The position numbers were made by a program, and so were the translations under genes. The notes under the pieces were generated by a model that had not been told where the DNA came from, did no database searches, and saw only the letters and a list, made by a program, of their open reading frames with translations. This document shows, one piece after another, positions 1 to 64,000 of a stretch of DNA of 64,000 bases (within the stretch, counting starts at the first letter, position 1; each line of letters starts with the position of its first letter). The DNA is from a virus: the IMG/VR virus record IMGVR_UViG_3300010371_000002, positions 29,961 through 93,960 of that record. The stretch is one strand, 5' to 3'.

Positions 1-1108
1 ATGCCCCTGCTGTCGCGGTCCCGGCAATCGAAACCGCCGTCACCGCTGAGTTCATCCGGTCGCCTCCCGTTGAAGGAGATAGGTTGATGATTGATCCTGC
101 CGTGGCGCTGCTGATGGTGGCTGTCCAGGTATGGGAAACGCCGTTTTGATTCAGCGCCGTCACGGTGACCACGCAGGTTCCATTGATGGTCGTGGTGATG
201 CTGCAGGCAGGGTTCAGGATCGGCGCGAATGCCTGGGGCATCGGCATGCCGCCAAGGTACCGATTGTTCCCGAACGTGTTCACCACCCAGTAAGATGGGT
301 TTGTTCCCGGCGTGACATTTGTCGAAGTCGCCACGGCGACGTAGTAGACACCATTGTAAAGAACGACAGGCGTAAGAACCCCGGATGAAACCGTGTATGT
401 GGTCAGGCTGCTCCAGGTTCCGGCATCGGTGGTTCCTTGTCCACCCGTATTGGTCGGAGCAGGAGCAGAATAGCCATTGGCGCTCGGCCAGTTCGTCGCG
501 GCGTTGTTACTGATCGTCCCGGCGTTGGTGCCCGTGATGGCGAAGTGACCTAAGATTATCCCGGCTGGGGCGAAAACAACACTTGGGTCGAGGTATTGGC
601 CCTGATTGTAGGCGTTCCAGTAGAGTGCCGCGAAGTTTGGGTTGTAGAGCACCTGAAAGGCCGAGCCGCCCGGGTTCGACGGGTTGTTGTAATACTGGGC
701 GTAGGTCGTCAGGTTCGTGATCGATGGGATGCCGTTCAGGGTCGCATAGGTCAGGATGGCCTTGCGTTCTCCCTCGAAGAAACTGAAGAGGCCGCTGAAG
801 ATTCCCACGCGGCTGTAGAGTCCGTTTCCGGCTCCGAAGCTGCCGCCGCCGACACCCGCGCCGCCGAAGGTCACATTGGCGGGTGCTCCGGCGGCCGTGA
901 TGGACCCGACGGACTTGGTAAGACCCTGCGCATACGGCAGATGAGCGCCGAACTGGCTCGGGTCCGTCAAGGCGAGCGCTGCTGAGAGATCCGAGAGCAC
1001 CATCTGGGAATGCAGGTTCGCGAGGTCCGTCGCAGTGAGGAGGTCTGTAAAGAGGCGCGACAGGTCGCCGTATGTCGTGATTATGCTCGCCGGGGTGATG
1101 AGTGTCAT
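1..1108 (-). CDS. Tail fibre/distal virion structural protein (partial, runs off left edge)
   Basis: Manually read open frame from ATG at 1108 (MTLITPASIITTYGDLSRLF...) to the window edge; rich in T/S/G/N with beta-strand pattern; last gene of the tail module. Confidence 0.6.
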   Translation of the reverse strand, partial: MTLITPASIITTYGDLSRLFTDLLTATDLANLHSQMVLSDLSAALALTDPSQFGAHLPYAQGLTKSVGSITAAGAPANVTFGGAGVGGGSFGAGNGLYSRVGIFSGLFSFFEGERKAILTYATLNGIPSITNLTTYAQYYNNPSNPGGSAFQVLYNPNFAALYWNAYNQGQYLDPSVVFAPAGIILGHFAITGTNAGTISNNAATNWPSANGYSAPAPTNTGGQGTTDAGTWSSLTTYTVSSGVLTPVVLYNGVYYVAVATSTNVTPGTNPSYWVVNTFGNNRYLGGMPMPQAFAPILNPACSITTTINGTCVVTVTALNQNGVSHTWTATISSATAGSIINLSPSTGGDRMNSAVTAVSIAGTATAGA

Positions 1109-1149
1109 GGTGTTCGCCCGCTGGTTGCCCAGCCCCTATCTGGCCGCGC

Positions 1150-3465
1150 CTACAGGTTGTAGAGCCAGCGTCCCCGCGTGGTCGATCCGAAGACCGACGG
1201 GTCCTTGAACGACCACCGGTTCGTGATGTCTTCGGCGCTGAGGAAGACGGTCCCGTTGAGGTCGCTGCCGGTATCGTTGATGGCGTAGCGGTCGAGTGCG
1301 AACAGTCCAGGGAGGTATGCGCCCTGGCACCACTCCCAGACGGCCGGGAGCGTCACCTTCTGAAGCGCGTACCAGGCATAGTAGGCCGTGAATACCGGAT
1401 CGATGAACCAGCTCGACACCTTCACGAGCGGATTGGCGAACCCCTCGACGTTCCCGGTGAACCCGGGCCAGATGTCGTCGGCGTTAAGCCACGTCCCCTG
1501 GATGCGTCCCGCGTTCGGGTCGGGGCCGAAGAATCCCACGCCCGTTCGGCGGTCTGCCGTCGAGATCATGATGCGGCGCTGCCGCCACATGGAGGTCACG
1601 AAGTCGATGTTATTGATGTCGCCGGATTCCGAGTAGTTGAAGTAGCCCCGGAAGGGCGTCACGTAAACCCCGGGGTTGTACGGCATGATCTGCGCGACTC
1701 CCCAGGGGTCATTGAACAGGATCGAGTGATCCATGTCGTTGAGTTCGATCAACGCATCCAGGAACTTGCTTTCGGGGTGAGGCGCGACCTTGGGCGCGGT
1801 CGCCACGCCAAGCGGCAGCTTGAATCCGTTGCAGTCCGGCGGGTTTGGACCGAAATCGAAGAGCTTGAAGTCATCCGAGATGAACGCATCGCTGCGGCCC
1901 CGCATGTTGAAGAGGAACCGCCGCCAAGCATTGATCCACCAACCGTCGCCATAGGTGAGTTGCCCGCAGGCTTTCGTTTCCTCCGGGAAGAAGTTGTCCG
2001 AGACGACGATATCGAATTCCCGGCGCGGATCGGCCTTCCAGATGCTCGCCTCGTTCCCCGCCCATCCGGTCATAAACTGCACCGGAGCGCTGTAGGGCTG
2101 CATGAGGCCGCCGCCGCCCGTATAGGTCAGCCACCGGGAGAACGAGCAGGCTCGATGGCTCCCGTCAAAGGCCGAGAAATTCCCGTTCGTGTTGTCGAAC
2201 TTGACCCCGAGCTGGGAGCGCACGAGGCCCGTTCGGTAGTCGTACCACTGATGCTCCTCGATCTCTCCGATGAAGCTGGAAAGATCGACCGGGGCGCTGA
2301 TGGTCGCATTGACGTAGTAGGTAGGAGGGATGCGCATCTGGATCGCCGGGATGACGGGCGAAATGGATACATATCCATCCACGGGGTCGGGACCGGCGAC
2401 CTCGATATAGTACTTGACCCGTATCCCGGTATTATCCATCGGGTAGATGCTGCCGACGAATCCCGCCCCGTCAGGGATCTGAGCCCCCGGCAGGTACACG
2501 CCGCCATTTCCCTGCCAGACGAACGGAAGATCGATCTCCTCGCTATAGAGTTGCCCGGTGGCCGAGAACTGCATGGGCAGATATTGAAACTGCGCCCATC
2601 CGTTCTGTCCAGTCATCCGAAGCGGCCCGGAGACGACGTTCAGGTTCTGCGTGTAGGCATACGTGAGACCGGTCCCGACCGCAACCCCGGAATTGTCGGG
2701 ACGAAAGATCAGGACCTCCTGGCCGTTGTTGATCGTCACCACCAGGGTGTTGGAGCTTGGAACCGGCAGCCATTCGATCTCCACCACGCGCCCGTTGTTC
2801 TCGAACATCTTCGAGCAATCGCGAATGCTCGTTCCCGCGATGCCGTTGAACCCGAACGGCCCCCAGTACCACGTATCGGTTCCGTCCGGGTTCGGAATGC
2901 CCTGCTGGAGAAATGGCGGCATCCCGTCGAGTAAGAAGAGGCTGAAGGGGCGCGCATCGCCAGCCTGCGACGGCGGTGTCTGATCCCCAACACTTAACGT
3001 CGTGAAGTAGTTCGTGCCGTTGACGCTGGAGCCGCTCGTGGGGGTCGTGGCGGGGCCGCGTCCGATCCGCGCGTAAAAACAGCTACTTGCGTCCAGAGAG
3101 CCGTTGGTTGCGACGTCGAACGTGTTGTTCCATGTCGCGTTCGACATCACGAGGGCCGTGACGCCGGACGTGTTGTCGAACTGCTCGTGCCAGTCCGAAG
3201 AACTCCCGGACGGAAAGTTCACGATGGCAAGCGTCGTCGGAACCTTTTGCTGAGAAGACTCCAGGATCAGCACGCCCGCCTCGGGGACGATGCGCAGACC
3301 CGCCATCTGGACACCAGGCCGCGTGGCGACGATGTTGTCCGATCCCACGAAAGCCCCGAAGAGGCCCGCAAGGTCGTGTCGCAGGTACGGCGCGGTCTTC
3401 TGCAGTCCGAACACCGAGACGGGCGTGTCCACCAGGAACTGAAAGTCGAGTCCGATGTCAGCCAT
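1150..3465 (-). CDS. Minor tail / tail-tip protein (771 aa)
   Basis: Immediately downstream of tape measure; aromatic, beta-rich composition; positional inference. Confidence 0.6.
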   Translation of the reverse strand: MADIGLDFQFLVDTPVSVFGLQKTAPYLRHDLAGLFGAFVGSDNIVATRPGVQMAGLRIVPEAGVLILESSQQKVPTTLAIVNFPSGSSSDWHEQFDNTSGVTALVMSNATWNNTFDVATNGSLDASSCFYARIGRGPATTPTSGSSVNGTNYFTTLSVGDQTPPSQAGDARPFSLFLLDGMPPFLQQGIPNPDGTDTWYWGPFGFNGIAGTSIRDCSKMFENNGRVVEIEWLPVPSSNTLVVTINNGQEVLIFRPDNSGVAVGTGLTYAYTQNLNVVSGPLRMTGQNGWAQFQYLPMQFSATGQLYSEEIDLPFVWQGNGGVYLPGAQIPDGAGFVGSIYPMDNTGIRVKYYIEVAGPDPVDGYVSISPVIPAIQMRIPPTYYVNATISAPVDLSSFIGEIEEHQWYDYRTGLVRSQLGVKFDNTNGNFSAFDGSHRACSFSRWLTYTGGGGLMQPYSAPVQFMTGWAGNEASIWKADPRREFDIVVSDNFFPEETKACGQLTYGDGWWINAWRRFLFNMRGRSDAFISDDFKLFDFGPNPPDCNGFKLPLGVATAPKVAPHPESKFLDALIELNDMDHSILFNDPWGVAQIMPYNPGVYVTPFRGYFNYSESGDINNIDFVTSMWRQRRIMISTADRRTGVGFFGPDPNAGRIQGTWLNADDIWPGFTGNVEGFANPLVKVSSWFIDPVFTAYYAWYALQKVTLPAVWEWCQGAYLPGLFALDRYAINDTGSDLNGTVFLSAEDITNRWSFKDPSVFGSTTRGRWLYNL

Positions 3466-3472
3466 GGTGTGA

Positions 3473-3504
3473 CAAAGCCCAGGAAGATCGCTTCCTGGGC
3501 TTTG
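3473..3504. terminator. Perfect 14-bp hairpin (possible terminator or processing site)
   Basis: CAAAGCCCAGGAAG-ATCG-CTTCCTGGGCTTTG between tape measure stop and next start. Confidence 0.55.
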
Positions 3505-3529
3505 CTTCCTTTCTCATTAGGGGGCCGTA

Positions 3530-6500
3530 CTACGGCGGCGCTCCGGGCATGAACCGCCCCATTCCGGCTGTCTGGTTCGTGACCGGGACCGTAACCGTCT
3601 TTTCCACGAAGCCGGACTTGAGCGCGCTCGCGTCGAGCTTGATCGTAATCGTCGCCGTCGATCCTGAGTCCTGGCTGGAAGATGCGCCTCCAGGGGCCAT
3701 CATGGGCGGCGGGGTGTGGCTGTGCGATGGCGCGGCGGGATGAACGGGCGCGTAGACGGGAACGCGCATTGGCGCCTGACCTGCAGCACTAGGTCCCAGC
3801 GGAGTTGCGTCGATCATAAACGCCGAATCGGGTACGTCCATCGAAGCGTGGTTGTGACCGCCAGTCGCGAGGAACGCCGAATCCGGGATATTGGCAGAGG
3901 CATGATTGCCGCCGCCATGGGCGAGGAAGTCGTCATCCGGCACATCCAGAGAGGCGTGATTGTGTCCCCCATGCGCAAGGAACGCGGAGTCCGGCACATG
4001 CGCGGAGGCATGGTTTCCGCCGCCATGGGCCACATAGGCCGTATCACGCCCCGGGACGATCGGATATGCCGACGGATGCAACCCGGCAACCGAAGAACTT
4101 GGACCAGGCATAATGCCCACAGGCGTGCCCGAACCGCCCCCCGGAACGGTGGCGAGCGCCTGTGCCGTCTTGTTGCCAGGCTGTGACCGTGCCGGGTCAC
4201 TGCCAGCAGTCCCGAGGCCGCCGAAGATGCTCTCGTAAGCGTCGAAGGTGCTGGACTTCGTGAATCCCAGGTTGCGCCCCCCTGCGATCTGAAGCATCTG
4301 CTGCACATTGGGGGCTGAATGCGCCGCCACGCCCTCCACTTCACCCGCAAGATCCGCGATGCTCGGCATGTAGGCTTCCTCGAAGCTTGTGCCGCCGACA
4401 GTAATGGCCGGAAGTTGGAACGCGAACCGGTTCGCCAAGTCATTCGCCGCATCGACCTGCTTGTTCATCAAGGCGTTGCGCTGGCTGTCGTATTGGTTCG
4501 TGAGGAACTCCGGGAGGGTACCTCCCATTGCCTTGCGTTGGGCATCTTCCTGAGAGTTCAGCCCGGAAAGCTCGCTGCCGATATCCTGGAAGTACGACCC
4601 GGCAACCGAATTCATATCCCCGGGCGTCATGAACGAGCGCCCCATCCGGTAGAGGGAGCCCTGGTCGTTGATAAGTCGGTTCGCGAGTTCGGGATCGGGG
4701 GTGTACTGAGCCTGGTTCTCCCAGCGCTGTATGTTCTGCAGGTCGATTCCCTCGGACTGCCTGCGGAAATCGGCGCGCTGCTGCTCGTTGTAATGCGCGG
4801 TATCCCCCGCCATCTCATCAAGGCGGCGCTTCTCCGCGACGGCATCCGCGACGGCCTGCTGCGTATCGAGGAGGGACGCGCCGGAACCGCCGGTGATTCG
4901 GGAGATCGTGCCGGTGATATCCGACTGGGCCGCGCCCGTCGCCGAGAGCGCCACCACGCCTTCGTCAAGGTTCGTCTGGCTCTCATGCCGAAGCCCCAGG
5001 ATCTGCCCCCGGACGGCATTGCGCTGGGCTTCGAGTTGTTGCTGCTGATCGACGTCCTTCGTGTCCCGGATGGCGCGCGTCAGATCATCGAACTCGCTCG
5101 TGAGCTTCCGCACCGCATCCTGAGCCGCGTCGAAGATCTCCGTCGGGCTCCCGGTGTATCCCGCCTTCTGGTAGTCGAGCGTTGCCCCTTGTACACCGAT
5201 CTGTTCCCCGCGGATGTTCTGCTCGACACCCGCGAACCGCCATGCGTTCTGTTCCTGCGCGATCTGCGCCAGTTCCGCATTCGCCCCCGCCTCCATCTGC
5301 TTCCGCTCAGGAGGCGTCAGGAGGGAATCGGGGGAACGGGCTGTGTTGATTTCGAACTGCGCGGACTCTCGCCGGGTGCCAAGAATCTCATTCTCCGCGC
5401 CTTGCAGGTCGCTGATGCGGCCACCGGACATGAGCCTGCGGGTCAGCTCTAATTGTCCCGCCGAACTCGATACTCCGTATTCACCGATGGTCGTTGCGGT
5501 CTCGGTGGCGAAGAGCGACTTCTCACTCCCCGCCACATTGAGATCGATCTGGCCGATCTGCTGCTGGACTTCGCCAAGCTTTTGGAGCGCGTAGTTCCGG
5601 TCCGTGTCGTTGCGCGCACTATCGACTTGCTTTTGCAAGATAGCGGCCCGGTCGTTCAGGTATCCACGCTCCTCACCGGCATCGCTCGCGTATTGTCCGG
5701 TGGCGGATTCGATGGCCCCAAGGCTGCTCCCATTCAATCCTGTGAGCGTCAGCGCATTGCGGGAAACATCGGCCTGCGTGCCGGATTGAAGGATCTCTCC
5801 ACGCAACTTCGCCATGGTGTTGGCGATATCGTTGGACTGCGCAGCCATCGGATCGGCGGGAAGATCTCCCTCCATGCCACGCGACTCAATCGCGCCCGGG
5901 ATGAAGTTCGCCAGAAAGTTCGCGCCCGGGGCAAACGCGCCCAGCCAATTACTGGACGGGTTTTCGCCAGCGCGCATCCGCTGATGTGCGGACTGATAGT
6001 CGGGGTTATCTTTGAGCTGGGACTGCTGGGCGGCGTGCTGGAGCGTGTGGAGTGTGCCGAAGTCGGCATCGTCGGCCGCCGCCATTTCCAGCGAACCGAT
6101 GTCCTGCGAATTGATATCACCACTGGCGAGTCGCTGCCCGTACTGATACAGCATCGGATTGCGCTGGATGACATCCGCGATCGCGCCATAGTTCTGCTGC
6201 GAGAATTCTCCAAAGGAATTCGTCAGAGCCGTAAGGCCGGGGACGGTGTTCGGGCCGAAGCTGCCGACACTGCCTGCAGTTCCGAGCGCTTCGGAGAACT
6301 CCTTGGTGGCGACTCCGCTTGCCTGGATCTGCTCGGAGAATTCCTTGGCTTTTGAGGCGGCTTCCCCGAGAGACGCCGCGAGTTCCTGCCCGGATTCGCG
6401 GGAGTATTGGGACCGCTCGAGAGCCGCGCCCCCCACCCCCTCGACAACCGATCCGACACCGGTGCCAGCCAAACCGCCCGCGACCGTGCCGATCCCAGGA

Positions 6501-7321
6501 ACAACCGATCCGAGAACCGCGCCTGCAATCCCAAAGGCACCAGGAAGAGCCCCTAAAGCACTTCGATCAGCCTCTTCCGGCGTCCGGTACTCGCCTCCGT
6601 TATTGTAGGCGATGGCCGAGCCCACCTCCTGCCCAAACTGCATTGCGGCAAAGCCTGCCGTGGTGCGAAACGCCTTGTTCCCCCACGCGCTCTTCAGCCG
6701 GTCTTGCCATGACTGCTCGACATCGACATTGAAGGTCGTATCGATAACATCGTCATCGTTGACAAGTTGCGCTTCCTGGATGTCGGGGACCGGCTGCCGC
6801 TCTTTCCAGTCGCGGTATTGCCGCTGCCAGTGCTCGCCGCGCATCCCGGGACGCCAACCAGATCGCTCTGGGTAGTTGCCGTCGTCCGGCCCCCAGTCAC
6901 TTCCGCCCGATCCTCCCCCGAACCCTCCGTTGCCGGAGCCGCCGCCTCCGAAAGCCCCTCCTCCCCCGAATCCCGCACCGGGCATTTCGTCCAGGTTGAC
7001 GGGAACGAGGTCTGTGACGCTTTCGGCCTGCCATGCCTGCTGGGAACGCGCCCAGGCCGCTTGCTCGGACGCGATGCGCTCTTGCAGCGCCCCCGTGAAG
7101 GCATCCGCGCCTTTGGCCGTGCGGAGTTCTCCCATGCGACCGGCCTTGACCCACTCTTGAAGCAGGCTTTGCTCGACGGCCGCACTGTCGAAGGCGGGGA
7201 ATTCCCCTGTCGCCGTGGCAGCGGATGTCGCCTCGGCCATCCGGGCTTCCAGAGCCGACCGGGCCGCCGTGGCATCGATCGTGACACTCGTGCCGAGCAG
7301 AGATTCGTCATTAATCGCCAT
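3530..7321 (-). CDS. Tail tape measure protein (1263 aa)
   Basis: Long Ala/Gln/Gly-rich helical protein with a GxxxG hydrophobic stretch (GAVLGSVVPGIGTVAGGLAG); downstream of frameshifted tail chaperone. Confidence 0.8.
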   Translation of the reverse strand: MAINDESLLGTSVTIDATAARSALEARMAEATSAATATGEFPAFDSAAVEQSLLQEWVKAGRMGELRTAKGADAFTGALQERIASEQAAWARSQQAWQAESVTDLVPVNLDEMPGAGFGGGGAFGGGGSGNGGFGGGSGGSDWGPDDGNYPERSGWRPGMRGEHWQRQYRDWKERQPVPDIQEAQLVNDDDVIDTTFNVDVEQSWQDRLKSAWGNKAFRTTAGFAAMQFGQEVGSAIAYNNGGEYRTPEEADRSALGALPGAFGIAGAVLGSVVPGIGTVAGGLAGTGVGSVVEGVGGAALERSQYSRESGQELAASLGEAASKAKEFSEQIQASGVATKEFSEALGTAGSVGSFGPNTVPGLTALTNSFGEFSQQNYGAIADVIQRNPMLYQYGQRLASGDINSQDIGSLEMAAADDADFGTLHTLQHAAQQSQLKDNPDYQSAHQRMRAGENPSSNWLGAFAPGANFLANFIPGAIESRGMEGDLPADPMAAQSNDIANTMAKLRGEILQSGTQADVSRNALTLTGLNGSSLGAIESATGQYASDAGEERGYLNDRAAILQKQVDSARNDTDRNYALQKLGEVQQQIGQIDLNVAGSEKSLFATETATTIGEYGVSSSAGQLELTRRLMSGGRISDLQGAENEILGTRRESAQFEINTARSPDSLLTPPERKQMEAGANAELAQIAQEQNAWRFAGVEQNIRGEQIGVQGATLDYQKAGYTGSPTEIFDAAQDAVRKLTSEFDDLTRAIRDTKDVDQQQQLEAQRNAVRGQILGLRHESQTNLDEGVVALSATGAAQSDITGTISRITGGSGASLLDTQQAVADAVAEKRRLDEMAGDTAHYNEQQRADFRRQSEGIDLQNIQRWENQAQYTPDPELANRLINDQGSLYRMGRSFMTPGDMNSVAGSYFQDIGSELSGLNSQEDAQRKAMGGTLPEFLTNQYDSQRNALMNKQVDAANDLANRFAFQLPAITVGGTSFEEAYMPSIADLAGEVEGVAAHSAPNVQQMLQIAGGRNLGFTKSSTFDAYESIFGGLGTAGSDPARSQPGNKTAQALATVPGGGSGTPVGIMPGPSSSVAGLHPSAYPIVPGRDTAYVAHGGGNHASAHVPDSAFLAHGGHNHASLDVPDDDFLAHGGGNHASANIPDSAFLATGGHNHASMDVPDSAFMIDATPLGPSAAGQAPMRVPVYAPVHPAAPSHSHTPPPMMAPGGASSSQDSGSTATITIKLDASALKSGFVEKTVTVPVTNQTAGMGRFMPGAPP
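3821..4036 (-). repeat. 4 x 54-bp (18-aa) His-rich tandem repeat inside tape measure
   Basis: YVAHGGGNHASAHVPDSA / FLAHGGHNHASLDVPDDD / FLAHGGGNHASANIPDSA / FLATGGHNHASMDVPDSA. Confidence 0.9.
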
Positions 7322-7365
7322 GGGGTTCTCTCTGCGGAAACGCTAACCGGGAAGTGCGCAAGTTT

Positions 7366-7374
7366 TGGTACAAT
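7366..7374 (+). promoter_or_regulatory. Extended -10 promoter for a leaderless gene
   Basis: TGgTACAAT, then 6 nt, then ATG at 7381. Confidence 0.6.
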
Positions 7375-7380
7375 AGCGGT

Positions 7381-7923
7381 ATGGAAGGCCACTCGGCGGG
7401 GATACATCCGTGCATGGGCTGCGGCGGCAATACGCCGGATCACGCCCGCTACTGCCAGCACTGCGGAAAACAGCAGTCATCAGGAGCCCCGTCGAACTGC
7501 CGTGCGTGCGGGAGTATTTTGATTGACGGGGGGCCATGCCTTCGATGCCAGGCCGCACAGGGAAAGGCACAAGTTGGCGATTGTCCACGATGCGGGGCTA
7601 ACATCACCCCTGGGATGCCGTTTTGCAGCCGGTGTGGCGCTCGCACGGCCAGCCAGCCAAATCCCCCGAAAGGCCATCGCGTCAAGCAGGTGAAGTACTT
7701 CACCTGCTCCCGGTGCGGAGTGAGGCCCGCTGAAGGGGCGCGTTATTGCCCTGGTTGCGGCGGTCGTTTCCGCGTCCCAATTGGCCCTGCCATCACGGAA
7801 TATGTGCCGAAGGGTTCAAAGAGCGACGAGCCGTTCCCGATCATGCTGGTAGTGTCCCTGCTGATCGTCATCCCCACATGCCTGGTGCTCGCCGTCACGT
7901 TCGTCATGGCAATGAGCCACTGA
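7381..7923 (+). CDS. Multi zinc-ribbon (DZR-like) protein with C-terminal membrane anchor; moron
   Basis: Eight CxxC pairs; C-terminal hydrophobic helix IMLVVSLLIVIPTCLVLAVTFVM; opposite strand to tail operon with own promoter. Confidence 0.75.
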   Translation: MEGHSAGIHPCMGCGGNTPDHARYCQHCGKQQSSGAPSNCRACGSILIDGGPCLRCQAAQGKAQVGDCPRCGANITPGMPFCSRCGARTASQPNPPKGHRVKQVKYFTCSRCGVRPAEGARYCPGCGGRFRVPIGPAITEYVPKGSKSDEPFPIMLVVSLLIVIPTCLVLAVTFVMAMSH

Positions 7924-8292
7924 AATCACAGCACTGCTTTCCGAGACATCTTGCCCTGTCAGGCGATACGCTTCCTCAATGCTGCGGAACCCGTCGAGTC
8001 CGAGCGGATCGTAACGGCCCCCGACCGCCTCATCGTAGACAGCGCGCCGGATCTCCACCTTGCCGGTGCGGCGCACGACGTTATGGTCCCCGAACTCATT
8101 GGTCACAAAGGCGACCGGGACAAAGGCGCATTTCCCAGGGATCGGTTTCTCATGCGGGAGTGCTTTCAAATCGTGGCAATACGCGACTCCGAGTTCATCG
8201 TCCGCCAGAAAGCAATTCTCCAATGGTTCGCCGTCCAGAAAGATGGACACGAGAAATTGTCTATGGTTCGACCATTGCCAATGCCAGATCAT
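7816..8292 (-). CDS. Hypothetical protein
   Basis: In-operon ORF after tail chaperone; 3' end overlaps the convergent moron. Confidence 0.5.
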   Translation of the reverse strand: MIWHWQWSNHRQFLVSIFLDGEPLENCFLADDELGVAYCHDLKALPHEKPIPGKCAFVPVAFVTNEFGDHNVVRRTGKVEIRRAVYDEAVGGRYDPLGLDGFRSIEEAYRLTGQDVSESSAVISVAHCHDERDGEHQACGDDDQQGHYQHDRERLVAL

Positions 8293-8301
8293 GACAGAGC
8301 C

Positions 8302-9035
8302 TCATATGCTGGGGGTTGCCGGACGCGATAGAATTGAAATCAACGTGGACATCTGCCGAATCAAGGCTTCGAGGTATTTGGTGCGGCTGGAACCTAGCGA
8401 CTGGCAGAGGGCGAGGAACTTGCCGCCCTCCACGGGGTCCATGTCCTGGAGATCGCCTGCCCAGACGCCCATCTGATCCGCGACCCAGTACAGCATTTCG
8501 CCGCGGGAGCTTGCGGCGGGAAGCGGCGCGAGGTAGGAATGGATGCCCTCCAGGTCCGCTTCCGTCTTGATAAACGCATCGACCCAGGAGCCCGCCGCTA
8601 GGGCGTCGGGTCGTCCGCCGCAGGCTTCACTTTTAAACTCTGGATGTCCCCCGCCGAAACGCGCGTGGTCGGGTCCGTCCGCGTCACGAACGCAGTCAGA
8701 ATCTCCATCGGTATTTCATAGACTTTCTCTTTGGTGATCTCGCCAGTGATGGACAATTCCGGCCCAGCGACCGAGATAAGATGCACCTTTGCGTAGGACG
8801 CCTCGTAGGCTATCGCGGCGGTAGCCGGATTGACATAGTTGCCCTGCGGGTTGCGCCTCGCGCCGAATTCCTCGACGCCGCTCTGTGCGTCAATGATCGT
8901 GCCTGTATTCGGGCGCTTGTACTCGATTACCCAGGCCGTGATGACTGCGGGGTCGTAGTCCTTGAGATCGGCGGAAGGCGTGAAGGTCACCCACCGGGAG
9001 GGGCTGACCTGAGCCGCCTGTATCGTGATTTGCAT
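8302..9035 (-). CDS. Tail assembly chaperone, -1 frameshifted long form (gpGT-like)
   Basis: A -1 shift at T TTA AAA joins 8598..9035 in frame to ...SEACGGRPDALAAGSWVDAFIK...MLYWVADQM (ORF 8302..8496). Confidence 0.75.
8598..9035 (-). CDS. Tail assembly chaperone (gpG-like)
   Basis: Between tail tube and tape measure; slippery heptamer near 3' end. Confidence 0.75.
   Translation of the reverse strand: MQITIQAAQVSPSRWVTFTPSADLKDYDPAVITAWVIEYKRPNTGTIIDAQSGVEEFGARRNPQGNYVNPATAAIAYEASYAKVHLISVAGPELSITGEITKEKVYEIPMEILTAFVTRTDPTTRVSAGDIQSLKVKPAADDPTP
8631..8637 (-). other. Programmed -1 ribosomal frameshift site (T TTA AAA)
   Basis: X XXY YYZ heptamer in correct phase (AGT TTA AAA GTG). Confidence 0.75.
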
Positions 9036-9086
9036 GGAACCTCCGGGGAGAAGTGACCATCTCCCCTAGATAGATTTTCGGGAAGC

Positions 9087-10031
9087 TTAGGAATAGCTGG
9101 TGTTGATCGGCCAGCTTGACGCCGAGTTCACGCTGTTCGTGCCAAAGACCGTGTATGCCCCGACGTTCGGCGCATAGTCGTTCGGGGACACCGACGTCGA
9201 GTCCGCATCGTACGAGACCGTCAGGTCCACCAGGAGCGTGTGGGAACCATCCCCGGTCGGGATCTGGATCTCAATGGGGTAGACGCCGGCAGCCAGCGGG
9301 ATCGCCTGCGTCGCGCCGAGCAACTGTGTCATCACATAAGAGCCGATCAAAGGCCCTGGAACATAGCCGTTCGAAATCCTCGCGGTGCGGCTTTTCGCGG
9401 ATGGCTGCGCCGAGAGCCGGTTGTTCAGCGTGAGCCGGAAGGCCCGGATGCTGTCGTAGGTCGTCGGACTCGATGACGCCCCGTTTCCGAACCCGCACTG
9501 GATGAAATGTGGGACACCTGCCCCGATCGTGCCTGCCGCTGCCGGGATGCTGAGATCGGACGCCGCAAGGCTGTTCAGCGGGTCCGCGATGGCTCCGCTC
9601 AGCGTGTAGCCGATCTTGCCGGGAACGCCGCCCTGCGAGTATTGCCCATAGAGATCCAACGTATTCCACCAGAGTCCGGTGAACGTTCGCGCGGTGCCGC
9701 CTGAGTACGGGATCAGGGAGCCGACCCACGGGGTCAGGCCACCGTTCACGCGCGCTCCGAAGGCCGTGTTGATGAGGGCTCCGATGGAGCGGTCCGGCTG
9801 CAGGTTCCCCATCACCTGAATCGCGCCCGTGCGCACGCCGGGAATGGTGATGTGGGTCAGGCCGGAATTGTCCACCGCATCGGCATAGCCACGGTTGTCG
9901 GACAGGCTGAGCCGCACGATATCGTTTGCGAAGCAGTAGGAGACCGGGGAGCCGGACGCCGGATCGGTCGCGCACACGAACGCGCCATCGAATCCCTTGC
10001 GCGCGCCGCCTGGGACGAAGATTTGAGACAT
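9087..10031 (-). CDS. Major tail (tube) protein
   Basis: Likely start MSQIFVPGG at 10031; ~314 aa, beta-rich, with a tube-like FRLTLNNRL segment; upstream of chaperone. Confidence 0.7.
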   Translation of the reverse strand: MSQIFVPGGARKGFDGAFVCATDPASGSPVSYCFANDIVRLSLSDNRGYADAVDNSGLTHITIPGVRTGAIQVMGNLQPDRSIGALINTAFGARVNGGLTPWVGSLIPYSGGTARTFTGLWWNTLDLYGQYSQGGVPGKIGYTLSGAIADPLNSLAASDLSIPAAAGTIGAGVPHFIQCGFGNGASSSPTTYDSIRAFRLTLNNRLSAQPSAKSRTARISNGYVPGPLIGSYVMTQLLGATQAIPLAAGVYPIEIQIPTGDGSHTLLVDLTVSYDADSTSVSPNDYAPNVGAYTVFGTNSVNSASSWPINTSYS

Positions 10032-10082
10032 GGTTTTCTCCCGCCGATCACGGCATTCAGGAAAAGGAGGCCCGAGCAATGG

Positions 10083-10676
10083 CTACGAGGGGCCGATGTA
10101 TGTGGTTCGGTTCTGGGCGTAGTGGATGATCGCGCGGTGGACGATCAGATATCCGTGGTAATAGGTCTTGCCTTCGGCGGAGATCTCCGGCCAGTTCATC
10201 GGGCCGCCGGAGATGCGCTCGCACTCCGTGAAGCCCCAGGGCTCTCCGTTGCCTTTCGGCGGCAGCGCATAGCCACCCGTCGCCGGGTTCTTCGGATACA
10301 GGGTGCGCGTGTGGCTGTTGTTGAACAGGTCGCGGAGCGTGTCGCTCACGACGCCTTCGAAGTAGGAGAATGCCTCCGGGCTGTTCCCCACCGCGATCGG
10401 CGTCTTGACCCGTATCTCCGTCATCTGCGTGAGTTCGTACAGCCCGGTTCCTTCCGGCAAGTCTTGATCCCGCCCATGGACGATGCAGACCAGAGGTTGT
10501 CCGACCGCCTTCAGATCTCCAATCGGCACCTGTGCCGCTGAGATCTGAAGAGAAGCAGGAACCCCGGCGGCCGCGAACGTCGCGTTGATGGACGGAATCC
10601 CGTAGGTCAGGATCAGGTCCTGGAGGGCGTAGTCGAGCGCCTGCCGGAGCGGCATCATCGTTTGCGGTGCAGGCAT
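10083..10676 (-). CDS. Putative tail terminator/completion protein
   Basis: Position immediately upstream of tail tube; size. Confidence 0.5.
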   Translation of the reverse strand: MPAPQTMMPLRQALDYALQDLILTYGIPSINATFAAAGVPASLQISAAQVPIGDLKAVGQPLVCIVHGRDQDLPEGTGLYELTQMTEIRVKTPIAVGNSPEAFSYFEGVVSDTLRDLFNNSHTRTLYPKNPATGGYALPPKGNGEPWGFTECERISGGPMNWPEISAEGKTYYHGYLIVHRAIIHYAQNRTTYIGPS

Positions 10677-10685
10677 GGGAGTGAC

Positions 10686-11210
10686 CTACGAAGGCGTGAT
10701 TTCGCTGGCGCGAACCTCGATCCCCGAAGGGGCGATGCCGGTTCGCATCACGATATAATCAATGAGCCGCTTCTGAAGCTGGTCGATTTCCGCCGGGACG
10801 AGCGCCACGAGGATGCGCTGTGGAACCCAGGAATCGGATGAGGGATTGTCATGGACCGCTGCATAGGGCGCGAAATCCAGATTGATTCCCGTCGTTACGG
10901 AATTCGCGGTGAGCAGGATCGTCTCGCCCACCTCGGAGGCCAGTCGCCCGGTCCGCACGAGGGTTTCGTCCCCGAACCCGAGACGGTCTTTCTCCCGCTG
11001 CGTTTTGGGTGTCACGGCTGCCCAGGGCACGCCGAAGGTCTGCCCTTTGTCCTCGAAGTTGCGCTGCTGCCACTGGGCCATGTCAAGCCCCATGAGATCC
11101 AGGATCGGCGAGAAGTCCTCCCCCAGGAATTCACAGAGCGGCCCGAGATCGCCCTCCGGGATCAGGTCCGGCGTCGCATAGATCGAGAACACAACCGATT
11201 GAGCAGGCAT
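10686..11210 (-). CDS. Virion morphogenesis/neck protein (Mu gpG-like)
   Basis: NF..G..FGVPW...T...K, LVRTGRL, YAAVH and PQR motifs typical of this family. Confidence 0.75.
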   Translation of the reverse strand: MPAQSVVFSIYATPDLIPEGDLGPLCEFLGEDFSPILDLMGLDMAQWQQRNFEDKGQTFGVPWAAVTPKTQREKDRLGFGDETLVRTGRLASEVGETILLTANSVTTGINLDFAPYAAVHDNPSSDSWVPQRILVALVPAEIDQLQKRLIDYIVMRTGIAPSGIEVRASEITPS

Positions 11211-11213
11211 ACA

Positions 11214-11597
11214 CTACTCCGGTAAGGGATTTGCCTCGATGGTGACCGGATTGTCTTCGGGGGTGTCCGGTGGCTTGGGTTGTGGCGCTTCCGGCAGTGG
11301 AATCTCGGATGCTTGCTGCACAGATGGTTTGGTCACAACAATTCCACTCTCTGCCTCAATTTGCTCAAGTGTTTTAAGCTCTGAGTGGTCGAGACGGTTG
11401 CCATTTGGATCGGTGAGGGGTTGGCGTGGGTAGCCGATCGGGAAGCGGCACCGGGGGCATTCGCCCGTGGACTTCACCTCGGGGGCATATTCGGGCGTGA
11501 CCTCCCGTCCGTCGGGGCCGACCACGTTTGTTCGCGAGGGCATTGCGGAGCCGTTGTGGTTGTATCCGCAGTTCGCGCACTGTTTTGTAAGGTCCAT
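11214..11597 (-). CDS. Hypothetical zinc-ribbon protein
   Basis: CANC...CPRC; Pro-rich C-terminus. Confidence 0.55.
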   Translation of the reverse strand: MDLTKQCANCGYNHNGSAMPSRTNVVGPDGREVTPEYAPEVKSTGECPRCRFPIGYPRQPLTDPNGNRLDHSELKTLEQIEAESGIVVTKPSVQQASEIPLPEAPQPKPPDTPEDNPVTIEANPLPE

Positions 11598-11607
11598 GCT
11601 CTCGCTC

Positions 11608-12030
11608 CTATGTCTGGGGAATATCGGGTGGCCGGAAACTGGGGCGCGTTCCGTCCGGGTTGGCCGTCGCGGTTGCGGACTGAGGCTCGCGATAGCAGCA
11701 CATCCGCTGCATGGCCCCCTGGTTCTGGATCATCTCCCGGTAAGTACGGGCGATTATATAGACTGTGCCCTGCCTCGTCAGCGTCTGGTTCTCCACCGGA
11801 ACCGCCTTGAGAAAACTGGGCGGCACATCCACGATAATCGGGTCTGCGTTCGCCGCATTGACAAGCCCTTCGGGAACCCATGGCGGCACGCTCGTGATCC
11901 CGACAGCCGTGACGTTCGCATACGCGACGGTCCCGTCCGGGAGGGTGACTTGTTCCCCATACTGCTTCACGGTGTTCGCAATAATGTCCGCGAATCCGAT
12001 CCCGCGCGTACTCGCCCCTCGCTGCCTCAT
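11608..12030 (-). CDS. Putative head closure/stopper protein
   Basis: GEQVTL...G.VY.I pattern; neck position. Confidence 0.5.
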   Translation of the reverse strand: MRQRGASTRGIGFADIIANTVKQYGEQVTLPDGTVAYANVTAVGITSVPPWVPEGLVNAANADPIIVDVPPSFLKAVPVENQTLTRQGTVYIIARTYREMIQNQGAMQRMCCYREPQSATATANPDGTRPSFRPPDIPQT

Positions 12031-12048
12031 GGATAGCCTCGCAAATCA

Positions 12049-12447
12049 CTACCACACGGTCATGTTGCCGGGGTTGTTGCCGTTGCCGGTCGCAGGGGTG
12101 AACATCTGATCCGGCGGGTTTATGACCGGCTGATAGGGGCACTTCGACCGCAAATCGGACGCCTGGGCGCGGTACTGGGCCGCGAGTTCGGAGGTCGTGA
12201 CGCCAAGGCTCTGGGTCTTCACGATGAGCGCCAGCCGCACGGCATCGGAAGCCAGTGCCTCCAGACCCATCGCCGCCGCCAGCATCGGCGTGTTGCCCGC
12301 GATCCCGAGGAAATACTGAATCTCGGCATCGGTGAACGTCGCGGTGTTTTGCCCGTCATCCGTCAGGTCGTCCACGTCGGTATCGGCGAGATGGAGACGG
12401 GTCTGTCCAGTGGTCGTGGTCAAATCGTAGGTGTAGATGGCAGTCAT
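12049..12447 (-). CDS. Head-tail adaptor/connector protein
   Basis: Likely start MTAIYTYD; TRLHLADT...FTDAEIQYFL...AAAMGLEALA pattern of adaptor proteins. Confidence 0.7.
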   Translation of the reverse strand: MTAIYTYDLTTTTGQTRLHLADTDVDDLTDDGQNTATFTDAEIQYFLGIAGNTPMLAAAMGLEALASDAVRLALIVKTQSLGVTTSELAAQYRAQASDLRSKCPYQPVINPPDQMFTPATGNGNNPGNMTVW

Positions 12448-12457
12448 CGCGCGCCTC

Positions 12458-12973
12458 CTATCCGGTCCGGGATTCGGCAACGCCAGGAATGACCGTTACC
12501 TTCGTGGTGTCCTGGATCGTCGGCGTCTGCCGGCCGGTCGCAAGGTTCTCGATGTTGCCGCCCCGGGTGCGGAACTGTCCGGCATCGAAGAATGCGTGCC
12601 AACTGGAGATGTGGTACCGCCAGAGCGTGTGCTTGGGATCGTGCTTCATCTCGGAATGGATGCCGGGGAAAAAGCCGACGGGTACGTTATAGGGATCGTA
12701 AGGCTGGTAGATCTCCGCGCGGCTGATCCGGTCCGGCATAATCGGCATGTAGAACGCCTTGTCGTCCCCCTGCGCGATCATCCAGCGGTCATCGCCGCAG
12801 AGCACAGAACAGATGTCCTGCGCGATCACCAGATGGTCGCAGACCACGAGTTTTCCGTCCACCATCAGCGGGATCGGGGTGTCATCGCCCGTTTTGTACC
12901 AGACGATGATGCAGTAACCCTTGACGGTCTCTTTTGTCTCGAACATACATGGCCTCGCGAGCAGAGATTTCAA
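12458..12973 (-). CDS. Hypothetical protein
   Basis: ORF filling gap between capsid and adaptor. Confidence 0.55.
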   Translation of the reverse strand: MKSLLARPCMFETKETVKGYCIIVWYKTGDDTPIPLMVDGKLVVCDHLVIAQDICSVLCGDDRWMIAQGDDKAFYMPIMPDRISRAEIYQPYDPYNVPVGFFPGIHSEMKHDPKHTLWRYHISSWHAFFDAGQFRTRGGNIENLATGRQTPTIQDTTKVTVIPGVAESRTG

Positions 12974-12987
12974 CTGGTCAAAGTATC

Positions 12988-13024
12988 AGGGAGGCTGACG
13001 CAGCAATCGCCACACAGCCTCCCT
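12988..13024 (-). terminator. Stem-loop downstream of major capsid gene
   Basis: AGGGAGGCTG...CAGCCTCCCT 10-bp stem; typical position for a terminator or mRNA stabiliser. Confidence 0.45.
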
Positions 13025-13056
13025 AGTGAAGCACGGAGTTCCTAGTCCAATGGAAC

Positions 13057-14085
13057 TTAGATGGAGGTTCCGCTGATCAGGTAAGCACCGACGATCTTGC
13101 CGGTGGACGGGGCATCGACCGCGACGGCCTTGGCAGTCCTCATGCAAGATGCCTCGATGAACTGGCCCTTGCGGTCCTCGTTGCGGTACCGGCGCACCTG
13201 GAAGCCGCGCACGCCCGTGGTGTCGTCCGGAGCCTCGAAGGTGCGGAAGCCGTGGACGGTGCGCGGGCCGACGCCGACGCTGCGGTAGAACACGACCGCG
13301 AGCGCCTGCCCCTGGTCGTCCACCCACATGTTGTTCGTCGTCACGGCCGCGCCTTCCGCCGCCGTGTTGTACTGCTGGTTCCCTTCCAGGACCGTACAGC
13401 CGCGAAGGTTGCGCACCAGACCGCTTTCGCTCAGTCCCTCCGGGTTGGTGAACTTATACAGGTCCTTGTAGTCCGGGTGGTCGGCGAGCGTGAGGGCGCT
13501 GTCCAGGGTGAGCAGAATGTAGTTCGCTTCCCGGTAGACACCCTTGCGGACCGCGATGCGCCCGTCCCGGATGTTCGAGAACGGATGGGAGTTCGCGGAG
13601 GCGTACGAGAGCCAGGAGGTTCCCGTGCTGCCGGTGGTGAGCTGGGCCGTGTAGCCGCTCGCATACCCGGAGCGCGTCCCGACGATGGTCGCCGTGAACT
13701 TCTCGTAGTCGAGTTTGATGCGCTCGGTCACGAGATAGGTGGCGTCGATGTCGGGCTGCAGCGGGCTGTCCGCGATGGCGATTTCCGCGTCCGTCACGAG
13801 ATCGCGCAGGGCGAACTCCTCCGTGTAGTAGGAGTCCGTGGAGAGCGTGAAGTCGATCTCGGCCGCTTCGGTTTTTGGCCGCCGGATGGACCGGGGCCGG
13901 TTATTGGCGTCCAGTCCGCTGGTCGAGAGGAACGTCGCCCGGTCGTACACGAAGTACTTGTTGGAGCGCACGTCCACCGGCAGCGGCGGGGCCACGACAT
14001 CCGCAATCAGGGAGTCGTTCATGTAGGCGATCGAGACCTCGGTGAGAGCGCGATCGATGTGGAGACTTGTCAGCGCAGGCATCAT
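13057..14085 (-). CDS. Major capsid protein
   Basis: 342 aa; IDRALTEVSIAYMN..IAD.VAP.LPV and W...HPFSNI segments typical of HK97-fold capsids; follows scaffold and cement genes. Confidence 0.85.
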   Translation of the reverse strand: MMPALTSLHIDRALTEVSIAYMNDSLIADVVAPPLPVDVRSNKYFVYDRATFLSTSGLDANNRPRSIRRPKTEAAEIDFTLSTDSYYTEEFALRDLVTDAEIAIADSPLQPDIDATYLVTERIKLDYEKFTATIVGTRSGYASGYTAQLTTGSTGTSWLSYASANSHPFSNIRDGRIAVRKGVYREANYILLTLDSALTLADHPDYKDLYKFTNPEGLSESGLVRNLRGCTVLEGNQQYNTAAEGAAVTTNNMWVDDQGQALAVVFYRSVGVGPRTVHGFRTFEAPDDTTGVRGFQVRRYRNEDRKGQFIEASCMRTAKAVAVDAPSTGKIVGAYLISGTSI

Positions 14086-14094
14086 GCCCTCCTT

Positions 14095-14493
14095 TTACAG
14101 CCGGGTCAGTTCCGGGTTGATCAGTACGTCCACCAGATTGCCCGACGTGGCGTTCGTCACCGCCGTCCCGACCACCTGGGCCACGATCGCCCCCGTGGTA
14201 TTGGGCACGATCGGGACAGCCTGCCCGATGGCGTTCGAGGCGACTTGCTGGCCTGCCGTGATGGTTGCGCCCGCGATGATCTGGCAGATATCATCGATCT
14301 GGACCGCGACGTTGCCGTCCGAGTCCGAGGGTTCGCCGGTGACACCGGCGAACGGCTGGGCGTTCGCGGTCGAGAGCGCCACGGCTCCCTGGTTCACCGT
14401 CGAAACGATGACGATCAGGTTCGCGCCGACGGGCGTGGTGGGCGCTCCGTCAACCGTGAATGTCCGGCGTCGGCCGGTATGCTGATAGGCCAT
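14095..14493 (-). CDS. Capsid cement/decoration protein (DUF2190-like)
   Basis: AGATITAGQQVASNAIGQAV...VGTAVTNATSGNLVDVLI. Confidence 0.75.
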   Translation of the reverse strand: MAYQHTGRRRTFTVDGAPTTPVGANLIVIVSTVNQGAVALSTANAQPFAGVTGEPSDSDGNVAVQIDDICQIIAGATITAGQQVASNAIGQAVPIVPNTTGAIVAQVVGTAVTNATSGNLVDVLINPELTRL

Positions 14494-17400
14494 TATTTTC
14501 CTCCTGCCACCGGCGCGCTGGCGCGGTACGCCGCCGCCTTATCGGGATGCTCGCGCGAAACGATTTCGAGCGCCTTACCGAACGTGATGTTGTCCTTCTT
14601 GGCGCGGTCCCGCGCGAAGGTGATGATCTCCGCGTCATCGGCACCGTTTTGGGTGCCGCGCGGAACTCGTGTGGACTGGAAGCCCACGAGCGCCGCGATG
14701 GGCTCCCGGTCCTGGTACAGAGGCCGGATGTGGGCGTCGAAGAACGCCGGTTCCACTTCCCCAAGCTTCTTCGTCAGCGATTCCGCCTCGTGCGAGGTGA
14801 TGCGGAACTCATCCGCCATGGACTTGATCCAGGCGCTGTTCTGCGCGAAATGCGCCGCTTTCGCCTGCTCGGCCTGCTTCGTCTGCTCGGCGGAAAAGTC
14901 GGTTTTGAGCGCGACATTCTCTTCCCGAAGTTTTGCGAGTTCGACTTTCAGTGAACTGAACTCGGCCTTGTCGGCCTCACTGAGACCACCACCGGTCGTG
15001 GTCGCCCCTGCATCGGCTTCCTTGGTCGCTTCCGCGAAGACGGCTACGACCTGCTCTTCCGTCGCGTCGTCCGGCAGCTTCTTGAACTTTGCGGCGATTG
15101 TCTGCCACACATTCATTTTTTTCTCCTTGCCGGACCTGTCGGCCGACATCATCGCGGGCAGGCTCGTCATCGAAGCTTGATGAGCGAGCGGGTGCCCAAT
15201 GGCGAGTTTGCTCATGTACGCATCGCAGTCCGCGCCCATTTTGGCCGCGTTATCGTGATGCTTCTGGATCTCCCGCAAGAGTTCGGGAGTGATGAAGTCG
15301 GCCCGCCCCTCGACTTCCCGGGGCGTACCGAACATCGATTTTCCGGGGCAGTGCGCCCCCTGGCTGCACGCGAAGTCGTGTACGACCTGGTGCGGATTGC
15401 TGTAGTAGCCGCTGGTGTCGCCCATAAGGACCTTCCCTTGAGTCGTGGGTGGACCGCCGGACTGCCCGGATTTGAACCCGGCCGCCTCGGCGGCGTTGAA
15501 GGCCGCCATGAGCGCGGCCCCGGTGATGCGCGGATGCTCAACGAGGGCGAGCCCCGTGAGCTTCTTCGAGGTCCGGTCCCATTCGCACGAGACGGGCTTG
15601 TCCTCGGGGAGCTGGCTGTCCAGCCACTTCGGGATCTTGACGGTGCCGAAGAGCTTCTTGCCATCGGTCCGGGCGTCGATGACGTCGCCCAGCTTCCCGT
15701 CGAGCATCGTGGGGACATGCTCCAGGTCGATCGGCACCGGCGCGAAGTCCTGAACGGCCTGGTTCATCTCGGCCGTGTTCAGCGAGAACTTCTTATCGGG
15801 ATAATCACCGACTTCGAACAGGAAGGAGTTCGGATAGTAGACGTAATCGCCGTCCTCGAACCGGCTTCCTTGATTTGCAGTGAGGCTGAATGCCGCCATC
15901 TTGGCCTTCCTCTTTCCGGTGTAGCCTTTCGGCATCACCGCCGAATCGTCGTCTCCGTCATCGTCCGGCAGCCACGGCGCGACGATCTCGGGATCATGGA
16001 ACTGATCCGCCATGCGCTTGTAGATCTTCTCAAGGTCCTCTTCGGCGGATTTCCGGGACGCCGCCGGGAGATCGGTCTGCTTCAGGCGGGCGGCGGCGTT
16101 GAAGGCCCCGTGCGGGATGATCGTGAGCTTCCCGCCCACGATATCGGCAATCGGCAGCTTGTAGCTGGTGAAGAGCTTGGGGTCGCCCGCGCAGGCAAGG
16201 AACGCCTTGCCGAAGTTGCCTGTCGGCTCCTTGTCGGAGCCCGTGTGGTCCCGGACGCGCTTTGCCGCCGCCCCGGCGTCCCAGGGATGATCGCGCGGCG
16301 CGATGGGAAGCGAAATATCGCCCACCTTGAAGTGAACATGGGCTGGCTGTGGCATGGCGTCTCCTTTCAAGGGGATCACGAAGCGCCGCCCGCGCGCGTC
16401 CGAGAAGGTGATCTCGTCCACGGAATGCTCCGTGCCGATCAGGGAATCGTTTCCGGCGAACTTCGCGCCCTGGCCAGCCTTCACGTAGGCCACCGTCACA
16501 TGCGGGCGGTAATCCGGGAACGTGACCGTGGTGTCGCAGCCGCTTCGGATCTTCTGGTGGAGCGCGTGCAGGTCCGGGCTGTGGACATCAAACTTCACGA
16601 CATCATCGCGCCCGTCCTTGCCCTCGAACACGCTCGTGGGACCGAACCGCAGCGTGACTGGCCCATGATCCTTCACAGCCGCCGCCACGGCATGCGGATC
16701 GAACGTATGGAGTCCGTAGCAGACCGTGCAGTGCGGCGTGTCCTCGCGGCCATCCTCGCCCATGTCAGCATCGGGGATGGATGCCGCAAACCCCGTCACG
16801 AGATCCGCGAGAGCGGGCGGAAGGTCGATCTGCGTGGACGCGAAGGTGTGCCGGAAGTCGCTCGCCCCGAGCCGTGCGGCCATCGCTCCACATTTCGGGC
16901 AGACATTGTAACGCCCTCGAACGTTGTCTTCTGTTTCAAATTCGTGTCGGCAGTTCGTGCAGGCGAACGAGTACCGATGGGGTTTCTCCTCGCCCGTCGG
17001 CTTGTCGATGTGAAGCGACCCCAGATCCGTGAAAGATGCTTTTTCAGAATCATCGGGGGCAACTTCCAGGAAGCACTGGCAGCGAAAGCCGTGGCACGCG
17101 AGATCGAAGCTCTGCGGGTAGAGTCCGGTGGCCGCGAAGTCCTCGGCCGGCATCGGGCCAAGAGACGCCATCTCCAGGCAGTCGCGGCAGGATTCCTTCG
17201 TCGCCCCGATCCGCCAGATGATGGACTGCCCACTCTCCACCGCGCCCGCGACCAATCCCGCCCAGTACTGCGACAGAATCGCGTTGCAATACAGCGTCAC
17301 ACGCCGCCGAACCGTATCATCCGAAAGTGGAGAGGGTTGCGACTGAGAAGTTTGATCTGATCCCTGCTCCGCAGCCGAATTAGCGTCCGCATTCTCGCGC

Positions 17401-18032
17401 GAGATATGAGCGGCATTGGCGAATAAGCGTAGTGCGTCAGCCTGAGTGTCTACAAATGGCTTTGTTGCGTCTTCTGGCGATGAAGCAGATCCCACGGGTG
17501 CTGCGGCGGTAAATCCTTCCTGGTAGGCTTCCTGGGCGTTCTTTTCGATACCGTCGATGGCTTCGGTGATCTCCGAACTCTCGGCGGATGTCACGGCCCC
17601 GTAGAGCAACAGCCAGAGCAGAATCAACCCATGGTGCAGGTTCGCGCTCATCCAGTGCGGCCGCCATGTCCACCCGTCAGGCGCGGAGGAATCGGCGCTG
17701 AACTGCCCCGGATGATCCGCTTCGAGCATCTGGCTCCAGAGTCTGGCGAACCAGGCGCGGCCAGCTTGCCCACCCCAGAGCAGGGCCGACACGTAGCCGG
17801 GGCTGTCATGGGGCAGATCGAGGAACCGGCGATTGCGGAGCCAGAACCGATGCGCCTTGCGTGCCTTGTCAGGGCTGACCGTTCCTCCTGTGGCGATTCG
17901 GTGCGCCCATGCGATGGTTCCGGCTTCCAGGCCGTCGCCGCCATGCCCCGCATCCACCATCCCGGCCCCCGTTCGGCATGCGTCCTGCACGGCTTTCGGT
18001 GGCTTGAAGTCGATGTGGACGTAATTGGACAT
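14493..18032 (-). CDS. Head polyprotein: N-terminal WGG domain + MuF-like minor head domain + Zn ribbon + 2H phosphoesterase (Acb1-like) + YKLP domain + prohead protease + scaffold
   Basis: LLWGGQAG; CRDC...CHGFRCQC; CTNC/CPKC; PHCTVCYG and PHVTVAY (two HxT motifs); YKLPIADIVGGKL; DLEH/VSCEW/LALVEHPR; coiled-coil C-terminus upstream of capsid genes. Confidence 0.8.
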   Translation of the reverse strand: MSNYVHIDFKPPKAVQDACRTGAGMVDAGHGGDGLEAGTIAWAHRIATGGTVSPDKARKAHRFWLRNRRFLDLPHDSPGYVSALLWGGQAGRAWFARLWSQMLEADHPGQFSADSSAPDGWTWRPHWMSANLHHGLILLWLLLYGAVTSAESSEITEAIDGIEKNAQEAYQEGFTAAAPVGSASSPEDATKPFVDTQADALRLFANAAHISRENADANSAAEQGSDQTSQSQPSPLSDDTVRRRVTLYCNAILSQYWAGLVAGAVESGQSIIWRIGATKESCRDCLEMASLGPMPAEDFAATGLYPQSFDLACHGFRCQCFLEVAPDDSEKASFTDLGSLHIDKPTGEEKPHRYSFACTNCRHEFETEDNVRGRYNVCPKCGAMAARLGASDFRHTFASTQIDLPPALADLVTGFAASIPDADMGEDGREDTPHCTVCYGLHTFDPHAVAAAVKDHGPVTLRFGPTSVFEGKDGRDDVVKFDVHSPDLHALHQKIRSGCDTTVTFPDYRPHVTVAYVKAGQGAKFAGNDSLIGTEHSVDEITFSDARGRRFVIPLKGDAMPQPAHVHFKVGDISLPIAPRDHPWDAGAAAKRVRDHTGSDKEPTGNFGKAFLACAGDPKLFTSYKLPIADIVGGKLTIIPHGAFNAAARLKQTDLPAASRKSAEEDLEKIYKRMADQFHDPEIVAPWLPDDDGDDDSAVMPKGYTGKRKAKMAAFSLTANQGSRFEDGDYVYYPNSFLFEVGDYPDKKFSLNTAEMNQAVQDFAPVPIDLEHVPTMLDGKLGDVIDARTDGKKLFGTVKIPKWLDSQLPEDKPVSCEWDRTSKKLTGLALVEHPRITGAALMAAFNAAEAAGFKSGQSGGPPTTQGKVLMGDTSGYYSNPHQVVHDFACSQGAHCPGKSMFGTPREVEGRADFITPELLREIQKHHDNAAKMGADCDAYMSKLAIGHPLAHQASMTSLPAMMSADRSGKEKKMNVWQTIAAKFKKLPDDATEEQVVAVFAEATKEADAGATTTGGGLSEADKAEFSSLKVELAKLREENVALKTDFSAEQTKQAEQAKAAHFAQNSAWIKSMADEFRITSHEAESLTKKLGEVEPAFFDAHIRPLYQDREPIAALVGFQSTRVPRGTQNGADDAEIITFARDRAKKDNITFGKALEIVSREHPDKAAAYRASAPVAGGK

Positions 18033-18038
18033 GGCAAC

Positions 18039-18061
18039 AAAAAAGCGCCCTCGGAGGCGCT
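18039..18061 (-). terminator. Rho-independent terminator just upstream of head polyprotein start
   Basis: AGCGCC-TCCGAG-GGCGCT followed by a T run on the minus strand. Confidence 0.65.
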
Positions 18062-18078
18062 ATCGGGTAGTACAATAG

Positions 18079-18393
18079 ATGCAGTATTGCGAAATGGGGC
18101 GAAATTATATGAATGATCGCAACGAAATCACCGGCTTGAACACATTGTCACAGCCGTGGAATCAAGTCGGCAGCCGCGCACTCTCCACTGAAGACCTCAC
18201 TGCCGTACGGGCCAAGATGATCCGTGAGTGGGGAACACCGAAGCCCGAACCTCATCTCTACGTCCCGGCAAACTGGCAAGAAAGCGAGTACTGGCGGGCC
18301 GCTGTTGGGTTCTGGACAAACGACCGTAGCCTTATCAGTGATCGATACCTGGAAGCCATTAATCACGTGGTCCACGAGATGCTCATGGGGTGA
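18079..18393 (+). CDS. Hypothetical protein (moron)
   Basis: Opposite-strand ORF downstream of TACAAT at 18071; true start may be 18094 or 18109. Confidence 0.5.
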   Translation: MQYCEMGRNYMNDRNEITGLNTLSQPWNQVGSRALSTEDLTAVRAKMIREWGTPKPEPHLYVPANWQESEYWRAAVGFWTNDRSLISDRYLEAINHVVHEMLMG

Positions 18394-18404
18394 TACAATC
18401 AAGC

Positions 18405-18707
18405 ATGGAAAAGCAAATCACATGGTCCGATTTCGCGGGGGCAAAATGCGATCCCGTCGGTGACATGCTCTCAATGGCGGAATCGCGCGAGGACGTCGAA
18501 TATCTACAGCGCATGCTTCTGCGTGAAGACGCGCCCGAGGAAACCGTCAATCGGTTTGAACAGGCAAAGTCTCAGCTTCCGCAGTTTGGTCCAAGTCCAA
18601 TCCGTCCGATGATTCATCCGGCGCTGAATGCTCTTGAACTTGAAGAGGCTGTGCGGGAGTGGATTCGGTCGGGATTGCCGGATCGTCCACGCTCTCAGGC
18701 AGACTGA
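18405..18707 (+). CDS. Hypothetical protein (moron, probably leaderless)
   Basis: TGaTACAAT (18391-18399) 5 nt before ATG 18405. Confidence 0.5.
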   Translation: MEKQITWSDFAGAKCDPVGDMLSMAESREDVEYLQRMLLREDAPEETVNRFEQAKSQLPQFGPSPIRPMIHPALNALELEEAVREWIRSGLPDRPRSQAD

Positions 18708-18963
18708 CGGGTTCCTCATCGAGATCGACGGGTGGCAATTCGGGGTGTCCTTCGTCGCCCAGGTTCGGGCAGTGGATGCCGTCCGGGACATAGACCCCGC
18801 AGTAGGTACACACTCCGTAAATACTGAAGCAATGCGAGCAGTAGTAGGTGTTGACGATGGGGCTGTCGAACTCGCCGCCTTCGAGTCGTGACTGGTCGTG
18901 CTGATACCGGCAACCGCCGCAGTAGACACGATGTCCGTTCAATTCAAGGAATGGATAGCTCAC
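18547..18963 (-). CDS. Hypothetical Cys-rich protein
   Basis: CGGC, CSHC, CTYC; coupled to upstream gene; 3' end overlaps the + strand ORF. Confidence 0.45.
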   Translation of the reverse strand: MSYPFLELNGHRVYCGGCRYQHDQSRLEGGEFDSPIVNTYYCSHCFSIYGVCTYCGVYVPDGIHCPNLGDEGHPELPPVDLDEEPVSLPESVDDPAIPTESTPAQPLQVQEHSAPDESSDGLDLDQTAEAETLPVQTD

Positions 18964-19373
18964 TGCGTCTCTCCTTCCTCAAAGACCTTGAGACCACGGA
19001 TCGCGTGTATCAAGCCGGAGGGAGTGCGGCCGTCGGGTGAGCAGAACCGCGAAACCTCTTGGTACTCCGCGTGCGTGGCCAGCGCCCTGGCATTCTCCGT
19101 GCTCAGATGCATCTCCGAAGCTTCACGGCCATAGCGGGCCATGTAGCCGCGCTTAGCCGCCTTCAGGCTGTCGAACGGTTGAGACTCCTCCCAGTGCCAT
19201 GTATCGGTATCCGGTATGGCGAAGAAACCTTCCGCACCGGACACATACGACCCGATCACACTGGGCTTGAAATACTGGTACTGGTGCGTACTTGTCTCAC
19301 TCTCGGGTGATGTCGCTTTTTGCTCAATTACGCCGACACAGCACCGCAATGGACCTGACTTTGGCATGATCAT
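18960..19373 (-). CDS. Hypothetical protein
   Basis: In-operon ORF after glycosyltransferase. Confidence 0.55.
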   Translation of the reverse strand: MIMPKSGPLRCCVGVIEQKATSPESETSTHQYQYFKPSVIGSYVSGAEGFFAIPDTDTWHWEESQPFDSLKAAKRGYMARYGREASEMHLSTENARALATHAEYQEVSRFCSPDGRTPSGLIHAIRGLKVFEEGETQ

Positions 19374-19376
19374 TCC

Positions 19377-20264
19377 TCAATAGGGATACTGGGCGGCGAC
19401 GTCTTGCATTCGGAGACGGCGGAGCGCGGGCGGCAGGTAGCCATGGAATCCGCAGACGATGGGCTTTCGGTCATGCGGATCGCAATGCCCGCAGTAGTTC
19501 CAGGGATACCGGAGCGTCACAAGCCCCGCTTGATAATCAGGCTCATCCAGTAATAGCCGCATCATGGCGTCCTGGTCATCGGGAGACCCTTCGTGTTCCA
19601 TGGCCCGCACGTGCTCGAAATAGCGCAGGCTGTCCGGTGTGACGCGCACATAGAAGCAGCCAGTCTGCCAGTGGAAGACATCGCCTGCCCAAGGGCAGAA
19701 CCCGATAATCCGCATCCCGAGCCACGCATGCGTCGGAAGTGCCGTTCTCAGATCCACCGAGAGATCCGCCACGAATGAGTCGGCGTCGATCCAGAAGATA
19801 TGCGTGTACCGACCGCTTCGCATGGCCTCCAGAATCAAGTCGATTCGGAACCATTTCGGGGAATGGTTCTCGCCGGGATCAGCCGCGAGGTATTCGTACC
19901 CCTGCCGGTCACAGTACTCGCGGTGCCGCGCTTCATGGTCCCGCACCATCCCCGCGAACTCACCGGACAGACCGCATGTCAAAAAGAGCGGTTTGGCATC
20001 CTGCGCGAAGCTTTCTCTCAGGGTGCCGCGCTCTGCCTGCTCATCCGGCAAACGATTTTGAGGCTTGGAATCGCCAATTCTTGCAACGGTAAAAGACGTG
20101 ATTCTCGTGTGCGGGTTATATACTTCGTCCAGAATGCGAGTTGGGCATCCGGCTCGCTCGTCAAGAATACGTGCGATCAAAGATGGTTCCTTAACGCCCA
20201 GCACCAAGATCTCTGCATCGCTCACTTCAATAAGTGTGATGGTGGAGTCATATTTATCGGTCAT
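19377..20264 (-). CDS. Glycosyltransferase, GT-A fold (GT34/GMA12-MNN10-like)
   Basis: HREYCDRQGYEY...W..IDLIL...IFWIDADS (DxD)...TGCF...DQDAM...WN...H; start 20264 overlaps upstream stop (ATGA). Confidence 0.8.
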   Translation of the reverse strand: MTDKYDSTITLIEVSDAEILVLGVKEPSLIARILDERAGCPTRILDEVYNPHTRITSFTVARIGDSKPQNRLPDEQAERGTLRESFAQDAKPLFLTCGLSGEFAGMVRDHEARHREYCDRQGYEYLAADPGENHSPKWFRIDLILEAMRSGRYTHIFWIDADSFVADLSVDLRTALPTHAWLGMRIIGFCPWAGDVFHWQTGCFYVRVTPDSLRYFEHVRAMEHEGSPDDQDAMMRLLLDEPDYQAGLVTLRYPWNYCGHCDPHDRKPIVCGFHGYLPPALRRLRMQDVAAQYPY

Positions 20265-21190
20265 GCCACGATCCTTGTCACGGACTGAATGAAGGCGCTC
20301 AAATCCTGCTCGTACATGACGAGTTCGATATTGGGAACCTCCAACCAGCGCCGGAAGTAGCTCACCGGCGAGGAAAGCGGCTTGTTGCCGAGCACGCACG
20401 CCGGGAGGCTCTGGACCGCGCAGTAATGCGACAGGCCGCTCGCCGTCGTGATGACGCCAGAACTTTGTTCCGAGAGAGCCATCACCGCCGTCATGCTAGG
20501 GGCGCTGTTCACCAGATCAATAATTCTCGGATGTCTGCCTTTTGGTTCCCAGCCCTGCCCGACAAGCACATACGTCCACGGCGTGTAATTTACGAGGAAC
20601 GACAGCGCTTGCTCCCAGTGCGGCCAGTGATCCTCGATGGGCGAGCTGTTGAGCGAAAGCGGATTGACCACAAAGAAGCGATTATCAATTTGCGATGAAA
20701 CCGATGTGGCCCAGTTCCACGCCGATTGAGGAAGGCGCGCTCCATTCCACCGGTGGACCGCACGCTGACGCATCCAGGGCTGCGAGGCTCCCATGGTGGT
20801 ATTCAGGACATGCCCCGTGACCCCTGCTCTTGCCCGCAGTTCCCTCGTGGGTTCCATGTCCTGATCGAGCGGCGTGTCGGCGATATACCGGCACACGCGC
20901 CAGTAATCCGCCCCGTCGCGAGGCTGCACATGAACGACTTCCCGAACCCCCGATTGAAGTCTCAGGAAACAAGGGATCATGGGATCTCGCGCCCAGCAGA
21001 GGATGCCGCCTTCGCCGATCATGGACCGGAACGCGCCGAAATCGATCAGGCAATCGCCCCAAGCCCCTACGCACGTACCCCAGCGCAAAGGAGGGGCCGC
21101 CGGTCGCCATCGGTGCGGCTTGTCACAGGGCAGCGCGATATTCCCGCCACGCCACGGGTCCGAAAAAGTGGTGTCCTCCATCAAAGACAC
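20261..21190 (-). CDS. Glycosyltransferase, GT-B fold (GT9/heptosyltransferase-like)
   Basis: GAWGD near N-terminus; HWPHW, VLVG, IIDLVN and VITTASGLSHYCA resemble the GT9 DSG.MH motif. Confidence 0.7.
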   Translation of the reverse strand: MSLMEDTTFSDPWRGGNIALPCDKPHRWRPAAPPLRWGTCVGAWGDCLIDFGAFRSMIGEGGILCWARDPMIPCFLRLQSGVREVVHVQPRDGADYWRVCRYIADTPLDQDMEPTRELRARAGVTGHVLNTTMGASQPWMRQRAVHRWNGARLPQSAWNWATSVSSQIDNRFFVVNPLSLNSSPIEDHWPHWEQALSFLVNYTPWTYVLVGQGWEPKGRHPRIIDLVNSAPSMTAVMALSEQSSGVITTASGLSHYCAVQSLPACVLGNKPLSSPVSYFRRWLEVPNIELVMYEQDLSAFIQSVTRIVA

Positions 21191-22308
21191 CTCTCAATCG
21201 GGACCGCGTACAGAACCGTCTCCCACCCCATATCCTCATAGCACCGGGCATAGAATCGGTAGTTCTCGCAGACACTTGCCAGAAAGGCTGGAATGGTCCA
21301 CAGGTCGGATGGGCGGTGATAGAGGCAGCAGGCGATGACGGGGCGGTCACGGCGGATTGTTTCGACTCCACCCCGAAGCGCTTCGAGCTCGGCACCTTCG
21401 ATGTCAAGCTTCCAGAGCGATGTGAGGTGGTATCGGCAAAGCTCATCAATCATCGCCGCCGGAACCTCAATACCCTGGTCGTCAATTCGTGCCGATACTC
21501 CCGATCCATTGATCCGCACGGACTTGACTGCCGGGTCACCGACGAGAGCGCACAAACGCCGTCGGCATTCCGGCAACAATTTCGACTGGATGGCGTTCAG
21601 CTTCTCGAAGTTTCCGGGGTTGGCCTCGATGGTGAAGACGCTAGCCTGGTACATGTCGTACCGCTTGCGGAACTCCAGCATGGTATCGCCGTCATAGGCT
21701 CCGCAGTCCAGAAAGCTCTCATCCTCGCGCGGTCGGTACAGCGTGAAGTCGAAGTAGATATCCTCTGGCAGCGAATACGATGGGCGCGGCTTGTACGTCG
21801 CCGTCCGGTCGCTGTAGGTTTTGAAGAAACCGTAGGCGTCCCGCACGACCTGCCGCGAAGCTTCATCGCTCCACGCATCAAGCCAGGTCTCGGGATGCGG
21901 CGGGACGTCGGCCCATGCGGGCAGCTTCAGCGCGTTGAAGTGCTGCCAGAGCGTCCACCAATGCACGATGCGGTCAGGAGAGACGCCAAGGTCGATAAGT
22001 TGCCGCCGCACATCTTCCGCGCCGAGGTGAACGAGGATGACGTAGGTGGTACAAGCGGGAACCCAGCCATCATGATGAGGCGCATGGATGACGTGCCCAT
22101 TGTAACCAACGGCTAAGTCGTGTTTCGCACCATCGTTATCCATGAAGGCGACGATAGGATATCCTGGGATACCGTCCGGGAAATGTTCCAATAGCTGGCG
22201 ACAGAGATTGCCGCAGCCTACGATTGCAAGGAAGCCGGACGGCGGGATAAGGCACTCCCATTCGGTTTGAGGTGTGGTGGCTTCACAAGGCGCTGTTACT
22301 GCTTGCAT
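21181..22308 (-). CDS. FkbM-family SAM-dependent methyltransferase
   Basis: FLDCGAYDGDT, IEANPGN, WKLDIEGAELEALRG, CLYHRPSDLW; N-terminal Rossmann-like IVGCG...FMDND domain. Confidence 0.9.
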   Translation of the reverse strand: MQAVTAPCEATTPQTEWECLIPPSGFLAIVGCGNLCRQLLEHFPDGIPGYPIVAFMDNDGAKHDLAVGYNGHVIHAPHHDGWVPACTTYVILVHLGAEDVRRQLIDLGVSPDRIVHWWTLWQHFNALKLPAWADVPPHPETWLDAWSDEASRQVVRDAYGFFKTYSDRTATYKPRPSYSLPEDIYFDFTLYRPREDESFLDCGAYDGDTMLEFRKRYDMYQASVFTIEANPGNFEKLNAIQSKLLPECRRRLCALVGDPAVKSVRINGSGVSARIDDQGIEVPAAMIDELCRYHLTSLWKLDIEGAELEALRGGVETIRRDRPVIACCLYHRPSDLWTIPAFLASVCENYRFYARCYEDMGWETVLYAVPIERCL

Positions 22309-22952
22309 GTTGCGGCCTCGCTTTTCTGATGGCGTTTCAGTTCCGCGAAGTCCGCAATAAGCCGTTCAGCGCAAAGGATCGCGGCGTCCCACACCGGCAT
22401 ATCACCGGTATCCGATTGATCCCTGAAACGATACGAGAAAACTTGCCTGCTACCATCCGGGTTGCAGAAGGAGGGCGACTGAAACTCCACCTGGACAAAG
22501 CCGCGCCCACACGTCTTCGTGCCGGAAAACTGTGCGATGACCGGATAAATACATTCGGCCAGATTCTTCTGGGTCCACTCCATCCCCTCCATATCGGCCT
22601 TCATGAACCGGTATGGCTTGGTTTCCCATCCGACTTCATTGGGACCGACGATAAGGACGGAAACGTAAATCGAATCGGGCGATTGATCCACGGGGCAACC
22701 GGCTGGGTCCACCTCACGTACGGTCGCTCGAAGCTCCTCCATATTGGCATAGACTGACAGGAGCGGGAATGTGGAATGCGACACCGTGACACAGAACGCC
22801 TGGCGCTGGAAATTGAACTCCATGCCGACGAATTCGGCACCGTCGGGAAGGAACTCTACCGTAACCGCCGCCTTGCCCTGAAGCGCGGTCAGTATCGTCC
22901 CCTGTGTCACGTAAAAGCACTTAATACGTCTTTCTTCGATTGCTGATGGCAT
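22296..22952 (-). CDS. Hypothetical protein
   Basis: First gene after structured leader; overlaps FkbM start. Confidence 0.6.
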   Translation of the reverse strand: MPSAIEERRIKCFYVTQGTILTALQGKAAVTVEFLPDGAEFVGMEFNFQRQAFCVTVSHSTFPLLSVYANMEELRATVREVDPAGCPVDQSPDSIYVSVLIVGPNEVGWETKPYRFMKADMEGMEWTQKNLAECIYPVIAQFSGTKTCGRGFVQVEFQSPSFCNPDGSRQVFSYRFRDQSDTGDMPVWDAAILCAERLIADFAELKRHQKSEAATCKQ

Positions 22953-22957
22953 CGTTC

Positions 22958-23071
22958 GCGCCCTCCCCAGAGCGCTCCCACTGGTGTTGCCCCTTTACGT
23001 CCAGACAACACAAAGACCCTGAGCATGAGACGGTGGGTATCGTCTCACGGCCGTCGCCGCTGCCCAGGGCC
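22958..23071 (-). ncRNA. Candidate structured cis-regulatory leader (three-way junction, pseudoknot, SD-sequestering hairpin)
   Basis: Five stems whose G-U pairs only form on the minus strand; see findings. Confidence 0.45.
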
Positions 23072-23096
23072 AACTGATTCAAAACCGCCCGAGGAA

Positions 23097-23444
23097 TTAC
23101 CCTACGGAGATCCAGGCATCCACGGTGCCGTTCGTGCCACCTGAAAGCGATGTGCAATTTGCACGCACCTGCGAGACTGGCTTATCGACCACAAAGACGA
23201 TGTCGCCGCTGGCTTGAGGGGTCAGCGTCCATGTCCCGAGCGTAAACCATTTCGTACCGCCGTCACAGGAGCCTTCCAGTGTCACAACAGCTGTGGTGGG
23301 CGGCGTTCCAACCGGCCCAAGCTCCACCTGAAGCCCGAAGGACACGCAGGTTGTGGAAACGCTCGCCGCCAGTCCCGCCCCGGTCGCAGCCCCGGCAATG
23401 ATGGAATGGAAGCTCTGGCGAAACGGGAATGTGACGCTACTCAT
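23097..23444 (-). CDS. Small beta-sandwich protein, possibly virion-associated
   Basis: VVTLEGSCDGGTKWFTL...VRAN motif common in small phage structural proteins. Confidence 0.6.
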   Translation of the reverse strand: MSSVTFPFRQSFHSIIAGAATGAGLAASVSTTCVSFGLQVELGPVGTPPTTAVVTLEGSCDGGTKWFTLGTWTLTPQASGDIVFVVDKPVSQVRANCTSLSGGTNGTVDAWISVG

Positions 23445-23476
23445 GGGATAGCCTCAGATCGCAAAGAGGAGGAGGT

Positions 23477-23618
23477 TGGTCAGGATGGGATTCGAACCCA
23501 TGGCGGTCTGCGTATCGAGTCTTCGGCCTCACACAGCCCGTCTAGCCGATCAAGCGCGGCTATTCACCGCATATCAACGATAGACCTGAGCAGCGCATAG
23601 CGCCTCCGTCACCTGACC
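23477..23618 (-). ncRNA. tRNA-like RNA (~142 nt) with expanded D, anticodon and variable arms
   Basis: Acceptor GGTCAGG/CCTGACC + A73; T-arm ATGGG-TTCGAAT-CCCAT; U8, A14, G15-C48 retained; no canonical anticodon loop. Confidence 0.75.
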
Positions 23619-23624
23619 ACTCTC

Positions 23625-23630
23625 ATTGTA
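23625..23630 (-). promoter_or_regulatory. -10 element for the tRNA-like RNA
   Basis: TACAAT plus 6 nt puts +1 at the first G of the acceptor stem (23618). Confidence 0.55.
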
Positions 23631-23641
23631 CCTGCGGACTG

Positions 23642-24136
23642 TTATGCCGCCATGGGGGCGAGAGCACCCCAGGAGGGCTGCCAGCCTTCGGGGCAGACAA
23701 AGGTCTGGTTCGTGTTCGGATCGAGCCAGTGGTTGCGCCGCTTGTGCGGATCGCGGACAAGGCGGCTAGGGCTGACGCCCGCCGGAAGCGAGAACCCGGG
23801 GTTCTCCTTTGTGCCCTGGTACGCTTGAGCCTGCGTGCCGCCCTCGCGGATCACGTTCACGAGGCGCAGGTTCGCGACCGGAACGCCCTCCGAGAGCGCA
23901 TATTCGACGGCGAAGCGATCCACCCCGTCATTCACGGCAGTGGAGGATGAAGCAACGGCACCCCCGCCAGCCAGCGCCTTCTCAACGAGCGCTTCGAGGC
24001 GCGTGAGTTTGGCGGCCATCGCGTCGTTCTGCTCGGTGAGCCTCTCGTTTTCGGCCAAGAGGGCGTCATAGTCACGGTCTTCGGCTTGCGTGGTATCGAG
24101 TTCCGACTGTGCGGAAGTTGCAGATTTCGGTGGCAT
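23642..24136 (-). CDS. Hypothetical protein with N-terminal coiled coil
   Basis: ORF downstream of portal with SD-like GAAGGGG upstream. Confidence 0.65.
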   Translation of the reverse strand: MPPKSATSAQSELDTTQAEDRDYDALLAENERLTEQNDAMAAKLTRLEALVEKALAGGGAVASSSTAVNDGVDRFAVEYALSEGVPVANLRLVNVIREGGTQAQAYQGTKENPGFSLPAGVSPSRLVRDPHKRRNHWLDPNTNQTFVCPEGWQPSWGALAPMAA

Positions 24137-24222
24137 GGAGAATTCCCCTTCAGGATGGTTTGAGGCTGGAAAAATGCGCCAGCCACGCGAATGATCGTGA
24201 ATAGCATCGCGTCAAATTAATG

Positions 24223-25725
24223 CTATTTGGAATCGTTGTTACCGGGTGCGCCGTCGGTCGTTTGGGTTGGGTTGTCGCCGGTGGCGTCGCCGTCACCGGA
24301 TGCAGGCTTGCTCGTGACGTTCTGCGGCTTCTGACCGGCGATCTGCTGGGTCTTCTTCACGAGGTCCGCATACTGCTGCGCCTGGTCGAGCATCTCCTGC
24401 TCTTCCGGGCTGATGGGCGGCAGGTCCATCTCATCGCGGATCAGCTTCGCCGTCGGGGCGACGTTCCCGATCTGGACCAGTTCCCCGAACGCTTGGGCGA
24501 GCGCGAGCAGGTTCTTGCGGGCCTTCCCGAGCGACACCATGGGGCAGAGATCAAGGGCGTCGTCACCATAGTTGTAGCGGATGAGTCGCCGCACGAGCTG
24601 ATTGCTCAGCACACCCTCGACCATCTTGCGTGTGAAGTCGAAGCCGAACTGCTGCGTATTCTCGTGGACCTTCCCGAGGGCGTTGGTGTTCGTCCCGCCG
24701 GTCGTGCCCGTTGTGAGAGTGTTGCCAAGCACGGCGGTTGCGATCTGCTGCACGTGCCAGTCAGCCGCCATCTTGAACCCCTCCAGCGCCTTTGCATCGA
24801 GTGAGACGACCTCGTATTCACAGTTTTCCGGGAGAAGTAATGAAGATCCGCTGCGCACCGAGTCGATGGCGGCTGACGCGGCAGCTAGCGCGACGGTATC
24901 GCCGAGAGGGTATTTGACCACCAGGAATGGGCTTCCAAAGCGTTCACAGCCGATGGTCCAGAACTTCAGGATGCCGTCGAGTATCCACCAGTGCTTGTAG
25001 CACGAGCGGCCGTCCCCATCCCCGTAGGGCAATCCGCGCTTCGGGTTGTGGGTGTAGATCAGCACCTTCTCGACGGGCAGCGGCTTCTGGTAGCCTTCGA
25101 GGGGCGAATAGGCATCCACGTTGATCGGGGCCATGGTCCGCAGATCCAGATCCCAGCCGATCTCCTGCGCGGGCTTGGAGGCGATGTACTCCAGCCCCGT
25201 CTTGCCGCTGTACTTGCCGCCCTTGAAGCGCTTCCAGGTCATCTCAGAGACGTGGCAGCCGTCCCAGCATCCCCGCAGCAGCTCGAACAGCACCGCGAGG
25301 AAGTCCTGCGGGAAGTCCGTCTGGTCGTTGCGGATATTCTTCAGCACATATTTCGTGAACTGCGCGAGTTCGTCCGCTTTACCGAAATCGGGGTCTTCAG
25401 GTTCCCGGATGGCGCTCACGATGTCCCAGCCGTCGGAGAGGATCGCGTAGCGCTTGATGTCGAACGGGGCGCGGCACGCCGCCATCGTCAACATCTCATC
25501 GAACTTATCGAAACCAACCTGGTTGATGAGCTGGTCCAGGTTGAACTGCGCGAACCGGAACGAGGCGGCGTAGATGCTGTCATAGCCCGCCATCAGCGAT
25601 TTGAAGCGGTCCCGCGTCTCCAGGACGACGGGCATCTGGTCCCGCACGTAAGCGGATGCCGTCAAGGCGTCGATCGGCTTACTGACTGGCTGGAGTGACC
25701 TAGCGACGGGTTTTGACTTGATCAT
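24223..25725 (-). CDS. Portal protein (Mu gp29/DUF935-like)
   Basis: PYGDG..RSCY..W, CERFGSP..V.KY, IATAVLGNTLT, ALGKVHE motifs; follows terminase. Confidence 0.9.
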   Translation of the reverse strand: MIKSKPVARSLQPVSKPIDALTASAYVRDQMPVVLETRDRFKSLMAGYDSIYAASFRFAQFNLDQLINQVGFDKFDEMLTMAACRAPFDIKRYAILSDGWDIVSAIREPEDPDFGKADELAQFTKYVLKNIRNDQTDFPQDFLAVLFELLRGCWDGCHVSEMTWKRFKGGKYSGKTGLEYIASKPAQEIGWDLDLRTMAPINVDAYSPLEGYQKPLPVEKVLIYTHNPKRGLPYGDGDGRSCYKHWWILDGILKFWTIGCERFGSPFLVVKYPLGDTVALAAASAAIDSVRSGSSLLLPENCEYEVVSLDAKALEGFKMAADWHVQQIATAVLGNTLTTGTTGGTNTNALGKVHENTQQFGFDFTRKMVEGVLSNQLVRRLIRYNYGDDALDLCPMVSLGKARKNLLALAQAFGELVQIGNVAPTAKLIRDEMDLPPISPEEQEMLDQAQQYADLVKKTQQIAGQKPQNVTSKPASGDGDATGDNPTQTTDGAPGNNDSK

Positions 25726-25728
25726 ACG

Positions 25729-27486
25729 TCACCAGACCTTCGAGGTTCCGTAAGGAGAGCGGGGAAGCTGCGCGGTAACACGCTGAGCCTCTTGCAATGC
25801 TTCGCGGGTGTTGCCGCCCTCCTTGACAAGCAGCCGGCGCAGAGCCTGTGTGGCCGTGTCCACCTGATCGTCATACGCGCCAGCCGGGAATGCGGACGAT
25901 TCACCGATGAAGCCATGCACCCATGGGAAGATGTCAGGGTGCGGCAGGTACGTATTGCCTGACTCAATGACGGGCGTCACGGCATGAGCCCTGGCAATCT
26001 TGTCCCCGTCGGGTTCAACGGGCGTCAGCCCTGGGATGCGGCTTTTCAGCGACGCGATAATGGCCGGACCATTCGCCTTGTCCTCAACGAGCTTGGATGT
26101 TGCCTGCGGCCATTTTGCGGACAGTGCAAGGAGTGCGGCTTCAGTTGCCGTAAAATCCAGCTTGTCATGGACCTGATCAAGCAGAAAGGCGTCAGCCGCG
26201 AGCCGCGCCCAGACCTGCCCACACACATAGTCGCTTGTGACAGCGCCCTTGAACGCCATATCCCATGACTGAATGGTCTCATCAAACCAGGGCGGCAGTT
26301 CGATGACCGGGCAATAGACGATATCGCCGTTGTCGAGGCGCAGGGGGTACGGTTCCGTGCGGAAACCCTTGGGCACCCAGAAACGCCACCAGCGCGCCTT
26401 GAGGATCGTTCCTTCGGCCGGCGCCGGACGCTGCTGCATCTGCCCCGCATACCCCGCCGTCCCAAGCCGCAGCCGCTCCGATTCCAACACCGACTTCGGA
26501 AACCGATCCGGCATAAGCAATTCGCCCGGAGTGGTACGTGGATCTCGGAACCCTAACGGGGATCTTCCTTCTTGGCAACTGGGGCATTTACAGCTCGTGG
26601 AGATCTCGTACTCCATGGGAAGAACCATGTGGTAGAGGTCGGGGAGCTTGGGCAGAACGTGGCCGGTCCAGTCGCGCTCATGCAAGCGCTGCATGATGCC
26701 GATGCGCAGGGACGACATCATATCGTTGACGCGGTTGCCAGCCTTCAGATCCCACCAGTCGTTCACGGACTGCCGCAGGGCGTCCGAGAGCACTTCCTTA
26801 GCGTCGTTGGGGTCATCGACAAAGAAGGCATCAGCCCGATCTCCGGTGAGTTTTCCCCCACACGTCGCCGCGAGCCGGAAACCCCCTGCGGTGTTCTTGT
26901 AGAAACCCTTCGCATTCTGGTCGGCAGCCATCGACCACTTGGGTTCGAACCAGGATTGATACCAACTCGACTCGATCAACTCCCGACAATACATCGAGTC
27001 CCGAAGAACGAGGTTTTCCGAACCGGACGTGAAGATGGCTCGCCAGGAAGGCCAATGCAACCACATCCACGCCGTTGTGTAGACGCTGACGATGCGTGAC
27101 TTCGCCGTACCGGGCGGGATATTGACCACGAAACTCTTGAACCGCTGCTCGGGTTCGGGCAAGCCCTTCATGCGGGCACGCTGCACGGCCATCCAGTCTT
27201 CGAGCATCGCCTGCACGTGGTCGCAGATCGCGTCCATGTGCCAGTTCCACACCAGCGGCGTGGTCGGCTCCAGGACATGCCACCCTTCACGGAAGAACGT
27301 AGCGAGGGAGGCACGGGCAGCAATGGCAAGCTTTCGCTCTTCTGCCGTCAGGGAAGCGCGTTGCAGTTTTGCGGCGAGCTTCTTTTTGTCTTCCTCGCTG
27401 ACTTTGGCGAAACGAAATGAGGGGGTATCAATCCGTGGAAGCCGGATCGGCGTCGATAGAATCATGGCTCTTGCCTGCCGCCGCAT
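25729..27486 (-). CDS. terL: Terminase large subunit
   Basis: VNIPPGTAKS Walker A; TGDRAD.FFVDDP Walker B; IMQRLHERD; QSWDMAFK, VEDKANG and DDQVD nuclease motifs. Confidence 0.95.
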   Translation of the reverse strand: MRRQARAMILSTPIRLPRIDTPSFRFAKVSEEDKKKLAAKLQRASLTAEERKLAIAARASLATFFREGWHVLEPTTPLVWNWHMDAICDHVQAMLEDWMAVQRARMKGLPEPEQRFKSFVVNIPPGTAKSRIVSVYTTAWMWLHWPSWRAIFTSGSENLVLRDSMYCRELIESSWYQSWFEPKWSMAADQNAKGFYKNTAGGFRLAATCGGKLTGDRADAFFVDDPNDAKEVLSDALRQSVNDWWDLKAGNRVNDMMSSLRIGIMQRLHERDWTGHVLPKLPDLYHMVLPMEYEISTSCKCPSCQEGRSPLGFRDPRTTPGELLMPDRFPKSVLESERLRLGTAGYAGQMQQRPAPAEGTILKARWWRFWVPKGFRTEPYPLRLDNGDIVYCPVIELPPWFDETIQSWDMAFKGAVTSDYVCGQVWARLAADAFLLDQVHDKLDFTATEAALLALSAKWPQATSKLVEDKANGPAIIASLKSRIPGLTPVEPDGDKIARAHAVTPVIESGNTYLPHPDIFPWVHGFIGESSAFPAGAYDDQVDTATQALRRLLVKEGGNTREALQEAQRVTAQLPRSPYGTSKVW

Positions 27487-27850
27487 CCGCCGAGGAAAGC
27501 GCCTCGATCAGCCGGATGCTCTTATCCGACATCACGCCGTAGAGCACCGCAAGCTGCTGGGGCGGGAACCCCTTGAGGTACTCGGGATCGCTCGCGACTT
27601 CGGCCTGAACCGCGAGCGCGTCAAGGCTGGCATGGAGGTACCGGACGATTTTGCCCTCCGTGATCCCCCCATCCTTTTTATCGCGAACTTCCGCGAACTT
27701 ACCTTCGCGCTTGGCCCGGTCCCGGATGCTGCGCACCGTGGACTCGCTCAGGTTGTACGCCTTGGCGGTTTCCGAGACGCCCTGCCCGGCGAGGAGTGCC
27801 CCCAGGACTGCCCCCTCGTCTTCTCCATTCGTCGCTTTCCCCCGCGCCAT
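27428..27850 (-). CDS. Terminase small subunit (HTH)
   Basis: N-terminal HTH (GVSETAKAYNLSESTVRSI); directly upstream of terL. Confidence 0.75.
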   Translation of the reverse strand: MARGKATNGEDEGAVLGALLAGQGVSETAKAYNLSESTVRSIRDRAKREGKFAEVRDKKDGGITEGKIVRYLHASLDALAVQAEVASDPEYLKGFPPQQLAVLYGVMSDKSIRLIEALSSADAAAGKSHDSIDADPASTD

Positions 27851-27873
27851 ACCGTTACACTCTCATGACCGTT

Positions 27874-28527
27874 TTATGCTCTCAAACAGGTGCCGCACGC
27901 CCGGGCGATATTGGCCTGTGCGATCGTCGGCTCCGTGTTCGCGAACTTCGCGAGCTCCGCGCTCTTGCCAGCGGATTTCCCCGCGCCATACCGCTCCCAC
28001 TCGAACACGAACACTTCGACGTCATGCCCGCGCATGGCGAACTGGGGAAGCCCCGTGGTCTTGCTGAACTTCGGCACATTGTCCTCATCGACCGCCTGTC
28101 CGGCGTGCGCCATTTCATGCTCGGCCGCACAGCAGAACGTGCCGTCGTCAGCCCTGGCGAAATATGGCGCGTAGAGCGTGATAAGGAAGTCCAGGTTCTT
28201 GGGACCGAAGAACTGCGTGAGCTGATAGTCCACCCGGGCCTTGAGCCATTTGTTGCCGTTGCAGCGCGGTTGCTCGCACATGCCGACAATCGTGATCCCG
28301 CTCTTTGTGTGCGGGACAGAACTCCATAGCCATCCGACCTGGGCAAACCGAAGGTGCTTGTGAATTGGGTTATGGATCGCGCCGTCCTGAGCGATGATAT
28401 GCTCAAGCGCCCACTCACCGATTTCCATGGCAGGAACGAACAGATCGCCACCATTCGGGCGGGATAGTGCCTTGGGCGGGAAGGGACGACTTCGCACAGC
28501 CTCGCGCTTTTGCTTCTCAGTTGGCAT
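27874..28527 (-). CDS. Putative phage metallopeptidase
   Basis: HEMAH zincin motif followed by RGHDVEVF. Confidence 0.8.
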   Translation of the reverse strand: MPTEKQKREAVRSRPFPPKALSRPNGGDLFVPAMEIGEWALEHIIAQDGAIHNPIHKHLRFAQVGWLWSSVPHTKSGITIVGMCEQPRCNGNKWLKARVDYQLTQFFGPKNLDFLITLYAPYFARADDGTFCCAAEHEMAHAGQAVDEDNVPKFSKTTGLPQFAMRGHDVEVFVFEWERYGAGKSAGKSAELAKFANTEPTIAQANIARACGTCLRA

Positions 28528-28614
28528 CGCGGTGTCTACTACTTATCCAGCATACGCGGGGTGTTTTGCCGTGTTTTCGAGCATTTTCCGTTCAAGAATA
28601 GTAGACAACCACCT

Positions 28615-28815
28615 CTACCAGACTTCGAACAGTGGCTCTCCGGGAAGCACGTATCCCCGTTCAATCCGCGCTTTGGTAAGTCTCTGCTGCCTGTTCGCAA
28701 AACCCTGGATACGCTTGATGACGGATTGCTCCATCAAACATCGCCGGGTAACCTGGGAATCACGGGAATCAGGGGTTTCGTCCGGCTCATCCGCGATTAT
28801 CACTTCATCGTCCAT
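28615..28815 (-). CDS. Hypothetical protein
   Basis: Small in-operon ORF. Confidence 0.4.
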   Translation of the reverse strand: MDDEVIIADEPDETPDSRDSQVTRRCLMEQSVIKRIQGFANRQQRLTKARIERGYVLPGEPLFEVW

Positions 28816-28821
28816 CGGAGA

Positions 28822-29070
28822 CTATCTCTCGCGTTGTTGGGATGCTGTAGCGAACGCTCTGGCGTGCTTGCAATAGCGGCAAGGACAATCCTGAAGCAGT
28901 GTGCAGGCTCGGGGTTCTTCCCGTCGCTCCTGCATCTCCGCCTCAAGGTCTTCGCGATTGTCGTACTGGCGCGATATCTGGCGCTGACGGTCGCGGAGGT
29001 TCTTGATGTGTCTCGGATACCCGTTGCCCATGGTCTGCCTCTGCAATTCCGGCTTACCCGCCTCATCCAA
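28822..29070 (-). CDS. Hypothetical protein
   Basis: Overlaps stop of RyR gene; CPCRYC. Confidence 0.45.
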   Translation of the reverse strand: MDEAGKPELQRQTMGNGYPRHIKNLRDRQRQISRQYDNREDLEAEMQERREEPRACTLLQDCPCRYCKHARAFATASQQRER

Positions 29071-29413
29071 TCAGCGGGACTAGGGACTTGACGACGGCGC
29101 GGAACAGGTAGTCCTTGGTTCGCTGGAACTCGGGGAGCGCATCGTAAGACACAAGGCAGGGATGCCTCTTTGCGTCCGCATCCTTCACGGTTCCGTACCG
29201 CCAGCCGTTCGCAATCTTGTCGGCTGTCCAGGCATCATGCTGGTCGGCGGGCGTGAGGTCCGGGTTGTCGATGGCGAACTGAACACCCTTGATGGCGGAA
29301 TCGCGTTGCCACTGGTCGGCTTCCTCCCAGGATTTCTGGGTATCGTCGCCCGTGGCGCTGCAATAGGCCCGGTTCACTTCATGCGCGGTCTTCGCGATGT
29401 CTTCGATGGTCAT
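29063..29413 (-). CDS. RyR-domain protein
   Basis: IAK.AHE.NRAY...W...QRDS...QHDAW...K...GWRYG.VKD...KRHPCLVSYDALPE.QRTKD. Confidence 0.85.
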   Translation of the reverse strand: MTIEDIAKTAHEVNRAYCSATGDDTQKSWEEADQWQRDSAIKGVQFAIDNPDLTPADQHDAWTADKIANGWRYGTVKDADAKRHPCLVSYDALPEFQRTKDYLFRAVVKSLVPLIG

Positions 29414-30122
29414 TGACGGTCGGTATCCTTTGAGGATGGATTTTCATTGCTGACCGTGGCGTTTGATGTACTCTTTGGTTTGCCTGTTAGCGTCGGTGAC
29501 GATCAGCAGCCACAACAGAAACGCGCATATGAGGGTGATGGCGACGATAATGCCCCAGACCACGAGCGCACCCTGCATAAAGCCAGTCGTGGGGTGTACA
29601 GCATGCATCTCGGTACCTCAAGGAACTCTCATCTCCAACCGAGGCGCGGGAATAATTGCCGCCAACGCCGCCGTATCCGCTCAATCATCGGATTTACTCC
29701 TATGACGCTCCAAGAAAATTCCGTCGATCTTGTACTGCGCCCACAAGCCGAGCATAATCCCGGCGCAGAAAACATCGAACAGGAGAAATGTGACGTTTGG
29801 ATCGTGCAGCGCGATTATCCAGTGGGGTGTCATATCGCTCTCCTGGCGTGTCGTTTTTCACGTCGTCGCTGCCGATACCGTCCCGCCCACTGTCCGCGAT
29901 CCCTGGCACTCGCCGTCATGACACAAACTCTCGTGCGGAACAATCCAGCAGACCGCTTCCAATCCTGCGATCGGTCACAAATACGCGGCTTTCGAGGCTT
30001 GGAGGCATCTTCTTTAGTCGTCTCTCGCACGTCCACAGGAAACGCAATAGTACAGTTGCCCAGCCGGTAGACAATGGACGGCGTGACGATCTCGCAGCGG
30101 TGAGCATAGAAGATTGGGGCCA

Positions 30123-30395
30123 TCAAGCAGCAGCCTCCTCGCAAGCTTCGAGGTATTCATCAATGGTTTCGTCGTCACAATCCTTCGGCTTCACTGGAAA
30201 CACATAATCCAGCAGAAACCGCACTTCCCGAACAGGCTTGTGACACTCGGCCACCGGGGAGTTCTCCGCGATCCATGAATCCGGCAGGTTGCTGCAGACG
30301 ACTTCAGAGCTCATCACATTCCTCCACACCCTGGCAACAGAGAGCCATCGCACCACCAGCCGCACACGACACCACAGTAAATAGAACAACCCCAA
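30123..30395 (-). CDS. Hypothetical protein
   Basis: Small ORF; start uncertain. Confidence 0.35.
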   Translation of the reverse strand: MGLFYLLWCRVRLVVRWLSVARVWRNVMSSEVVCSNLPDSWIAENSPVAECHKPVREVRFLLDYVFPVKPKDCDDETIDEYLEACEEAAA

Positions 30396-30509
30396 GCATC
30401 ACAGGACTCAGGGCATCATCACCCAACACAGAAACCATCCAGACTGCACCACCAATAAAGATCGCATAAAGGAGTGCGTACATGGAGATGACCAGAACTT
30501 ATCTTTTGA

Positions 30510-30613
30510 TCGTCTCCGGCGCGGGGGTGGTGTGCTGAGTGGCGGTCTCGCGGAACATCACGCGGGAACTCAGCAGGGCCTGTACCGGGCCAAGGGTCAC
30601 ACGCCGGAGACGA
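30510..30613. ncRNA. Candidate structured RNA (three-way junction)
   Basis: Closing stem TCGTCTCCGGCG/CGCCGGAGACGA; inner stems TGCTGAGT/ACTCAGCA, TCTCGCG/CGCGGGA and GGCCTG/CGGGCC. Confidence 0.45.
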
Positions 30614-30676
30614 AGTGTTAAAGGTGAGGGCGAGCGCCATTCCGAACGGCGGCTGAAAAGGCGGCGCGAGAAGCTT

Positions 30677-30943
30677 TCATGCGGTCCAGTACGCTTCGGA
30701 CAGCCCTTCGGTTTCGGCGGCCAGATCGAAGAGCGAGCCTTGCCGCGTCATCCTCCCAGTGCGCTCCTGGGGCGGCGCATAGCGTCTTGAGGTGCCGGTG
30801 TCCACAACCGAGACGCGGCCACAAAACCCCATGATGACAACGCGGGAACGGTCCTGCCAACCATGCACCACGGTTGCCGCGGCGAACTGATCCATCGCTG
30901 TTACAGGAGCGCCAGGGCTAAAAGTGTAGGTGATGGTCTTCAT
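30677..30943 (-). CDS. Hypothetical protein
   Basis: MKTITYTF start overlaps upstream stop. Confidence 0.45.
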   Translation of the reverse strand: MKTITYTFSPGAPVTAMDQFAAATVVHGWQDRSRVVIMGFCGRVSVVDTGTSRRYAPPQERTGRMTRQGSLFDLAAETEGLSEAYWTA

Positions 30944-31410
30944 GGGGTGCCCGCCGCAGCCTCGCGAGCATCGATACGGCTCCATGCCTCGCGGTACCGT
31001 TCAGTAGCATCAAACTCACTCTGGGCACGTGAAAGGGAATCCTTGGGGTGACGCTCATTCCCATAATTGGGGGTGATTTCAGCAAAAGGAATCCCTTGGG
31101 CGGCTTTGTTGCGCATGGTGTCGGTGAGCGGTCCCACGGGAGAGCGGGTGACGCCCAGGTTAAGGTCCGAGATTTCCAGGAGAGGAACAGGGTAGGAAGA
31201 TCGTTCCGATTTGGGCCGGGTTTCGGCATGGGCGATGCGGTGAAGGTCACGTGCGTTCCGAGCCGCATTCATCGCGGCGTACTCGCGAACTCTCTCGCCC
31301 GCCATCTTGAGCGCACGGCTGGCGGTCTTGGCGTCGCAGTTCATCTCAAAGGCGGCTTCCCGCTTGCTCAATCCTTGCCGGTAGCATTCATCCCACGTCA
31401 GCATAAACAT
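30940..31410 (-). CDS. HTH protein, possible late-gene regulator (sigma70 region 4-like N-terminus)
   Basis: QGLSKREAAFEMNCDAKTASRAL; lies upstream of packaging genes. Confidence 0.55.
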   Translation of the reverse strand: MFMLTWDECYRQGLSKREAAFEMNCDAKTASRALKMAGERVREYAAMNAARNARDLHRIAHAETRPKSERSSYPVPLLEISDLNLGVTRSPVGPLTDTMRNKAAQGIPFAEITPNYGNERHPKDSLSRAQSEFDATERYREAWSRIDAREAAAGTP

Positions 31411-31553
31411 CTCCAAGGCAGCACGCTTACACATAAGAAAAACCACGGACACGCAGGGCATTGGAGCGCCTTTTGGTGTTCGTGGTTTTTACGGGAGTTG
31501 GCGCATTGAGCGCGAGGCTTGGTCCCCCGGAGCCTCCAATCTAGATTCGAATT

Positions 31554-32063
31554 TTACTTACGATAGTCTGTGTCATCTACACCTTTGGACGAATTGCACG
31601 ACCGGCATAACGGCTGAATGTTTTCAATGTTGTTCAAGCCGCCCTTGGACACCGGAATGATATGATCAACTGTCAAGGGTTCATCAGATCCGCACCGCGC
31701 ACAGCGGTTATCGTGCCTATCACAGAGCGCCTGCCATTCTTCTGGCGTATATGGACGGGGCGTGAAACCCAAATGCGTGCGTCTCTCATGATGCCGGATG
31801 CGCGCTTCCTCACGAGAAACTACATCAACTCGGGTTTCGTCAATCTTGCGGGTTCTCGTGAGATTCCTGGCTTGCAGAGACAGAAACCTTGCTGACTTGG
31901 CTTCGGCCGCCGCCATTCTCTCTTTGGATGCTGCTATTCGCGCCTCATCAATTTCTTTGAGTTCTTTTAGGCGCTTCGCAGCGGTACCCTTTGAACAATT
32001 CATCTCAATGGCGGCTTCAGCGAAACCCAATCCTTCATCATAACAACCTTGCCATGTCATCAT
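31554..32063 (-). CDS. HTH-HNH endonuclease
   Basis: CARC...TVDHIIPVSKGGLNNIENIQPLCRSCNSSK; N-terminus paralogous to neighbouring HTH gene. Confidence 0.9.
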   Translation of the reverse strand: MMTWQGCYDEGLGFAEAAIEMNCSKGTAAKRLKELKEIDEARIAASKERMAAAEAKSARFLSLQARNLTRTRKIDETRVDVVSREEARIRHHERRTHLGFTPRPYTPEEWQALCDRHDNRCARCGSDEPLTVDHIIPVSKGGLNNIENIQPLCRSCNSSKGVDDTDYRK

Positions 32064-32079
32064 TTCAAGCCACCACACA

Positions 32080-32106
32080 ACACACGTATCGGGTCGATAC
32101 GTGTGT
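32080..32106. repeat. Perfect 12-bp inverted repeat upstream of HNH gene
   Basis: ACACACGTATCG-GGT-CGATACGTGTGT. Confidence 0.85.
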
Positions 32107-32363
32107 ACAAACTGAAGATCTAGAGGGCCGGGCTGATCCTATTTACAGGACTATTCGAAATCGCCCCGGTTCGGAAATTGCCGACCCCTTCGTGTTAGAC
32201 CACCTGCACACCATCAAATCTTGTCATACAAGCCCGCGCTCCAATTTCCAGGTGAAGCGCGGGTATTGCCTGGTTGAATAAATTTTACTGCATCCCTGGT
32301 TGGATGTAAATCATTATGGTCATCACGCTATACGCAATTTACGGATAAGGCCGGTTGCTCGGT

Positions 32364-32600
32364 TTATCGCTGCCGTTTTCGGTGCCTGCGCCTTACACCG
32401 CCCAGGTTCTCTCTGTCGGTGGAGCGGAACACCTGGACAATATCGTCTGACAGGCCCGTTAAGCGCGCAACCTCGGCATCGCTGATATGCGGCCATCGTG
32501 CGTCGGTTGATCGCAGATAATCCAGCCATTCCCGGATCACGGTCGGAGGATCGCGATACTGACCCGGCATACCCTCCCCATGCTGCTGATTTGCTTCCAT
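32364..32600 (-). CDS. Small HTH-like protein
   Basis: ISDAEVARLTGLSDDIV; SD GGAGAG upstream. Confidence 0.5.
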   Translation of the reverse strand: MEANQQHGEGMPGQYRDPPTVIREWLDYLRSTDARWPHISDAEVARLTGLSDDIVQVFRSTDRENLGGVRRRHRKRQR

Positions 32601-32602
32601 CC

Positions 32603-33244
32603 CTACTCTCCCTTAAGCCTATCGGTGTCGATCACGGCCCATCCGCAGGCAACGTTATAGACCCACGTGCCCCCAACAAGCGCCTTCCCCGCCGCCTCAT
32701 GCACATGCCCGCATATCACCAATTTCGGCTTGATCTCATGGATCTTATCAAGTAACGCCTGACTGCCAATATGTGATCCATCGGCCGCCATATCCAGCAC
32801 CCCAAAGGGAGGACAATGAGAAACAATCACATCCGTACCCAATGGTATTCTTTCGAAGGCAGCTTGTTCGACTTCGGGGCGCGTGGTCATGTCCCGCCAC
32901 ATCGATGCGATCTGAGGCATGTTATAACAAGGCGACATATTGACCCCATAGAATGACGGCCAGCCCTCGCGCGGACGGGATGCCATCTGGTCAATACTCT
33001 TTGCTCCCGTCCAAGGGAATGAAAGCGGGTGCAGGCCGAAATCATGGTTGCCAGGTATCCAGAGAACAGGGGTGGATAGCCCCAACTGCTGCATCCACCA
33101 CGTAGCCCGTTCTATTTCCCATGGACGCCTGCACCCCAATTCGGTGATGTCTCCTGCGATTACGATCACATCAGCGGCGGGAAGTTTTGCTGGGTCGAAC
33201 TTTTCGAACCGGCTATGAATATCACTCATGGCGAGTATTCTCAT
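32603..33244 (-). CDS. Calcineurin-like metallophosphoesterase
   Basis: SDIH, AGDIT, PGNHD, SHCPP, CGHVHE motifs. Confidence 0.92.
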   Translation of the reverse strand: MRILAMSDIHSRFEKFDPAKLPAADVIVIAGDITELGCRRPWEIERATWWMQQLGLSTPVLWIPGNHDFGLHPLSFPWTGAKSIDQMASRPREGWPSFYGVNMSPCYNMPQIASMWRDMTTRPEVEQAAFERIPLGTDVIVSHCPPFGVLDMAADGSHIGSQALLDKIHEIKPKLVICGHVHEAAGKALVGGTWVYNVACGWAVIDTDRLKGE

Positions 33245-33245
33245 A

Positions 33246-34495
33246 ATTTCACAGTAAACTCTTCGGCATGGAAGCCCGTTCGCTTCAGCGCCCGGAGGAA
33301 TGCCGTCCTTTCCTTCTTGTATTGAGTATTTCTTGTTTTAATTCTACTCTGAATAGGGTATAATTCAGTGTACATGAAGCAAGTAATCGTCCTGAAATTG
33401 GAACCATCGCCCGAGCAGTATAAATCGCTCCTGGAAACGATGGAGGCTTTCAATATTGGCTGCCAGTATGTTGCCGATGTTGCCTATGAGAAGCGTCTTG
33501 CGAACAAGATCGCGCTCCAAAAGATCGTGTACGGCGAGCTTCGCGGCACCTATGGCCTTTCGTCTCAAATGGCGATCCGAGCGATTGCGAAAGCCTGTGA
33601 AGCCTACAAGCGTGACCGGCGCATTCACGTTCAGTTCGACCTCTACGGCGCGATGGTCTACGATCAGCGCATTATGAGCTTTAAGGGGCTGACACACGTT
33701 TCGCTGCTGTGCTTGGCCGGACGAGAGATTGTCCCGATACGGTATGGCGCTTATCAGTCCGCAAGGATCGATAGAGCCAAAGGACAGGCCGACCTCATTT
33801 ATCGCGACGGCGTTTTCTGGCTTTGTGTGACTATCGATCTGCCCACGTCGCCGCCAATAGACCCGACTGGCGTTATTGGTGTTGACCTTGGAGTTATCAA
33901 TCTCGCGGTCGATAGTGACGGGGAAATGCACTCGGGCGATTCCGTCAAACAATGTCGCCGACGGTTTCAGAAACTTCGTGCTGGGCTTCAGTCGTGCGGT
34001 ACGAAGTCGGCCAAGCGACACCTGAAGCGTATCCGGCAAAAGGAGTCTCGTTATCAGCGATGGGTCAACCATAATATTTCGAAGCATCTTGTGAGCAAGG
34101 CATTCGTTGAGCAAAAGGCACTCGCGATCGAAGACCTGAAAGGCATTCGCGACCGAGTAACGGTACGGAAGACTCACCGCTACGAGCGGATCTCCTGGGC
34201 ATTCAATCAGATGCGCCAGTTTCTCACCTACAAGTGCGAGGCTGCCGGTATTCCACTGATTGTTGTCGATCCGCGCAACACCAGCAGGATTTGTCCTGCG
34301 TGCGGTCATTGCGCCAAAGAGAACCGCCGCAGCCAAAGCGAATTCCTTTGCGTAGAATGTGGCCTGGAAATGAACGCCGACCTTGTGGGGGCGATCAATA
34401 TCCAGGCACGGGGCATTGTAACTTGCCCTATGGTCTCGATTACAGCAATGTAATTAGGGACAAACCTCCCTGGCTTTAGCCGGGAGATCAGTTAC
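33246..34495 (+). mobile_element. IS200/IS605-family (IS1341-like) TnpB-only element; left boundary approximate
   Basis: Left-end-like GGCATGGAAGCCCG...CTTCAG...GGAGGAATGCC; right-end hairpin CTCCCTGGCT-TT-AGCCGGGAG then TTAC; no tnpA; opposite orientation to flanking genes. Confidence 0.8.
33368..34453 (+). CDS. tnpB: RNA-guided endonuclease TnpB
   Basis: RuvC D (GVDLG), E (IEDL), D (NADLVGAINI); TSRICPACG...CVECG zinc finger. Confidence 0.95.
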   Translation: MYMKQVIVLKLEPSPEQYKSLLETMEAFNIGCQYVADVAYEKRLANKIALQKIVYGELRGTYGLSSQMAIRAIAKACEAYKRDRRIHVQFDLYGAMVYDQRIMSFKGLTHVSLLCLAGREIVPIRYGAYQSARIDRAKGQADLIYRDGVFWLCVTIDLPTSPPIDPTGVIGVDLGVINLAVDSDGEMHSGDSVKQCRRRFQKLRAGLQSCGTKSAKRHLKRIRQKESRYQRWVNHNISKHLVSKAFVEQKALAIEDLKGIRDRVTVRKTHRYERISWAFNQMRQFLTYKCEAAGIPLIVVDPRNTSRICPACGHCAKENRRSQSEFLCVECGLEMNADLVGAINIQARGIVTCPMVSITAM

Positions 34496-34883
34496 TACGA
34501 ATATCTTCAATGGCCTTTTGCTGCGTGCTGACCACTCCCTGAAGGCGCTCCACTTCCGCAAGCAAGTCCGTCACATCCTGCCGGGAATGAGCGATGAATG
34601 AAGCGTCCGGCAGCAAAGCGTGATTCATGTCCCGCTTCCACCACTCACTGAAAGACCGCATGATACCGCCACGGTCATTCTTGGTTCGTTCAGCGAATCG
34701 GGGTTCGGCACCGTGCATACCCCGACGCACGAAGTCCATGATACAGAGCAGTCCAGAGTGAGGCGCGGTCAACTGAGGATCTTCTTTGCCGCCATAATAT
34801 CGCCATTGCCATGGACCGGGTGTTGCGGCCGCATCACGTGCCTTGATTTCGTCAATTCTCTCTTGGGTCAACATTTCAGACAC
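34488..34883 (-). CDS. Hypothetical (Ead/Ea22-like) protein; C-terminus altered by IS
   Basis: AATPGPW...DASFIAHSRQDVTDLLAEVERL; stop codon lies inside IS right end. Confidence 0.65.
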   Translation of the reverse strand: MSEMLTQERIDEIKARDAAATPGPWQWRYYGGKEDPQLTAPHSGLLCIMDFVRRGMHGAEPRFAERTKNDRGGIMRSFSEWWKRDMNHALLPDASFIAHSRQDVTDLLAEVERLQGVVSTQQKAIEDIRSN

Positions 34884-35313
34884 ACTCCTGAATCAGGGGA
34901 CCACTGGAAACCCACGAGGAAGCGATTTTCAGCGCTTCGGGCCATGTTTCGGCAAACTGGACCATCGGCAGGCAGTGGAAGACATTCTCACGATGGCCCA
35001 CGACTATGCAGGTCATGTTCCAAGCCATTGCCGCACCGAACTCGACATGCCGGCCGCCGCGACTATTGCCGCTCCGTGGCGGCTCCGTGAACGAGATGCA
35101 GTAATCGGCCTCGAAAAGGTCGTCCCAGTCCTCAACGGCGAACCGCTCCCGTTCCTCGGCCAAACCCTCTTCGCTCAGTCCCTTGTCATCGACCTGATGG
35201 TTGCCATTGAGCCATCGGCTTGTCACGGTGAACCCGAGTGCCTCCAGTTCCTTGCGGTATCCGCATAATTCCTCACGGCGGCTATATCGAGCCGCTAGAT
35301 AAACTTTTGCCAA
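34876..35313 (-). CDS. Nucleoside 2-deoxyribosyltransferase-like protein
   Basis: KVYLA...D..DL.EAD...GGRHVEFGAA...IVVG..ENVFH. Confidence 0.75.
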   Translation of the reverse strand: MAKVYLAARYSRREELCGYRKELEALGFTVTSRWLNGNHQVDDKGLSEEGLAEERERFAVEDWDDLFEADYCISFTEPPRSGNSRGGRHVEFGAAMAWNMTCIVVGHRENVFHCLPMVQFAETWPEALKIASSWVSSGPLIQECV

Positions 35314-35334
35314 TGTGATTTCTCCTATCGCGAT

Positions 35335-35535
35335 CTATTTCCAGTCGTTTAAATCGAAAGTCGTTTGTCGTGGCGTCTCGGCCATAACCGGCATCACCCC
35401 TGTGATGGCCTCGAACCCCAGCGCCCTATCCTGTGTGACCACGCCCTGTCCGTCACACAACAGGCATGGGAGTTGTCCACATGGTGCGAGGCTGTTGCTG
35501 ATGGTTTTGCGGCCACCACAGGCAGGACAGATCAT
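35335..35535 (-). CDS. Small zinc-finger protein
   Basis: CPACGG...CLLCDGQG. Confidence 0.5.
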   Translation of the reverse strand: MICPACGGRKTISNSLAPCGQLPCLLCDGQGVVTQDRALGFEAITGVMPVMAETPRQTTFDLNDWK

Positions 35536-35969
35536 TGCTTTTCGAGTTCCGTAACCTCATCCTCAATGGCCGTAATGGCGGCATTTAGGGATTGCCGCAC
35601 ACCGTTGCCGATAGCCATGTAGACGATCTGCTGAATCGCCACATATCGCTTCTCCGTAAGCGTCCACGCCTCTGCAATCTCATTCAGCTCAATGATCGGG
35701 CATTCCAGAACGCGCGCTCCACGGTCATTGTTGGCCCGGTTCAGGTACCAGAGTGCCTTTTTGAGATCTTCGATGGTCGCCTCGGTTTTCGTCTTGCCCT
35801 GCGGCACCTTCTCACCGGCGCGGGCGATGTATTTGATCGCGTTACCGATACAGAACCCCCATCCGAGTCCCATATCCTCGATCACATCAATGACTTCGAT
35901 CCCGCTTTCGGCCCGGTAATGAGAAGGGTGGTCAATGGCCTCCGGTTTAACTTTGGTTTCAGGCTGCAT
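35532..35969 (-). CDS. DUF3310-like protein
   Basis: IDHPSHY...IEVIDVI...FCIGNAIKYIARAGEK...EDLKKALWYL. Confidence 0.85.
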   Translation of the reverse strand: MQPETKVKPEAIDHPSHYRAESGIEVIDVIEDMGLGWGFCIGNAIKYIARAGEKVPQGKTKTEATIEDLKKALWYLNRANNDRGARVLECPIIELNEIAEAWTLTEKRYVAIQQIVYMAIGNGVRQSLNAAITAIEDEVTELEKQ

Positions 35970-36822
35970 GGTTGGCCTCCTGCGCAGGCTTGTAACTGCG
36001 CATCTCCTCTTTGAAATCCTTGCGGAACTGGGCGAACCCGACGAAGTTGCCCGATTGAATCGGCATCGAGAGTGCTTTTGCCGCGTGCTCGAATGGACTC
36101 CAATGCCCGCCGGTCGTCAGCCGCCGGAACAAACTCAAATCCCCGGATGGGTCGCGCTTGCCATCGTGCGTCAAATAGCTCACCCGAGCACACCGGGCCA
36201 CCGATATCTCTCTGATACGCTCGGCTGGCGCACGGCCTTCGAACTCGCGATATGCCCACTCGATGTCCAACGCCTCAATGTAGGGCAAATGCCATTGTCC
36301 GGCCTCAAGACGCCTCGGAGTGGCAGAGAAATACAGATCGCGCATCATCTCGGCGATCACGCGGATTTCCGGCTGGGCGAGCGGGTCGCATCGCTGGGCG
36401 AAGAAATTGCCGTAGTCCGTCGCGGAAACGATGGCCGTGTGCCACAGGAACGGCTCCAGGAGGCGGTTCGCGATCTGCTTGTGGACATGGTGATTCAGCA
36501 TGCATTCTGCGCACTCCACCGCACGGTCCCGAGCCGTGAGCCAATCTTCCTTCGCCAGCGCCATGTCTGCTTCGTCAAGCTCTTCTGCTGCTTGCATACC
36601 GCCCTGGTTCTTGCCCCACCAGACGGGCAGGAATGGATCGATCTTAACGCGCTCCAGCATCTTCGCCACCGGGATGGCCCGCGACGACGCGCTGTTGCGG
36701 CTGAAGAGGCGGTGCGTATTGAACTCTGCGAGCACGATTCGCGGGAATGTTATCTCGAACGTCGTCAGCCGATTTTCGGCCGGGTTGATGCTATCAGCGA
36801 TGATTTTTGCGGCGTATGCCAT
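35959..36822 (-). CDS. thyX: FAD-dependent thymidylate synthase
   Basis: EFNTHRLFSRNSASSRAIP (THR-X7-S variant), HKQIANRLLEPF, AQPEIR, HWSPFEH. Confidence 0.9.
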   Translation of the reverse strand: MAYAAKIIADSINPAENRLTTFEITFPRIVLAEFNTHRLFSRNSASSRAIPVAKMLERVKIDPFLPVWWGKNQGGMQAAEELDEADMALAKEDWLTARDRAVECAECMLNHHVHKQIANRLLEPFLWHTAIVSATDYGNFFAQRCDPLAQPEIRVIAEMMRDLYFSATPRRLEAGQWHLPYIEALDIEWAYREFEGRAPAERIREISVARCARVSYLTHDGKRDPSGDLSLFRRLTTGGHWSPFEHAAKALSMPIQSGNFVGFAQFRKDFKEEMRSYKPAQEANHAA

Positions 36823-36887
36823 GGTTTAATTGGTTCCTTATCGGTATTTATTGGTCTTATTTCGGTTTCCCGGTGTCAGAAAAGTGT

Positions 36888-37118
36888 CTATGGGTTTTCC
36901 ATGTCTGTCTTGCGTTTCACCGCAGTCCACGGATATCCCAAGGTCGTGGTCTCAACCTCTGGATCACGACAAAGCCGGGTATAGAAATCCGCTGACCGGT
37001 CATTCGCGGTCGCCTCAAAACATGAGAACCGACCAACCTGCAACACGGTGCTACGGAAATTCTCGTAGGTCATCGAAGGTGTCACTGTAGGGCATTCGCC
37101 AAAACTATCCAGTCTCAT
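36888..37118 (-). CDS. Hypothetical protein
   Basis: Coupled ORF; RFSCFEAT...GYPW. Confidence 0.5.
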   Translation of the reverse strand: MRLDSFGECPTVTPSMTYENFRSTVLQVGRFSCFEATANDRSADFYTRLCRDPEVETTTLGYPWTAVKRKTDMENP

Positions 37119-37432
37119 AATGCAAGCTCCATTTCACTTTCCGTTCGCTGCTCTGCGCTGTATTTCCCCAGTGCGTCCAATGCTTCAAGTGGTTCACTCA
37201 GTACTTCGGGGATGTCTCGGAGAGATGCACCGATCACGAGGTCAGGATCGTAGTCTTCGCGGGCTGGAATGCTCATAACCCAGTCGCGGCGGCCGTGGCA
37301 CAGATCGGACACCATTTTATGAGCCGCATCGTTGCGGCGGAGAACATCTTCGAGTTGCAGTTCTTCGGCAGAAGTGGTGGTCAATTGGTGGCCTCTTTCG
37401 CGCACTCCTTTGCGATTGGGTAATGCCCCCAT
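37115..37432 (-). CDS. Hypothetical protein
   Basis: WVMSIPAREDYDPDLVI; start uncertain. Confidence 0.5.
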   Translation of the reverse strand: MGALPNRKGVRERGHQLTTTSAEELQLEDVLRRNDAAHKMVSDLCHGRRDWVMSIPAREDYDPDLVIGASLRDIPEVLSEPLEALDALGKYSAEQRTESEMELAL

Positions 37433-37650
37433 GAGCTGCCTTTTTGCCCAGGCTCATTGCTCCGCGTGCATTCGAGCGTGTGGTCGGTATGATGCGGACA
37501 ACGCTTGTTGCCGCAAAGCTCGCAGGCATAGCGGAATCCATGTCCAAGAAATCGGTCCTGCCATGGTGCATCTTTGGGCAAAGTATTCTGGCGGTGGGCA
37601 AAGCACCGCTCACAGCCGCATGTCTCGATAATTTGATACTCTGTCGTCAC
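37381..37650 (-). CDS. Cys-rich hypothetical protein
   Basis: CGCERC...CELCGNKRCPH...CT.SNEPGQKGS; SD GGAGG. Confidence 0.6.
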   Translation of the reverse strand: MTTEYQIIETCGCERCFAHRQNTLPKDAPWQDRFLGHGFRYACELCGNKRCPHHTDHTLECTRSNEPGQKGSSWGHYPIAKECAKEATN

Positions 37651-37664
37651 TTCGTGCCGCCCTC

Positions 37665-37946
37665 CTACGCGGCGAGGTAGGCCGAGACGGCTTTATCCAG
37701 GCGAGACTCCGACGTGTAGCGACCCTTGTTCTTGTGGCGAGCTATCGCCGCTTCAGCAACCGGCTTCATTCGCCTTAGTTCGGTGTTCTCAGCCATGAGC
37801 CGATGCACTACCGTCAGGAGATAGCTCATATCGGCAAAGGCGGGATGGCGCGTACCGGATGCTTCCGCCATCTTCGCCGTAATCTCCGCGATCCGCTTTT
37901 CATCCGAGACAACCGCCATGAGAGCGCGGTGAATAAGGTCCGTCAT
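37665..37946 (-). CDS. Hypothetical protein
   Basis: Coupled ORF. Confidence 0.5.
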   Translation of the reverse strand: MTDLIHRALMAVVSDEKRIAEITAKMAEASGTRHPAFADMSYLLTVVHRLMAENTELRRMKPVAEAAIARHKNKGRYTSESRLDKAVSAYLAA

Positions 37947-38455
37947 GATGTCGCCCTTTCCGAAACAGATGATTCCTCCGCTTCATCAGACTCCTCGATC
38001 TCTTCCGCGCAATCCCCGACTTTGCGGATCGGTGTTGCGCGCCCACTCCCCTCACATCTCCTACACTTCTCATAAGGGTGATATGTCCGGCACGGGCTAC
38101 CCCTAAAGGAACAAGCCCTGCCTGTCCCATCACACTCCGGGCATGATTTTGCGAGCGGAGAGTTGTACGGCCAGGTTTTCTCTCGCACTCCCTGGCCGTA
38201 GCAGATACAGCACCGCGAACCATCGGCCATCTTCCCATCCGTGCAGCGATCACACTTCACGGTTTCAACAGGACGAAGGATATAGCTGCAGACGGTTTCT
38301 TTTGAGAATGCGCGGCCGCACGAGCTGCATTCGAGGTCATCGCCGCGTTCCCAGAGGTCTTCCTGGCGTGCGCCGCACCAGGGGCAGCGTTCGTCGTTGT
38401 CCTCTCGTTTGAGCGGCAATTCCGCGTCAGAAATAACTTTCTCTTCAGTGCTCAA
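37943..38455 (-). CDS. DnaJ-like CxxCxGxG zinc-finger protein
   Basis: CDRCTDG, CICYGQG, CPECDGTG, CRRCEGSG. Confidence 0.6.
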   Translation of the reverse strand: MSTEEKVISDAELPLKREDNDERCPWCGARQEDLWERGDDLECSSCGRAFSKETVCSYILRPVETVKCDRCTDGKMADGSRCCICYGQGVREKTWPYNSPLAKSCPECDGTGRACSFRGSPCRTYHPYEKCRRCEGSGRATPIRKVGDCAEEIEESDEAEESSVSERATS

Positions 38456-38469
38456 TTATCTCTCCTTGT

Positions 38470-38736
38470 CTATCCGAGGTCAGGCCATGCCGTGACGGTC
38501 ACGATGCTGGCATGGCGGTCGATTTGTCCGTGCCGGGTTCCCACCCAAATCTTCACCGTGACGCGCTGTGCATCTATCCAGGCGATGTCATCAAGCACAT
38601 CCGCGACGAAGCAGCGTTCATCGCTTGCCCGGTGCCAATAGTGGAGTTGATCCCATCGCTTCATAAGGCGGTCAAGCTGTTCAATGGTCTTACGTGGCGA
38701 GCCCGTCATATGAAACCGGAACGTCTCAGGAATCAC
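38470..38736 (-). CDS. Hypothetical protein
   Basis: Coupled ORF. Confidence 0.45.
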   Translation of the reverse strand: MIPETFRFHMTGSPRKTIEQLDRLMKRWDQLHYWHRASDERCFVADVLDDIAWIDAQRVTVKIWVGTRHGQIDRHASIVTVTAWPDLG

Positions 38737-39236
38737 GCAGACTCCTTTTTGGCCCGGCGAGCCGCGAGCGCCGCCGTAACGTCCTTGTGGCAGGGAATGC
38801 AGACGGTCCGGTAATTCTCCAGGCTACACTCCCCGCCGCCCTCGCAAACCGGGACGATATGGTCGGCATCCCAAGCATTCCGGGAATTGCTCCTAATAAA
38901 GCCCATTTGCTTCCCGGCGTCGTGCCACTCCTGGTAAGGCATCTCGCCCTTCTGTTTCGACCATGCTTTATGCGCCTTCACGGTGTCGAGTCTACAGAGC
39001 GCACAGACGCCCTTGTCCCGTTTGAATAACAAGGCCCTCACATAGCCGGGATCGGTGAGTATGCTGAACCGGTCCACGCACTCCTGACTGCACCAGCAAC
39101 GGCGTGGCGGCGTGACCTCCTTGCCGCACATCCGGCAGCATCGCCGCCCATTGGGTCCGACAGGAAGTTGATCCATGGGGCGAAGGATTTCACGGCGACG
39201 CATAGGGTCCATGGTTCTGCGCGTACTCATCAGCAA
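38733..39236 (-). CDS. HNH endonuclease
   Basis: RDKGVCALC...WDADHIVPVCEGGG...LENYRTVCIPCH. Confidence 0.88.
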   Translation of the reverse strand: MLMSTRRTMDPMRRREILRPMDQLPVGPNGRRCCRMCGKEVTPPRRCWCSQECVDRFSILTDPGYVRALLFKRDKGVCALCRLDTVKAHKAWSKQKGEMPYQEWHDAGKQMGFIRSNSRNAWDADHIVPVCEGGGECSLENYRTVCIPCHKDVTAALAARRAKKESA

Positions 39237-39481
39237 ATGTCCTCTTGCATCAAAGCCGCTTGAAGTTTCAGGTTCTCCCGAGCCTCATCCATTCGAATCC
39301 AAAGCCGTCGGATCGCATCGTGATACATCTCGGCTTCAGCAGGAAAAGCCGCTGCCGCGTCCAGAAGCTGTCGTTCGGCCTCACGGCACTGCGCGACCAT
39401 CTCTTCTTCGGTGAGCCGGTATCGTTCCGGGATCGGATTCTTGACCGCTTTAGGGATTGCGGTTATCGATTCGGTTGCCAT
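39230..39481 (-). CDS. Hypothetical protein
   Basis: In-operon ORF. Confidence 0.5.
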   Translation of the reverse strand: MATESITAIPKAVKNPIPERYRLTEEEMVAQCREAERQLLDAAAAFPAEAEMYHDAIRRLWIRMDEARENLKLQAALMQEDIC

Positions 39482-39498
39482 AATTGCGAAAACTCCCG

Positions 39499-39993
39499 TT
39501 AAAACAGCGCAGATTGCTGAACGGCCGCAGGTGTCTCGGGTTCCCCCTGTGCGGATATGGCACCACCAGCAGGCGGGTCGTTCTTGTCAATCGGCGTGGC
39601 GTTGTGGCCGCGCTCCAGCATGTCGATCTCGTTGGCCCATATATCCAGGCAATAGGGCGAAAACGGGCATTCACCGTCCCGCAGGTCGGTATGACCGTGC
39701 TTGTTCCCAGGCGTGATCTGTGCGGAGACGGCCGCGAGATCATCCAGCAGCTTTCGGGTGGCCTGGATCAATTCCCGGCGCGAGAGGCGGGCGTGCTGCT
39801 TGCCCGAGCGGATGAAGTCCGTTTGCTTCGAGAGCTTCCGCTGAATGGCATCGGACTGAGCGTAGAGTTCCTCCGGGGCTTTGTTTTGGCCGATTAATGT
39901 AGTTTTTGTAGTCTCGTTTCCGGTGTTTTTCTCCTGAGTGGACGCGGTGTAACCGGCTGCTTTTGCCTTCGCTATTAATTCTTCAGCATTCAT
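39499..39993 (-). CDS. Hypothetical protein
   Basis: ORF following origin region. Confidence 0.55.
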   Translation of the reverse strand: MNAEELIAKAKAAGYTASTQEKNTGNETTKTTLIGQNKAPEELYAQSDAIQRKLSKQTDFIRSGKQHARLSRRELIQATRKLLDDLAAVSAQITPGNKHGHTDLRDGECPFSPYCLDIWANEIDMLERGHNATPIDKNDPPAGGAISAQGEPETPAAVQQSALF

Positions 39994-40180
39994 GATATAA
40001 AACCAAGCCTCTATATTTAGTAATATAGATTACAATATTGTTCAAAGTGTCTAGACTACGCGACTACAAAAACTACATAATTCGACAAATGAATTAATCG
40101 GGCAATTCCCCATCTTATTTTTCGGTCGATTTATGTAGTCTCGGTTTTTTGCAGTAATTTGCACTAAACTACATAATTCG
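39892..40180. other. Putative replication origin with iterons
   Basis: AT-rich; ACTACAT(A/T)A(T/A)TC motif in alternating orientation at 39892-39913(-), 40062-40083(+), 40128-40140(-) and 40166-40180(+), next to primase-helicase. Confidence 0.65.
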
Positions 40181-40202
40181 GACGGACGGCGATTAGGGCA
40201 TC

Positions 40203-42878
40203 TTACGGGGCCAATACCGCTGGATTGACGGCAAATCGCGGCTTTGGCGGCGCGCCCCGCACGCCCGGATCGCGCGGCGTCATCTCCAGTCGCAGATAGC
40301 CATGGTCGATGAGCTTAAGCAACGCCGCGTCTACAGCCTCTTTGCTTCCGATGGACCGGTTGCCGTTCCAGCAGTCGCGCATTGTGAAGTGCGGCTGCTT
40401 TCGCCTCTGCGCCCATCCAAGCAGCCGCTTGGCGAGCGATGCGTTATCATCGGAGCGCATTTCCCCGAAAGCTTCCTTGGCATGGGGAATCAGGTAGTCG
40501 CCGATGATGCAGGCATTCGCCATTGTCAGGGCGCTAATGGGCGTATCCCACGGGCGGCCGGTGTCGAGGCACGTGACCATGTGCAGATTCCCAGCAATCC
40601 GCGCCACGTTCCCGGCCAGCTTAGAAACCCAGCTCGGCATCCCTGCTAGATCTTGATCCGGTCGAAGCCGACCCTCCACGTCGTTGTTAAAATAGGCGAA
40701 TACCGCGACGGCTTCCGGGGAGAACGTTATCGTAAAGCGCCTCTCGGGATTACCAGGCGTCACCGACTTCGGCAGGTCAAACAGAGATCGGATGAGCTTG
40801 TCGTATCCGTAGTTCGCGGTCAGGTGAACGCCAGTGTCCCGGTACATCCTCGTCCCGACAAGGCTTTTCGGGATGCAGTACAGGAACCGGTCAATAAAAC
40901 CGTTGTCGCTCATCGTTTTTGTTTCGAGAAGCGACCGGAGAATGCCCGGCTGGACCATCAGACCCATGGTGAGCAATGGGAACGGCAGGTCAGTCTCGCC
41001 GCTGCCCACCCGGTCAACCGCATGACTTTCGCCCGACCATGCTTTCAGGTAGATGTCCATCGAAGGAGCGCTGCCGCCCTTGCTGGAGTACTGGCCTTTG
41101 ATGATCGAGAAGATGCCGCCTTCGGCGCTGATCAGTGCGAGGCAGTTGTCCTCCTGCTCGGCAAGGAGGCTCGATAACTTCTCCGTGGAGATGTCCTGGA
41201 CAATGAGCCGGGGACAAGAGGGCGGCCGGTTCATCCCGATATCCTCAAGAATCGTGTCAGCGGCCTGGTAATAGCGCAACGATTCGCCGGGGTCAGCGGC
41301 TTTCGATGCCGACGCCATCATATGTTCACGGCGTTTGTTTTCTGCATCCCAGCGATCGCGCTTCGATTTGTATTCCGCGCCAAGTTCCTGTGCGATCTCG
41401 CGCTCCAAGGCCCGCAGCGGGAACATCACTGTCTTGAGCGCCGTGCTTTTGCGCGTTCCTGGATCGGCGGCAACCGCGATATAGAGGTTCAGCGTCTCTT
41501 CATGCAGGCGACTCGCGCCTCCCACCTGAACTTTCGCCCGTCGCGAATTGACTGCGGACAAACAGGCCAGAGACATCATGGCCTGCATGTCCACGGGCGT
41601 CTGAACGGACGATGCCGCTTCCTCAACATGGTCGCGCACAATATCTGGAAGAGCCTGAATCGGGAAATCAGGGAGTGAACCTTCCGTCAGCGAAAGAGGT
41701 TCGTCCCAATCGTCGCTTATTGCGACAGGCTCGACCTGATTGAGTTGACGTACCACCTGAATCCGCGATGGTGGCATCATCCCGGCGACGTGAGCAGGGA
41801 TTGCTGCGAGAGGTTGACCGTCGGACGGGCGGAACGTTCCTTGAAACTCGGGCTTATCGTAGGCGTCGGGTTCATACATCAGCCGTAGGTCGCGCCACGT
41901 ATGGCCCTGGCAGCTCGCGTGATGGCACCCCGCCGCAATCATCCCCGTGGATGTCTGGGCGATAAAGGCTCCATTGTCGGCGTGCGTCTCGCTCCATGGG
42001 CACGGGTTCAAGATCCACTTCCGGCCACCCTTCCAGTCACACACCCGCTTGACCGGCAGCCCATGCCGCGAGATCCATTCTTCTAAATCGAATTCCGGTC
42101 GTGGAGCGCCACCATAATAGCGGTTGGGCCGCGTAATCGGTTCAGGTTCAGGCACAATGTCTGCGAGTGCCTGTAGCAGGTCACGGGGAACTGCCGTGAT
42201 GGCTTTCGGGACGTGCGCGATTCGCGAACGGCGGTGTGGACGGTCTGGCGTGCTATCTCCCTTGCAGGCCATCGTCCCGTAAAGCTTCGTGCCGCGCGCG
42301 GCGGTCGCGGCGGCGAGATCCACCGTTACGGCGTCGTCGCTGAACATCAGTCCCAGGGCTTCAAGGCATCTCGCAATCAGCGTTTTCGACACATCGTCGT
42401 TTGGCAGGTTGACGGAATAGAGCAGGTGCCATCCGTTGCCGCTATCGCATACGATCGGTTCGGGCCAGCCTAAACCCCGCAGGTACCGGCCGATCTGCGA
42501 GGACCGCTCCTTCGCGGCCGCGTGCTCGGCATCAGTGGATGAGATGTTGGAAGGGCGTTCCGGGTCCAGGTCGATGAACAGCCATCGCCGCCGCCGTATG
42601 TCTGTATCGCCCGTTGAGGTATCCGCGAATAGCTCTAAGCGGTTCGCGGCACGTGCTAGGAGATCTGGATTGACCTCGTTGAGCGAGAGATAGACATTGT
42701 GCCGGCCGTCCCAGGACCGAATGGCTGCTGCCGCCTTCTGGAAATCGTTGAAGTAACCCCGAACGGTCTTTTTCTCGGTCTTCGGAAGCCGGATTTCGAC
42801 CACAGAACCGGGTTCAAAGAGCGTTTCCAGAGTATTGATGATCTGCGTTGCGTCGAACTCTGACATTAACGCTTCCAT
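40203..42878 (-). CDS. Primase (AEP-like N-terminus) fused to DUF3987/YfjI helicase-like domain
   Basis: WLFIDLDP, DSGNGWHLLY; CPW...H...CHHASC zinc motif; ADPGTRKST Walker A, STEKL, YLKAWSG, MVQP, GFIDRFLY. Confidence 0.85.
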   Translation of the reverse strand: MEALMSEFDATQIINTLETLFEPGSVVEIRLPKTEKKTVRGYFNDFQKAAAAIRSWDGRHNVYLSLNEVNPDLLARAANRLELFADTSTGDTDIRRRRWLFIDLDPERPSNISSTDAEHAAAKERSSQIGRYLRGLGWPEPIVCDSGNGWHLLYSVNLPNDDVSKTLIARCLEALGLMFSDDAVTVDLAAATAARGTKLYGTMACKGDSTPDRPHRRSRIAHVPKAITAVPRDLLQALADIVPEPEPITRPNRYYGGAPRPEFDLEEWISRHGLPVKRVCDWKGGRKWILNPCPWSETHADNGAFIAQTSTGMIAAGCHHASCQGHTWRDLRLMYEPDAYDKPEFQGTFRPSDGQPLAAIPAHVAGMMPPSRIQVVRQLNQVEPVAISDDWDEPLSLTEGSLPDFPIQALPDIVRDHVEEAASSVQTPVDMQAMMSLACLSAVNSRRAKVQVGGASRLHEETLNLYIAVAADPGTRKSTALKTVMFPLRALEREIAQELGAEYKSKRDRWDAENKRREHMMASASKAADPGESLRYYQAADTILEDIGMNRPPSCPRLIVQDISTEKLSSLLAEQEDNCLALISAEGGIFSIIKGQYSSKGGSAPSMDIYLKAWSGESHAVDRVGSGETDLPFPLLTMGLMVQPGILRSLLETKTMSDNGFIDRFLYCIPKSLVGTRMYRDTGVHLTANYGYDKLIRSLFDLPKSVTPGNPERRFTITFSPEAVAVFAYFNNDVEGRLRPDQDLAGMPSWVSKLAGNVARIAGNLHMVTCLDTGRPWDTPISALTMANACIIGDYLIPHAKEAFGEMRSDDNASLAKRLLGWAQRRKQPHFTMRDCWNGNRSIGSKEAVDAALLKLIDHGYLRLEMTPRDPGVRGAPPKPRFAVNPAVLAP

Positions 42879-43438
42879 TCTTCGACGGTCTTATCACCCT
42901 TGGAGCTATTACACGCCCCACAGCAAGCCACCAAATTCCCCATCTCATGAGACCCACCCCGCGCAATAGGCACCACATGATCCACCGTGATATCCCGCTC
43001 GCTCCCGCAATAGACACACTTCCTCCCGTCCCTCCTGAACACGGCTGGAGCGACATAAGGTCTCACGCGATCCCATTGCGCCCGAGTAACAATCTCCTCT
43101 GGAAACCACCGCCCGTAAGCATCCCAAATCCGTTGTGTGGTAAGAGAATTGTCAGTTTGATGTTCCAAAACTCGGACCATCTCAATACACGCATAATGGA
43201 GTGTTCGGTCCGGTGTAGTGAGTCGTTTCCCCTGAAGTAATTCGCCTGTGATTCGGGACATGAGCTTTGTGCAGACGGTGAGAATCCATACTCTTGCTTC
43301 CAGGTTTTTGCGCGAGGGTGATGGTTCGGGCGTGGTAGTGGGATGGTCCAGGTCGTCGGCGGCTTCTTGAGCGCGGGACATCCGGGACACGGCAAGGCTG
43401 TTCTTCAGTTGGGTTGCTGTAGATGGATTCAGTGACAT
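42866..43438 (-). CDS. HNH endonuclease
   Basis: VFRRDGRKCVYCG...TVDHVVPIARGG...NLVACCGACNSSKG. Confidence 0.88.
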   Translation of the reverse strand: MSLNPSTATQLKNSLAVSRMSRAQEAADDLDHPTTTPEPSPSRKNLEARVWILTVCTKLMSRITGELLQGKRLTTPDRTLHYACIEMVRVLEHQTDNSLTTQRIWDAYGRWFPEEIVTRAQWDRVRPYVAPAVFRRDGRKCVYCGSERDITVDHVVPIARGGSHEMGNLVACCGACNSSKGDKTVEEWKR

Positions 43439-43767
43439 CTTTTCAACGTTTCGTTCAAATCGGAAAGCATCGCGGCCTTTGCCCGTACCGCCTCTATTCC
43501 AGTCTCTTCAACTTTGTAGTACCGGCGACGCCTGCCGCCCCGCATGGCCGCAGGCTGGCTCTCCCGGGACGTCACATAGCCCTTCTGCTCGATACGCGCC
43601 AGTGCCGTGTATATCGCGCCTGGAGCCGGTTTGCGTCCCGTGCGCTGTTCGATGGCGGCCGCGATTTTCGGGCCGTAGGCTTCATCCCGGAGGCTGATTA
43701 CCGCCAACAGGAGAGATGTCTCAAAGTCGCCAAGAAGCCTATTGGACATCCTCACGCCGGTCGCCAT
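43429..43767 (-). CDS. PadR-family transcriptional regulator
   Basis: LGDFE..LLLAV...AYG..I...GAIYTALARIEQKGYV...GGRRRRYYKV...G. Confidence 0.88.
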   Translation of the reverse strand: MATGVRMSNRLLGDFETSLLLAVISLRDEAYGPKIAAAIEQRTGRKPAPGAIYTALARIEQKGYVTSRESQPAAMRGGRRRRYYKVEETGIEAVRAKAAMLSDLNETLKRCH

Positions 43768-44372
43768 TCCGTTCCCTCGAACAGCAAATCATCCACTTCA
43801 ACGCCTGGCGTGATCCAATACGGCTTCTTTGGACCGCCTGGACGATTGCCGTTGAAAACACGAATGCCATTCCCCTTTACAATGCAGGTTTGGCGATTAT
43901 AGGGCATCGGATCATTGCCGTCGAAATATTCGCGGCCCGTCTCTTCCAGGCAGCTTAACTGTTGCTCTACTTGCAGGCGTTCACAGCAGCAGGTGGAGAA
44001 TCCGCATTTCGGGCATTCGCCGCCGTCGTCAGAATACGGCGGCGTTTCGTAAATCGGTGGGGCACCCTGCGACTGCGGGCCTTCCCCAGCGGTACACTCA
44101 TCAATATCCTTAGGGCATCTGCATTCATGCTTCAGGCAATCACAGACTGAGCACAGATCGCCGCAGAAACCACACCAAACGCGGCTGCCGCCTTGATGCC
44201 CAGGGCAACTACTAAATCGCGCTGCCCATCCGTCACGCTCGATTTCCGTGATTGCGCCAGCGGCAAGCAAGCCGGTCAGGAGCCCGGTGCTAAAGCGCAC
44301 TCCCCCAGTTCCTGCGTCATCCCGCATTTCGAGCCAGCGTGCATTGAGAACATCGACGATATCCTGGTCCAT
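43752..44372 (-). CDS. Cys-rich hypothetical protein
   Basis: CPGH...WCGFCG. Confidence 0.5.
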   Translation of the reverse strand: MDQDIVDVLNARWLEMRDDAGTGGVRFSTGLLTGLLAAGAITEIERDGWAARFSSCPGHQGGSRVWCGFCGDLCSVCDCLKHECRCPKDIDECTAGEGPQSQGAPPIYETPPYSDDGGECPKCGFSTCCCERLQVEQQLSCLEETGREYFDGNDPMPYNRQTCIVKGNGIRVFNGNRPGGPKKPYWITPGVEVDDLLFEGTEWRPA

Positions 44373-44385
44373 GCTATTTCGGCTC

Positions 44386-45264
44386 CTAACGTTTCACGGC
44401 ATCTTTCAGAAGTTGGTCGAGATCGGCGTCGGAAATCTTCCCCAGCCGCCAATCCAGCACACCAAAGAAAAACTTCTGCGCCGGCCCCGCCGAATACTGA
44501 TCGGCCTTTTCCTTAAGCCATTCCTTGAACTGAGCGTCCGTCCTCTTCAATGACCCTGCCGTCGTTGCTCCCATCTCGGTAGCCGCCCTGGTGATGGCCG
44601 GTGATGTCGCACGCCCGTTGTTCTGCTCTTTCGCCCGCTCGATCACTTCCGCACGCTGCGAAGGCTCAATCGCCGCCACCACAGTAACCGCCGCATCCAG
44701 GGAGAGGGTGTCACTGGCTACCATGGCCTGTGTCCCGGCATCCAACTCCAATACCTTTTTATGTTTGGCGACCCAGGAAGGATCTTTGCCGAGCCGAGCC
44801 GCGATCTCAGAATCCTTCAACCCATGCGATTCCGACAGAACCCGAATCAGCAATGCGTGATCAACACTGTTCAGAGGTGTGCGCGTGGGGTCGTCGTTCT
44901 CCACGAAGGTATGGATGACTGCTTCGACCTCGTTCATCTGCCGGTATGTGCCGAAAATGATGAAGGGAGATTCCGGGGAGTAGGTGACTCCCGTCGGGCC
45001 GGTCATGCATCGTTCGGTAATCCGGGCGGCGGCGAGGATGCGGGTATGGCCCGAGACAGGGATGGGCTTCCCGTCATAGCCCTTCCGATAGAGGAAGGCT
45101 TGCTGCTGACCGTGTTTGAGCAGGCTTTCGGCCATGGCTTGGATGGCTTCTTCGGAGCGTTCTTTGCGACCGGTGAACGGCGAGAAGTTCGGTATCAAGT
45201 CAAAAGGGTCGAAGCCGTACTCGTCGCGCTTACCATGCGTTTCGACTGACAGTTTGAGGGCCAT
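44386..45264 (-). CDS. ParB/Srx-domain protein with HTH
   Basis: MAESLLKHGQQQA...VSGHTRILAA...FVEN..R..LN; EIAARLGKDPSWV. Confidence 0.8.
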   Translation of the reverse strand: MALKLSVETHGKRDEYGFDPFDLIPNFSPFTGRKERSEEAIQAMAESLLKHGQQQAFLYRKGYDGKPIPVSGHTRILAAARITERCMTGPTGVTYSPESPFIIFGTYRQMNEVEAVIHTFVENDDPTRTPLNSVDHALLIRVLSESHGLKDSEIAARLGKDPSWVAKHKKVLELDAGTQAMVASDTLSLDAAVTVVAAIEPSQRAEVIERAKEQNNGRATSPAITRAATEMGATTAGSLKRTDAQFKEWLKEKADQYSAGPAQKFFFGVLDWRLGKISDADLDQLLKDAVKR

Positions 45265-45314
45265 GTAATTTCAACTCCTAAAATCGAACCGGTGTTTGCA
45301 TAAATCTCATCATA

Positions 45315-45402
45315 ATTATACCGCAACTTTACCATAGTTTCTGTGTCTTCTCTAATTACCATAGTTACCGAAAGAGACACAAGAATGAATGTTGTGTATA
45401 AT
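45315..45402. promoter_or_regulatory. Divergent promoters with direct repeats
   Basis: TATAAT on minus (45315-20) and plus (45397-402); TTACCATAGTT at 45329 and 45356. Confidence 0.55.
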
Positions 45403-45450
45403 AGAAGCAGAATAGACGTTTCGGCGCGCTCGATCCGCGCATTTCTCGCT

Positions 45451-45657
45451 ATGAATGAAACCGAAAAACTCACTGTCCCGGAGGCCTGCAAGCTCCTTGG
45501 CATCAGCCGCCCCACTCTCTATAAGCGGATGGCTGAATGGGGGCTCGCGTTTGTCCCCGGCAATCCTCTTCTGGAAAAAGAGCAGCGTTTCTTCTACAGG
45601 GCCGATGTTGAGCGCGTCAAGGCGTCTGCCGGCCTGAAGCGCAATTCCTCGTCCTGA
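45451..45657 (+). CDS. Excisionase/MerR-like HTH protein
   Basis: LTVPEACKLLGISRPTLYKRM...FFYRADVE. Confidence 0.8.
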   Translation: MNETEKLTVPEACKLLGISRPTLYKRMAEWGLAFVPGNPLLEKEQRFFYRADVERVKASAGLKRNSSS

Positions 45658-45662
45658 CCCGT

Positions 45663-46268
45663 TCATACATCCTCTGCGAATAGATCAAGCGTCAGGGGGC
45701 ATGGCTTCTCGGGCATCACCGTCTCTATGACGGCCTCGCGCTCTCCTCTCAGCACACTCTCCGGGACGTTGAACCATCCTTGCCGCCCGGTGAATGGGAC
45801 AGGCTCCGCGAGCGCCTCCACATCCTCAAGCCGCCACGCGAACCGCTCCATACTGTAGTCACCGAACTTGAGTTCGTGCCGCGCCCCATACTGCCAGACC
45901 ACATCTCGAATCTGCGATTCCCGTTCTGTCGGGATGCAGTTTGTGATTCGCGCCGTAGCAGCGATGGCCCCGAACGCCATGCGCTCCCGAACCCGTTCCA
46001 GGAACCAGTAATCCGGCACATCCTGCGCGATGTTGAGGTGTGCGCAGATCACTTTGCGGTGAGGCTGTTCCAAGCACCAACCCTTGATCTCGCGGTCCCA
46101 CTTCCTGGCGGCCAGGATCGCGATGCGGCCCCGATAGTCCGTGCGCCACCCCCGGGTTTCAAATCGCTTCTCGTCCCAGGCGATGAACGATGCCCAGGGT
46201 TGCCATAATCCGATACAAGGCATCTGCCCCGGCACGACTGTGGGGTTAGTGGTTCGGAACGCGCTCAT
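45663..46268 (-). CDS. ASCH-domain protein
   Basis: IGLWQPWASFI..DEKRFETRGW.T.YRG.IAI.A...FAW.L...P.PF.G.QGWF. Confidence 0.88.
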   Translation of the reverse strand: MSAFRTTNPTVVPGQMPCIGLWQPWASFIAWDEKRFETRGWRTDYRGRIAILAARKWDREIKGWCLEQPHRKVICAHLNIAQDVPDYWFLERVRERMAFGAIAATARITNCIPTERESQIRDVVWQYGARHELKFGDYSMERFAWRLEDVEALAEPVPFTGRQGWFNVPESVLRGEREAVIETVMPEKPCPLTLDLFAEDV

Positions 46269-46678
46269 ACTGCCTCCGTGGTTGCGGCAAACAAGTCGAG
46301 CGTCTCAGGACACGGGCGGCCAGCCATCCAACCGTGCAGCGCCTCCATGGCCTCATCGGTCGCCGCCCAATCACCCTCCGGGAACACCTTCGCCCCCGGC
46401 GCGAACAGAACCGCCTCCATGTCTCGGAATTCACACGGCTCCCCGGTCGTGGGCTCCCCGTAGAACCAGCCGCCCACATCGGGATCTTCATCCTTCCGGG
46501 CTTGCTCCATGGCATCGCCGCGCCACTGGGCGATGCAATAAAAATTGACGGTGCGATCCTCGCGCACTTTATGGGATTTCTCGGTTTCCCGGAATGGATG
46601 CACGGGGCGAGAGTGGCTTGTTCGGCGGCATTTCGGCACCTGATGCTCACCGTGAATGATTTGCTCGGTTTCAGTCAT
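46265..46678 (-). CDS. Hypothetical protein
   Basis: Coupled ORF; C-terminus PCPETLDLFA resembles the ASCH gene's PCPLTLDLFA. Confidence 0.5.
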   Translation of the reverse strand: MTETEQIIHGEHQVPKCRRTSHSRPVHPFRETEKSHKVREDRTVNFYCIAQWRGDAMEQARKDEDPDVGGWFYGEPTTGEPCEFRDMEAVLFAPGAKVFPEGDWAATDEAMEALHGWMAGRPCPETLDLFAATTEAV

Positions 46679-47178
46679 TTGTTTTTTTCATCGCCTCTGA
46701 TAATTTCCAGTTCGACTCGGGGCATCATGCGATCCGCGCCCAATTCATCCTTCTCCCATCGGATCACACGGTCATTCGTCACCACCCCCGCCAGTGCAAT
46801 CCCATCGATATAGCTCTTGAACCAGGCCCTGATGTCATCCTCATCGGCCACATTACTGCGGGTCAGGTAGATGCGGCAAAGACCATGGGCTGCAGTCCAC
46901 CCGGGCATCGCACCTTTGAGCGTCTCCTTGGCCGTGCCATACGCCAGTGCCTTGGTTTCCTCGACCAGCTTACGAACGATGGTCCAATGTGGACGCCCTC
47001 CGTTCGGATGCAAACGACGGTCAGGCAACGGCAAAATCACGACGATGCGATTTCCGTCATAGAAGCTTGGCGGCAGGACAGGGGCGGCTTTCATAACGCG
47101 AGGTTGCTTTTTCTTCTGCCCTGGGTTCTTAGCATCCATCAAGGCATCGAATTCCGCCTGCGACATCCGTAGACTCAC
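46675..47178 (-). CDS. RusA-like Holliday junction resolvase
   Basis: LPLP...HPN; DEDD...FKSYIDGIA.AGVVTND...PRVELEI. Confidence 0.7.
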   Translation of the reverse strand: MSLRMSQAEFDALMDAKNPGQKKKQPRVMKAAPVLPPSFYDGNRIVVILPLPDRRLHPNGGRPHWTIVRKLVEETKALAYGTAKETLKGAMPGWTAAHGLCRIYLTRSNVADEDDIRAWFKSYIDGIALAGVVTNDRVIRWEKDELGADRMMPRVELEIIRGDEKNK

Positions 47179-47828
47179 TGCACGGCCCCTCCATTGAATG
47201 CACGCCTGAGTTGCGCCACTCTCTGAACACCGGCCCTCATCTCGGAGCAGACCCGACGGTTCGTCCATCCATCGCGGAACTTCTCGAAGATTTCCTCATC
47301 AGTCACATGCATCGTCTTGCCCTGCGGTCGAACGGGGATTCCTGCCGCCTTGAGTGCCTCCCGGATCGCATGACCATCCACATGCAGTTCGGCATAAATC
47401 TGCGAGTAGGAATAGCCTTCTTGGTACACCCGGCAAATCGCTTCCTGTTTTGCAGCTTTTGCGGCGGCTCGTGCTGACGGTTTGGCTGTTACGGGCCGCG
47501 ATTCTCTCCGTGCTTTTTGCTCCCGGCGCTTCTGTTGAGCCACTACATCCACGACGATTTCTTGATGAGGTGGACGCATGACCGCAACGGGAATGACCGG
47601 TTTCTCTATCGCACGAGACGGTGTAACGGGGACCCTGGTATTCCGGGTTGTTTTCGGTTCGATCCCAAGAGCCTTCTGCCGATCCTCAATGTACTGGTGC
47701 AGGAATGTGCGCATATCAATCGCTTCGGGGAGTGTGTAATGGCCCTCGAACTCGGAAAGTCTCTGGCTCCAAAAACGGTGAGGACACTCTCCTGCGGGCG
47801 TATTGTCGATATAGTGCTGATAGTTCAA
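47175..47828 (-). CDS. HTH DNA-binding protein
   Basis: YQEGYSYSQI...IREALKAAGIPVR. Confidence 0.6.
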   Translation of the reverse strand: MNYQHYIDNTPAGECPHRFWSQRLSEFEGHYTLPEAIDMRTFLHQYIEDRQKALGIEPKTTRNTRVPVTPSRAIEKPVIPVAVMRPPHQEIVVDVVAQQKRREQKARRESRPVTAKPSARAAAKAAKQEAICRVYQEGYSYSQIYAELHVDGHAIREALKAAGIPVRPQGKTMHVTDEEIFEKFRDGWTNRRVCSEMRAGVQRVAQLRRAFNGGAVQ

Positions 47829-48493
47829 AGCCTCTCCCCCACATTCTCAGCCGCATAATCACTCACCCCAAGAAGTCGCTTGATAGTCGGAGCGCTTGGT
47901 ACGGTGTCAGGAAATGCTGCCCTCACCTTGGCTACCAGCGTATCGTAATCAAGCCCCTTGGCGGGTGGCCGGATCTGTTCACCGGCATCGGTCAGGATAC
48001 GCAGGATTCTCCGGTTGCTCAGTCCATAGTCGATCCCGATTCGATACGGTGTCGCCCCTGCCCGGTATGCCGCAACAATCTCCTCGGTGTGTTCATGGAG
48101 AGGAGTATTGGATATAGGTTTTGGCAGCGTCGTGCTTCGTTTCCCCTTGCGAGTTTTCGGCTTTGGTTCGGATTCGGGCGTCACTTCATCGGCGTCCATT
48201 TCTCGGTTCAAAGTCCGGGTGATACCCATGCGTGCGCGGTGTTTTGGCATGGGGATTCGACCGGCGAGAATGTCTAGCTCGATGGCTGCTTCATCGTTCA
48301 ATTGACGCCGAATCTCGCGCATTTCGGTTTGCAGGGCGCGGGCTGGCGCATAGTCGAGTCCGTGCGCTGAAACCAGGACATCCCACTCCTGAGCCAAGGA
48401 TAAATGCCTGTCCTGTAGGGTCTGAGATGGCTGGGACGCAACGGGGATCTCCGTGACTGTCTGCTGTAAATCTGTGGTCATTGCCTGTGTCAT
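47825..48493 (-). CDS. HTH DNA-binding protein
   Basis: YRAGATPYRIGIDYGLSNRRILRIL..AGEQIR. Confidence 0.6.
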   Translation of the reverse strand: MTQAMTTDLQQTVTEIPVASQPSQTLQDRHLSLAQEWDVLVSAHGLDYAPARALQTEMREIRRQLNDEAAIELDILAGRIPMPKHRARMGITRTLNREMDADEVTPESEPKPKTRKGKRSTTLPKPISNTPLHEHTEEIVAAYRAGATPYRIGIDYGLSNRRILRILTDAGEQIRPPAKGLDYDTLVAKVRAAFPDTVPSAPTIKRLLGVSDYAAENVGERL

Positions 48494-48723
48494 GGCTTCT
48501 CGTTCAATGGACCGATCTTCATCCAGTACTCGCCGCCGAGGGGCGAAATCGGAATCACGTTCAAATTGGCGCGGACGGCTCGGTAAATCACGCCATCGAA
48601 AAGGGCGGATGTTCCGCTGTCGAACATCAAGCCCGCTTCCCAGATCTGCAGTACGCTCATTAGGAGGCCGCGCAGGCGCAGAATTTCAGATCTCGCGGAC
48701 AAACCCAGGGTATCGGTATTCAC
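48490..48723 (-). CDS. Hypothetical protein
   Basis: Coupled ORF. Confidence 0.4.
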   Translation of the reverse strand: MNTDTLGLSARSEILRLRGLLMSVLQIWEAGLMFDSGTSALFDGVIYRAVRANLNVIPISPLGGEYWMKIGPLNEKP

Positions 48724-49577
48724 GTGATGCCCTTATCATCAAATAGGCTCGTCTGTCCTGTCGCTTCATCGGACTGTGGCGGCGCATAATTCATAATCAC
48801 GAGGATCGGCGCGGCTTTGCGGCCCTCCGAGGCGCGGGCCTTGGCACGCGCCTCATCCATCTCAATCAAGCGCATATCGCTATACAGATCGAGTATCGCC
48901 GGATGGTCGTTGACCGTCAGTAGGAAGCGCCCTTGTATGCCGTGCAGCGTCTCTGCGAGCCTCTGATGGTCCTGGAACCCAAAGGCTTCGGCATAGCCGC
49001 ATGTGTCCAAATAAGGCGGGTCGCAAAAGAAAATCGTGTTCGACTGGTCGTAGCGGCTGATCAATTTCTCGAAGTCGGAATGCTCCACGAACACACCGCG
49101 CAGCCGTTCGAATGCGGGCTGGAATTGCTCAAGGCTCTTATTCAGGAATAAATCGCCACGCGATTTATTCCTGAAGCCAAACGACGCGCTTTGGCTTCTG
49201 GAAACGTCCGCGCCGAAGCTCATTTGGATGAGCAAATAGAGCCACACAGCCCGCTCCATTTCGTCGCTGCCGTCCGGCTTTTGCTGCCTCAATTCCATGA
49301 ACATTTCACGGCTATAGAGGTGCTGGTGAACGCGCTCCAAAAGCTCGGCAGGTCGCCATTTCAGCACGCGCCACAGGTTCACGAGGTCGCCATTCGCGTC
49401 GTTGATGACTTCGACGGGATGAGAGGGTTTGCCGAATAGAACCCACGCCGCGCCCGCAAATACTTCGCAATAGCACTCGGCATCGGCAGGCAAGAGCGCG
49501 ATGATTTCAGAGCGCAATTTGCTTTTTCCGCCTACCCACTTAATGGGACTGTCGAGCATCGGTTCAGCGGTATTCAT
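48720..49577 (-). CDS. DNA adenine methyltransferase (Dam/D12 class)
   Basis: KWVGGKS, EVFAGAA, EVINDAN, FFCDPPY. Confidence 0.93.
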   Translation of the reverse strand: MNTAEPMLDSPIKWVGGKSKLRSEIIALLPADAECYCEVFAGAAWVLFGKPSHPVEVINDANGDLVNLWRVLKWRPAELLERVHQHLYSREMFMELRQQKPDGSDEMERAVWLYLLIQMSFGADVSRSQSASFGFRNKSRGDLFLNKSLEQFQPAFERLRGVFVEHSDFEKLISRYDQSNTIFFCDPPYLDTCGYAEAFGFQDHQRLAETLHGIQGRFLLTVNDHPAILDLYSDMRLIEMDEARAKARASEGRKAAPILVIMNYAPPQSDEATGQTSLFDDKGIT

Positions 49578-50932
49578 GCGGACTCCGATCCGTACAAACC
49601 CTCAGCAATCCGCTGCGCCATCAGGGAGGGAAACCCACCGCCAATAATCGTGCAAGCCAGGTTCGCCCTATCAGGGAATTTGTACCAACCCGGGACCGAC
49701 TGAAATCGCGCCAAGGCACGGACGTTCATTTTCACGACACGCCCGCATTCCAGCCATGCCCGCGCAGGACGCTTCGCGGAGGATGCCGCCAGGGTGAAGA
49801 ACCATTCTTCACCCTGGCGGCATGTCAGCGTTTCCCCATTCCCATTCGCCTGCCCATCAACGATAAAGGCGCGAGGGACATTGGAATTGCCGTTCCCGTT
49901 CGCCAGGACGGTGAGCCGATGTTCACCGTCCTGGCGAACGGGCATTGTGCGCTGATCCTGACCGTGAACGATAAAAGCGCGGTGCGCGATGGTTCCCTTC
50001 CCCTGCGCGGCTGTGATAGTCCCTGCGTGACTATCACAGCCGCGCACATTCGCATCCGTGCCACTCACAAGAAAGGCGGAAGGTGTTGAGGAGGGTCGGC
50101 GCATTACGCCGGTGTCGATCGTGATGGACGGTTGATCATCGAAACGCACCGTCGTTCCACGAGATGCGTTTCGATGATCAACCAGGAAAGCCCGATTGTT
50201 CCGCAAAGCGTTCGTAGCCGCGACGGTAAATGCCGGGTCGATAGCGCGGCTCGCCGCGCTATCGATCATCGTTTTATTCGTATTTCCTCCACCTATGAGG
50301 AAATCACCGAGATCCTGGGGAAGTCGGGCAAGCTGCCACGGGGCGAACTCGCTTTCCGGCAGCGTATCCAGCAGATCTTCGATGGCCTCATACCAGCCAA
50401 CCCATCGAACCGGCGCCGGAAGTGAAGGCACCAGGTCATCCAGACAGGCGCGGAGGATGAGCCTCTCCCGAGTTTGCGGGACTCCAAAATCTGCGCTATT
50501 TAAATGTTGGTAGTGCACGAAATAGCCGCGATCCTCCAGGCACTCCAGGATCATGCGGAACGATTGGAACGTCCGATATCCCCACACGTTCTCCAGGCTG
50601 AATGTCGCGGGACGGATGATATCGATGAAACTGCACACGGCGCGTGCGGCGCTCAGGTCACCTTCGCACTCGCGCCCGTTCGTATTGGCCCGTGATGCGT
50701 TCTTGCAGCTCGGCGAGGCGTGACCGTGATCAATGGGTTCCATGCGCCGCCAGTCGATATCCTCGACTCGGGACGTGAAGCACGGATGGTTAGCGAAGTT
50801 GGCGCGGTAGACGTCCGCAATCGCCGGTTCCATCTCCACCGCCCAGCGCGGTTCCATGCCAGCCGCGATGAAGCCGCAGTCAGCAATCCCGCCGCCCGAG
50901 AAAAGCGTTCCGAATGTCGGTTTGTTGGTCAT
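49574..50932 (-). CDS. DNA cytosine-C5 methyltransferase with repeated variable region
   Basis: LFSGGG, SPSC, LENV, FGVPQTRER, RALARFQS. Confidence 0.9.
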   Translation of the reverse strand: MTNKPTFGTLFSGGGIADCGFIAAGMEPRWAVEMEPAIADVYRANFANHPCFTSRVEDIDWRRMEPIDHGHASPSCKNASRANTNGRECEGDLSAARAVCSFIDIIRPATFSLENVWGYRTFQSFRMILECLEDRGYFVHYQHLNSADFGVPQTRERLILRACLDDLVPSLPAPVRWVGWYEAIEDLLDTLPESEFAPWQLARLPQDLGDFLIGGGNTNKTMIDSAASRAIDPAFTVAATNALRNNRAFLVDHRNASRGTTVRFDDQPSITIDTGVMRRPSSTPSAFLVSGTDANVRGCDSHAGTITAAQGKGTIAHRAFIVHGQDQRTMPVRQDGEHRLTVLANGNGNSNVPRAFIVDGQANGNGETLTCRQGEEWFFTLAASSAKRPARAWLECGRVVKMNVRALARFQSVPGWYKFPDRANLACTIIGGGFPSLMAQRIAEGLYGSESA

Positions 50933-50937
50933 TGTCG

Positions 50938-51438
50938 TTAATGGTGGAGATAGGGCCAGAGAGTGAACATCACCCCGATGCCAACTGCTGCCGAAAACAA
51001 GATCGCCGGAAGAGGGTTTCGCCGTTTCACAGTATTTGGGACATGGAATTCCCGGTCGCTCACAATCACGGTCATACGATCTGCCGCCAAATCCACAAAC
51101 GCCGTGCTACGCCCCGGAGGCGGCGGAACAGCCTGCTGCACAGATGAGGTATTGAGACGAGCGGCAACAGGCACGACGCCAAGCGGTGCTGTCAGGGAAT
51201 CGGCCTCGACCTGCCCCTGGTTCACTTTTAATACAGCCTCATCCAATCGCTGTTTGTATGCCAAGGTTTCGGGCCTCACGAGCGCTCCCGCGCCTGGCAT
51301 GTTCCGGTTGGCCTCACGCTCCAACTCGACCGCCGCACGCCATTTCAGGTAGTGAGGACGGACGGCCGGGTGATCGAGCAATCCTGGGTCCACGAGAAAT
51401 CCTCTGACCTGCACACACTCTCTCGTTGTGCCGTTCAA
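50938..51438 (-). CDS. Hypothetical protein with C-terminal TM helix
   Basis: ILFSAAVGIGVMFTLW. Confidence 0.5.
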   Translation of the reverse strand: MNGTTRECVQVRGFLVDPGLLDHPAVRPHYLKWRAAVELEREANRNMPGAGALVRPETLAYKQRLDEAVLKVNQGQVEADSLTAPLGVVPVAARLNTSSVQQAVPPPPGRSTAFVDLAADRMTVIVSDREFHVPNTVKRRNPLPAILFSAAVGIGVMFTLWPYLHH

Positions 51439-51655
51439 TTCGTGCCTCCCAGTGTGTTCAAAGCAACTACTATGGCGATAAAGCCCAGCAAAAGAAGGAG
51501 CATGTCACGACGCGCGGATGGGCGGCGCGTATTACCTATGGCGCGCTGGATGAACCGCCATGTGGTGATGCGGTCCTCATTGACGGACTGGCGGCAGATT
51601 TCGTCATGGGCTGCCGCGCCTGCTCCGTCACGGATAATCGGATATCGGTTTGCAA

Positions 51656-51958
51656 TCATTGGCTTGCTCCCTGCCGCGCCCTGACCACTTCTGCCGCGCT
51701 TGCAATATCGTTGCTGTTGATCAGCTTCATGGCCATGGCGTAACCATCCGAAAATGCCTGCGCCCATTGGGTCTGATCATCGTTCAGCGGCATTTTATCC
51801 ACGGTCGAGACATAGCCGCCACCGAGGAAGCTATAGAACGTCTCGCACTCGATGCCGAATGCCTGCTTGAAAGCCGCTGTGAACGCGTCTGAGTAGGCGT
51901 CATTCACGCGCTTTGCGATGCTCTCAGCAGTACGCGCCTCTGCTGCTGTGGTTTTCAT
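51656..51958 (-). CDS. Hypothetical protein
   Basis: Coupled ORF. Confidence 0.5.
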   Translation of the reverse strand: MKTTAAEARTAESIAKRVNDAYSDAFTAAFKQAFGIECETFYSFLGGGYVSTVDKMPLNDDQTQWAQAFSDGYAMAMKLINSNDIASAAEVVRARQGASQ

Positions 51959-52686
51959 TGACCTACTCCATCCGTAAACTGCTTGAGATGCGCGAGATAG
52001 GAGCGCAAATCGGTTTCGTCCATGGTGTCGAGATTAGGTGGCGCGTTCTTCGTCTTCACCCAATCGGATTTCGCCCGGTTGCGGGCCTGAACAGGCATAG
52101 CCGCCTCAAACGCCTTCACGGAATCGAATAGCCCCGTCGCGTCATCGTCACCGCTGGCCTGAACATTGGCCTTATCGCGCACTGCCGCCCCGAATGGCGT
52201 TTGATCCTGTCGCGTGGGCTGCTGAGACTGCGGGGATGTCTGCGGCCTTCCCTGCTGTGCTTGTTGCCGAGGAGCTTGTCCGCGCTGTTGTTGCTGGCGC
52301 GGCGTGTCGGCAAACCGCGCTCCTTCCTCAATCTCAGGGGCGAATTGCGTGCCGTAGCCGCACATCGCGAGGGCGCGCCCCACACTGCCCGTCTCGGCCT
52401 TCTCAATCCAATCCGGGAACCCCCGTACATCCTCGTATTTCGTGCCGGTAGAGATCAGCTTGCCGTCGGCGTCGTAGATCTTCGCTCGGAAGCAAGCTGC
52501 CTGCTTATCGGGGTCAATGAAAAGCGATTCCGTCTCAATCCCCCAATCGGGATGGTCCTGCCGAAACCAGATCAGCCGAGCCGATACAGGCAGGTATTGG
52601 CGGCCGCCTTGGACCTTGATAAGGTACGGCTTCGGGTCGAAAGGCCTTTTGTTCGTCTCTTCACACATAGTCAAATCTCTCGTCAC
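51955..52686 (-). CDS. Single-strand annealing protein (Rad52/Sak-like)
   Basis: YLPVSARLIWFR..HP...IEKAETGSVGRALAMCGYG; Gln-rich linker. Confidence 0.7.
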   Translation of the reverse strand: MTRDLTMCEETNKRPFDPKPYLIKVQGGRQYLPVSARLIWFRQDHPDWGIETESLFIDPDKQAACFRAKIYDADGKLISTGTKYEDVRGFPDWIEKAETGSVGRALAMCGYGTQFAPEIEEGARFADTPRQQQQRGQAPRQQAQQGRPQTSPQSQQPTRQDQTPFGAAVRDKANVQASGDDDATGLFDSVKAFEAAMPVQARNRAKSDWVKTKNAPPNLDTMDETDLRSYLAHLKQFTDGVGQ

Positions 52687-52689
52687 CGG

Positions 52690-52941
52690 CTATCCTGCCG
52701 GGATCAAAACATAATGAGTGACGGGCATTCCAGTCAGATCATTAAGCGCATCACGCAGTGTCACACCCTCTGAGAACTTCTCTGGTTCATCCTGGAAACA
52801 AACCCTCACCGTGCCGCGCGGCGTCTGTTCCATGGCGACTTCCAGCCACGGAATCGCATCGCTCACCAGATAATGCCGCGAACAGCAATGACCGCTGAAA
52901 TGGGATGTCTCGGTCATTTCTTCACCGTGAGTAGTGAACAC
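52690..52941 (-). CDS. Hypothetical protein
   Basis: In-operon ORF. Confidence 0.4.
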   Translation of the reverse strand: MFTTHGEEMTETSHFSGHCCSRHYLVSDAIPWLEVAMEQTPRGTVRVCFQDEPEKFSEGVTLRDALNDLTGMPVTHYVLIPAG

Positions 52942-53095
52942 CAGATCGGGGATTTCAGCGGGATATACCGCATGGACCCGTCCGGCCCCTGGATGTAGAC
53001 ATAAGCATCGTCTTTCACCGCCTTGAAGCCGGGAAGGGCCGGGACATCGGTGATGTTGGGCAACGCGGCCAACACGTCAATCTGTGTTTTCTTTT

Positions 53096-53806
53096 TCACG
53101 ATTTGGCCCTCTTGATGCCGGTTTTGATGGTGAACGTGCGGCTCGGTTCCGATACCTCGAAGATATCGCGCGGCAACTGGTCGATCATCTCCTTGAGCGG
53201 CGTCACCACAAGCCGAGGCGTCTTTATAACGGCCTCGGGACAATGCCCCTCGGCCCATTCGATGCCTGCCGTCTGGTCCTTCGCGCTCACCGCACCACCG
53301 GGATTGTTTCGGAAGCTCAGTTCCCCATAGGTGAGGGTCAGGGTTTTGGCCTTTCCACCAGCAAGCTCACTATCCGCGAATGCTTCCAGTTCAGCGGAGA
53401 AACGCGTGGTCGCCCAGGTTCGGCGGCTCTCAATCCGCTTACGCCGCCGCTCGAAGTTCTCACGGATTGCCGCTTCTTCCATGTCCAGGGCGGCGAGGTC
53501 CGCCTCGGCGGAAAGAATCTTCGCGAGAACCCAGTCGGCACTGGCGCGGTCCGTGACGCGGAATGGGTTGGCAGACCGGATGCTGTCCACATGGTCCAGG
53601 CATTCGCCGGTTTCGGCATCCACCACGTAGCCCGAATCCGTGACCGTGAGACTGCCGCCGCCCGCGATGAACTCTTCATATTCTTCGAGCGTCCAGGCGG
53701 TCGGGACGTTGTGCTCCCGGCGGAACGGGCCTTCGTCCGTGATCGTCTGGCGCATTGTCTGCGCGTCCGGGTTGACTTCGTTCGGATTGGCTGATAGAAT
53801 GGTCAT
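53096..53806 (-). CDS. Mu Gam-like host-nuclease inhibitor
   Basis: F.VTDRASADWVL.KI, coiled coil, KTLTL.YG.LSFR. Confidence 0.75.
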   Translation of the reverse strand: MTILSANPNEVNPDAQTMRQTITDEGPFRREHNVPTAWTLEEYEEFIAGGGSLTVTDSGYVVDAETGECLDHVDSIRSANPFRVTDRASADWVLAKILSAEADLAALDMEEAAIRENFERRRKRIESRRTWATTRFSAELEAFADSELAGGKAKTLTLTYGELSFRNNPGGAVSAKDQTAGIEWAEGHCPEAVIKTPRLVVTPLKEMIDQLPRDIFEVSEPSRTFTIKTGIKRAKS

Positions 53807-53855
53807 GACTTTGTAATTCCGGCTCAGGTTGTTTGCAGCAATCCTGAGCCTATTT

Positions 53856-54149
53856 TTATGCGTTCACGGTCTGTTTGCGGAGTGGCTCGATAGCCGCTGC
53901 GGCCGCACCATCCCCGTTGTCCCGGTCATAGAGGCGAGGGTCAAAGGTATCACCATCAAGGCTGACCTTCATCACTCGTCCTTTCAAGTAGTCGAAATAA
54001 TCCCCGTCCTTCAAAATCTCTTCGGCTTGTTCGGCCGTCATCGGTTCAGGGGTGAAGTGCAGGAACCCAAGCCCGAGCGGGCGCGAGTTGTTATAAAGAG
54101 CGGCGAGTACTTCAGATTTTTTAAGTCCGCTGATGTCGATATCCGTCAC
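53856..54149 (-). CDS. Hypothetical protein
   Basis: IDISGL.K.EVLAALYN.S...YFDYLKGRVMKV...LYDRDNG.GAA; SD GAGG. Confidence 0.7.
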   Translation of the reverse strand: MTDIDISGLKKSEVLAALYNNSRPLGLGFLHFTPEPMTAEQAEEILKDGDYFDYLKGRVMKVSLDGDTFDPRLYDRDNGDGAAAAAIEPLRKQTVNA

Positions 54150-54216
54150 GACGAATTCCTCTTGTTTGGTAAAGACCCGCTCCCGAAGGTCCGATCAGAG
54201 CGGGCCGAAGGTTTCC

Positions 54217-54381
54217 TCGTTTACAGCGCGTCCGCGTCGTGTATAGCGGCCATCATCCAAAGGCCGCGCATATAAGCCTCCCTGCTCTTGGCACAATCGT
54301 AAGCCGAAGATACGGCCTTTTTAATCCACATTCTCTTAAGCGACACGAGCCGCGTTAATCATCGTTTACAGCGCTTCCGCG
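54217..54381. repeat. 20-bp direct repeat pair
   Basis: TCGTTTACAGCGCgTCCGCG (54217-54236) and TCGTTTACAGCGCtTCCGCG (54362-54381). Confidence 0.8.
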
Positions 54382-54464
54382 ATTTCCTTACTTCATGCCT
54401 GCCTCCTCTCTGCCGCCCGTATCGGGTCTATGGCGTGTGATGCAACCAGGATTAGCGGGCTTAA

Positions 54465-54764
54465 TTAGTAGGAGCTGTCAGTCCCCAAATCTTCCTGCCT
54501 GCGCAGATAATCGCGATACCGCTCACAGTAAGGGCAGTCCTCGATCAGCGTCATCGGACAATCGCAGTTCAGTCCGAATTCATGTTCGACCGGCTTCTGG
54601 CACGAGTCGCGTCCCATGATTTTGCCGGTATTGCCGCAAGCGTCACAGAATCGGTTCGGATTCTTGAAGCATCGCTGCTCGTGGAGGGTGATAGTCCATT
54701 TCGTCCCGGTCCGCTTGCAGAAATCGCACCGGAATCGCGGCTTGGTTTTGACCTCTCGCATCAA
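54465..54764 (-). CDS. Cys-rich hypothetical protein
   Basis: CDFC...HEQRCFKNPNRFCDAC. Confidence 0.6.
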   Translation of the reverse strand: MMREVKTKPRFRCDFCKRTGTKWTITLHEQRCFKNPNRFCDACGNTGKIMGRDSCQKPVEHEFGLNCDCPMTLIEDCPYCERYRDYLRRQEDLGTDSSY

Positions 54765-54771
54765 ACTCTCC

Positions 54772-55035
54772 CTACGGCATCAAATCCGCGAACTCAGGCG
54801 TTCCAACCGGGATGAACCCATATTCACAAGCCGCCTTGGGATCACTGACCCGGCCGCTCTTGCTGCCCCCAATGAACTCCACATCGTCCTCGCGGTAGTC
54901 CCGCCTCTGACGAACCATATCGGCATCGCATTCCAGATCGGCGGGGCCGTACAGCCCATGAAGCCACAACACCCACACCGCCTCGTTCTCGGACTGCGAG
55001 AGTTCGGGAAACTGCCGGATTTGAGGAACACTCAT
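54772..55035 (-). CDS. Hypothetical protein
   Basis: Coupled ORF. Confidence 0.45.
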   Translation of the reverse strand: MSVPQIRQFPELSQSENEAVWVLWLHGLYGPADLECDADMVRQRRDYREDDVEFIGGSKSGRVSDPKAACEYGFIPVGTPEFADLMP

Positions 55036-55247
55036 CAGCGTCCCTCCACGGAACGCAGGTAAGCCTCCCAGGGCTCCTCCCCGCGCCGAAAATTCACCAA
55101 ATCCCGCGCCATCTCAAGCAAGCAATCCCCAAACTGCTTTTGAGCAGACTTATTGAGCGCAGCGGCTTCCGTGACCGTATGGGGGTGCGAACTGCACACG
55201 TGATGTCCCGTCAAAGGCAGGTCAATATTGGCGAATTGTGTTTTCAT
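55035..55247 (-). CDS. Hypothetical protein
   Basis: Coupled ORF. Confidence 0.45.
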   Translation of the reverse strand: MKTQFANIDLPLTGHHVCSSHPHTVTEAAALNKSAQKQFGDCLLEMARDLVNFRRGEEPWEAYLRSVEGR

Positions 55248-55681
55248 CGGACGCCGGACCTTTCGAGGAGGCGCAGAACGATGCGTTGCCGCTCAAGTTC
55301 CGCAGGTAACAGAACATCCACCCGCCAGTTGAAGACATCCCGGTTATAGAGCCTGATGGCCTCCTCGGCCTTATCACGAGATTCAGTGGTGAAAATGTCG
55401 TGCTCGCCGCTGGGTTGCAGGATCGCCCGCCATGACCCCGTATCAACCCGCCGTATCCCGTAATAGGCCGCTACCTCACGGACATGAGGAGGGGTAAAGA
55501 CTTTCACACCTGTGGTCCGTGTCTCTGACGGAATGATCGTGTCAAAGATGCGTGCCGGGTCAGGTTGCGAGAAAACAGACACCCCTGTATCCTCTATGCG
55601 TGCGGTATCACGGTCAACGGGAGGGTTTGTGGGACGCCGGAACAGCCATCCACGCCAGGATGTCAGACCATGCCAGTTCAT
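55244..55681 (-). CDS. Hypothetical protein
   Basis: Coupled ORF. Confidence 0.45.
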   Translation of the reverse strand: MNWHGLTSWRGWLFRRPTNPPVDRDTARIEDTGVSVFSQPDPARIFDTIIPSETRTTGVKVFTPPHVREVAAYYGIRRVDTGSWRAILQPSGEHDIFTTESRDKAEEAIRLYNRDVFNWRVDVLLPAELERQRIVLRLLERSGVR

Positions 55682-56142
55682 GACGCCACCCCGTATTCCG
55701 GCCGCTGGGCCAGATGCTGTTCAATGGCGCTCGTCCTGATTTCGCGCCCATCCAGGTACACCGTGTGGCAGCCTCGCGCAATCAGATCCGCAACACTCGT
55801 TTGTGTAAGGGTCGTATCACGCAGGGCGCGGCCATGTTTACGCCTGAATCCCTCGGCCTTGAGGGTGGATGAGGACACCAGGGCGAACCCATAGCCGCCC
55901 ACGGTCACGCTTCCTTTTGATGCATCGCCGTATTCGGCTCGGGTGCGCCAGTTGGCGATCTTGTTGCCCTGAGTGAAGATGAACAGGACCGGGCCGGTCG
56001 CGGTCGCCGGGTCGAACGGCGGGATGACGCGCGGCGCGGGTTTCCGGTAAATGTCTGCGGTGAGGACCATTAGAAAGTCCTCCGGGTGCGAAGAACACGG
56101 CGAATACCGAGTTCCTTCGCGATCTGGATCGTCACCAGACAT
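55678..56142 (-). CDS. Hypothetical protein
   Basis: Likely start MVLTAD after GGAGG. Confidence 0.5.
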   Translation of the reverse strand: MSGDDPDREGTRYSPCSSHPEDFLMVLTADIYRKPAPRVIPPFDPATATGPVLFIFTQGNKIANWRTRAEYGDASKGSVTVGGYGFALVSSSTLKAEGFRRKHGRALRDTTLTQTSVADLIARGCHTVYLDGREIRTSAIEQHLAQRPEYGVAS

Positions 56143-56255
56143 CCGGTGAGCGCGGTAACGACATGTTCAAGCACGGTAATCTCCTTTAGAGGGTATAATG
56201 GAGAGGTAATCTCCACGGCCCGTCCTGTTCACAGCAGGCGGGCCAAAATTGTTTG

Positions 56256-56495
56256 TCAGTCGGCTTGTCGCTCGGCGAACTCATCGCCCTCCTGGCGCAG
56301 CTTCCGCAAAAAGTCCCGCAGCTCGGGACTGCCCTTGGCGCGAGTATCGACAAAAACGATCTCGGCCTGAGCGGCCCGCTCCGTTCGCACTGATTCCACA
56401 GCCACTCCGTCGATCTCCACCGGGACCCGGCATATCGCGGCGCCGCCGTGGTCGAAGACCGCATATTTCACTGTTTGGTAACGTGTCGGTTCCAT
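56256..56495 (-). CDS. Hypothetical protein (first gene of early leftward operon)
   Basis: Downstream of promoter at 56541-56569. Confidence 0.5.
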   Translation of the reverse strand: MEPTRYQTVKYAVFDHGGAAICRVPVEIDGVAVESVRTERAAQAEIVFVDTRAKGSPELRDFLRKLRQEGDEFAERQAD

Positions 56496-56540
56496 GGTTG
56501 CTCACTTTCGAGAATCATCTATCAACGAACTGACATCGTT

Positions 56541-56569
56541 ATGTTACCACAAGTTGCGCGTTAGCGCAA
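56541..56569 (-). promoter_or_regulatory. Early promoter overlapped by palindromic operator
   Basis: TTGCGC-17-TAACAT; palindrome TTGCGC-GTTA-GCGCAA. Confidence 0.55.
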
Positions 56570-56573
56570 TGCG

Positions 56574-56807
56574 TTACACAGATTGCGGAGAAATATTTTT
56601 TTGCGTGGATTCAAGCGATGGGATCAAGTCAGCCGCATCGCACCCGACAGCGTTCGCCAGCGAGGGGAGCATCTTTACAGTGGGGCATTTGAGATCGCGT
56701 TCCATCTCATACCAGTAGCCCCACGATGTCCCGGCATCGCGCGCAGCCTGCTTGACATTCTTTCCTGCCCGAACCCGGGCCTCACGCAGCAGTTTCCCGA
56801 ACGTCAT
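56574..56807 (-). CDS. Cro-like XRE HTH regulator
   Basis: LREARVRAGKNVKQAARDAG.SWGYWYEMERD.K.P...L..LANAVG. Confidence 0.88.
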   Translation of the reverse strand: MTFGKLLREARVRAGKNVKQAARDAGTSWGYWYEMERDLKCPTVKMLPSLANAVGCDAADLIPSLESTQKNISPQSV

Positions 56808-56813
56808 GAATAC

Positions 56814-56880
56814 ATTATATCACTTATGACGCTAACGCGCAACGGGCGTTACCGCTTGAGTGCATTGAGTTATAGCGCAA
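56814..56880. promoter_or_regulatory. cI/cro divergent promoter-operator region
   Basis: Minus TTGCGC-17-TATAAT with ATG 6 nt later; CGCTAACGCGCAAC (56830-43) is the exact inverse of 56553-66; related site TTGAGTTATAGCGCAA. Confidence 0.65.
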
Positions 56881-56896
56881 CTCCGCGCATAATCGT

Positions 56897-57457
56897 GTGT
56901 CAGATTACGATATGCAAATGCTATTGGAGAGACTACACGAAGGAATGACCGCCGACCAATACTCCGAACCGAACTTTGGCGCTTGGGTCAAAGAGAAGAT
57001 GGATGCGCACGGGATCAAACTCAAGACACTGGCCGCCGCTTCGGACCTGGTGTACTCGTATCTCTCACGTCTCATCAATTCCGGAAGTCATGGGAAGCCG
57101 ATAACGCCTGAGCGCGAAAATATCAGGGCGATCGCAGATGCCTTGATTAAGCTTGGGGCCATCGAATCTCAGGATGAAGCGTTCTTAGCGGCTGGGTACC
57201 ACGTAAGCGGGTATGTGACAATACGCGCTGACAAGCTCCACCATACAACGCCCGAAGATTGGCAAAAGTATCCTCAAATCCTTGCAGACCTAGACCGAAT
57301 TGTCCAGCAATATCCAGATAAGGCCGAGGAGCTTCTAAAGGTCGCAATCAAGGGCCTAGAACCTCATCTCCTGCTACTCGACATGCTCAAGGCTCAACAA
57401 TCCACGCAAGCGAGTCCTTCCTCGGAAGGCGAATCGGAACCCAAATCCACGGAATAG
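56897..57457 (+). CDS. CI-like XRE repressor (start may be 56945)
   Basis: FGAWVKEKM...LKTLAAASDLVYSYLSRLIN...PERENIRAIADAL...FLAAGY; divergent from cro. Confidence 0.8.
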   Translation: MSDYDMQMLLERLHEGMTADQYSEPNFGAWVKEKMDAHGIKLKTLAAASDLVYSYLSRLINSGSHGKPITPERENIRAIADALIKLGAIESQDEAFLAAGYHVSGYVTIRADKLHHTTPEDWQKYPQILADLDRIVQQYPDKAEELLKVAIKGLEPHLLLLDMLKAQQSTQASPSSEGESEPKSTE

Positions 57458-57611
57458 AACGCGCGTTTGACTAATTCGTATTACGGTGCTACAATTGGTA
57501 GACACCAGACGATGTAATCACATCGAACGATTCAGTCACATGCTTGATATAGTATGAATTCTAACATTATATAGATATGTTGCATACTATTAAGTTATGT
57601 GATATTATCGG

Positions 57612-57941
57612 ATGGTAGGCTGGTGGGAATTCGAATATTGGGAGATGACGCAAATGAGCGAATTGGACGACCCCGTAGCCCCAGAAATGAGCCCTCGCGA
57701 CCTTACCGCCCTTTTCCGGAGTCGGTGTGAATGGTGGGATGCCGTGGAGAACGCCCTCCTGAGTGGCGTGACGATTGTGCTGGAGCCCGCGATGCCGCGT
57801 TGTGTTCAGGCGATTCTGGTGGGAGATGCCATACTCGTTGACGCCCTGAGCTTCGGCGACAGAGGCCGGGTTACTGCGCTAGTGGCTGAGTTGGATCGCT
57901 GGAAGTTCCTCCGTTCCGCCGGTGCCGCCACGCCGTCGTAG
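57612..57941 (+). CDS. Hypothetical, degenerate ImmA/IrrE-like protein
   Basis: Between repressor and integrase; AILV...RVTALVAELDRW where HExxH would be expected. Confidence 0.4.
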   Translation: MVGWWEFEYWEMTQMSELDDPVAPEMSPRDLTALFRSRCEWWDAVENALLSGVTIVLEPAMPRCVQAILVGDAILVDALSFGDRGRVTALVAELDRWKFLRSAGAATPS

Positions 57942-58045
57942 CAGCATTCATCGCAATGCCTCACATGTTGTAGAACAGCCTCCGCCCAGGCTCCGTTCAC
58001 AACCCGCGTATTATTCGCAATCATTATCACTTAGGTTTCAAAAGC

Positions 58046-59845
58046 ATGACCAAGAAACGGTGTGTAATTGACAACTCTCAGGGGGCCATCGTCGGATATC
58101 TCCGCAAGTCGGACGTGAAGTTCCCGGCGAAATCGACCGTGGAAGAGAGGCGGAAAATCGTTGAAGACTTGAAGAGGTTCCGCACCTCGGAACTGATCCA
58201 GGATGCCGCGAATGCCGGTGTTGGCCCGATCACGGAATGGTACTGCGACATGGACATCTCCGGGACGGGCAAGTACCTCGACAAGCGGACAGACTTCTTG
58301 CGGATGACGCAGCGTGCGAAAGAGGGGAAGATACGGGTCGTTGTGACCCGCGACCTCTCCCGCGCCAACCGCTCACTCGTGAACAACGAAATCTGGATCG
58401 AAGAGCTCAAGCGATGCAATGTACAACTCATTGCGGAGGATCTGCCGCAGACAGGAAGCGAGTCCGTCAACAAACTCTCCCGGCGAAACCTGGGGGCGTT
58501 TTATGAATTCATGGCCGAACGTACCGGTGAGCTCATCCGCTCCCACCATTTCACGGAGGTCAGCGAGGGGCGTTGGGTCGGCCGCACGATCGACATGTGG
58601 GGGCTGCGATACAACCCGGAAACCAAAGGGTACGACTATGACCCGTTTACCGCCGACCGCGCCATCTTCGTCTACGAGACGTTCAACACATGCCTGGGCG
58701 TTGCGGGCGCGACGGCACGTGAGATGAACCGGCTCTATCAGGAGAACGCACCGCGGGCCACCCTGTCGCCGCGTGGCAGCGAATGGGCTACCGACATGGT
58801 GCTGGATTTCGTCCGGCTCTCCGTGTACCGCCGCAAAGCCTACTACACGCTCTGGGCAGACATCGGCGGCCGGCGCGAGCGGGAATCCTCGATCTCCGTG
58901 GACATGCCGCACTTGATCCCGGAAGTTATTCCGCCCGACATCGTTGCTGAGACGGACCGGTTTCTCGAAGAACGCGCTCCATGGCGCGAGGAGTTGCAGC
59001 AACGACAGAAAGCGGGGCGGCTGGAGCATACCTATACCGGGCTTCTCAAATGTGGCGACTGCGGGGCGAACATGGTCACGCTCAAGAACCCGGACGGGCG
59101 CGGCGGCAAAGGTGAGATCCGGTGGGTGTCGTGGCTCTGCCAGAATGCCGCCATGGGCGAATGCGTTCACCCCCGGAAGATCTCGACCCAGCAATACCGC
59201 CTCGACGCTCTCATTAAGCGCGCCATCCTGCTTGCCTTCGATCTGTCCAAAGAGGAACAGCAGGCGAAAAAGCGTCCGGCGAGATCAAGGGTTGCCCGTG
59301 GTACCGAGAACATGGATCGGCAACTCGCGGAGATTGACCGGCGGATTGCGGCGGCGGAGCAGATGTATGAGGGCGGCTCCATTGGATACACATGGGAGAA
59401 ATTACAATCTCGCTTAGGACAATTGACGGAAGAGCGTAACCGGCTATTAGCGCTAAAAACTGTCGATGAACCGGAGAAAATCAGCACCGCGACTCTGACG
59501 CCGAAACAATGGCGGGAAATGCGAGAGCGGATCGATTTGATTTGGGATAGTGATGAGATCTGCTTCGACAAGAGCAAGAGCGCATACCTGCGGACACTGG
59601 GGCTCAGGGCCGACGTTGTTGTGAGCGTGAGGGCACCCAAACGGCGACGTGCCGGGAACGAGCGCCAGTACCCGGGGCCGGTCACCGTAAGAGTGCATGT
59701 GGAGGCACTGGGGCGCACCGATGAAAGGGCTATCGAGATCTCGGAGACCGAGGAGGAGTTCAAGGCATATGCGCACTGGAGGGCTTCTTTTGGCAACATG
59801 GGCGGGCGTCCACGCAAAAAACCCGTAGGGATTAGTGATGGTTAG
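58046..59845 (+). CDS. Large serine recombinase (integrase)
   Basis: YLRKS catalytic Ser; D.DISG...R..F..M, VVTRDLSRANR; recombinase domain; GLLKCGDCG Zn ribbon; coiled coil. Confidence 0.93.
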   Translation: MTKKRCVIDNSQGAIVGYLRKSDVKFPAKSTVEERRKIVEDLKRFRTSELIQDAANAGVGPITEWYCDMDISGTGKYLDKRTDFLRMTQRAKEGKIRVVVTRDLSRANRSLVNNEIWIEELKRCNVQLIAEDLPQTGSESVNKLSRRNLGAFYEFMAERTGELIRSHHFTEVSEGRWVGRTIDMWGLRYNPETKGYDYDPFTADRAIFVYETFNTCLGVAGATAREMNRLYQENAPRATLSPRGSEWATDMVLDFVRLSVYRRKAYYTLWADIGGRRERESSISVDMPHLIPEVIPPDIVAETDRFLEERAPWREELQQRQKAGRLEHTYTGLLKCGDCGANMVTLKNPDGRGGKGEIRWVSWLCQNAAMGECVHPRKISTQQYRLDALIKRAILLAFDLSKEEQQAKKRPARSRVARGTENMDRQLAEIDRRIAAAEQMYEGGSIGYTWEKLQSRLGQLTEERNRLLALKTVDEPEKISTATLTPKQWREMRERIDLIWDSDEICFDKSKSAYLRTLGLRADVVVSVRAPKRRRAGNERQYPGPVTVRVHVEALGRTDERAIEISETEEEFKAYAHWRASFGNMGGRPRKKPVGISDG

Positions 59846-59887
59846 GGAAACTTCCCATGACATGTGTAATCCTCATGGGTTTTTGCG
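59813..59887. other. Candidate attP site
   Basis: Long imperfect inverted repeat CGCAAAAAACCCgtAGGgATTA ... TAATCCTcaTGGGTTTTTGCG centred near GGGAAACTTCCC, at the integrase 3' end. Confidence 0.55.
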
Positions 59888-59893
59888 ATCTGA

Positions 59894-60469
59894 TCAAGTA
59901 TAAAGCTCAACTATTGAGTGCGGCAGCATGAACTCTTCAATATCGGGCAGCGGCTCTCCATAGAAGCGCCGTCTGGCTCGCGACACCTTGGCATGATATG
60001 CCCGGAGATCAGGTATAAATCCGATTTCGTCAGCGAGGTGCGGCTGCATGGCGCAACCAAATATGCTGTCTCGGACGTCACGCAGACACTTGAAAGCGGT
60101 TTTCGGGTTCATGTATTCACCACATGATTCCGTCGCCAGAAACTTCACGGCCTGATTCCACGCGAACTCCCACATGGGGCCACCGTCGCGCTGATAAGCT
60201 AAAAAGTCGTGCTCATTCATTGGGGCTTTTTCGTGACATTGGTGGCAGAGTGTAATTATATTGTTGAGTTCGTCTCGTCCACCAAGAAACAGCGGGTGGA
60301 CGTGATGACCCTCTGTATCGGGGCTGAACACGCCACACACCTGACAGATCCCGCAATCCCTGGCCCTGGCAATCTGGATGAGAATGGTATCGCGCTTTAA
60401 CTTTGCCGGTCGTTTTGCTGCCCTGTCCGCAAGGTAATTCGCCAAGTTAAACGGCTTCGAGCTTTTCAT
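59894..60469 (-). CDS. HNH endonuclease
   Basis: RDCGICQVCG...EGHHVHPLFLGGRDELNNIITLCHQCH. Confidence 0.85.
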   Translation of the reverse strand: MKSSKPFNLANYLADRAAKRPAKLKRDTILIQIARARDCGICQVCGVFSPDTEGHHVHPLFLGGRDELNNIITLCHQCHEKAPMNEHDFLAYQRDGGPMWEFAWNQAVKFLATESCGEYMNPKTAFKCLRDVRDSIFGCAMQPHLADEIGFIPDLRAYHAKVSRARRRFYGEPLPDIEEFMLPHSIVELYT

Positions 60470-60522
60470 ATGGCCCCCTGAACCATGACAAACAATTGTT
60501 TGCTTTTGGGTATTCTACCCTC

Positions 60523-60939
60523 ATGTCTATCTCCGATGCACCAGAAGACCCTATCCTCCGAGCTGCCTACGAATCCGGCCGCGCCAGCCGCCAGGGCCAA
60601 ATCGACGCCCAGGCCCAACAACTCCACGACCTCTACGCCATGCAGAAATCTCTCACCGACGAAATCCGTACGCTCCGGGAAGTCTGTACCGCGCAAATGC
60701 GCTGGGAACGATTCTGCGAAAAGATCGCCGATTGTTTCGAAGATGTTGAGGGAGAGACGAGGTTGAGGGATTCTGATAAGAGTCGGTATCGGGGGCTTGT
60801 GCGGCAGGTTGTGCTGGAGGTACGGCGTGTCAGGCGTGAAATGGGCAACGAGACGGACGAAGAACTCCGGGCCAGAGGTGTAGACCCGGAGATATACCGC
60901 AGAAAGTTCCTGGAAGAACGTGGTGAGACATTGCCCTGA
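60523..60939 (+). CDS. Hypothetical coiled-coil protein (probably leaderless)
   Basis: TATTCT (60511-16), 6 nt, then ATG 60523. Confidence 0.6.
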   Translation: MSISDAPEDPILRAAYESGRASRQGQIDAQAQQLHDLYAMQKSLTDEIRTLREVCTAQMRWERFCEKIADCFEDVEGETRLRDSDKSRYRGLVRQVVLEVRRVRREMGNETDEELRARGVDPEIYRRKFLEERGETLP

Positions 60940-60943
60940 CACG

Positions 60944-61168
60944 TCAATCCACCGAATTCTTTTGGCCCCCCTTGGCACTCCTTCTCGTTCGCGGCTTACT
61001 ATCCTTCACCCCTGGTGGTCTGCCACCCTTCTTGCCGTTCTCCCGTGACGCCGGATTTCGTATCCCTTTGGGCTTCCTTGCGCTGACCGCCGCGCCCACG
61101 ATGCTCCACGCATCCGCATCCCCGCTTTCCAACAGAGTCCGCAGCCATTCCTTCTCATCTTCGCTCAT
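60944..61168 (-). CDS. Small basic DNA-binding protein with KGG/AT-hook-like motif
   Basis: ASRENGKKGGRPPG; leaderless from minus-strand promoter. Confidence 0.7.
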   Translation of the reverse strand: MSEDEKEWLRTLLESGDADAWSIVGAAVSARKPKGIRNPASRENGKKGGRPPGVKDSKPRTRRSAKGGQKNSVD

Positions 61169-61174
61169 GTCCGT

Positions 61175-61237
61175 ATTATAATCCGGTTAGGTTTTTACGT
61201 CAACCCTATTGACATCCTAATCCGGTTAGGTTATAAT
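61175..61237. promoter_or_regulatory. Back-to-back sigma70 promoters, each overlapping an identical 15-bp operator
   Basis: Minus TTGACG-17-TATAAT; plus TTGACA-17-TATAAT; TAATCCGGTTAGGTT at 61179 and 61218. Confidence 0.85.
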
Positions 61238-61263
61238 AGAGTCAGGTAAGCGAAATTACTCCG

Positions 61264-61647
61264 ATGGAGAACAACGAGATGGCGACCGCAACAATTACCA
61301 ACCGCAAAAGCAAGAAGTTGCTCCACCAGCTTCAGAAACAGTACCTCACGGCGAAGGCTGCCTACGATACCAATCTCACCCTCGCGAATGAGTACAGCGC
61401 CACGCTCGACTTTGATGCCGATTTCGACGCGGCATACGACAAGAGCGAAGAGTATTTGGCCTCCCTGAACCACGACGCGGTCTATGCGGCTTTCCGGCAG
61501 GCTGGCGACGATCTGCTGGCCGAAGCGCGCAACTTTTCCGAGGGATTTCCGCGCTGCTTCCAGAAGGATATCGCCACGGCGTTTGACGCGGCCAAAGAGC
61601 GGCACGACATCCGGGAAAGCCTGCTCGATCTTTGCGTGAGACTATGA
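61264..61647 (+). CDS. Hypothetical acidic helical protein
   Basis: First gene after consensus promoter. Confidence 0.7.
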   Translation: MENNEMATATITNRKSKKLLHQLQKQYLTAKAAYDTNLTLANEYSATLDFDADFDAAYDKSEEYLASLNHDAVYAAFRQAGDDLLAEARNFSEGFPRCFQKDIATAFDAAKERHDIRESLLDLCVRL

Positions 61648-61661
61648 AAGGGGTTACTCTA

Positions 61662-61949
61662 ATGGCGAAAACAACAACTGAACCGCGTGTGCGCTTCAAC
61701 TGGGGATTCCATGATGCCACGCACGCCGTGATGCAGGGATGGCATAAGAAACCGGGCATGGGCTTTCTGGCTGGCGGCGCGTTGGAAGCGGTCACAAAGC
61801 CGAGCGAGGTGCTTGAACTGCACCCTGACAGCGAATATGCGCAGGGATGGCTGTACGGCTACGATGTAGCGATCACGACCGGCGAACGGCCCGAATCGAG
61901 TGAGCCCGCATGGCAGGAATACCAGACCGGCTCAAAGTGGCATTCTTAG
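61662..61949 (+). CDS. Hypothetical protein
   Basis: RFNWGFHDA...YAQGWLYGY...SSEPAW. Confidence 0.7.
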   Translation: MAKTTTEPRVRFNWGFHDATHAVMQGWHKKPGMGFLAGGALEAVTKPSEVLELHPDSEYAQGWLYGYDVAITTGERPESSEPAWQEYQTGSKWHS

Positions 61950-61962
61950 AGGAGATACTCTA

Positions 61963-62172
61963 ATGGCGAAACCAACAATTAATATTCCGCGAGATGTGGT
62001 GTTCAGTGGGGCTGCCTTCGGGGTGGCCCAGGGTTACATACTGGCGTGGGGAGGCGGTGTGGCCCAACCGGAGCCGACTGTGCATGAATTGTGGCTGTTG
62101 CCCGCGATGATGGTCTGGTTTGTGGCATTGTGCTATATGCTCTGCCGCATGACGACAAAGGATATCCGATGA
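61963..62172 (+). CDS. Small two-TM membrane protein
   Basis: SD GAGGAG; two hydrophobic segments. Confidence 0.6.
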   Translation: MAKPTINIPRDVVFSGAAFGVAQGYILAWGGGVAQPEPTVHELWLLPAMMVWFVALCYMLCRMTTKDIR

Positions 62173-62188
62173 AAGGAAATCTGGTTCA

Positions 62189-62551
62189 ATGAGTGAAGAC
62201 GTTTTTGCAATGATGGATAAAGACAAACTCTATCGTTACGGCTGCCCAAAACATATCGTCGTTGGGAACATGCGGAATTGCCCCGACTGCCAGGCCATGC
62301 CGCTTTTGACATTATCCGAGCACGCGGCAATCGCTGAAGCAGGATGCGCAGATCGCATGGCCCATCTTGAGCGCGTAAGGGCGCGAATGAAGGCGATGAA
62401 GCTATCAGGGAGCCACTTGGCGTCGTGCCTGTATCGCAGTCCGTCGTTCATCAATAGCTGTCTTCGTGGCAACTATCCAGGCTACGGCATGGCGTATGTC
62501 CCGGTCTATTTGGAAAGAGAATTGCGTGGGAGAGGCATTTGGGAAGATTGA
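62189..62551 (+). CDS. Zn-finger + XRE-like HTH protein
   Basis: CPKH...CPDC; LSGSHLASCLYRSPSFINSCLRG. Confidence 0.6.
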   Translation: MSEDVFAMMDKDKLYRYGCPKHIVVGNMRNCPDCQAMPLLTLSEHAAIAEAGCADRMAHLERVRARMKAMKLSGSHLASCLYRSPSFINSCLRGNYPGYGMAYVPVYLERELRGRGIWED

Positions 62552-62552
62552 A

Positions 62553-62966
62553 TTACCTGAGCCTGGGATATTTACGCTGAAGTCGCGCCATCACAAACCG
62601 CGCCGATTCCCCCGGATTCTCGCTATCTCTCTTACCATGTTCCGCAGCCGCTGCCCCCGATTCAAACAAAGGCACCGCCGCAACCGGAACTTCTGGTGAA
62701 CCCAACAGCCTCAATGCCAATAGATCATTCTCATGACCGCGATTTGAATGGACGACGGCCCATCCATGGCAAAGGCGCTCCGGTGTCGCATGGCATGAGA
62801 ATGAGGCCATTGGTTGCAGTGGCGTTGGGGCATCGTAGGCCGTGAGCTTGTCATACTCCCCACTGGCCCATATGCCGGATGGAACATCTTTTCGGTAGGG
62901 ACATACCGCGCAGGGATGCTCCCGAATCTCACACCGATTACCCATTGGTATCAACGACCTCCACAA
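62553..62966 (-). CDS. DUF6283-like protein
   Basis: PCAVCPYRKDVPSGIW..GEYDKL..YD...FSCH...CHGW...PLFESG.AAAEHG. Confidence 0.7.
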   Translation of the reverse strand: MWRSLIPMGNRCEIREHPCAVCPYRKDVPSGIWASGEYDKLTAYDAPTPLQPMASFSCHATPERLCHGWAVVHSNRGHENDLLALRLLGSPEVPVAAVPLFESGAAAAEHGKRDSENPGESARFVMARLQRKYPRLR

Positions 62967-63342
62967 ACCTTAATCCGGTCTCCAGGTTCGTAACCTCGAA
63001 ACAACATCCCCGCTCGAAGTGACCACCCCGATGAACCATCCCAAACGGCCTTTGGATCGGCACATAATTGACGGCATTCGTGTCCGGCTGCCAGGATGTT
63101 TTAACTCTCTCAATAGCCCGTCCGAGTTTCTTACCATCCGTCAGCATCCCAATCCGCTGCAGGGTCCGCAAATGGGTCTGTACGGTGGAGGAGGATCTCA
63201 GGCCGACATGTTGGGCGATTTCTCGGACTGTAGGAGGATAGCCATGTTGATCCCGGAACGCCTGAATGGTGGTCAGGATCTGCCGCTGACGAGTGCTGAG
63301 AGGTGGGATCGTTTTAGGCATCAATTTATGCACCTTTTCCAA
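62938..63342 (-). CDS. LexA-like winged-HTH protein (DNA-binding domain only)
   Basis: LSTRQRQIL..I..F...HGYPPTVREIAQHVGLRSSSTVQTHL..L...G. Confidence 0.85.
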   Translation of the reverse strand: MEKVHKLMPKTIPPLSTRQRQILTTIQAFRDQHGYPPTVREIAQHVGLRSSSTVQTHLRTLQRIGMLTDGKKLGRAIERVKTSWQPDTNAVNYVPIQRPFGMVHRGGHFERGCCFEVTNLETGLRFVEVVDTNG

Positions 63343-63601
63343 TACCGGATTTCGATACCCTTGATGTAAAAGTGCGCTTCACCATTTTCTGCATATATCG
63401 CTTTATCCTCTCCCGCCATGGCCTTGGGATCGCAAGCATATCCTGCCTGTGAATTCCGTCAACCAGAAGGCTCGACAGTCCAACTAAACGATACCTTTCC
63501 AGAAATTGCGCATTCTCGGCGGTTGGGGCAAAGAGGGTGCCATCGACTTGTCGTAGCAACTTTCCATCTTGATTGCTCCAGATAAACATCACAGATTTCA
63601 T
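63326..63601 (-). CDS. Hypothetical protein
   Basis: In-operon ORF. Confidence 0.45.
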   Translation of the reverse strand: MKSVMFIWSNQDGKLLRQVDGTLFAPTAENAQFLERYRLVGLSSLLVDGIHRQDMLAIPRPWRERIKRYMQKMVKRTFTSRVSKSGIGKGA

Positions 63602-63613
63602 GGATTCCCTCGC

Positions 63614-63982
63614 TCACGATGGCGGTGCTTTCCGCTTGCGTTCCTTCTGGATGGCTTCGATCCTGTCAAGCTGATCATCCGTCATCGCGCCCATTTTATA
63701 GGCCATCCATCGAATCCGCGCCTGACGCAGAACGAGAACACTTTCAGCGGCAATGACTTCCTCATCGTCAGGTAGCAAATACTCACCCGCCGAGCGGCTT
63801 GTATTTGCTCGATTTACGCGCCAGACGCTATTGGTAATGCGAATATATTTCTCGTCGGAATCGGCTTTGACCTTGTTATGCTCAATCCTAGCGCGGTTGC
63901 CGGATTTGGCCGTGATGGTTACGACGGTGTCCCCCGGTTTTAGCGATTGGAGCCACGCGGCCCGCTCCGTGTCAACGGTCAT
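63614..63982 (-). CDS. Hypothetical protein
   Basis: WLQSLKPGD.V; SD GGAGG upstream. Confidence 0.6.
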   Translation of the reverse strand: MTVDTERAAWLQSLKPGDTVVTITAKSGNRARIEHNKVKADSDEKYIRITNSVWRVNRANTSRSAGEYLLPDDEEVIAAESVLVLRQARIRWMAYKMGAMTDDQLDRIEAIQKERKRKAPPS

Positions 63983-64000
63983 TGGTGGCCTCCAGCTGTC

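Follow-up and report, generated by a model that had tools for sequence, protein, structure and literature searches.

The window analyzed here, a stretch of 64,000 nt, belongs to the complete genome (93,960 nt, ~94 kb) of an uncultured phage and carries on its minus strand a head polyprotein gene (P0001; 14493..18032) of 1179 uninterrupted codons. The first-pass annotation had read this frame as one giant head polyprotein, and the frame is indeed open throughout and represents one real gene. It is positioned between the genes of the portal protein (24223..25725, minus strand; phrog_113, E 2.7e-53) and of the major capsid protein (13057..14085, minus strand; phrog_1005, E 1.7e-38), with the large terminase gene at 25729-27486 (phrog_38, E 1.1e-85). 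Directly downstream maps a 132-aa gene (14095..14493, minus strand) matching phrog_673 'head scaffolding protein' (E 1.5e-13), whose start shares 1 nt with the stop of the polyprotein. Profile searches of the complete 93,960-nt genome returned no 2H, protease or MuF match besides the polyprotein, which is the sole candidate capsid protease and protease-linked scaffold of this phage. As to the anatomy first proposed, an N-terminal domain, a zinc ribbon, a 2H domain, a 'YKLP' module, a protease and a scaffold were all recovered from the one gene, the exception being a MuF-like domain, which lacks profile support.

The 'WGG' N-terminal domain (aa 1-110; 17703..18032, minus strand) recurs in other phage head proteins. 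It matches the N-terminal end of P0057 with 107 bits, is 33-35% identical to part of a Nodularia phage 'minor head protein' in which its counterpart sits between TUDOR and InPase domains, matches phrog_2859 (E 0.0013), and is also present in the relative L006. It is followed by a lineage-specific insert (aa ~111-333; 17034..17702, minus strand), missing from L006, whose features are a hydrophobic stretch (aa ~134-147) and a Cys-rich motif (aa ~281-320). It is in this region (aa ~240-330) that a Cys-rich, MuF-like minor head domain had been proposed, an assignment for which no support was obtained: the segment matched no Pfam or PHROG family, Phage_Mu_F (PF04233) was not matched even at E <= 10 by the isolated segment or the genome, and neither of two large protein collections contained a sequence homologue with which to seed a profile. 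The Cys-rich motif resembles the N-terminal Cys motif of P0038 (pairwise BLAST E 5e-4), and a weak language-model lead (score 0.91) connects the insert to a cluster in which 57% of the members carry PF04233. Next to the insert (16857..17033, minus strand) lie a linker motif, (S/T)LH(I/V)DKP, at aa 339-345, conserved in L006, L024 and P0011, and the expected zinc ribbon, a CxxC...CxxC element at aa 354-387 that scores 23.7 bits against Pfam Zn_ribbon_8, under the cut-off, and is conserved in L006 and L024.

The 2H phosphoesterase domain (aa ~393-565; 16338..16856, minus strand) was found where it had been placed, with both of its HxT motifs. The predicted catalytic motifs, H434-C-T436 and H511-V-T513, are contained in PHCTVCYG (aa 433-440; P433 at nt 16736) and PHVTVAY (aa 510-516; P510 at nt 16505), respectively. 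The domain exceeds the Pfam curated cut-off, 27 bits for both families, of 2_5_RNA_ligase2 (PF13563; 43.8 bits, a match reproduced on the genome) and of Acb1 (PF23474; 35.3 bits), the latter nevertheless being outscored by the former. An alignment of 29 clade sequences shows no variation at either His or at the first Thr, and at least 90% of them share the second Thr; all catalytic and clade-invariant residues are retained in our domain and, judged by these active-site motifs, the enzyme is apparently catalytically intact. A fold search with its AF2 model (pLDDT 91.6, pTM 0.85) returned 69 chains with Z >= 8, 2H proteins throughout among the matches listed. LigT/ThpR-type and CPDase enzymes came out at Z 15.4-14.4, including TT0787 (1iuh; Z 15.4 over 155 aa, rmsd 3.0), 5h7e (Z 15.3) and LigT 5ldm (Z 14.5); Usb1 reached Z 13.8 and Acb1, below the LigT-type structures, Z 12.3 over 135 residues. 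The description of the domain as 'Acb1-like' is thus apt in part: PF23474 is over threshold and a profile of the clade, run against solved structures, reaches Acb1 entries only (E 3.5e-4 and 0.012), whereas the fold comparison proposed with Acb1 and LigT, although both matched, gave the LigT-type the higher scores (Z 15.4-14.5), and the domain is most closely related to those carried by giant polyvalent proteins. Given this kinship and the higher LigT-type fold scores, the substrate is not readable from comparison; an RNA end would be just as compatible with the modelled fold. Acb1 itself (T4 gene 57B family; PDB 7T26/7T27 from phage FBB1, 9Q2G/9Q2Y from phage BCSR5) shares the 2H fold and the two HxT motifs but is free-standing and ~140-165 aa long, compared to a ~175-aa domain embedded here in an 1179-aa chain.

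The C-terminal part of the polyprotein opens with the YKLP module (aa ~570-690; 15963..16325, minus strand), which matched no Pfam family in a profile search and is missing from L006. Its reality as a domain is borne out by homologues in protease-scaffold proteins: the free-standing proteins P0005 and P0008 begin with it, and gp11 of Streptomyces phage BayC contains a 40% identical stretch at aa 796-898. The prohead protease that had been recognized after it (aa ~722-846; 15495..15869, minus strand) is confirmed by its modelled fold as an assemblin-type serine protease. Herpesvirus assemblins occupy ranks 1-35 among the Foldseek matches listed for its AF2 model (core pLDDT 85-96; best E 2.7e-4), and in an exhaustive fold search T4 gp21 came top (Z 9.1 over 110 aa, rmsd 3.3), followed by the VZV protease (Z 8.7), with the next unrelated fold at 6.2. 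H772 and S815, invariant in family alignments, are the candidate catalytic residues. Two copies of a 'Q..HD....GA.C' motif (aa ~876-940; 15213..15407, minus strand), conserved across the protease-scaffold family, separate the protease from a scaffold-type C-terminal domain (aa 973-1179; 14493..15116, minus strand). The proposed scaffold is weak by its own match (phrog_976 profile positions 212-405, E 0.008) and better supported through homologues: the alignments with P0006, P0010 and P0014 extend through the tail, and P0005 scores 28.9 bits against Pfam Mu-like_Pro (PF10123). In preceding the major capsid gene and in ending with a scaffold domain, the gene follows the arrangement of assemblin-like prohead proteases.

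A Shine-Dalgarno scan of the gene revealed two internal AAGGAG + ATG sites (minus strand) that coincide with module boundaries. The one at M973 (ATG 15116-15114) marks a candidate nested scaffold gene, and a comparable signal, GGAGG + ATG, recurs ahead of the scaffold domain of L006. The other, at M560 (16353..16369), falls at the 2H/YKLP boundary, close to the beginning of the free-standing homologues P0005 and P0008; its Shine-Dalgarno score is the joint best among 54 in-frame start-like codons, and M560 may serve as a translation start. Nested genes of phages Mu (gpI/gpZ) and lambda (C/Nu3) likewise encode a protease followed by a scaffold; the protease is here of the assemblin fold, and scaffold-only products from internal starts are predicted.

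The association of 2H with head proteins extends beyond this phage. In L006, a syntenic 98-kb relative (portal and capsid proteins 57% and 62% identical, respectively; a counterpart of the 132-aa downstream gene, 51% identical, in the same place), a single ORF encompasses N-domain, zinc ribbon, 2H, protease and scaffold, the fusion being ~35-40% identical to the polyprotein with both HxT motifs intact. The 2H domain occurs in only 2 of the 53 IMG/VR loci bearing this protease family and is therefore an accessory rather than part of the assembly machinery. Sequence comparisons indicate that the same enzyme is fused independently to other head-interior proteins, namely to a portal (P0002), to MuF (P0003), within a protease-scaffold protein between its two 'Q..HD....GA.C' copies (P0007), and in BayC gp11. 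BayC/TP1604 gp11, annotated as a 'capsid maturation protease and MuF-like fusion protein', is of similar size (1197 aa), is encoded upstream of the major capsid gene as is the polyprotein, although directly after the portal gene, and has a similar module order: MuF, a 2H-like segment bearing two HxT motifs, YKLP and protease. Unlike the polyprotein, it possesses a bona fide Pfam MuF domain; its 2H match (19.9 bits) is under the Pfam cut-off, and there is no detectable sequence similarity between the two proteins beyond YKLP, which points to the same architecture having been put together independently. Fusions of the same class, capsid maturation protease/MuF-like, are found in Microbacterium cluster EG phages (PMC7302621), and BFVD fold matches to the 2H domain include the OneinaGillian 'capsid morphogenesis protein' and Gordonia phage structural proteins.

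Fusions of 2H to MuF or portal were already described by Iyer et al. in 2017 (PMC5512222, J Bacteriol), along with assemblin-like peptidases at the C-termini of polyvalent proteins; the authors predicted degradation of host signalling nucleotides, with action on RNA as an equal alternative. From its alignments, the present domain falls in a clade whose members mostly reside within giant 'polyvalent' proteins of phages: it is 45-52% identical to domains within proteins of 1,000-6,867 aa, and of the 132 top representatives with a 2H domain of this clade, 96 measure at least 1000 aa, as is typical of polyvalent proteins. The logic is also the same, a conflict enzyme being joined to a head-interior module, and with a C-terminal assemblin peptidase in addition, the polyprotein is by the published definition (PMC5512222) a small member of this group. 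It differs from other members in that the carrier is a complete protease plus scaffold with probable nested starts, and in that it has a single recognisable conflict enzyme, where others have many, and no demonstrable MuF.

The C-terminal half of the polyprotein may thus be viewed as a Mu-gpI-like prohead protease and scaffold with YKLP in front, and its N-terminal half (N-domain, lineage-specific insert, zinc ribbon and 2H) as putative cargo. Being the sole candidate capsid protease and protease-linked scaffold in the genome, the polyprotein must enter the procapsid. Full-length chains would co-assemble via the shared C-terminal domain with scaffold copies, possibly made from internal starts; the protease would cut the chain at maturation, and the 2H fragment would remain in the head and enter the next host cell alongside the DNA, there to hydrolyse nucleotide immune signals in an Acb1-like manner or, alternatively, 2',3'-cyclic or 2'-5' RNA linkages. 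The probable purpose of building in the 2H domain is to have the enzyme packed into the capsid for counter-defence; we infer its cleavage, virion retention, delivery and substrate, and consider the reading as a whole, in which packaged and cut cargo is delivered and acts on nucleotides, to have about an even chance of being correct. Phage T4 offers a precedent in Alt and IPI-III, prohead-targeted proteins that are injected after trimming by the gp21 protease, with the difference that the cargo is here a covalent part of the protease-scaffold chain and is not directed by a short targeting peptide. Speaking against packaging, scaffolds and proteases normally exit the capsid, so that retention of the 2H fragment requires an anchor, and the proposed MuF domain, a would-be anchor, lacks profile support.

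Packaging, delivery and signal degradation are plausible and have already been published as a prediction (PMC5512222); the fusion type and its rationale have been known since 2017, and no new principle is added here. If the 2H enzyme is packaged and injected, phages would deliver signal-degrading enzymes ahead of any phage gene expression and the window for CBASS, Pycsar or type III CRISPR signalling would be closed, giving the 2017 prediction experimental backing. To this the locus adds a fusion conserved in a deep relative, indications of nested expression by which the cargo dose could be set, and a third independent way of attaching the 2H clade to a protease-scaffold protein.

A rather unlikely alternative to virion delivery is that 2H acts late in the producing cell, where its fixed ratio with the protease-scaffold would allow it to remove immune signals provoked by head assembly before being discarded or degraded as the protease clears the procapsid. 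The polyprotein gene does lie within the late head operon, and the usual departure of scaffold and protease fragments from the capsid is in line with such a fate. The prohead protease-scaffold is where escape of T1-like phages from type I CBASS has been mapped, and the scaffold domain expressed alone triggers CBASS toxicity (bioRxiv 10.1101/2023.05.21.541620); a fusion would couple antidote and trigger. Equal timing could, however, be had from a late gene standing on its own, and the repeated attachment of this clade to portals, to MuF and to giant proteins associated with the virion favours packaging over timing. The two activities might also be combined: were scaffold or protease sensed late, an Acb1-type enzyme welded to them, its dose set by internal starts, could silence the alarm at its source and pre-load the next virion. 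This scenario seems to us quite improbable; if true, it would represent a dual-phase counter-defence undescribed for any phage.

That the enzyme acts on RNA instead of signalling nucleotides, either as a 2',3'-cyclic or 2'-5' phosphodiesterase healing ends after host ribonuclease attack or as a Usb1-like RNase directed against host RNA, is in our estimation unlikely, even though LigT/ThpR-type, CPDase and Usb1 enzymes are its top fold matches, 2_5_RNA_ligase2 is its higher-scoring Pfam family, and Iyer et al. gave this activity equal weight (PMC5512222). A search of the genome revealed no RtcB or RNA ligase (PF09414) partner to complete the repair, and, as noted above, the clade profile finds no solved protein other than Acb1 entries. 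There remains the suspicion of an assembly artefact, raised in the first-pass annotation itself, or of a frameshift joining two genes, or else of an inactive structural remnant. In two large protein collections, no entry aligns to more than roughly half of the polyprotein, and the Shine-Dalgarno sequence and ATG at M560 resemble the kept start of a once separate gene. We nonetheless regard these possibilities as highly improbable, since a one-residue variant of the full 1179-aa protein is encoded on other ~94-kb contigs, making two full-length alleles on separate contigs, the syntenic L006 and also L024 join 2H and protease in one frame, and the active site is preserved in its entirety.

In a single minus-strand gene of the window (14493-18032), an intact 2H enzyme is fused to the sole candidate capsid protease of this phage and a protease-linked scaffold, and the join has been kept across deep divergence. 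All 1179 codons of the reading frame are open, as the first-pass annotation had proposed, and homologues exist for this frame and not for the long antisense ORFs at the same place, which are there because the DNA is 63% G+C. The fusion is real rather than an assembly artefact, since it recurs on separate contigs and in a relative: a 1179-aa variant with one residue changed is carried by separate ~94-kb contigs, and while a single-protein scan of IMG/VR returned no relative, a scan with a tighter protease alignment returned 53 loci. The closest of these, L006, is a syntenic 97.7-kb contig (portal 57%, 132-aa gene 51% and capsid 62% identical) whose ~781-aa ORF encodes, in order, the N-domain, an SLH(V)DKP linker, a zinc ribbon, a 2H domain with both HxT motifs, the protease, two HD..GA.C motifs and the scaffold. 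Compared with this ORF, the polyprotein has acquired aa ~111-333 and the YKLP module (residue numbers are those of the polyprotein unless stated). The fragmentary locus L024 is of the same type as L006. For the other 51 of the 53 loci, no 2H domain occurs within 6 kb, indicating that the enzyme is an occasional accessory in this protease family. It sits exactly between the two HD..GA.C motifs of another protease-scaffold protein (P0007), and further carriers are a portal-2H protein (P0002) and a MuF-2H protein (P0003).

The 2H region (aa ~431-523) scored 43.8 bits against Pfam 2_5_RNA_ligase2 and 35.3 bits against Acb1, the cut-off being 27 bits for both. The two HxT motifs lie where the first reading had placed them (H434-C-T436 and H511-V-T513); when 28 homologues are aligned with the domain, neither histidine varies, nor does the first threonine, and the second threonine is found in at least 90% of members. 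An AlphaFold2 model of the domain (pLDDT 91.6) superposed best on LigT-type enzymes (Z 15.4-14.4), followed by Usb1 (Z 13.8), Acb1 (7T26; Z 12.3) and the Acb1 of phage BCSR5 (Z 11.8). LigT-type enzymes thus outrank Acb1 by fold, whereas the order is the opposite at the level of sequence profiles: compared with all solved proteins, the profile of the clade matched Acb1 entries alone (E 3.5e-4 and 0.012). An exhaustive HMMER search with the domain gave 7,103 matches, and 132 of the 150 top representatives bear a 2H domain, at 40-52% identity. These carriers are large (96 of at least 1,000 aa and 63 of at least 2,000 aa; median ~1,970 aa, maximum 6,867 aa), and the best BFVD match (TM 0.82) is likewise a fragment of a giant phage protein. 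Judging by sequence similarity, the closest relatives are neither LigT-type enzymes nor Acb1 but what Iyer et al. 2017 (PMC5512222) described as "polyvalent proteins". The description of the domain as Acb1-like therefore stands in part: the Acb1 model is matched over its cut-off and the profile reaches Acb1 alone, but LigT-type folds score higher and the nearest relatives belong to neither group. Given the retained motifs, the confident fold model and these relatives, the domain is best regarded as a genuine 2H enzyme, apparently active, that belongs to the polyvalent-protein clade and is related to Acb1.

The part C-terminal to the enzyme (aa 573-1175) has free-standing counterparts of 410-575 aa, among them P0005 (46% identical), P0006, P0008 and P0010; of these, P0005 matches Pfam Mu-like_Pro. 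Structure models covered aa 385-900, and that of aa 570-900 is confident in a core at aa ~724-834 alone (pLDDT 85-96). Foldseek related this core to herpesvirus assemblins (E 2.7e-4), and an exhaustive structural search ranked T4 gp21 first (Z 9.1 over 110 residues) and the VZV protease second (Z 8.7), unrelated folds reaching Z 6.2 at most. H772 and S815 are invariant in the family alignments. The protease profile matched nothing in a PDB sequence search, so that the domain is identified by fold comparison alone; its assemblin fold, with T4 gp21 as the best structural match, bears out the prohead protease first suggested from the sequence. A genome-wide profile search found no Peptidase_S78, Mu-like_Pro or Phage_Mu_F match elsewhere and no second 2H domain, which leaves the polyprotein as the only candidate source of the protease and its linked scaffold. 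A duplicated Q..HD....GA.C motif found throughout the protease-scaffold family follows the protease (15213-15407, minus strand; aa ~876-940).

The remaining modules are unequally supported. The N-domain (aa 1-110) is also found at the N-terminus of P0057, and the YKLP module (aa ~570-690), recognized at first reading, does recur: it heads P0005 and P0008, comes after the 2H domain in P0009 and shares 40% identity with aa 796-898 of Streptomyces phage BayC gp11. A CxxC-type zinc ribbon lies at aa 354-387, its Pfam score being below the cut-off. The proposed MuF-like domain, in contrast, failed every profile and homology test. No MuF match was found for aa ~111-345 in isolated-segment Pfam (E <= 10), PHROGs or genome-wide PF04233 searches, and no homologue of near or shorter length in a collection of 5.8 billion proteins; a Pfam scan of seven related protease ORFs detected no MuF in their N-terminal extensions, and a local iterative search from the Pfam-verified MuF region of P0003 recruited no further members among the proteins compared. 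What remains is a Cys motif that resembles one in P0038, together with a weak lead from a language model. A talin match over the Cys-rich stretch (E 1e-4, whole-protein PDB sequence search) was dismissed as compositional chance. The lineage-specific insert also contains a hydrophobic stretch of ~13 residues, GLILLWLLLYGAV (17592-17633, minus strand; aa ~134-147). Such a stretch is unusual in a head-interior protein; it might be membrane-active, as a short segment of an ejection-type protein, or form a buried helix.

The architecture itself is not new. Iyer et al. 2017 (PMC5512222) described 2H domains fused to MuF or portal, as well as assemblin-like peptidases at the C-termini of polyvalent proteins that they probably process, and proposed that such 2H domains degrade nucleotides of host defence systems. 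Actinophage MuF-protease fusions are documented (PMC7302621), and BayC gp11 (1197 aa) has, in this order, a Pfam MuF domain, a 2H segment (below threshold, two HxT motifs), YKLP and the protease; profile-profile comparisons of the 2H and protease alignments with this protein were uninformative. With these precedents, the locus is an independently assembled further case of a known architecture and introduces no new principle.

By the mechanism that the fusion suggests, the chain would enter the procapsid and be cut by its own protease, and the 2H enzyme would be left in the head for delivery. Literature searches turned up no experimental test of a head-packaged Acb1/2H enzyme. Fifty-four in-frame start-like codons were scanned, and three of the best Shine-Dalgarno matches coincide with module boundaries. 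One, M560 (AAGGAG, five bases, ATG), lies where the 2H domain gives way to YKLP, near where P0005 and P0008 begin; the others are M712 at the beginning of the protease core and M973 (AAGGAG, six A residues, ATG) ahead of the scaffold. The L006 ORF has GGAGG and an ATG ahead of its scaffold domain, and the predicted starts of both proteins are reminiscent of Mu and lambda, whose protease and scaffold genes are nested. If used, these starts would allow a few full-length cargo chains to co-assemble with many scaffold chains.

A serious alternative to delivery with the head is that the enzyme acts late, in the producing cell, and the finding that prohead protease-scaffold proteins control the susceptibility of T1-like phages to type I CBASS (bioRxiv 10.1101/2023.05.21.541620) speaks in its favour. 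The enzyme may act on immune signalling nucleotides or on RNA ends; a role in RNA repair is slightly disfavoured by the finding of no RNA ligase partner in the genome.

The window covers bases 29,961-93,960 of an IMG/VR record of 93,960 nt, which is rated as complete and carries direct terminal repeats; the large terminase shares no more than 40% identity with that of any isolate, by which measure no isolate is a close cultured relative. The late operon runs on the minus strand from the large terminase (25729-27486) and portal (24223-25725) through a ~6-kb block, methyltransferase included, without PHROG structural matches, to the polyprotein gene, a 132-aa gene with a scaffold PHROG match (14095-14493), the major capsid gene (13057-14085) and, beyond it, neck and tail genes. 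The methyltransferase (phrog_8156) and its neighbours (19377-22308, minus strand) had been called a glycosylation cassette; its 20261-21190 gene is 46% identical to the gene at the same position in L006 (3617-4453), so at least part of the cassette has been retained in this lineage.

Several smaller features deserve mention. Three head proteins that have otherwise diverged share the linker motif (S/T)LH(I/V)DKP(T/I)G, in each case between modules (17001-17018, minus strand, aa 339-344; aa 112-118 of the L006 ORF; aa 87-93 of P0011); it may serve as a site of protease cleavage or docking. A further N-domain copy lies within the 497-aa "minor head protein" of Nodularia phage vB_NpeS-2AV2 (L003, 3033-4526), encoded just downstream of the portal, between Hva1_TUDOR and a polyvalent-type inorganic pyrophosphatase (InPase, 113 bits); this protein is another small head-protein/enzyme fusion, without such annotation. 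The polyprotein ATG has no Shine-Dalgarno sequence and is preceded, 3 nt away, by a terminator-like hairpin (18034-18061, minus strand; 7 bp including 5 G-C, then TTTTTGTT), which may control the head genes as an attenuator or antitermination point, or may act as a stabilising hairpin at the 5' end. A perfect TATAAT with no canonical -35 lies ~70 nt upstream of the ATG (18104-18109, minus strand). Cassette and polyprotein gene are separated by a ~900-nt gap that is lower in G+C (0.57) and contains two plus-strand ORFs running against the late operon (18079-18393 and 18390-18707); it may be an inserted moron.
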